Assembly (NCBI GenBank): GCA_032718475.1
Contig: JAUCBJ010000848.1
Coordinates: forward strand, 1 to 32,095
Origin: Nemertoderma westbladi
Lineage: Eukaryota; Animalia; Xenacoelomorpha
Length of the DNA stretch: 32,095 bases
Direction: 5' to 3'
Positions 1 through 32,095 of this stretch are shown in pieces; the first letter of the stretch is position 1; each line of letters starts with the position of its first letter. Below the pieces are notes generated by a model, which was not told where the DNA came from, searched no databases, and was given only the letters and a program-made list of their open reading frames with translations. Position numbers and translations under genes: made by a program.

Positions 1-156
1 AGCCTCTTTCTGGTGAAGTTTTATCTCCTATGACTGCAAACAGGATATTGCCACCTAGATATTGTAGCATGAGATCTATTGACACGTCATTCAAAAATGT
101 TATAGCTGTTATAACTTATATAACGTACAGTATATATGTCATATATATATATATTA

Positions 157-562
157 ATATATAGAAACAATGTGATCCAGTCTCCTATCAAAAATGAAAC
201 CTAACTACAAATAAACACTTTAATAACTGCACGAATAACTATCCTATATATTAGAAAATACAGGACATTTAGTCCGCCGAAAGGGGTAAGTCTACATACT
301 AAATTTGATAAAAATAAAGGGTTTCAGGATTTAAACACTGTACCCAGGGAAACACAGCTCCATCATCAGCAGTGTACTGTGAGTGTAAATCCTGAAACCC
401 TTTATTTTTATCAAATTTAGTATGTAGACTTACCCCTTTCGGCGGACTAAATGTCCTGTATTTTCTAATATATAGGATAGTTATTCGTGCAGTTATTAAA
501 GTGTTTATTTGTAGTTAGGTTTCATTTTTGATAGGAGACTGGATCACATTGTTTCTATATAT
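157..562. repeat. Perfect foldback / MITE-like element: 177-bp inverted arms (157-333, 386-562) with a 52-bp spacer, flanked by TA runs
   Basis: ATATATAGAAACAATGTGATCC...GGGTTTCAGGATTTA reads as the exact reverse complement of TAAATCCTGAAACCC...GGATCACATTGTTTCTATATAT. No coding capacity seen. Confidence 0.9.
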
Positions 563-779
563 ATATTTCGCCAGTCAGGTTGTACTGTACCCATATTGTT
601 TCTTATATATTAATATATATATATATATATGTATTGATATTTGCTATTAATAAATTATATGTTTCTGTGCCTAATGTATAAAATTCACTCATCATTCCCC
701 CTAATCGTGTTAATATTATCTGAAGCCTTTCACAAGCCCACACAACTACTGGGGTTTTATTGCATGTTGAGCTACTTAC

Positions 780-881
780 ATAATTGTTAGCATATCCCAT
801 TCTTTCCCAAGATGCAGATGATGATGATGCAGTAGTTGAAAGACACAAGACTACACTGAGTATTATGTAGCAAATAAACAT
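780..881 (-). CDS. Candidate first coding exon of a host secreted protein (signal peptide MFICYIILSVVLCLSTTASS...WERMGYANNY)
   Basis: Hydrophobic signal-peptide-like N-terminus. Acceptor ttatttag ends at 893, ATG at 881, strong donor TAT|gtaagt at 780/779 (34 codons, phase 0). Product unknown. Confidence 0.4.
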
Positions 882-1172
882 CCTGTGGACACCTAAATAA
901 TAAAATTATATAAATATGAATATTAAAGCAAGATAATAAGTATTACAGAGGTGTCTTCAAGTGTGCCAAAGTGATGTAGCACGACCACTGATTTACTAAG
1001 GCATAGCTGGTGTGACAATATTCGTGATAACTTATTTGCATGCTATATCCCGTGCATAAAACCTCTTTGGAGTTTTTGCATGCGCAAAAATGTAATAATC
1101 GCAATTTATCAGGCGCTAAAACTAGGGGGTGTAAAATAACTCAAGAATATGTAATTAATTTGTGGGCAATGA

Positions 1173-1461
1173 TACTACTACTACTACTGCATCGAGTGAA
1201 CTTGGACAGTGGAAATGAGATCCTTCCAGGCTTCCCAATTCTCCATAGTTGTCATAATTTCGTTTCTTTCAAGTTCAGTATCCCTTTCAAGTTGATCTAT
1301 ATATGTTATAGCTGGTCTTCCACAGGTACGCTTTCCATGTGTTGGTTGCCTCAAAAGTAGATCTGGTATGACCTCGTCTTTACTTCTCCAGAAGTGCCCA
1401 CTGAATCTTAATCTGGGTTCACAGAGGGTGTTTGATACAGGTGGTCTTAATTGTACCATAG
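1173..1461 (-). mobile_element. RTE-clade LINE, 3' end with (TAG)n tail (3' half of the copy split by the CR1 insertion)
   Basis: ORF 1184-1459 RLRFSGHFWRSKDEVIPDLLLRQPTHGKRTCGRPAITYIDQLERDTEL is a typical RTE ORF C-terminus, followed by TAGTAGTAGTAG. Confidence 0.85.
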
Positions 1462-1646
1462 AGATAAGATAAGATAAGATATTTTATTAGAGGAGACACC
1501 TCGGCTAGTGCAGCACACATAACATTGATAAACAACACACTTATATCATTAAAATTTACGACACGAAGTGACTTATGCACCAGCTAAACTAAGATTAAGT
1601 AAAATTATACACTTCAATAAAACATAGTTAAAATCAATATTAAACG

Positions 1647-4600
1647 TTACAGATTTCGATCAAATTTTATATATTTTTTAAAATCCACAGTAAGTAATTT
1701 CGACTTAAAAACGTTAAGAGACGGACTATTCACCACATTAGTAGGTAAATCGTTCCATATGTTAACAACACGGTTGAAAAATACGTTCTCAACACAGTTT
1801 GTATTGCACTTTGACCCACGAATTTTGAAACGATGTCCTCTGGTAATGCAATTTCTTATTACGGTAAAATAGTCATTGCACCTAAGATTAACTAGACCGT
1901 GCATTATCTTAAAAGTGTATACCAAGTCAGCGTGTATCCTACGTAGTTCTAGTGGCTGTAGGCCTAGATATGTCAATCTCTCAATATATGGGATATCTGG
2001 GTCCAGATGACAACGAAAAAACAGACGCCTTGTAAAGTAGCGCTGCACGGCTTCAAGTTTATCAGTTAGACCAAAGAAAGGTACTCCCTTTGTAAATGGA
2101 TTCCAAACACAACTAGCATATTCTAGAACGGGCCGAGTGTATGATTTATAAGCCGTAATCAGCGCTTCTCTGTTAGACGTAATAAAACACCGAAATATTT
2201 TATTAACAGACCGATATGCTGACGCTGTAATATTCAAAATATGCTCTGAGAAATTAAGCCTACTATCAATAGTTACACCAAGATCACGGTAAGCATGCAC
2301 AGAGTCTAGATATTTGCCGTTAATTGTATACATTGGAGATACTGAAGTACCGCTATTTATTGTTAAAACCTTACATTTGTCGTTGGCAACACTCAATTGC
2401 CAGTCATTGGACCAATCTGAGAAAATATTAATGTTATCCTGTAACGTGTATCTATCACTAGCACAATTAATGACGGAAAATAATTTTGCATCATCAGCAA
2501 ACAGTTTCGCAGATGTACCGCTGATCATTTTATTTGGTAGGTCATTAATAAAAATAATAAATAGAAGAGGTCCACAACAGGAACCTTGGGGAACCCCGGA
2601 TATTATAGGATGGTAGTTTGAAAAAGTATTACCTATTTTTACACGTTGTCGCCTACCAGTTAAATAATTTGTAAACCAACGATAGACGTTGCCGCTCATG
2701 CCGTAGTTACGAAGTTTTAATAGTAATTTATCAGTCACCACAGTATCAAAAGCTTTGGCGTAGTCAGTATAGACTACATCAACCATCTTTTTCTTATTTA
2801 CAGCGTTTGCCCAATTATAGGAACTATTTAATAATTGTGCCTCGGTACTGCGACCACTGACAAATCCATATTGATCCTCGCTTATTAAATTATTGCTATG
2901 TAAGAAATATGAAATATCCACAACTAGTATACGTTCTAATAAACGACATACAGACGCCGTCTGTGATATAGGTCTGTAGTTAGGGGCTAAAGAGGTATCA
3001 CCCTTCTTAAAACACGGCGTGATGTCAGCACTTTTCCATCGTGGTGGAAGTTCACCAGTAATTAATGACGTGTTAAATAGTTTACACAAGGGCGTACAAA
3101 GTTCAAATCGTAGTATTTTGAGAACAGCAACTGGTACCCCGTCAGGTGTGCCAGTGTATTTCAATGGTAATTTACAAAGGTGTTTGTAAACCTTTTGTTC
3201 TGATATGCTATGTATATCGAACAGTTTATCTGTTACAGGGGGAAATAAAGGAGTAACATTATTATCATAAACACCAACAGATGAAAATTGCTCGTTCAGA
3301 CATTCGCATTTTTCTATATCTGTTTCAGCTAATGACCCATCAGCTCTTTTTAGAGTTGAAACTGATGGTCGACTAGAAACTCTGTTCTTCGCATATTTAT
3401 AGAATGCTTTTTTACAAGACCCAGTAAGGATTTTAATTTCTTTTTGCATATGAAAATCGCGAATGGCTTTTTCACAAATAAAACAAACACGTCTATAAGC
3501 ACGCAAATCAGTTACGGAATTATTCTTTTTACGCCACAACAACCGCTTAGAAGCCTGCAATTTTCGGATATGCAAGGGTGGGCGGTTTTTATTTTTATTT
3601 GGTATATATTTAGGTACAAACTTCTCAAAGAGATTGTTTAATGTTCCATAGAATATATCACACATCGAATTTATGTTGTTATCACAATTGGAAAATTCAT
3701 TTTCCCAGTTAATGTTATTCAAACTGTCTTTGATACCTACCTGATCCATTTTAACAAAATTATATCTAAGCGGTGGTGGTCCATGGGTCTCAGAATTATT
3801 TAAAAGACAATTATTAATACTAAAAGAAAACCCTTGATGGTCGCTCGGTTTTTGAATAGTCGAGTTTACGGCGCTATTTCCAATTGGAGGTTCACATTGA
3901 ACATCCCCAATTAGAAATGGATCATTACACAACAACAAGTCTAGTATTGCGTCATCACGGGTTGTAAAGTCAATTAATTGGCATAAGTTTGATGCTGAAA
4001 CTGCATTAATAAATTTATCACATTGCGAGTTTGGCCTTTTGTTTAAATCTGACCAATTAATAGCACCAAAATTGAAGTCACCCATAATGAAAACTGGTTG
4101 GGGTACCTCGCTAATTTCAATCATAAGACTGTTAACTAGATTCAAGTACTGATGCATTTCATGGTAGTTATTGTAACATGAGTCTGGCGGACGATAAATG
4201 TAGACAATACGACATTTTTCTACAGTATTTATGTCAACGGATACACACTCTATGCTATTGTAACGTTGAGGGATAGCTACCAGGGTTGGTTGCAGATTAT
4301 TTTTACAAATGATCGCAAAACCCCCGCCACACGTATTGGGTGGACGATCCTTTCGATAAAGTTTATAATCATCTTTAAACTCGCCCAAGAGTAGAGTCCT
4401 CGTCGTCAGGTGTGAGGTGAGTCTCGCATAGACCAACAATATCATAATTAAATGAACCAATTCGCGATTGCAGGTCGCCATATTTGTGTAGACTGCGTAT
4501 TGAACGCACGTTTGCAAAGAAACATTTATTTTTTAAATATTCGATTGCGGTAAACGAGTAGAGGTGCCTCCTACTGGTCGTTTTCCGGGATATGGGATCC

Positions 4601-4674
4601 GGGGTGACTGAGCGATCCAGGTTGGGATTTGTTTGCTTTCTGCTGCAGCCGTGGGGCTCGTTTAGGTCCCACAT
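1647..4674 (-). pseudogene. CR1 ORF2: AP-endonuclease + reverse transcriptase, one frameshift near 4384-4396
   Basis: APE N-terminus (FFANVRS, GLCETHL) is in ORF 4375-4674. The rest (GGGFAI, YIYRPP, MGDFN, LDLLL, SDH; RT NYRPIS, QYGF, DYAKAFD, GVPQGS, FADD; CR1-type tail TRGHRFKI...FFNRVVNIWNDLP) is in ORF 1647-4517. Confidence 0.92.
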
Positions 4675-6160
4675 TCTTTGACTTAAGCTGTTGAAGTGAA
4701 GCTTCCGCGCATTCGTATTCCGCGTCGCTAACTGAAACGCTAGATCTCCAGTTTATTCTACCATCATCCGTTCGCTTACGCAGCACATATGAGTCCGATC
4801 GTTGATCAAAAACTACGAGTATGCGGCCGGATTTATCCCCATTAACGTTAAGACGTTTGCAATGTTCCCATAGAACATTTCGATGGCGGATGGCGTCTGA
4901 ACTTAAACACGGATGCACATAAATAGATTTGAACTGAGAAGATTTCGAAAGAAGGTGCTTCCGGCTCAACAGCAGACTGCGATCGTTGGCTGAATCAAGT
5001 TGTACCTTAATAAGTCGTGGTTTATTAGAGTAGCTAGGTTTGGGGATTCGTTGGATATCTACAACTTTCATCGATGGACAATCTAGAACCGACAACAGTA
5101 ATCCAATTGTATCAACATCACTGCTGGCTGAGGGGGAGTTATCGTGTACATTTTTATCAGGAACTCCTTCAATAATAACAGACGATCGAATAGAATCCGA
5201 TTCATCCTTCTTCCGGAGAATGCTGTTCACACTGTCTACAATACGTTCTTCAAGTGAGTGAGCTTGTGGTTTCACAGCACTATTAGGCCTATCCACTGTA
5301 GGTTGTCTAGGCCTACGCTTGTTAGTATGAGTTTTCCATGTGTTTCCATCACCCGTTCCATTACCGGTACCGGTATCCGTTTCCATGTCGCCAGTAACAA
5401 ACGCACTAAGTTTATCAATCTTCCTACAGAGTAGTTTAATCGATATTGACTCGTCATCTACAGGTTTCTCTAGGCTAATTTGTTCCGTGAATGTTCCAGA
5501 ATTCCTACATTGTTCACATATCTATAATATCAATATATAAGAATTAATTGTTTTATGAACACCAACTGTTAGACCATTGCACTTTGAGCATGTGCACTGC
5601 TTACAACTTCCGCAATTGTCGCACTGTCCTGTGAGCCGTTCCGGTTGGCGCGTGGTTAGGCCTTCCGATGGAGATACCTGGGTGCAGTCTACCTTCGCGC
5701 CACCCTTCGGACGACCTCGAACAGCTCGGTTTGGACCGTCCGCTGGGTTGGCAGGGGCAGTGGTTTTTATTTTCGAAAGTGAACCAGTGCTGGTGCCGGT
5801 ACCGGTGGCAGACTCAAGAACATCATTCGGCGTAGCCGTAGAGTCGCCGTAGCAACTTAGTATATGAAGTTGTAGATCGTCTATATCTCTGAATGTAAGA
5901 TCACAATTGTCACATTTCGCTGAGATTAATCGCCGTTTCCCGACATTGTTCCTTCCCATTATTTGTGTCTTGTGAGCCCTGCTAAGAGTGGACCTTCTAG
6001 GCCTAGGGTCAGCGAGATGCGATTTAACGTCATCGTCAACTCCGGGAGGACCGGTATCTTCGTCAACCCCTGGGTCTTGCGACAGTACATCAATTGAGTC
6101 ATCATCAGACTCCACAAGTAGTGTATCATACCGATTTGTCGACCCACAAGGTGCCGACAT
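4571..6160 (-). pseudogene. CR1 ORF1 (~529 aa): zinc finger, Cys-rich PHD-like region, coiled coil, RRM-like core; single in-frame TAG at 5522-5524
   Basis: ORFs 5522-6187 and 4571-5386 are in the same frame, joined by ILIL*ICEQCRN (likely TGG to TAG in a W-x-C-x2-C motif). Also CDNCDLTFRDIDDLQLHILSC and the ORF1p motifs SSVIIEGVPD...PRLIKVQL...IYVHPCLS. Confidence 0.8.
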
Positions 6161-6339
6161 AATTACTGTACAGCAGTGACACTTCACAGCTTGATGCAGT
6201 TCAAATAAAAATGTAATAATGCAATAATAATTGATTTCTGTACTTGCAGACTCTGCGCTGTATACAGCAGTGCTGAGCTAGACACAGTATGAGTAAATTA
6301 TTAATTGTTACTTGTGATACTGTAGGTTAAACAAATATA

Positions 6340-6570
6340 AGCTTGGTGTTTGTCATGTGTTGTCTCCAGCTAATGTTTAGGGCTGTCCTTAGTAGTCATG
6401 TGTAGCAACCATCCATTCGTTTTTCAAGTGATTTTGTCAGTGTCCAGGTTTCACCCGTATAAAAGTACACTTTCCACTGTGGCTCAAAATAACTTAGTCT
6501 TCAGGTGCCTGGAGAGATCTTATTTCCAGATGTTATCCATTTTTGATTGAGCTACCCTTTGGCTGCGATA
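6340..6570 (-). mobile_element. RTE-clade LINE fragment (5' half of the copy split by CR1)
   Basis: Degenerate translation DNIWK*DLSRHLKTKLF*ATVESVLLYG-ETWTLTKSLEKRMDGCYT*LLRTALNISWRQHMTNTKL continues directly into 1461-1173. Confidence 0.85.
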
Positions 6571-7001
6571 GGGTGTATATATATTCCACAATGACAATAA
6601 ATGTTTGCATAAATGATTGGCTGATATCAGGAGTGTTTTAACTCCATATTGTTCTGTTTATTTCGTGCGCTGTGATTGGTTGTAGTGTGGTGCGTTTTTA
6701 TTCAATGTGGGCTTCTTGTCAATAATTATGGGATATAACTTTTCACTCTATCCGTAACAAGGCCTAATAGATAATAGATCATGCAGCCAGAATTCAGCCT
6801 TCTAACTTGAGGGCTGAACTTTCTCTGTTTCTGCAGTTGTATTTCAGTATTTTTTACAGTTTTAAGCCTACCCCTATGGGCCTCCTCTGTATTACTTTGT
6901 ACTGTAGGCCCTATTACCATATTTCTTTGTTATTAGGACTGTAGGATCTGAGGATATTTTAGCTTGTTCCATATTTAAATTATCAATGCTGCGATGGACT
7001 G

Positions 7002-7281
7002 ATGGGTAAGAAGTGTTCAGTTGGTGGCTGTCAATCTGGCTTTGATCTGACAGTTGCTGAGAATCAATGAAATGAAATGTAAGAAAAAATCACTGTGTTC
7101 AGCATTCTGAAAAATACGGAGGAACACGATTCCTGGATTCGACGTTTGCCAAATATCATCAAACCCAACGAGGTAGGCCTAACGTCAAATATGGGGGTAT
7201 GCTGGAAACACTGGCTGGTGATGGAGATGATGATGAAAAAGAGCAGTGGAAGATTTTACATTCCTGCCGATCCCCCATCGA
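7002..7281 (+). pseudogene. THAP zinc-binding domain (N-terminus of a P-like transposase), with stops
   Basis: MGKKCSVGGCQSG...TVFSI...WIRRLPN...MGVCWKHW...IPADPPS has the C2CH THAP signature with conserved W and P. Confidence 0.8.
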
Positions 7282-7775
7282 CCACTGCAGACAAGGTTTT
7301 CATCAGTATCCGAATCATCACTTTGATTAGAGAAAACAGTTACAAATCCATCGATTTGGACGGCAAGATTCTTTAAAATACTGCTGATTCGCTCTTTGAA
7401 ATCGACTTTCTTAATGCGATCCATCTGGAGGAAGTCCTCAGTTTGGTTGATCGCTCGAAATCTCGATGCCACGGATGTCCTCACAGTGGTCCATTTAGGT
7501 CCAGGGGGAGTCAGAATGATCGATGGAACAACTCCTTCGAATATCGATGGGGATCGGCTGGAATGTCAAATCTGCCACTGCTCTTTTTCATCATCATCTC
7601 CATCGCCAGCCAGTGTTTCCAGCATGCCCCCATATTGTACATTACCTTGTTGGGTTTGATGATATTCGGCAAATGTCAATTCCAGCAATCGCGTTTTTCG
7701 GAAAGCTGTACACAGTGATTTTTTCTTGCGTTTAATTTCGTTGATTCTCAGCAACTGTCAGATCGTAGCCACATC
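7282..7775 (-). pseudogene. Second, inverted THAP copy extending further into the transposase (PSIFEGVVPSIILTPPGPK...DFLQMDRI)
   Basis: Reverse complement of the left arm plus ~260 bp of downstream coding-like sequence that forms the spacer. The start-codon segment is deleted between CTG microhomologies. Confidence 0.7.
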
Positions 7776-8161
7776 GACAGTCCATCGCAGCATTGATAAC
7801 TTAAATATTGAACAAGCTAAAATATCCTCAGATTCTACCATCCTAACAACAAAGTAAAACGGTAATAGGGCCTACAGTACACAGTAATACAGAGGAGGCC
7901 CATACGGGTAGGCTTCTTAAAACTGTGCAAAATACTTAAATACAACTGCAGAAACAGATAAAGTTCAGTCCTCAAGTTAGAAGGCTGAATTCTGGCTGCA
8001 TGGCCTATTATCTAGTAGGCCTTCATCCATAACCGCGCATTTGCCATATCTGTATGCACATACAGATATGTGCGTATGAAATGGATTCCTATGGAGAATT
8101 ATTCGTTTGTGATTTGAGATATTAGACATTATAGGGTGGTAAAACTGCCCCATAATGCAAG

Positions 8162-8300
8162 GTCTCACTCAGGTCTTTATATCCCAGGGGTCTTTAAATC
8201 CCAAGGGTCTTTATATCCCACATCCTAATAAAATGTGAATTTACATCCCAAGGGTCTTTATATCCCAGGGATCTTTATATCCCACGTCTACACTAAAAAC
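8162..8300 (+). repeat. Left TIR with tandem GGGTCTTTATATCCCA-type subrepeats
   Basis: About six imperfect copies of GTCTTTATATCCCA, ending in GTCTACACTAAAAA. Confidence 0.75.
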
Positions 8301-8342
8301 ACTGCAATATTATATACAATATATTGAATACAATATTCCAAT

Positions 8343-8773
8343 ATGGATGTCCCAGGGATAGAGTTAAATATGGTCTCAGAATTCACAAAGCGCAAAAATA
8401 GTCTGGCATTGTTTAAAAGCAACCGATATGAAGGAGTTGTATTTGAATTTTCAAAGAAACGCAATAACACAAGAGGTACAAACTGTTCAATGTGTTGGTT
8501 GTTGTTGGGCTAACACTGCAAATCACTCCAAGAATTGCCCTTAGCAGCCAGTTGTTTATGAGCTGATAAACAATGATATGTGGATATCTGATCCAGATGA
8601 TCCACATATATGTCTGGACATTCGAAATCAGTCTGCCACTAAGGAAGGTTATTTCTCGTCAGGGCAGAAGTACTTCGAAAGATGTTAAACTGTGGAAGAT
8701 GCAATCTGGACTTCGCCCTTCACAAGCACATAACATTAGATCATATCCAAGAAAGTCTTATATTTTCCTCTGA
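8343..8773 (+). pseudogene. Frameshifted FLYWCH/WRKY-like DNA-binding N-terminus of a MULE transposase
   Basis: Pieced translation FEFSKKRNNTRG-KLF/QCVGC...KNCP*QPVVYELINNDMWISDPDDPHICLD. The Cys/His spacing resembles MULE zinc fingers (inference). Confidence 0.45.
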
Positions 8774-8972
8774 GGTATATTTTATTGAATGGTTGCGGGA
8801 ACGTTAAAAAAAGAACCTATTTAGACCTGTCACTCTATAAAGCCCAACATGATGTAAAGCCCCATGGGATAATTTTTTTTAATACGCCCCCCCCACCTCC
8901 GCGGGGCAAATGGCAATGATTTAATTAAGTAAAATATTAAATTGAAGTAGAAGCTTGAAAATCCAATAACAA

Positions 8973-10027
8973 AGAGTTAATTCTATTTTATTTATTAATC
9001 AAGCACGTTAAGTAAAAACCTTAGCAGTAGGTATATCAGTGCCAAAGTATGTAAAAAACTAAAAAGCAACAAGACCTAGACATTGCATGCAATCAATGAT
9101 CAGCTGATGGCAGCCTGCTGATCGGTAGGTTTCGCCCCGCAACTGAAGGCATTCTCAGGAGGCTAAGCCAGGAAATGTAGAGAGAGACTCCCAAAGGGGG
9201 ACGGAACACGTAACGAAATGAAGATATGTCTGTACTGTAACTAACCACTGGGAAGCAGCACCATAAACATGCGCCAGTCACGTTTCTGCTTGTTGATAAC
9301 CGGCTTGCGTGTTTGGATGTAATACATTTCAAGCTTTTGCAATACTGGCCGCAATGGGTGTCTAGCAATTACAGTGAAATGTTTAAACAATTCACGCCAG
9401 TCAGTCAGCCAATGTGTATTAGGCTCGCTACGGTGCGTCATGATGTGGTTGTGCACAGTCTTACCGTGTTCGCTCCCATCATTGGCTGTCCTATCCTGGT
9501 GCTGTCTAACGCGTTCAAACAAGTGTTGGATGGTATGTCCAACATATTCCCCCTTACAAGCGGGATGTACCTATCACTGAACTTTGTGCCCGCAGCAATC
9601 CTCTCGTCGAACTGTGACAGAAAGATGTTGGCGAGTATGGGGCCCAATGGAGACCCCATAGCGACACCATCTTTCTGACAGACATAGTTGCCATGGTGAT
9701 CTAGGAATACGACATCCTTGGTGGCTAACAGCATAAGACCAATAAACTGGTCCTTGCTGATTGGCTGGCTGTCCGGATGCCATTCCTACAGTAGATCAGC
9801 AGCAAGCTGCACCGCCTCCCTCAGTGGGAGTAAAAGAGTGCGGTGTCAAACTTGGTTTTGACCGGATTCTTGGCCCCAAGCCTGAGCACCGACTCAACAA
9901 TCTCAGGTAGGACTATTCCGTCCTCACACCGCACAGTGCCAATAACATTTAGTAAGGGTGTCCCTTGGCTGCCAGACCACCACCTAAACTTTTCATCCTG
10001 GTCAGACCTCCGTCACTCGAGCTTACC
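8973..10027 (-). mobile_element. Penelope-like element, internally deleted copy (RT fragment, GIY-YIG endonuclease end, 3' pLTR-like region)
   Basis: RT motif QKDGVAMGSPLGPILANIFL (ORF 9438-9734) and CKGEYVGHTIQHLFERVRQH...KLEMYYIQTRKPVINKQ. Reverse complement of parts of 19931-21651. Confidence 0.88.
9073..9172 (-). ncRNA. Hammerhead-ribozyme-like motif in the Penelope 3' region
   Basis: CTGAGAAT-GCCTT(CAGTTGC)GGGGC-GAAAC: variant core, stem II and GAAA. Stem I/III assignment is ambiguous. Confidence 0.5.
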
Positions 10028-10178
10028 ATGTTGGGTCAGTGGGAATACCGACCGGCGGATTGGTCTCCTTTCCTCCAGAGTTTGTAGCCTCGCTCCAAAC
10101 AAAGGGAGAATGGAGGAATTTCCTTCGGTTTAGAGATTTCGTTCTTAAAGCGGGTTTTCCTGACCCGCTGTAGTGATT
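10028..10178 (+). mobile_element. Penelope-like element, 5' piece of the plus-strand copy (continues at 19772)
   Basis: ...VFLTRCSD (10154-10177) joins CGVVPRFLAFKVP (from 19771) across a TGATT duplication. Confidence 0.75.
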
Positions 10179-11447
10179 ATCACATATCGCGAGATTTTTA
10201 TGCTGAACTCTCTGAAATGTGTACAGACGCCGGGCTACATATTCTAGATGTCGAATGCCTACCGCCGACAACGTTTACGTATGTAAACGCGACATACACC
10301 TCCACGTCATGGCTCAACCACCTCGTCTGCACAGAGTCGATATCCCATCTGGTCAGTAACATTGCTGTGGAATATGATTCTTCTTTCAGTGATCATTTGG
10401 CACTCCTGGTGGAACTAAACTGGGAGATCTCATCAGTTTTGCCTAGTGAGAACTCCTGCAGTGCTCCGACGGACTTCCAACCGAATTGGGAGAAAGCCAC
10501 AGAGGAAAACATTAGAAATTATCGTCACAAGCTAGACTGTATGCTGGACAACATTACATTCCCTTGTGAAGCAATCTCCTGCAGGAACTGCTCATTTACT
10601 ACTCACAAATCGGATATAAACGACTTTCACGATGATATCGTTAACGCGCTAAAAACGGCAGCCGACCAAACGATTCCGCAGTCCGGTGGTAAACCTGCGG
10701 GAGCGAAGTCCGAGGTATCCGGGTGGAACGCCAATGTAAAGGAGTTCCACCATGATGCTCGAGAGGCGTTCCTCGACTGGCGTGTTGAGGGTAGTCCTCG
10801 CAGTGGCCCCATCCATGAGCAAATGCTCCTAACCCGAGCACGTTTTAAAGACGCATTCCGGCAATGCAAGCGGGATAATGAGACAGCTCGTTGTGATAAA
10901 TATGCACATTCCTTATTATCGGATAGTAAGGGTAACACAAATACACTTTGGAACAACATAAAGCGCGACATTCAGTACCGCTGCGCCCCACCAGCGAATA
11001 TAGGCGGCGTGACTGGAGATGCGAACATTGCGTCTATGTGGTGCGACCATTATTGCGAAATTTTTAATGCAATTCCTCCTGACGCTAACCTCACCCACGT
11101 AAGCGACGCTCTACATAATGTGTCTTTTACTGAAGATATGTTCTTTACACAGAGTGAGATTGTCCCAGCCGTTAGGCTTTTAAAGTTACACAAAGCCCCT
11201 GTACCAGGCGGGGTCTACGCTGAGCATTTAATTAATTCATCAAATAAGCTATTTTTGTTTTTATCATTTTTATATAGTGCCATAAATATACACGGTTATG
11301 ATTCACTCAGTTATTTCGCCTGTTGTAAAAGATAAGTCTGGCAATCTCAGTGATAAGTCAAACTACCGACCCATTGCCTTATCGTCCATTGTTAGTAAAG
11401 TATTTGAATTTATTATTCTCTCACGCATAGAAATTCGTTTATATACA
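10179..11447 (+). pseudogene. 5'-truncated RTE-X-like LINE, first part: APE C-terminus and RT N-terminus
   Basis: FTYVN...SWLNHLVC...FSDHLAL (APE), GWNANVKE...G.PRSG, then frameshifted ISPVVKDKSGNLSDKSNYRPIALSSIVSKVFE. TSD TGATT at 10174-10178 / 19767-19771. Confidence 0.88.
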
Positions 11448-11750
11448 GTTTCCCCGAATCTGGCAGGCACTACAACGGTTTCCTCGAGTTTGTCAGACAC
11501 TATAATGGTTTCCTCGAACATGACAATAGTTTCCTCAGGCTCAGGTTCTGCGGACACTATAACGGTTTCCATGAGTTTGGCAGACACTACAACGGTTTCC
11601 CAGAATTCCAGCACTACAACAGTTTCCTCGAGTTTGGCAGACACGACAATGGTTTCCTCGAGTCTGGCAGACACTATAACGGTTTCCTCGAGTTCTGCAC
11701 CGCCTGTGGTTTACTCGAGCTCGTTAGTCACTACTGCAGTTTCCTCAAAT
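11448..11750 (+). repeat. ~30-bp coding minisatellite (unit about ACGGTTTCCTCGAGTTTGGCAGACACTACA) encoding Ser/Thr-rich TVSSSLADTT repeats
   Basis: About 10 imperfect units, directly visible, with the frame preserved. Confidence 0.85.
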
Positions 11751-12004
11751 TCAGCCAATGCGATGAACATAACCACAAATACAGGTGATAAAAGGAACAC
11801 AAATACTGTAATACCCTCTCCAAATCAACCACAAACCCCCAAACCACCACTGATAACACCCCCTTCGCATACATCACCAGCAGCAACACAAATTCCTATA
11901 GAAGTATACCCAAACAACTCCTCACAAGCAGACCTCTGCACTGATGAAATTGAAATGCATATCGCACAAATCTAAAAAGACTCAAACCAACTGATATACC
12001 AGGA

Positions 12005-14449
12005 ATGATATTTCCAACAGCAAGAGATCTGCAGAGTCTAGAAGAAGGGCAATGGCTGATTGATGCAGTAATTGATGGTTTTTTCAGCTTGCTAAGCAGG
12101 AACTGCCCCACTGTTACATGTGTTCCAAGTCAATTATGTCAAAAACTACAATCAACGAATTATGACAAACTTAGCGCTATTAAATACATCGCTAGACAAT
12201 ATATTGGTACTTACAATGGAGTCAAACCTAACTTTATTCTCATCCCTGAATGTACACAAAACCACTTTGTACTGCATGTTGTGAATATTGCCGAGAAAAA
12301 AGTATACTTTCTGTCTTCACTTGAAAAGTCCCTTCCCAACAAAACAACCTTCCAGATTTGTGATCTTCTGGTTACTATAGATCGATTAACCAAATCAACC
12401 ACAAAGTACCCAAATAATCAATACCGTCAATGGTCGGTTTCAACAAGTCCTTTCGGCTTTCCAAAGCAAGCAAACAATCATGACTGTGGAGTTTATGTTT
12501 GTTTGTATGCCATCGCAATCGCGCAGTCTTCAGAGGTTGTATCTTTCCATAATGACAGCAATAAGTGCAGGCAATGGTTATACGATTGTCTGCAATCAGT
12601 AAAGTTCTACATGCCAAATGACTCACACACCCAGCAAAGTACAACCTGCCTGAAAACTCCTCTGCATGGTGAACAGCTAGTAAATCTTCTAAAAAAACAA
12701 TCAGACCCTGATACATTTGTCTCCACACTGCGTACATCCCTTCTATTACAAAACCCCAAAGATGACCTTGTAAATTTTCTAAAAGAACTTGGCTTTAAGT
12801 TTCTAAGTAAAATACAGAAGGACCTTTTCAATTATATAAATCGTACAATAATGGGTGAAAAAATGGGGTTAAAGTGCTCATGCATAAACAGAAAATCCCT
12901 AGATGAATTGGCATTGGATGTTGCAGAGTTTGCGATAGTTTTGGAAGAAAGGGCATTAACATCTTCCTTCAAGAAGAGAATAAATGCGAGCAGCGCTGAT
13001 GCTTTTGTGGTGCTGGAACTCATAAACCTCGTAACTACACTGCAAGTAGAAATCAAGTCCTTAAATACCCAATGTCAATCATATAATGTGCGGATCAAAA
13101 GTTTAGAAAGTACAATATCTAAGCTACAAAATGGTCTCCACTTTCAGACTGCCTGTCCCAACAACCTAAGGGAAAACCCCAACAATAGCTGCAATAAGAA
13201 AAAGGGTAAAAAGAAAAAGAAAAAAAATGCCCACAAAACTGGACATGGCAGGAATGATCAAAATGTCAATGCGAGTACAACTTCAGAATATAGTTTTGCT
13301 GACCCTGCATCAGACACTGGCACCCCTAATTCTGATACTGAACTAATTACTCCTCTAAATCAACAACCATCATCATTATCAATAGACAGAGATAATGAAC
13401 AAACTATATCTTTTCCTCAGCCTAGTTCCCTTCAAGATGTTTTGCTAAGTGAGAATGCGTGGACCAGCACCAACACAAAGACTTCTGTGAAATGTGGTAA
13501 AAACACCAACGACTTCCTGCCATCAGTAGTAACATCCAACATCTATGACAACTTGGATGATGTTAAAGCTGTTGGGAATATGTTGAAGAGGCAAAATGAT
13601 CTCCTAAATGATATTCTTACGTCACAAAAGGTAAATGCCCCAAAACCACAAGGAAATAGCAACAATAAAGAATCCGATTATAATAGGAACCAACCTGTCA
13701 TTCCTAAACATAAACTTGCAACCATCTTTGTTTCTGGTCTACAACCAAATAGCTCCTCAGTATCTGTCTCACAATATTGCTTTAAACAATCAGGTTATAG
13801 GCCAGTCAATGTCTGGGTGACTGGAAACAAAGGGCATACTAAAAGAGCTAAAATCACTATTGAAACAGAATATACAAATATATTCTTGAGACAAGATTTC
13901 TGGCCTAAAGGATGCTATGTAAATGCAAATATCACAAATGACCATGCCCCACAGACAAGTTATCTAAGATATAACTATAATGAAAATGATCCCAACCACC
14001 CTTATATTTACCAAAAAATTATGCTGGAAGCGAATAATGAAACAAATCATGAGACCAAAACCTATAACAAAACTTCAAATCAACAATACCAAGTTCCCAA
14101 AGCAGCAACTAGTGTTCGAATAAAAGATCCAAGAAACACAAACTACTACCTAAATCAAAGTAGATCATATGATCCCTATATGATCCAGAGAATCATGGTG
14201 GAAGCAAATAATGATTACTCTCATCAAACAGAAACTAAGCCAAATAACTGGGTTCCACGAACTACAAGTAACAAAACAATCAATACCACGTCTAACCTAC
14301 AGAGAAATCTGCTGCCTTATTCCTATCAGAACTTTCCTCTTTCAACTTCTCCACCATATAACAGCCATGGATATCAAAATTATCCATATTGTCAGACAAA
14401 AAGAGACTCTCCCTACCCGATACACCCACAGAGGAGATATCACTTTTAA
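12005..14449 (+). CDS. LINE ORF1 protein with N-terminal Ulp1/SENP-like peptidase C48 domain, coiled coil, Lys-rich patch and RRM-like domain
   Basis: DLQSLEEGQWLIDAVID; ILIP...NHFVLHVVN...VYFLSSL; PKQANNHDCGVYVC; heptads LVTTLQVEIKSLNTQCQSYNVRIKSLESTISKL; KKKGKKKKKK; IFVSGL...AKITI...FWPKGCYV. Confidence 0.88.
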   Translation: MIFPTARDLQSLEEGQWLIDAVIDGFFSLLSRNCPTVTCVPSQLCQKLQSTNYDKLSAIKYIARQYIGTYNGVKPNFILIPECTQNHFVLHVVNIAEKKVYFLSSLEKSLPNKTTFQICDLLVTIDRLTKSTTKYPNNQYRQWSVSTSPFGFPKQANNHDCGVYVCLYAIAIAQSSEVVSFHNDSNKCRQWLYDCLQSVKFYMPNDSHTQQSTTCLKTPLHGEQLVNLLKKQSDPDTFVSTLRTSLLLQNPKDDLVNFLKELGFKFLSKIQKDLFNYINRTIMGEKMGLKCSCINRKSLDELALDVAEFAIVLEERALTSSFKKRINASSADAFVVLELINLVTTLQVEIKSLNTQCQSYNVRIKSLESTISKLQNGLHFQTACPNNLRENPNNSCNKKKGKKKKKKNAHKTGHGRNDQNVNASTTSEYSFADPASDTGTPNSDTELITPLNQQPSSLSIDRDNEQTISFPQPSSLQDVLLSENAWTSTNTKTSVKCGKNTNDFLPSVVTSNIYDNLDDVKAVGNMLKRQNDLLNDILTSQKVNAPKPQGNSNNKESDYNRNQPVIPKHKLATIFVSGLQPNSSSVSVSQYCFKQSGYRPVNVWVTGNKGHTKRAKITIETEYTNIFLRQDFWPKGCYVNANITNDHAPQTSYLRYNYNENDPNHPYIYQKIMLEANNETNHETKTYNKTSNQQYQVPKAATSVRIKDPRNTNYYLNQSRSYDPYMIQRIMVEANNDYSHQTETKPNNWVPRTTSNKTINTTSNLQRNLLPYSYQNFPLSTSPPYNSHGYQNYPYCQTKRDSPYPIHPQRRYHF

Positions 14450-17408
14450 AGCAGTTAAAACCGAGAGCAGTAACATCCCCAGAAATCAACCGTACAAGTT
14501 AAAAATGCTTACATTTAACTGTGAAGGTTTCACAAGAAATTCAAAATACCTGGGAGAAATTTTACAGAATCAGGAACCATCAATCATGTGCATCCAGGAA
14601 CACTGGCTTGGGCCATTGCAATCAGATGTGCTTTTTACACGGAGAAAATTACACAGCAATTTTTCATGTCCGACATATACAGTGTCTAGTGAAATGCTGA
14701 AGCCTAAACCTAGAGTTTGCGGCGAAGGTGGTACAGCGATATATGTAAGAAATGACATAATACCGCATTGGAAAAGTTTTAAAACCGGTTCTGACCGAAT
14801 TTCTGGCATTGTCATCAGATCTTTGTTTACTGAAGACATAGCAATTTTAAATGTATACTTGCCATCAAACTGTGGAAGAGAGGATGATGAATCTAATTAT
14901 CTTAAAGAAGTTGGGAAACTAGGACTGATCATTGATGAATGTTTAAACCAAAATCTAACCCCAATTGTTATGGGGGATATAAATGGGGTCATAAAGGGAG
15001 ATCAGCAGTTACAGCCCAGAGGAGCTGTCAAATCATCGAAGTTTGGAGACATTTTCCTTGAGAAAATTATATCAGAATACAACTTCATCGCTGCGGACAT
15101 GACTCAAAAAACGAATGGAAACAGATTTACTTATCTCATGCAGTGCAAAGATGGAGACAAAAAAAGCCACATCGATCATACCTTCATACCTACATCATGG
15201 TACAACTATCTCACAGGTGGAGTAATTTTCAACTGTACCAAAAACAATGTTTCAAGACACCTACCCGTGCTCTCAGAGATCACATTAAATACTCATCCAA
15301 ATAAACACCATGCAATGGTGAGAAAGACAAAAAACAAAAATATTCGTTTTCATTTTAATAGAGCATCCAAACAGCAATTAGAATCCTACCGTGCTGAAAT
15401 AGAACAGAATCTTCTTTATTATACAAGCCAAGACATCAATAGTAAGGCAGAACTCGTGGTAAAAACTATTGGAAATGCCTGCAGATCAAATATTCCCTCC
15501 TCTTTCGTCAAATATAGAACATATAATCAATCAGATAAAAATCCATCGTTTGAGTATAAAAGTCATGTGAAGTCGCTTGTGGCATCAAACCGCACCAATC
15601 CTAGCGCTTTCTGGAGGAAAATTAAGCCCAAAAGAGTTACAAATACAGTTTCTGATATCCACCTTAGCAAAATATTTAGTACCATCAAAACCAGCTTATC
15701 TTTACCCGAAAACGAAAAGTATTCTGCAGCTCAGCAAACTGGTCAATGCAACCCAACCAAACAATCTGGCCAATGCAACCCAACCAAACAACATACAGTA
15801 AATCCCTCTGAAATCTACAATCTAATTAGTAAACTAAACACTGGCAAAACTAGTGATCTATATGGGATAAATGCTGAATGTCTCATATATGGGCGGACGG
15901 AGACTCTATGCTCCTTCATTGCAGAACTTTTTGCAGAAATTTCTAACAGTGGTGTATGCCCAAAGATTTTCTCTCTTGGGACCATTGCACCCGTGCCCAA
16001 ACTCCATAAGACAGAATGTATTATTCCACAAGAACAATCCTTCAGGAACATAAGTGTTACACTTACATTAGGAAAGCTCTGGGAACTATCCATCTTGAAA
16101 GAAATAACATCTATATCTCCAAATCACCTGCAACTAGGATACAAACCACACATAGGATCAGACATAGCCCATCAAGCCGTTTCCAGTCTCATCAACAAAT
16201 TTACTAAGAAGGGATCTCCTATGTACCTACTCAGTTTGGATCTTAGCTGTGCCTTTGATATGATATCTCATAGCAAACTCTTTCATAAACTAAGACAAAC
16301 CAATATAGACGGAAACATAATCAACGCTTTAGAATCGTACTACAACCAATCTTCTGCATATGTCTCTTGTGGGGGATACACTATAGGTGAACCAATTGCA
16401 ATTCAACAGGGAGTGAGACAGGGTGGTATCTTGTCACCTTTCCTGTTCAATTTCTATCTGACAGACCTATTCGAACAGCTCGAAAAGTCAAACCTTGGTA
16501 TCCACATTAAAGATATTTCTTTCTGCGCCATAAACTACGCTGATGACATTATAATCCTGGCGAACATGAAGTCACACCTCACTAGTTTACTGGAAATTTG
16601 TTCACAGTATCTCAGAGATCACAACCTCAAATTAAATGAGTCAAAGTGTCACTTCCTGTCCATTAACACCAAAGGCACTACGAACACCAATGACATGCTT
16701 ACCCTCAAGGATAAAACACTGCAATCAAAAAAAAGTTGCAAATATATGGGCATTCCCCTCCCAGCTGATGGCAAAACAATATCAAAGTTTGTAATTGGAA
16801 AAATTTGGGGCAATGTAGGTCTGATCTCGCACCGAGGTCTAACAATCAATGAAGTCCCACTGGATGTAACTAAACTAGTTTGGAACACAATTTGCCTATC
16901 GAGCATTCTATATGGCTCTGCTGCTCTACCATCAGGAAAAATTGACAAAACAGCTAAGGAGTTGCGTAAAGCGATGCGTCATATTATCGGAATGAACAAC
17001 AGAATTTCAAACAAAGTGATATATCAGCTATTTGGAATGGACGTGGAATTACAGCTTAGATTGAATCAATTTCAATTAATATACAGATTATTTAATACAA
17101 AGAATCCCAAACTAGCCTTTCTCTTTGGTAGTACATTGTGTGACCATTGTGTGGGACCCTCAGTAGACATATTTGCATCATATAATTTCACAGCATGGAG
17201 ATATAATAATCCGAATTTGTTATCCATTGCTGTCCACCCATATTCAACCAAACATTGTAGTCAAACCGCAAAAATGGCCCAGACGGCGGATATTAGCCCC
17301 AAGGATCAATTCACCACTTGGTACTCGCAATCACTCTTGAACAATACAAACTACGCTATATCCACTAGATTAATGATATTAAAGGAATTTCTAAATCCCC
17401 ACACGTAG
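14211..17408 (+). CDS. LINE ORF2: AP-endonuclease + reverse transcriptase, uninterrupted (homology starts near the Met at 14505)
   Basis: LTFNCEG, CIQEHWL, GGTAIYV, NVYLP, MGDIN, HIDH, SRHLPV; RT LDLSCAFD, GVRQGGILSP, YADD, KYMG. Confidence 0.93.
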   Translation: MITLIKQKLSQITGFHELQVTKQSIPRLTYREICCLIPIRTFLFQLLHHITAMDIKIIHIVRQKETLPTRYTHRGDITFKAVKTESSNIPRNQPYKLKMLTFNCEGFTRNSKYLGEILQNQEPSIMCIQEHWLGPLQSDVLFTRRKLHSNFSCPTYTVSSEMLKPKPRVCGEGGTAIYVRNDIIPHWKSFKTGSDRISGIVIRSLFTEDIAILNVYLPSNCGREDDESNYLKEVGKLGLIIDECLNQNLTPIVMGDINGVIKGDQQLQPRGAVKSSKFGDIFLEKIISEYNFIAADMTQKTNGNRFTYLMQCKDGDKKSHIDHTFIPTSWYNYLTGGVIFNCTKNNVSRHLPVLSEITLNTHPNKHHAMVRKTKNKNIRFHFNRASKQQLESYRAEIEQNLLYYTSQDINSKAELVVKTIGNACRSNIPSSFVKYRTYNQSDKNPSFEYKSHVKSLVASNRTNPSAFWRKIKPKRVTNTVSDIHLSKIFSTIKTSLSLPENEKYSAAQQTGQCNPTKQSGQCNPTKQHTVNPSEIYNLISKLNTGKTSDLYGINAECLIYGRTETLCSFIAELFAEISNSGVCPKIFSLGTIAPVPKLHKTECIIPQEQSFRNISVTLTLGKLWELSILKEITSISPNHLQLGYKPHIGSDIAHQAVSSLINKFTKKGSPMYLLSLDLSCAFDMISHSKLFHKLRQTNIDGNIINALESYYNQSSAYVSCGGYTIGEPIAIQQGVRQGGILSPFLFNFYLTDLFEQLEKSNLGIHIKDISFCAINYADDIIILANMKSHLTSLLEICSQYLRDHNLKLNESKCHFLSINTKGTTNTNDMLTLKDKTLQSKKSCKYMGIPLPADGKTISKFVIGKIWGNVGLISHRGLTINEVPLDVTKLVWNTICLSSILYGSAALPSGKIDKTAKELRKAMRHIIGMNNRISNKVIYQLFGMDVELQLRLNQFQLIYRLFNTKNPKLAFLFGSTLCDHCVGPSVDIFASYNFTAWRYNNPNLLSIAVHPYSTKHCSQTAKMAQTADISPKDQFTTWYSQSLLNNTNYAISTRLMILKEFLNPHT
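15735..15791 (+). repeat. 27-bp in-frame tandem duplication in ORF2 (QTGQCNPTK QSGQCNPTK)
   Basis: Directly visible duplicate of CAA(A/T)CTGG(T/C)CAATGCAACCCAACCAAA. Confidence 0.85.
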
Positions 17409-17647
17409 CATTTTTCACATCTTTTGTGCTAGTGCTATGTCGCTTGATTAATAACAATTAATTCACGAAATTTATTTTAATTTGATTTGAATTTTTGAAA
17501 TGTATATCACATAATAATATCTTAATGCCTAAAGAATAGTGAATGGTTTATTTCGAGTACTAACATTGGCTTGAAATGCATACCGGTATGTATAATTATA
17601 TTTTAAATTCCTATACGCAGCATTTTTCACATCTATTTACTGGTATA

Positions 17648-18212
17648 CGTGTAAAATCGATTTTTAATATATCTGCGGCAAATAAGCTATTGGTGCAGTG
17701 CCAACGTAGCATATTTCACATCTATATACCGGTGTCGAATTATGTATATCTATATACTGGTGTTGGGTCGGTGCCCGTGCCCGTGTAAAATCGATTTTTA
17801 ATATATCTGCGGCAAATAAGCTATTGGTACAGTCCCAACGTAGCATATTTCACATCTATATACCGGTGTCGAATTCTGTATATCTATATACTGGTGTCGG
17901 TGCCCGTGCCCGTGTAAAATCGATTTTTTGTATATCTGCGGCAAATAAGCTATTGGTGCAGTGCCAACGTAGCATATTTCACATCTATATACCGGTGTCG
18001 AATTCTGTATATCTATATACTGGTGTCGGTGCCCGTGCCGGTGTAAAATCGATTTTTTGTATATCTGCGGCAAATAAGCTATTGGTGCAGTGCCAACGTA
18101 GCATATTTCACAACTATATACCGGTATCGAATTCTGTATATCTATATACTGGTGTCGGTATATATATACTGGTTGTCAACGTAGCATATTTCACAACTAT
18201 ATACCGGTATCG
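17648..18212 (+). repeat. ~129-bp tandem repeat array (4 units plus a partial) in the LINE 3' UTR
   Basis: Units start at about 17648, 17782, 17911 and 18040 with (C/G)GTGTAAAATCGATTTTT...GCGGCAAATAAGCTATTGG and are nearly identical. Confidence 0.92.
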
Positions 18213-18523
18213 TTTTTGTTTTGTATATCGGCGGCGAAGAAGTTTTGGTACAGTGCCAGTGCTACGTCACTTGTTAATAGCAATTCACGAAATTTATTAT
18301 TTTTCTTCATTTGAATTTTGAATTATGATTCTATATGTATATCACATAATATGTCATATTGAATGGCTTATTTAGTGTACTATCTATCACTGGCTTGAAA
18401 TCCACATATTGTCTACTTGTGGCAACCGAATAGAAATAGTATTATTTTATGTGCCCTTATTCTTTTATTTTAAGCGTTATGTGCGTCGATTTTTATGATT
18501 TTATTTATGGCAATATTATAGCG

Positions 18524-18538
18524 CCGGGGACATCCCGG
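18524..18538 (+). other. 3'-terminal stem-loop of the inner LINE (CCGGG-GACAT-CCCGG)
   Basis: GC-rich hairpin immediately before the (TA)n tail, where some LINE clades carry their RT recognition loop. Confidence 0.55.
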
Positions 18539-18555
18539 ATTTTAATATATATATA

Positions 18556-19766
18556 TATATACAACTGATAACCAGTTCGGTTTCAAGAAATCTCTGGGTA
18601 CTGAGCTCTCAGTTTATTCGCTAAAAGAAATAATTAATAAGTACTTGCTTAATGGTTCTAATGTCTACATAGCTTTTCTCGATGCTAGTAAAGCCTTCGA
18701 TCATATAGATCATGGGATATTATTCTCCCGCTTATTAGAACGTGGAATTTCTTTATTTATTTTGAGAATTTTATTTTTCTGGTACCGCAATCAAACTATT
18801 GCAGTTTAGTGGGCGGGGGCTCTGTCTCAGGCTTTCCATTGCATAAATGGCTGCAGACAGGGCAGTATACTCAGCCCCAGTTTATACAATGTGTTTATCA
18901 ATAGTCTTAGTATTAAACTTACCGATTGTGATATAGGATGCAATCTAAACTTAAGGTGCATTAATCATTTATTGTATGCTGACGACCTGGTCCTAATTGC
19001 ATCCAACCCGTCTGCTTTACAGTATTTGCTAAGCATTTGCAGTAAATTTGCTAATGATAATAATATGGATTATAATATTAAAAAGTCAAAGTGTTTGGTG
19101 TTACATAGCCGTCTCCGGAAATGCTTCACAATATTACCGCATTTTATTCTTAGTGATAAACCGTTAGAAATTGTATCAAAGTACAAATACTTAGGCCATA
19201 TTATAAGTTCTGATTTCTGCGATGATTTAGACATCAAAGCGCAGACTAGATGCTTTTATGCTCGATCTAATATAATTGTGCGTAAATTTAGTAAATGTTC
19301 TCTAGCTGTTAAACTGCGACTATTTGCAGCATACTGTGGAAACGTTTACTGTAATGCCCTATGGTCCGACGTATATTTTACCCAGAATGTATTTAACAAA
19401 TTGAGGGTCGCACTAAATAATTCTGTGCGTAAGTTATTCGGGTTTGGTAGAATGGACAGTGCGAGCGGAATGCTTACTCAGCTTCGCATCAACTCCATTA
19501 TTCACACCCGTAGATTCTCATTGCATAGCCTATTTAAAAGAGTGTGTTTATCTACTAATAATGTATTACTAGCCATACGGCGATGTTGCTTATCTGAATC
19601 CGCAATATTTTTGTCATATAAGACAATTAATTACTAACTTATATACTATTAATTACAACTTTATACAGTACTTACGTTGTTTTATCATTTTATATTTTAT
19701 GTTGTGCTTATTAAATTAATATATATGTTTTTATTCACGAATTAAATAAATAAATAAATAAATAAA
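18556..19766 (+). pseudogene. RTE-X-like LINE, second part: RT core to C-terminus, 3' UTR and (TAAA)n tail
   Basis: TDNQFGFKK...FLDASKAFD...AV*W...GCRQGSILSP, YADD, KYLG (ORF 18891-19637). (TAAA)n at 19743-19766. Confidence 0.9.
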
Positions 19767-21651
19767 TGATTGTGGCGTGGTGCCACGGTTCCTAGCCTTT
19801 AAGGTACCACCCTCTCGCCCATTCGCCGAACCGGAGGCAGGGTTGGCCTTCCAGCGACGGTTGCTAAACACAACCATAGCTCGGAAGGTCACAGAGCTGA
19901 AGGCCGCGGAGGACCGAGTAGTAGGTGTGACGGTAAGCTAGAACGACGGAGGTCTGACCAGGATGAAAAGTTTAGGTGGTGGGCTGGCAGCCAAGGAACG
20001 CCCTTACTAAACGTTATTGGCATGGTTCGGTGTGAGGATGGAATAGTCCTACCTGAGATTGTTGAGTCGGTGCTCAGGCTTGGGGCCAAGAATCCGGTCA
20101 AAACCAAGTTTGACACCGCACTATTTTACTCCCAGGTGGACTATTTCACCCACACCACCGATGCGGATAAAGTAAGTATGTCCCACCACGCCCAGAATTA
20201 CGCTCAGTTAATGCGCCTCCAGCGGCAGTCTATGCTGTCTCTACAATGGCGCGTTATCTGAATCAACAGGGCGTGATTGCTGTGCCATTCGACAAGGGGA
20301 ATGGGTACTGAATTATGAAGAAGGAGTCGTACCTCGCCAAGGCGGATGCGCTCATCACCGACCCGACCAAGTTTGATCCCCCACCCGGTCGACCCAGTGC
20401 TGTTAAGATAGATATCTACCGTCGGAGGGCGGAGGTTATTCGGGACGAGGTCACCAGAATCGTGGGGAAGGAGAATAAGGAACTTCTGGCCAGGCTATTG
20501 CCTCGCAAAGATACCACTCCTCAGCGTGGTACCACAAGCCTACAGATACTGGGCTCATTCTCAATGCCACTGCGTGTGCCCCTGAGTCTCACAAACGCGG
20601 TGTGGTTCAAGGTATGTTTCATCGCATCTTTAATGCCAGTAAGGGTGGGGATGGTTTCCAACTCTATACCGCTATTGGGGATGCTAAGAATATTCTTAGC
20701 AATAACCAATATACTGATACGATGGTCGAGCATGAGCTAGCTGTAGTTCAAGCCGCTAGGGGGCATGCAGGCAGTGGTTCTGGGGGCGAGGCACCAACAG
20801 CTGTCCCCACTGAGGTCATTGACCCGGTCGACCAGGCAGCTGCTGATGATTCCAAGCCTATTATCTGTAAGTTCGAGTACTGAGGTCTGGCAACTGATCT
20901 GTTTGTTCGAAAGTTACGTGGTCTTATACCCAGGTCTTGCACATGGCCAGTTTGGTTTGTTTTTACAACATCTAAACTGCGCGAGTCACTCCCATCTCTC
21001 AAACACCCCATCCCGGAAATCCTTGCGTCTAATGTCGTTTAGTCTTTCTCTTGTCCCTCTTGTAAGGGGGAATATGTTGGACACACCATTCAACACTTGT
21101 TTGAACGCGTTAGACAGCACCAGGATGGGACAGCCAATGATGGGAGCGAACACGGTAAGACTGTGCACAACCATATCATGATGCACCACGGCGAGCCCAA
21201 TACATGTTGGCTGACTGACTGGCGTGAATTATTTAAACATTTCACTGTAATTGCTACACACCCTTTGCGGCCAGTCTTGCAAAAGCTTGAAATGTATTAC
21301 ATCCAAACACGCAAGCCGGTTATCAACAAGCAGAAACATGACTGGCGCAAGTTTATGGTGCTGCTTCCCAGTGCAGTGGTTAGTTACAGTACAGACATAT
21401 CTTCATTTCGTTTCCTGTTCCGTCCCCCTTTGGGAATCTCTCTCTACATTTCCTGGCTTGGCCTCCTGAGAATGCCTTCAGTTGCGGGGCGAAACCTACC
21501 GATCAGCTGGCTGCCGTCAGCTGATCACTGATTGCATGCAATGTCTAGGTCTTGTTGCTTTTTAGTTTTTTATATACTTTGGCACTGACATACATACCGG
21601 TACGGTTTTTACTTAATGTGCTTGATTAATAAATAAAATACAATTAACTCT
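19767..21651 (+). mobile_element. Penelope-like element, plus-strand internally deleted copy (N-terminus, RT thumb, GIY-YIG endonuclease, 3' region)
   Basis: CGVVPRFLAFKVP...FQRRLL; PFDKG; VQGMFHRIFNAS...ILSNNQY; NVV*SFSCPSCKGEYVGHT...ERVRQH...LEMYYIQTRKPVINKQ. Confidence 0.88.
21455..21551 (+). ncRNA. Hammerhead-ribozyme-like motif in the Penelope 3' region
   Basis: CTGAGAA at 21466-21472, stem II GCCTT/GGGGC, GAAAC at 21491. Possible stem III CCTA/TAGG ending in GTC at 21549-21551. Confidence 0.5.
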
Positions 21652-22224
21652 AAAATTTTAAATTAAATAAAATTTTAAATTAAAAATTTTTAAAATTCAC
21701 TGCACTAAAAGTGAATTCGTGTGATGTATTAAGATAAAATAATGTGTTTTATGGTTTAATTAAAAGTTTAAGCCAACTCCGAAAGGCGTGGATATTTGTC
21801 GCACTGGAGGCAGTGATAATGATCAGCGGCGCAGCCGTTGCAGAACTCGCTGATGTAGTTCTGTGACAAGTCGTGGAAGGGAGTGATGTCTGAGCAGAGT
21901 TTGTTGTGGAAACCGTGTGCGGTACCACCTGGTCACGATGTGGTGGTACTTCTGCTGAGCCGGACCTTGCCAAGTTGTCGAGGAGAAAGCCATGTCACGG
22001 GTATATCCTAATTGATCGAAGTTTGAAAGACGGTCATGGCGGAATTCCCGGTACGATGTGATGACGTCAGGATTACAAATGTTGGGATTACATCAAATAA
22101 TGTCTTCTATAAAAGTGATTTCATTAATTAACTTTATAGCCAGGGCATGAGATGCTTGATAATAGTAAATTTAATTCTATCGATTTCGTGAAGTAGTTGG
22201 CTATGTCCCATGAGATATAAGGAC

Positions 22225-22327
22225 CCATTTTTAGTCTACAAGTTGGATATAATAATAAGACCCCTGGGATATAAAGACAAGAGACCCCAGGGTTATAAAG
22301 CCCCCTGGGATATAAAGACACCCAATC
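22225..22327 (-). repeat. Right TIR with inverted TGGGATATAAAGAC subrepeats
   Basis: Reverse complement matches 8170-8300, including the inner GTAGACTAAAAA / CTACACTAAAAA. Confidence 0.7.
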
Positions 22328-22643
22328 TAATGCAAGAGTGCGGCGAACCTACTTTTGGAAAATAAACAATGGAGGTGCAGGATGAGTGACAGCTGGTTAT
22401 ATGGCATTATAGCAGGGGCAATAATAGGAAGAAACAACTACAGACATTGAAAACCATTCTGTCAGTCTGTCCTCCTTTGTGAATTTACAATCACCAAATT
22501 AAAATAATACTGAAATATACTTTACTTTCGAAGAGTACCATTTGGTTTGGTTTGCCAACCAGGACACAGCATTGTTTATTTGCCAATGGAAACGGTAGCC
22601 GCACTCTTTAAATAACTCTTTTGAACTTTTCATTTTCACAAAA

Positions 22644-23570
22644 GTACGCCAACGACCTAGTAATTGTCGGAGACTCGATCGCAGACGTGCAATCTAGTTT
22701 GAATAAACTCGCTGATTATTGTAAACTTAACAAACTCGAAGTCAATATCACAAAGACTAAAGCCGTTAAGTTTCGCCGTGGAGGAAGATTGGCACGCACT
22801 GATGTTCTGGAATACAACGGGCAAGTATTGGAATTCCAGAACTGTTTTCAATACTTAGGAGTAATCCTATCAACCAAAAATGGGGCTAGCGGGCATTACG
22901 GTCACATGTATTCTAAAGGCATATCAAGTTGTGTATTAATCGCTACGAAAGTTAATCTTCGTATAGTATCCCAACAATCGGCACAACGTTTATGGCAATC
23001 AATCGTCCTTCCATCGACAACATACGGGTGCAGTATTTTCACGAGTAGCGACATTACACAACTGGACCACGTGCAACGGGTGCGAGCGTTCTACTGGAAG
23101 TTATGGTGCGGAATCAGCAAGTTTGCCTCGTCTACTGCAATCCTCCACGCCATTGACCATCCAGACGCGTCCGACATAGACGTTACTGGACCCGCCGCTA
23201 TGCCGCACAGCTGATATCAAATGGATACCACCACCGCATCTGCACCAATCCCAGATGTTGGAGGCCAGCTGATTGCTGTGAATGCTGGATGTGTGGTTGC
23301 TCAGCAACCACCAAACAACATAACCTGGAATGCCAGGCTATCCCCCTTTGCAGATCCCGCCTACGAACAGCAATCTGGCTGATGACCACTGATCGACCCC
23401 AAATGCGCAGTTAATACGTCAAATTTTAATCATTTACGGAATATCCTTTTTTGTACACAAGTTACGGAACTAATTACATTCTATCTAATTATATGGTCAC
23501 ATTATTGTTTTAATTTAATTTTAACTCGTATCTCAGTTGTTCCATATGTATGGATTATAAATATTAACAA
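22644..23570 (+). mobile_element. 5'-truncated non-LTR retrotransposon: RT C-terminal part and Cys/His-rich zinc knuckle
   Basis: YANDLVI...LEVNITKTKAVKFRRGG...FQYLG, then frameshifted NGYHHRIC...CECWMCGCSATTKQHNLEC. 14-bp TSD TCATTTTCACAAAA (22630-22643, 23571-23584). Confidence 0.85.
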
Positions 23571-24016
23571 TCATTTTCACAAAATACGCAAGGTTTATTA
23601 GCTGTTTAAAAGTTTAGCTGTTTGAATTAAAGTTGGATTACAGAAAAAAACCAATGTATCTTAAAATAAGTTATGTACATTTTGGTGTTGGAGGCTGAGA
23701 CAGAAGATACACCCATTAATTCAGCCACCAAAACACAACTACAACACAATTACAATTATGACATAAATGTATACCTTTTTTAAGATAACTAAATTGACCA
23801 ACGTAAACAATTTTAATTATAGGAGATAATATATTATTCAGAAGTACAAAAGACAACTTGACAACATGTTAACAAACCCACTAACCCACATATACACCCC
23901 ACAAAGGCAAAACTCACATATATTCGTGATACTTTCAACTAGGGAGTTATTGGTTGATTGATTGATATTAGGATTTATTTGGTGTAATTACACTAAGTAG
24001 TTGAACACGAGCACAT

Positions 24017-24656
24017 CATAGCAAGTTTACTTTGAATATCTGGTGATTTAGCGCAACCTTCTTGTCTCCACCAAATCCTTGAACGGACATTCTTTCTTGT
24101 CCTATTGGCCTTAAATTATGCTCGTTAACAAATTCTTGTGTAATGAATGTCCTTTCACTTCCTGGATCAAATAAGGCATTCAATGTATTCGTGTGACCCG
24201 TCGTATGTTATGAATATATCGCATTACCCATGCTAATCTACGAACAGGAACAGATTTCACGCTGAATTCTGAACTGTCTATAACACTTGACAGTGAACAT
24301 ACCCTAGTATTATTTGGACCATAGGTTGTTACTGCTAATGACTTAATTTCTTTTAAATAACATGTCGATATATTGTGCTCATTGACTGTCTTATTTGGCC
24401 ATGTGACTAGGCTTAGGTCAAGGGTTCAATCCCCTTATCGGGCGCCATGTGTGGTGAATCCTGTGACGATTCTCCGTGACTATGGTATTGAAAATTTAAC
24501 GTAGAATTTACAATTTAAATTCCTTCATTATTTACTATTAAACAACACGTACATTTAAAATTAGTTTTAGTTCAAATCAGTTACAAACCAACTTCATATA
24601 TTATGTATGTATACTGTAATTATACAGAATGAGATTATACGTCTTGGGGCGAAACA
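24017..24656 (-). mobile_element. Rearranged BEL/Pao LTR-retrotransposon remnant (possible LTR 24448-24656, PBS, RNaseH-integrase linker, aspartic protease)
   Basis: NALFDPGSERTFITQEFVNEHNLRPIGQERMSVQGFGG (protease, ~24183-24065) and WP...VIDSSEFS...RLAWVMRYIHNIRR (~24402-24198). LTR limits TGTTTC...CACA are tentative. Confidence 0.65.
24416..24447 (-). promoter_or_regulatory. Primer-binding site complementary to the tRNA-Lys 3' end
   Basis: TGGCGCCCGATAAGGGGATTGAACCCTTGACC versus the canonical Lys(UUU) complement TGGCGCCCGAACAGGGACTTGAACCCTGGACC; directly follows ...CA. Confidence 0.7.
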
Positions 24657-24820
24657 TATGTTTAGTTACTAGTAAGTGCAATTATAACCAAAACACATCG
24701 AGATTAATTAATATTGGCATTGGCACGATCACAAATGAATTAGTGATAAATTTCTATAGTAATAGTACTACTGTATGTACGTACACATTGCATTCTCAGT
24801 TCTACAATAAATTATACTAC

Positions 24821-26110
24821 AGAGACACACTTGCACCATTCTTCTTCATAATTGTGGTTGACTATGTTCTAAGCATGTCCTTAGATCATCATAATGATGA
24901 TGGGGTGTTGATAACTCCCACCTACTGGCTCCAGAATTCGAGGAAATCCTGGCAAGTATATAACTGATCTAGACTTTGCTGATGACTTAGGAGTACTCTC
25001 AGAATCACTAGAGGGAGCCCAACGGCTCCTCAGCTCATTAGAACATGCTGCTTCTAGTGTTGGTCTTTTTATTAACTCCAGAAAGACCAAAATTTTGACA
25101 GTTAACTTTGGAAGTCCTCAGCAAGTCTCTGATCGGATGAGCAGAGCATAAGCTCAAAGGATGGTATGCTTGAGCATGTGGACTACTTCTGTTACAATAA
25201 TATTGGTTAATAATAATATAATAATAATAATAATAATAATAATATTGGTTATTTATATAGCGCTTTATTATGCTCGGCATACTCAAAGCGCTTTTATTAT
25301 CATTACCCCAGCAAAGCCAGGTTCCCATTATACCGCTGGGTTGACGTAGGCACTAATGTCTAAAGTGTCTTGCCTAGGGACACAACAGTGCGAAATTTCT
25401 GCAGCCTTTAGTCGGATTCGAACCTACGCCACCAAACACTATTGTGTAAGCAGTTCAGGCGCCATATCCACTCGGACACTGCGACATGTTGACATGTTAC
25501 CTGGGATCATGGATCCGGAAGTCAGGTGAGGACCTTCGAATACGTAAGGGAAGGGCATGGGCAGCCTTGAATTGGCTTTCCAGGATTTGGAAGTCACTGA
25601 TAATTGATCGGAAACTTAAGGTCCGATTATTTAGAGCAGCTGTGGTTCCAGTACTCCTCTATGGGAGTCCATGCTGGGCTCTAACTGCAGGACACCAAAT
25701 CTCTGGATGGCACATTCACAAGAATGCTACGCCGGGTTCATTGTGTCAAGTACAATGTACACATCTCCAACCAGACACTTATAACATTGGCGATGTCTCA
25801 TTGGTTCCCCCAAGCTTGACACTAGAACAAAATCGCCTCCGCTTTGCAGGACATTGCTTTCGCCGTGAGGACCAACCAGTGCATAATCTTGTACTTTGGC
25901 AGCCTCATGGAGTGAATAAGCATGGTGGACAGTCCATGACTTTCTTGAGACGCATCTTAAAGGACACTGGCCTTGAAGATGCGGATAATCTAGCAAATGT
26001 CATGGGTGATAGGGAGTTGTGGCGGCGCAATTTTGTCGACAAGCCGGCACACCATTCTTAAAAATGCAGCTGCAATGCAGCATGCCGATCCTAGTAGTAG
26101 TAGTGGTAGT
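24821..26110 (+). mobile_element. 5'-truncated RTE-clade LINE with (TAG)n tail, interrupted by a SINE
   Basis: DTLAPFFFIIVVDYVL, TDLDFADD, FC|YLGSWI, VLLYGSPCWALT, RLRFAGHCFRREDQPVHNLVLWQPHG. TAGTAGTAG tail at ~26092-26110. Confidence 0.88.
25196..25494 (-). mobile_element. tRNA-derived SINE, full length
   Basis: A box TGTCCGAGTGG (25478-25468), B box GGTTCGAATCC (25424-25414), central GTGTCCCTAGGCAAGACACTT, 3' AAGCGCTTTGAG...AAAGCGCTATATAAAT, (ATT)n tail. TSD TGTTAC (25190-25195, 25495-25500). Confidence 0.9.
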
Positions 26111-26196
26111 CGCACTGATGAGAGAAAATTGTTCCAGATGATTGGTGAATCTAGGAAAATTGACTGTTCACGCATAGTGAATTTCTTACTCTAAAA

Positions 26197-27232
26197 CTAT
26201 TTTGGGACTAACTGCGAATTTTTAGTTTCATAGTTGTAGATAACTGAATCAGGTGTAAGCAAAGACCGGTATGAAATCATTGGGTAGGAGACCATTGATA
26301 AACTCAAATGATACTGTATTAAGGCAATTTGAAATATAAAAATGTTACTAACATTTTTACAGTTTATAATTGTAGTCAAAAACAGCGTTTTTTAAAGGTC
26401 TTTTTCATGGAAATTATTATTCATACAAAATACATTGTTGGTAACTCTATTACCTCTGCTATTGTAATTTTTAATTAAATTCTCGTGATTTGTGCTAAAA
26501 AGTGTTTGCATTTTATATTTACTTCAACTATATATTGTTGATTAGGCTGGTTGCTAGGAAACTGTAGGTTTCTTGGTAATTCCCTGCTAGTCAGACAGTA
26601 TTGCTTGCTTCTTTCTGTATTAATATTGAGTCTAGAATTATTATGAGAATTCATGAGAATTCTCATAAAGCTCACAAAGGAATTCAATTACAAGGTATTC
26701 TTTATTCCCCCAAAAAATGGCTTGGGTATTTATTGGGATTGGTCAATTCATTTAATAATATTTCAGTATTATTACTACATTGACATAAGATAAGTTTTAG
26801 TATTTCTGCCAAATTTAATCGCCTACACTAGGCCTACTGTAAAACACAAATTATCAGCGAATATCTGTCAACAATCACACGTACTGGTACAGTCTGTTTT
26901 TACAGTCTGAATTTACGAATTTCTGAAAATAAGTCAAATTCGTTTATTTGACACACTATCATGTCGAGGGGTCGATATTATACCCACATATCCCTTGGGA
27001 TATAGATGGGTGTAAAGACACCCCCATCCCCCAAACCAACAAACCCACGATCCTAAATCCAAGGCCAATCGATGTGGTGAGGTATATACTGTAGATAGGT
27101 AAGGTCTCTTTTCATCTCTCATTGCAGTATATTATTACTACCTGTCGATATGCCATCTGCTGATTCTGCTATGCTAATAAAATTAATTGGAAAGCTCCAA
27201 TCCACCTGCATTGTTCCATCAATAATACAATT
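26197..27232 (-). pseudogene. Candidate multi-exon host gene or pseudogene fragment, unknown product
   Basis: AG/GT-bounded segments 27232-27142, 26922-26838, 26774-26692, 26631-26523 and from 26313, with introns of 219, 63 and 60 nt. Phases chain except for one missing base, and there is one stop. Confidence 0.35.
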
Positions 27233-27569
27233 CTATACATAATATTAATAATATGTTAGAGTATTATTGTCCATTCACTATAAATCTGAATAAATTTATT
27301 TTAAAGATGCCTAAGGCAATTCATCAACTATCAACTATCATGCCCGTCATTGGATAATATAATATAAATCATGCATATATATGTCATAGAGTCGCTTATA
27401 GCAATATTAATTATCTACTGAGTCGATGAATGGAGCAGAACAAAGTACTAAGTAAATTGTAAATAACTAAGTTGTAAATATTTTTGCGTGAAGATTTGAT
27501 GGGGACGGGGATTTGTCCTCGTCGTTAAGTTGCTCAAAAAAATACAGTAGCTCTATACAGGACTACAAT

Positions 27570-28893
27570 GCATTTAAACTTAGACCCTCTAGTGATCACC
27601 GTCATATTTTGGCTACGGTAAGACTTAGTCCCCTCTCTAGCAGAACTAAGAAATCTGCCTTGCCACGGCATGTTGGCCCTCTCTATTGGAACAGTCCATT
27701 GTGAGATCCAGCGTAAAACTCAAGCTGAACAACAGGTATGAGGCCCTTGCACCCGAGAAAACTGATCATTGTGAGGGCTATACTGCCTTCACAGAAGCAT
27801 TATGGGGAGTCCTCTACGGAGATACACTTTTACCATTCTTGTTCATAATTGTGGTTGACTATGTTCTATGCATCTCCTTAGATCATCATAATGATGATGG
27901 GGTGATGGTACCTCCACCTACTGGCTCCAGAAGTCGAAGAAATTCTGCCAAGTACCTAACTGATTTAGACTTTGCTGATGAATTGCGGAGTACTCTCAGA
28001 ATCACAAGAGGGAGCCCAAAGACTCCTCAGCTCATTGGATGGTACAGGCTGCATTTAGTGTTGGTTGTTGGTAAACACCAAGAAGACCAAAATTTTGACA
28101 GTTAACTTTGAAAGTCCTCAAGAAATGTTTGATCGTATGAGAATAAGTTCAAAGGATGGTATGCTTGAGCAAGTGGACGACTTCTGTTACCTGGGATCAT
28201 GGATCCGGAAGTCTGGTGAGGACCTTCGAATAAGTAAAGGAAAGGCATGGCTAGCATTGAATGGGCTTTCCAGGACTTGGATGTAACAGAGAATACATCG
28301 GAAACTTAACGTCCGACTATTTAGAGCAGCAGTAGTACCAGCACATAATTTGGATTATGCGCGTTACTTAAGGTATGTGAGCAATTTGGTTTAGAATTTG
28401 ACATAGTATTTAACCCTACTAAGTCTCATTGCGTATATTTTTTGCCAAATAAATTAGGTCGAGCTGGTGACGTTTTCATTAACGGTAAATTACTTTCCTG
28501 TGTTAAAGAGATATTAGTACTCCTCTATTTGAGTCCATGCTGGGCTCTCTAACCGCTCGCGCTGAGGACACCAAATCTCTGGATGGCACATTTACCATGC
28601 TACGTCTGGTTCACTGTGTCAAGTACAATGCAGACATGTCCAACCAGACACTATATAATATTTAAGGTGTCTCATTGGTTCCCCCAGCTTGACACTAAGC
28701 CACCTCCACTTTCTAGGACATTGCTTTTGGAGTGAAAACCAGCCTGTGCACAATTTTGTGCTTTGGCAGCCCCATGAAGACATTAAGCATGGTGGACGGA
28801 CACCTTGAAGATGCGGATAATCTCCTGAAACTCATGGGGTATAGGGAGTTGTGGCTGTGCAATTTTGTTGATAAGCCGGCATAGCATTCTTAA
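27570..28893 (+). mobile_element. Second decayed RTE-clade LINE copy (same family as 24821-26110), with an APE remnant and internal deletions
   Basis: SSDHRHILATVRLS, LNNRYEAL, GVLYGDTLLPFLFIIVVDYVL, TDLDFAD, DFCYLGSWIRKSGEDLRI. Colinear nucleotide similarity to the first copy. Confidence 0.85.
28342..28515 (+). mobile_element. Internal RT fragment of a different (RTE-X-like) LINE inserted in the RTE copy
   Basis: GLCALLKVCEQFGLEFDIVFNPTKSHCVYF...FINGKLLSCVKEI; absent from the paralogous position near 25650. Confidence 0.7.
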
Positions 28894-29342
28894 TGCTCGC
28901 TACATTTGAACTTTCCAATTATTGTGCATGTATGGTGATTAGATATTTTTGTTAAGCCAGTAGCATATCATATCAATGTGGAGCTTCAATGCAACAGGCC
29001 GATTATAATAGTAGTGGTGAAAAGTATCACTTTTCAGCCACAGTCTCCTCGATGGAGTTGGTTTCTGATTGGTCCTTACTTCAGACCTTATTTGTGGTTC
29101 TTGCCTCTAGGCCGTATTTCTTTGAACCGTATCCACCATTCCCAGCCAGTAGTACCGATGACGAAAAGATAAATTAATAAAAAAAGTGCTAGAAATACTG
29201 ATTTAACTAAACTCGGATCGTTGATTAACAATCGCCATGGGTATAATGTAAAATACAATGGCTATAAATCGAATCATTTACACCATATATCTATCGCATG
29301 TGACAATTAATTTATCTTGAAAATGGTGGCGCGAGAATGACA

Positions 29343-29412
29343 TCTCGCCAGGGACTTGAACAACTTACTTGTCTCATGCCTCGATGACCATCGAACGATC
29401 ACTATCGGCCAC
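29343..29412 (-). mobile_element. Degenerate tRNA-like head (possible old SINE)
   Basis: GTGGCCGATAGTG (A-box-like) and GTTCAAGTCCC (B-box-like) at plausible spacing. Confidence 0.3.
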
Positions 29413-30982
29413 ATGTTTATGCCTTTAATTGCGCACTTACTTCCTACCTTTTGATCGGCAAGATTTATGTGGTCATTCAACTTACAAGCTTGAAAACAAA
29501 AGGCACTATCATTAAGGGCATGCCATTAATGACTAATAATCTAAGTAATTTAGACTAGTAATCTAGAAAGGTATCATCCATAATTGAAATTTAATATTTG
29601 TTCAGTAGTGAACAAATGCTTTACCCACAGTTTCATCCTTATGTCATTAGCAGTTCCTGAATTATTCTGAATCAGTGCATGCTATAATGTTAACGCGTGT
29701 AAATCTGTTCATTATAGGACAGTCAATTACATTATGAATAACAAAAGTACCTCAATCACACATACGATTTTAGATTTTTAGTCACCTTCTGCATATAATG
29801 AAAATTGCATATATTGTTCCTAAAATGTTGATTGTTAGTTGTACCTATCACGTAGGTGCGCCCACTCCTTTTCTAAAACACGAATCTAGGTCAACCCACT
29901 TTTACTAAAATCTCTATATCCCTAAAAAAATTTACGGGTTGGAACTTTCCTTTATTCATCAGCGGAATATATCAAATTGACATTGCAGTTTTGTCGCACC
30001 ACAGTGATAGTTATACCGGTACCTACCTAACCTACTCTTCTTAATTGCCAAAATCAATTTTGGCCTATGCATCTGACTGTTGATTATCAAGCTGTTGTTT
30101 CTCAATCAAATTGGGTTTTCTAGAATACTCCTAAGTCTCGTTTATTGTTTTGGTTCCTTTCAACCCGCCTTTGTAATCAGCTTCTTTACTAATCTGTCTT
30201 TAAGTCGTTATAGGTGTGGAGGCCTTTTCCCGCATGATTATGTGTACGCGGGGGTTGTTTTTGAGGATTTGCTGAGATTAGCACGCTTTCTTCGGATATG
30301 ACTCCTTTTTACATTATAAGTGTTATCAGGGTCAGTGTGTCGATTGATTGTTTGGTTTCTAGTTGGAGATATTGGTAGTAATTAATTCCTAATTACTTTG
30401 AAAGTAGATTTCGTGTAACAGCAGAATATTATTATAGGGTGTTATGTTATGTTATATTGAAGTTCTGAATTTCATAATATGTATAATATTTTAAAATGTA
30501 AGTCAACTCTAAAATTTAAATTCAAATGTTATGTAGTTTAATATTAGGCGAAGAGTTTTTGTTTTCTGTGACGGACTACTATTGCGTGCTCACCATGTTA
30601 TATAAATAACAAATATTATTTTTTTATATGGAATTTATCGTAGTTGGTTTTCAATCAATTAACTTTATATCATATTTTATATCAAGCTGAGCTTTTTCCT
30701 TCAAATTACTTTACCAATCAACTGGGGTATTTTCAATCCTAATTTTCCCCATTCCCCCATGAATGGGTCTCACCTTGGCGTGATAGTTTCTTGTATTTAC
30801 ATGATGTAGTATAGTTCTGGGGCCACACTAGTATAAGTTAAGTAGTAGAAACTACTGAGAAATCTTTACATTACTTTTACAAGGATATATTTTTGAGAGG
30901 GTCTACAGTGTTGTCTACAGTCCCAGTATCATTATTATTTGTTGAAATAGAATTTGCTATGCAAATTCAAAAGACAATAATA

Positions 30983-31152
30983 CACTGTTGTGTCCCTAGG
31001 CAAGAAACTTTAGACGTTCGTGCTTACGCCAACCAAGTGGTGCAATGGGAACTTGGCTTTGCTAGGGGGAATAATAATAATAATAGCGCTTTGAGTATGC
31101 CGAACATAGAAAAGCGATATATAATTAATAAATATTATTATTATTATTATTA
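30983..31152 (+). mobile_element. 5'-truncated copy of the same SINE family as 25196-25494
   Basis: CACTGTTGTGTCCCTAGGCAAGAAACTTTAGAC...AGCGCTTTGAGTATGCCGAACATAGAAAAGCGATATATAA plus (ATT)n. Confidence 0.88.
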
Positions 31153-31229
31153 CTTCGATAGATGTTACTGTTTGCCTTTCATAGTCTAACTTATAGTTAT
31201 TAGAAATAACAACAACTTGAAATAAATTC

Positions 31230-31450
31230 CCGGCAAGACACGTCAGGTTGTCGTGCCTGTAGGGTGGTGCTGGGTTCTGGCTATAAGATGTTACTACTAA
31301 GATTGTACATTGATTCGTTTGTTAAGATTAGCGATTCGTGTTTCGCATTGAATCCTGGTGTATATTCCTTCTAGGACTCTGGGTTGTATGCTGTAAAGAG
31401 CCCAACAGGGGCTGCCCTACAGCAGCATAGTCTCTACCAGTGGTAATACC
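31230..31450 (-). mobile_element. Highly degenerate RTE-clade LINE fragment
   Basis: LVETMLL*GSPCWAL...LEGIYTR...LTNESMYN...PSTTL parallels the other RTE copies. Confidence 0.55.
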
Positions 31451-32095
31451 GACTCTATTCATTCAATAGGAAGAGGACAGGAAGATGGAACCAATAAACC
31501 GACTGCAGTATGTAATGCTCCAACCTCATTCTGTATGGACAACACAGCAACAGCACATGTCAACACTTATTACGCACACCATATAAACTACTTCATAAAA
31601 AAATTCCTGTCGTTTTTCCAGTAAATCGTTGTCCGCATCTTCAATTAGCTACCCTATGGCTATACAATATATAACAACTGACAGTTCCTTTTTAGTAGTC
31701 CCAGAAACAAAGCAGGGTTAATTATTTATGCCAAGGAAATGTTCTCGCATTGTAAATATCACAATTACCTTGAGGCCGAAATGAAATTTTGCGAATGATT
31801 GAGTTTTCGAATGAATTTCATATGAGTCTGGGAGGGCAGGTAATCATGAAACCTTGTGATACAACTGGAACCAATTAAATTGACTAATTATTATTACCAA
31901 TTATCTTATTGGTTAGTCTTATTTCTCCAATTGTTATGAAACGTTTTAGGTTTGAATTGAATTCTAACTTTACGCAGAACATATATAATGAGATATATAA
32001 TGATATATTGGTTATTGAAATGTTTTGATTTAAGTTAATTTATATATTATATAACGAATTTGTGGAATTATTAAAATAACTAACTTGCGTTTTAT

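What the first reader, a model, noticed from the sequence alone, without database searches (positions are those of the whole stretch)
12005..14449. APE-type LINE whose ORF1p is fused to a Ulp1/SENP-like SUMO/ubiquitin-like protease
Seen: aa 1-~200 show the C48 pattern (L..L..G.WL.D.VID; His87; Gln155-x5-Cys161 in QANNHDCG). They lie in the same open frame as a coiled coil, a poly-Lys patch and an RRM-like FWP.G..V ORF1p core, inside TSD-defined element boundaries next to an open APE-RT ORF2. Established: Ulp1-like domains are known in NeSL-clade (restriction-like endonuclease) retrotransposons and DNA transposons such as plant MULEs and Zisupton, and SUMOylation contributes to TE silencing. 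I do not recall this domain as an ORF1p module of an RTE-X-like LINE. Inference: a retrotransposon RNP carrying its own deSUMOylase/deNEDDylase as an anti-silencing factor, or for self-processing of a long ORF1 polyprotein.
Basis: partly seen in the sequence, partly recalled or inferred. Interest (0 to 1): 0.85.

Follow-up and report, generated by a model that had tools for sequence, protein, structure and literature searches.

The report
LINE packaging protein with SUMO-protease domain
A young jumping gene carries, inside the protein that likely packages its RNA, a domain built like the enzymes that cut SUMO tags off proteins but with one of its three catalytic residues swapped, so it likely strips or grips the host tags that help silence such elements.

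Summary
ORF 12005-14449 begins with a Ulp1/SENP (C48) domain (Pfam E=1.7e-8; model pLDDT 86, best structural match SENP5). It is in frame with a predicted trimeric coiled coil and a lysine patch, ahead of an open APE-RT ORF2, inside an 8-bp target duplication whose empty site exists in a public run.

Three corrections:
(1) His87, Gln155 and Cys161 are kept, but the triad acid is Ser104 (Asp/Asn in 149 of 149 relatives).
(2) Met12005 is probably not the family's start: this copy looks 5'-truncated, and another run's contig has one more base at 11969, joining an upstream open frame.
(3) The RRM and the RTEX label are unconfirmed.

Public contigs show the domain in several sequence contexts, a variant with Thr at the acid position, and a second diverged paralog, so it is not a one-off chimera. 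ORF1 has no Gly-Gly, which argues against self-processing.

Ulp1 domains are known from NeSL/Utopia, Ginger1 and Mutator/VANC elements; earlier scan notes found them in NeSL-type LINEs and DNA transposons. Ten paper searches showed none in an APE-LINE ORF1p; Repbase/Dfam could not be checked. Best reading: an RNP-borne SUMO remover or binder, activity untested.

The parts
11440..11447 (+). Left copy of the 8-bp target site duplication TATATACA
   Evidence: empty site in a contig of run X3, skip of 7116, 8 letters fit both sides
11448..18555 (+). The LINE insertion, 7.1 kb, probably 5'-truncated, very young
   Evidence: 5' junction bridged by X2 contig 11418-11837; 5 other letters over 5377 bases in six listed X1 contigs
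11448..11693 (+). 30-bp tandem repeat, 8.4 copies, reads as Ser/Thr-rich repeats in the upstream frame
11448..11975 (+). Upstream open frame (Ser/Thr/Pro-rich), likely the N-terminal part of ORF1p, separated from the protease frame in this copy by a one-base frameshift near 11969
   Evidence: Non-repeat part 11700-11969 open in this frame; 295 and 349 of 20000 shuffles are. The X3 contig has one more base at 11969; X1 and X2 read as the window
12017..12598 (+). Ulp1/SENP-like C48 domain (about aa 5-198 from Met12005)
12263..12265 (+). Catalytic His87
   Evidence: His in 149 of 149 relatives
12314..12316 (+). Ser104 (TCT) at the triad acid position
   Evidence: Asp 136, Asn 13, Ser 0 of 149 relatives; no other letter listed here in X1-X3
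12467..12487 (+). Oxyanion Gln155 and nucleophile Cys161
   Evidence: Both invariant in 150 of 150 relatives
12336..12618 (+). 283-bp stretch shared letter for letter with another sequence context that diverges on both sides in X1 and X3, and on the 5' side in X2
   Evidence: Loose ends and contig pieces
12989..13138 (+). Coiled coil, aa 329-378, predicted parallel homotrimer
   Evidence: score 0.78, best of 3 controls 0.23
13196..13225 (+). Lysine-rich patch, aa 398-407; RNA binding or nuclear import inferred
   Evidence: Sequence
13718..13927 (+). RRM-like segment IFVSGL...FWP.G..V, aa 572-641, unconfirmed
   Evidence: Motif recalled from LINE ORF1 proteins; Atlas look-alikes 0.90-0.92 in unnamed eukaryotic clusters; no Pfam/PDB RRM hit; fold failed
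14184..17408 (+). ORF2 frame: APE endonuclease (14508-15203) and reverse transcriptase (16032-16757, YADD); first Met after the ORF1 stop at 14505
17409..18555 (+). 3' UTR with a 129-bp tandem repeat (3.9 copies, 17648-18159) and a (TA)n tail
18556..18563 (+). Right copy of the target site duplication
10088..11447 (+). 5' half of the older host LINE whose RT is split by the insertion (...EIRLYT)
18564..19767 (+). 3' half of the host LINE RT (DNQFGFKK...) and its (TAAA)n tail

Best explanation
This is a young APE-RT LINE whose first protein carries a SUMO-protease-fold (C48) domain ahead of a predicted trimeric coiled coil, and the domain likely removes SUMO from host proteins through an unusual Cys-His-Ser triad, which would blunt SUMO-dependent repression of the element. 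Shown: the fold, His87/Gln155/Cys161, Ser104, the in-frame fusion, the element boundaries, and the domain in several sequence contexts. Predicted: trimer formation. Inferred: the ORF1p trimers coat the element RNA through the basic patch and the RRM-like part, so each RNP would carry many protease domains to wherever it assembles or integrates, and these would act on SUMOylated silencing or restriction proteins nearby. The domain was probably taken from a Ulp1-bearing DNA transposon (weak tree support). The window's copy looks 5'-truncated and frameshifted upstream of the domain; the family form would have a longer low-complexity N-terminus.
For: Fold and core: (SUMO proteases rank above NEDD8 protease). 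Family feature: X3 holds the C48 contigs (57-90 deep) with no contig listed over this copy's 5' junction; a different in-frame upstream sequence enters at 11808 in X1, X2 and X3; X1 contig 12589-14695 and X2 contig 12336-13053 bridge the protease to the coiled coil. Retention through divergence: a loose end before 12336 in all three runs translates by hand to IFTSLVKQT against FLSSLEKSL (score 11, reached by 182 of 49674 random 9-codon stretches), putting Thr at the acid position. Contigs of X1 and X3 match only 12482-12522, with flanks YPTQENSY and TNSEVPHFH; the second scores 24 against QSSEVVSFH, reached by 1 of 49674 random stretches and 0 of 150 C48 relatives. Cys-His-Ser triads occur in Tae3, RavD and vasohibin (PMC10318531, passages). 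SUMO loss de-represses R1 and R2 about 1000- and 300-fold in fly ovaries (PMC7676866, section 8). A Ulp1 domain is fused to the anti-silencing protein VANC in some Vandal transposons (PMC13317346, passages). Trimer model: 0.78 against a best control of 0.23, contacts agree at least 90%, partner pLDDT at least 82; the mark was reached by 21 of 30 solved pairs and 0 of 23 single chains in microbes, and 17 of 29 and 0 of 30 in eukaryotes; only three copies were tried, and the pass may reflect likeness to solved coiled coils.
Against: No C48 relative has Ser at the acid position (0 of 149). Two more near-invariant substrate-side positions differ: Trp88 to Phe (3 of 149) and Asn19 to Ile (0 of 144). 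Activity and substrate are untested. The Thr variant and the paralog rest on 30-letter loose ends; the paralog's Cys codon lies in a 41-letter match with 8 unlisted differences, so it is not shown intact, and its carrier is not shown to be a LINE. No dN/dS was possible. No relative of the non-protease part of ORF1 was found. The function of Ulp1 in Vandal is itself stated to be unknown. The R1/R2 effect is tied to rDNA transcription, not to LINEs in general.
Confidence: 0.45

Rival explanations
1. The domain is a weak or dead protease kept as a SUMO/ubiquitin-like binding module, which docks the RNP on SUMOylated chromatin, nuclear pores or granules, or shields conjugates.
For: Triad acid replaced by Ser, Trp88 to Phe, Asn19 to Ile. 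Fold kept with high confidence. Retention in diverged variants.
Against: Cys161, His87 and Gln155 are all kept, which a pure binder does not need. A hydroxyl residue appears at the acid position in two variants (Ser, Thr). Cys-His-Ser enzymes exist.
Confidence: 0.28
2. The domain is an active deconjugase for ubiquitin or NEDD8 rather than SUMO, protecting ORF1p/ORF2p from degradation, like the role proposed for the Josephin domain of Dualen.
For: PF02902-type enzymes include ubiquitin and NEDD8 proteases (PMC10318531). Identity to SENPs is only 18-24%. Dualen precedent (PMC8557442, passage).
Against: SUMO proteases outrank NEDP1/Den1 and XopD/NopD in the fold search, and SENP1/2/Ulp1 lead the sequence search.
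Confidence: 0.12
3. The domain is a neutral passenger: a piece of a Ulp1-bearing DNA transposon recently fused into the 5' part of ORF1 and now decaying.
For: In a quick tree it sits in a weak group (SH-aLRT 80, 10 rows) with two Ulp1+PHD proteins and a 1204-aa protein that looks transposase-like by eye. The second paralog could be such a donor. Mosaic joints lie inside the domain.
Against: The frame is open through about 200 codons with the core motifs intact. The acid substitution needs two base changes from Asp or Asn codons and is shared by all three runs. The diverged variants stay open and in register.
Confidence: 0.1
4. The domain cuts the long ORF1 protein, or an ORF1-ORF2 fusion, into mature parts, as viral CE-clan proteases do.
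For: ORF1 is unusually long. It ends CAC TTT TAA with ORF2 open in the +1 frame from 14184, so a fusion by frameshift is possible. Viral processing proteases share the fold.
Against: No Gly-Gly in ORF1 or the upstream frame; the four in ORF2 lie at aa 182, 345, 730 and 747, in or right beside the APE and RT domains.
Confidence: 0.05

Closest known systems
NeSL and Utopia-1_TSP non-LTR retrotransposons of nematodes (PMC4640811, passages)
   Same: Non-LTR retrotransposon with an N-terminal Ulp1-like protease domain
   Different: Those have one ORF with zinc fingers, RT and a restriction-like endonuclease; here the protease is in a separate ORF1 with a coiled coil, and the endonuclease is APE
Ginger1 and Mutator DNA transposons with Ulp1 or Ulp1+PHD (PMC2836005, passages); VANC/KAONASHI of Vandal elements (PMC13317346, passages)
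   Same: Transposon-borne C48 domain; in Vandal it is fused to an anti-silencing protein; Ulp1+PHD proteins are among the nearest rows in my tree (weak support)
   Different: DNA transposons, no RNP; function of their Ulp1 domain stated as unknown; the relatives aligned here keep Asp/Asn in the triad
Dualen non-LTR elements with a Josephin-like protease (as cited in PMC8557442, passage)
   Same: Non-LTR element with a ubiquitin-type cysteine protease, proposed to disrupt protein degradation
   Different: Josephin, not C48; from recall, a single long ORF with both APE and RLE
Esterase-bearing ORF1p of CR1/L2/RTEX elements, such as ZfL2-1 (PMC3905857, passages; PMC4120745, abstract and word search)
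   Same: An enzyme module swapped into ORF1p next to a coiled coil
   Different: Esterase follows the coiled coil, and none in Repbase also had an RRM; here a protease precedes the coiled coil and an RRM-like segment follows. The 448-element Jockey-superfamily ORF1 survey has no occurrence of protease, peptidase, Ulp1 or OTU in its main text
Human SENP1/2/5 and yeast Ulp1 (MEROPS C48)
   Same: Fold, His, Gln, Cys, first Trp and GV motif
   Different: Triad Asp is Ser; His-Trp is His-Phe; 18-24% structural identity

Membership tests
Ulp1/SENP peptidase C48 | Profile score above the Pfam gathering cut-off | tested here: met
   35 bits against 20.7
Ulp1/SENP peptidase C48 | SENP fold | tested here: met
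   pLDDT 86; Foldseek SENP5 E=1.3e-11, TM 0.75
Ulp1/SENP peptidase C48 | Catalytic His and Cys, oxyanion Gln | tested here: met
   His87, Gln155, Cys161
Ulp1/SENP peptidase C48 | Asp or Asn as third triad residue | tested here: not met
   Ser104; Asp 136, Asn 13, Ser 0 of 149. It has the C48 fold but is not a canonical C48 enzyme
Ulp1/SENP peptidase C48 | Two Trp residues over the substrate Gly-Gly tunnel (role recalled) | tested here: inconclusive
   Trp17 kept; position 88 is Phe, seen in 3 of 149
Ulp1/SENP peptidase C48 | Cleavage after Gly-Gly of a ubiquitin-like protein | not testable with these tools
   Needs an assay
APE-type non-LTR retrotransposon | ORF2 with APE endonuclease then RT | tested here: met
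   the usual SDH motif (recalled) reads SRH
APE-type non-LTR retrotransposon | Target site duplication, simple-repeat 3' tail, empty site | tested here: met
APE-type non-LTR retrotransposon | ORF1 with a multimerising coiled coil | tested here: met
   Predicted only:
APE-type non-LTR retrotransposon | RRM in ORF1 | tested here: inconclusive
RTEX clade | RT groups with labelled RTEX references | tested here: inconclusive
   Long branch (1.98); 100/100 with the host LINE and 15 unlabelled relatives, apart from the window's CR1/L2-like RT; long branches meet. No labelled references available; the RTEX name is recalled from motifs
NeSL/Utopia clade | Single ORF with C-terminal restriction-like endonuclease | tested here: not met
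   Two ORFs, N-terminal APE, no RLE family hit

The most novel reading that the evidence does not exclude
A lineage of APE-type LINEs has built an active deSUMOylase with a Cys-His-Ser/Thr triad into its trimeric RNA-packaging protein, giving a retrotransposon its own enzyme against SUMO-dependent silencing, with subfamilies swapping pieces of the protease by recombination as in an arms race.
Probability: 0.3. Interest if true: 0.8.

Novelty: new variant of a known kind. Interest (0 to 1): 0.6.

Why it matters
Ulp1 domains have been picked up again and again by transposons, and the papers read give their role as unknown or proposed. Here one sits in the ORF1 position of a young, two-ORF LINE with an open ORF2, the layout for which cell-culture retrotransposition assays exist. 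A single C161A control would therefore test directly whether a transposon-borne SUMO protease helps an element escape the host. If active, it is also a C48-fold enzyme with a hydroxyl triad residue, seen in none of 149 relatives. If inactive, it is a SUMO-type reader in an ORF1p. Either would be a new ORF1p module beside RRM, PHD, zinc knuckle and esterase.

Tried and rejected
No assembly is held for this window, so copies could not be pulled whole.

Searches for relatives. Word-index search with ORF1: 0 of 7994 candidates; with the RRM-like part: 0 of 15. Both were limited by length and shared words, so they are no proof of absence. All 150 listed hits of 323 in the representative search matched through the protease, and none matched the rest of ORF1 below E 0.2. 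Of 69 of them scanned by Pfam, none had RT or endonuclease. Metagenome scan with ORF2: 1 of 24 stretches, 29% identity, uninformative. Atlas on aa 200-660: best 0.83, lead only.

Tests that came out negative. The upstream frame continuing the SENP N-terminal helix across the frameshift: 157 of 200 shuffles scored as high. A shared C-terminal extension with Ulp1+PHD proteins: 413 of 997 shuffles as high. RRM fold failed, pLDDT 41. C48 tree: no starred group holds the query. Rfam: 0 matches in 11400-18700.

Runs. No RNA holder listed, which says nothing on expression. X5 covered 7 of 30 bins and X4 none, no proof of absence. Contig depth was not used as copy number.

Papers. The gastropod paper's supplement has no clade labels. 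Sasaki et al. 2022 was not held. bioRxiv supplements and Repbase/Dfam were not visible and may bear on novelty.

Full report
Observation. The + strand frame 11954-14449 is open, 814 aa from Met12005. Its first 200 residues are a C48 domain by profile (Pfam E=1.7e-8, above cut-off), by sequence to solved SENP2, Ulp1 and SENP1 (best E=4.7e-10) and by fold. An AlphaFold2 model on an 88-row alignment has pLDDT 86, and its best Foldseek match is SENP5-SUMO1 (E=1.3e-11, TM 0.75), with NEDD8 protease lower at E=1.9e-8. Downstream in the same frame lie a heptad repeat (11 of 13 a/d positions hydrophobic), a lysine patch, and an RRM-like stretch. The heptad region folds as a parallel trimer in a three-copy model: score 0.78, best of 3 controls 0.23, contacts agreeing at least 90%, partner pLDDT at least 82. 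That mark was reached by 21 of 30 solved pairs and 0 of 23 single chains in the microbial calibration, and 17 of 29 and 0 of 30 in eukaryotes; the calibration held two copies, and the pass may reflect likeness to solved coiled coils. The RRM is not confirmed; its motif is recalled.

The element. ORF2 is open from 14184 to 17408 with APE and RT domains. The unit interrupts the RT of an older LINE, whose frame reads ...EIRLYT on the left and resumes TDNQFGFKK on the right, with TATATACA duplicated at 11440-11447 and 18556-18563. A contig of run X3 joins 11439 to 18556 with 8 letters fitting both sides, and X1 and X2 have contigs that leave the window at 11447 into the host sequence. An X2 contig bridges the 5' junction. 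Six listed X1 contigs differ from the window at 5 of 5377 bases, so the insertion is young. In an RT tree of 20 rows ORF2 is a long branch grouped 100/100 with the host LINE and 15 unlabelled relatives, apart from the window's CR1/L2-like RT (fragments aligning over fewer than 180 residues were left out). Its best database relatives are 21-33% identical. The RTEX label is plausible from recalled motifs but untested.

Where ORF1 starts. A second frame is open from the 5' junction to a stop at 11973-11975. Its non-repeat part (11700-11969) is open in 295 and 349 of 20000 shuffles, and the other two frames have 7 and 5 stops. The X3 contig over this place has one more base at 11969, which puts the two frames in register; X1 and X2 read as the window. 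The simplest reading is that this copy is 5'-truncated and has lost one base, and that the family's ORF1p has a Ser/Thr/Pro-rich extension before the protease. A profile test for homology of the upstream peptide to the SENP N-terminal helix was negative (157 of 200 shuffles as high), so this rests on the open frame and on one run.

Is it a one-off? Laid at 80% likeness, three runs from two studies (X2 and X3 are one sample by record) show branching in and around the domain. (a) A different upstream sequence enters at 11808 in all three; by hand it is open in frame and Pro/Ser/Thr/Gln-rich. (b) X3 holds the protease contigs while no contig is listed over this copy's 5' junction. (c) A loose end before 12336 in all three translates to IFTSLVKQT against FLSSLEKSL, a score reached by 182 of 49674 random stretches (29 of 150 relatives also reach it), and places Thr at the acid position. 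(d) Contigs of 1079 and 798 bases in X1 and X3 match only 12482-12522 (8 differences in 41), with flanks YPTQENSY and TNSEVPHFH. The latter scores 24 against QSSEVVSFH, reached by 1 of 49674 random stretches and 0 of 150 relatives (best 8), so it is a close paralog and not a generic SENP. Its Cys codon is not shown and its carrier is unknown. (e) In X1 and X3 another path leaves at 12618. X2 also has a path leaving at 11847, so some of these branches may belong to a related family rather than to copies of this one. Seven loose ends and 17 pieces were not shown. Together this shows a small family of diverged, recombining C48 sequences, not a single accident. These points rest on 30-letter ends translated by hand.

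Active site. In an alignment with the 150 listed relatives, His87 (149 of 149), Gln155 and Cys161 (150 of 150) are kept. The acid column is Asp in 136 and Asn in 13 of 149, and the query has Ser (TCT), two base changes from an Asp or Asn codon, with no other letter listed in X1-X3. Trp88 is Phe (3 of 149) and Asn19 is Ile (0 of 144). The canonical triad is Cys-His-Asp/Asn (PMC4822132, passages), but Cys-His-Ser triads occur in Tae3, RavD and vasohibin, and several families work as dyads (PMC10318531, passages). I put activity at about even odds to somewhat better.

Mechanism. Most likely ORF1p trimerises, packages the element RNA (inferred from the general role of ORF1p, PMC3905857, passages), and so brings many C48 domains along. 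These would remove, or at least bind, SUMO on host proteins that repress or restrict the element. SUMO is needed for piRNA-guided transposon silencing and for repression of R1 and R2 in Drosophila (PMC7676866, abstract and section 8). Ulp1 is fused to the anti-silencing protein VANC in some Vandal elements, where its function is unknown (PMC13317346, passages). Self-processing is unlikely, since ORF1 has no Gly-Gly. A DNA-transposon origin is suggested by a weak tree group (SH-aLRT 80) with two Ulp1+PHD proteins, an architecture known from Ginger1 and Mutator. No starred branch holds the query, and a shared-extension test failed.

Novelty. Ulp1 domains are known in NeSL and Utopia-1_TSP (single ORF, RLE; PMC4640811, passages), in Ginger1 and Mutator (PMC2836005, passages), and a Josephin protease in Dualen (PMC8557442, passage). 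Zisupton is recalled only. A survey of 448 Jockey-superfamily ORF1s has no occurrence of protease, peptidase, Ulp1 or OTU in its main text (PMC4120745, abstract and word search); it does not cover RTEX. Ten full-text searches (most hits seen as listings only) showed no C48 domain in the ORF1 of an APE-type LINE. Repbase, Dfam and subscription papers could not be searched, so a catalogue entry may exist. Earlier scan notes report Ulp1 in NeSL-type LINEs and in DNA transposons of other genomes, none in an APE ORF1 and none by sequence or in this genome.

Verdict. Interest 0.6.

Noticed in passing
window 14438-14510: ORF1 ends CAC TTT TAA with ORF2 in the +1 frame, open since 14184; the first Met after the stop (14505) is only 4 residues before the APE Asn. 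A +1 shift at the stop, or initiation inside the overlap, is possible.
   Followed up: partly
window 12336-12618: A 283-bp stretch of the protease is identical between sequence contexts that diverge on both sides (X1, X3) or on the 5' side only (X2): recombination or gene conversion between subfamilies.
   Followed up: partly
window 18514-18563: The 3' end (short GC-rich hairpin-like stretch plus (TA)n) is shared with other contigs; one in X5 continues ATATACATC after the tail, hinting at a preference for TATACA-like targets.
   Followed up: no
window 17648-18159: 129-bp tandem repeat, 3.9 copies at 96%, in the 3' UTR, with shorter related copies at 17389-17640 and 18174-18260; no Rfam match.
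   Followed up: partly
window 12284: The window and X2 have Asn94 where X1 and X3 contigs encode Asp, the residue SENP2 has there.
   Followed up: yes
window 15720-16658: A diverged RT subfamily shows in X1 and X5 contigs, with substitutions and small indels.
   Followed up: partly
window 15252-15260: The APE motif usually read SDH (recalled) is SRH here.
   Followed up: no
window 1647-6277 (-): A CR1/L2-like LINE with an open APE-RT frame (1647-4532), an ORF1-like frame (4571-5521) and a further upstream frame with a weak C2H2 finger (5522-6277).
   Followed up: no
window 9241-9785 (-) and 20312-21531 (-): Two related fragments that look like Penelope-type RT plus GIY-YIG elements (by eye); the sequence left of the host LINE resembles that on its right.
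   Followed up: no
window 13960-14260: The ORF1 tail holds a duplicated peptide (Y..Q.IM.EANN...H.T.TK) inside an Asn/Tyr/Pro-rich, likely disordered region.
   Followed up: no
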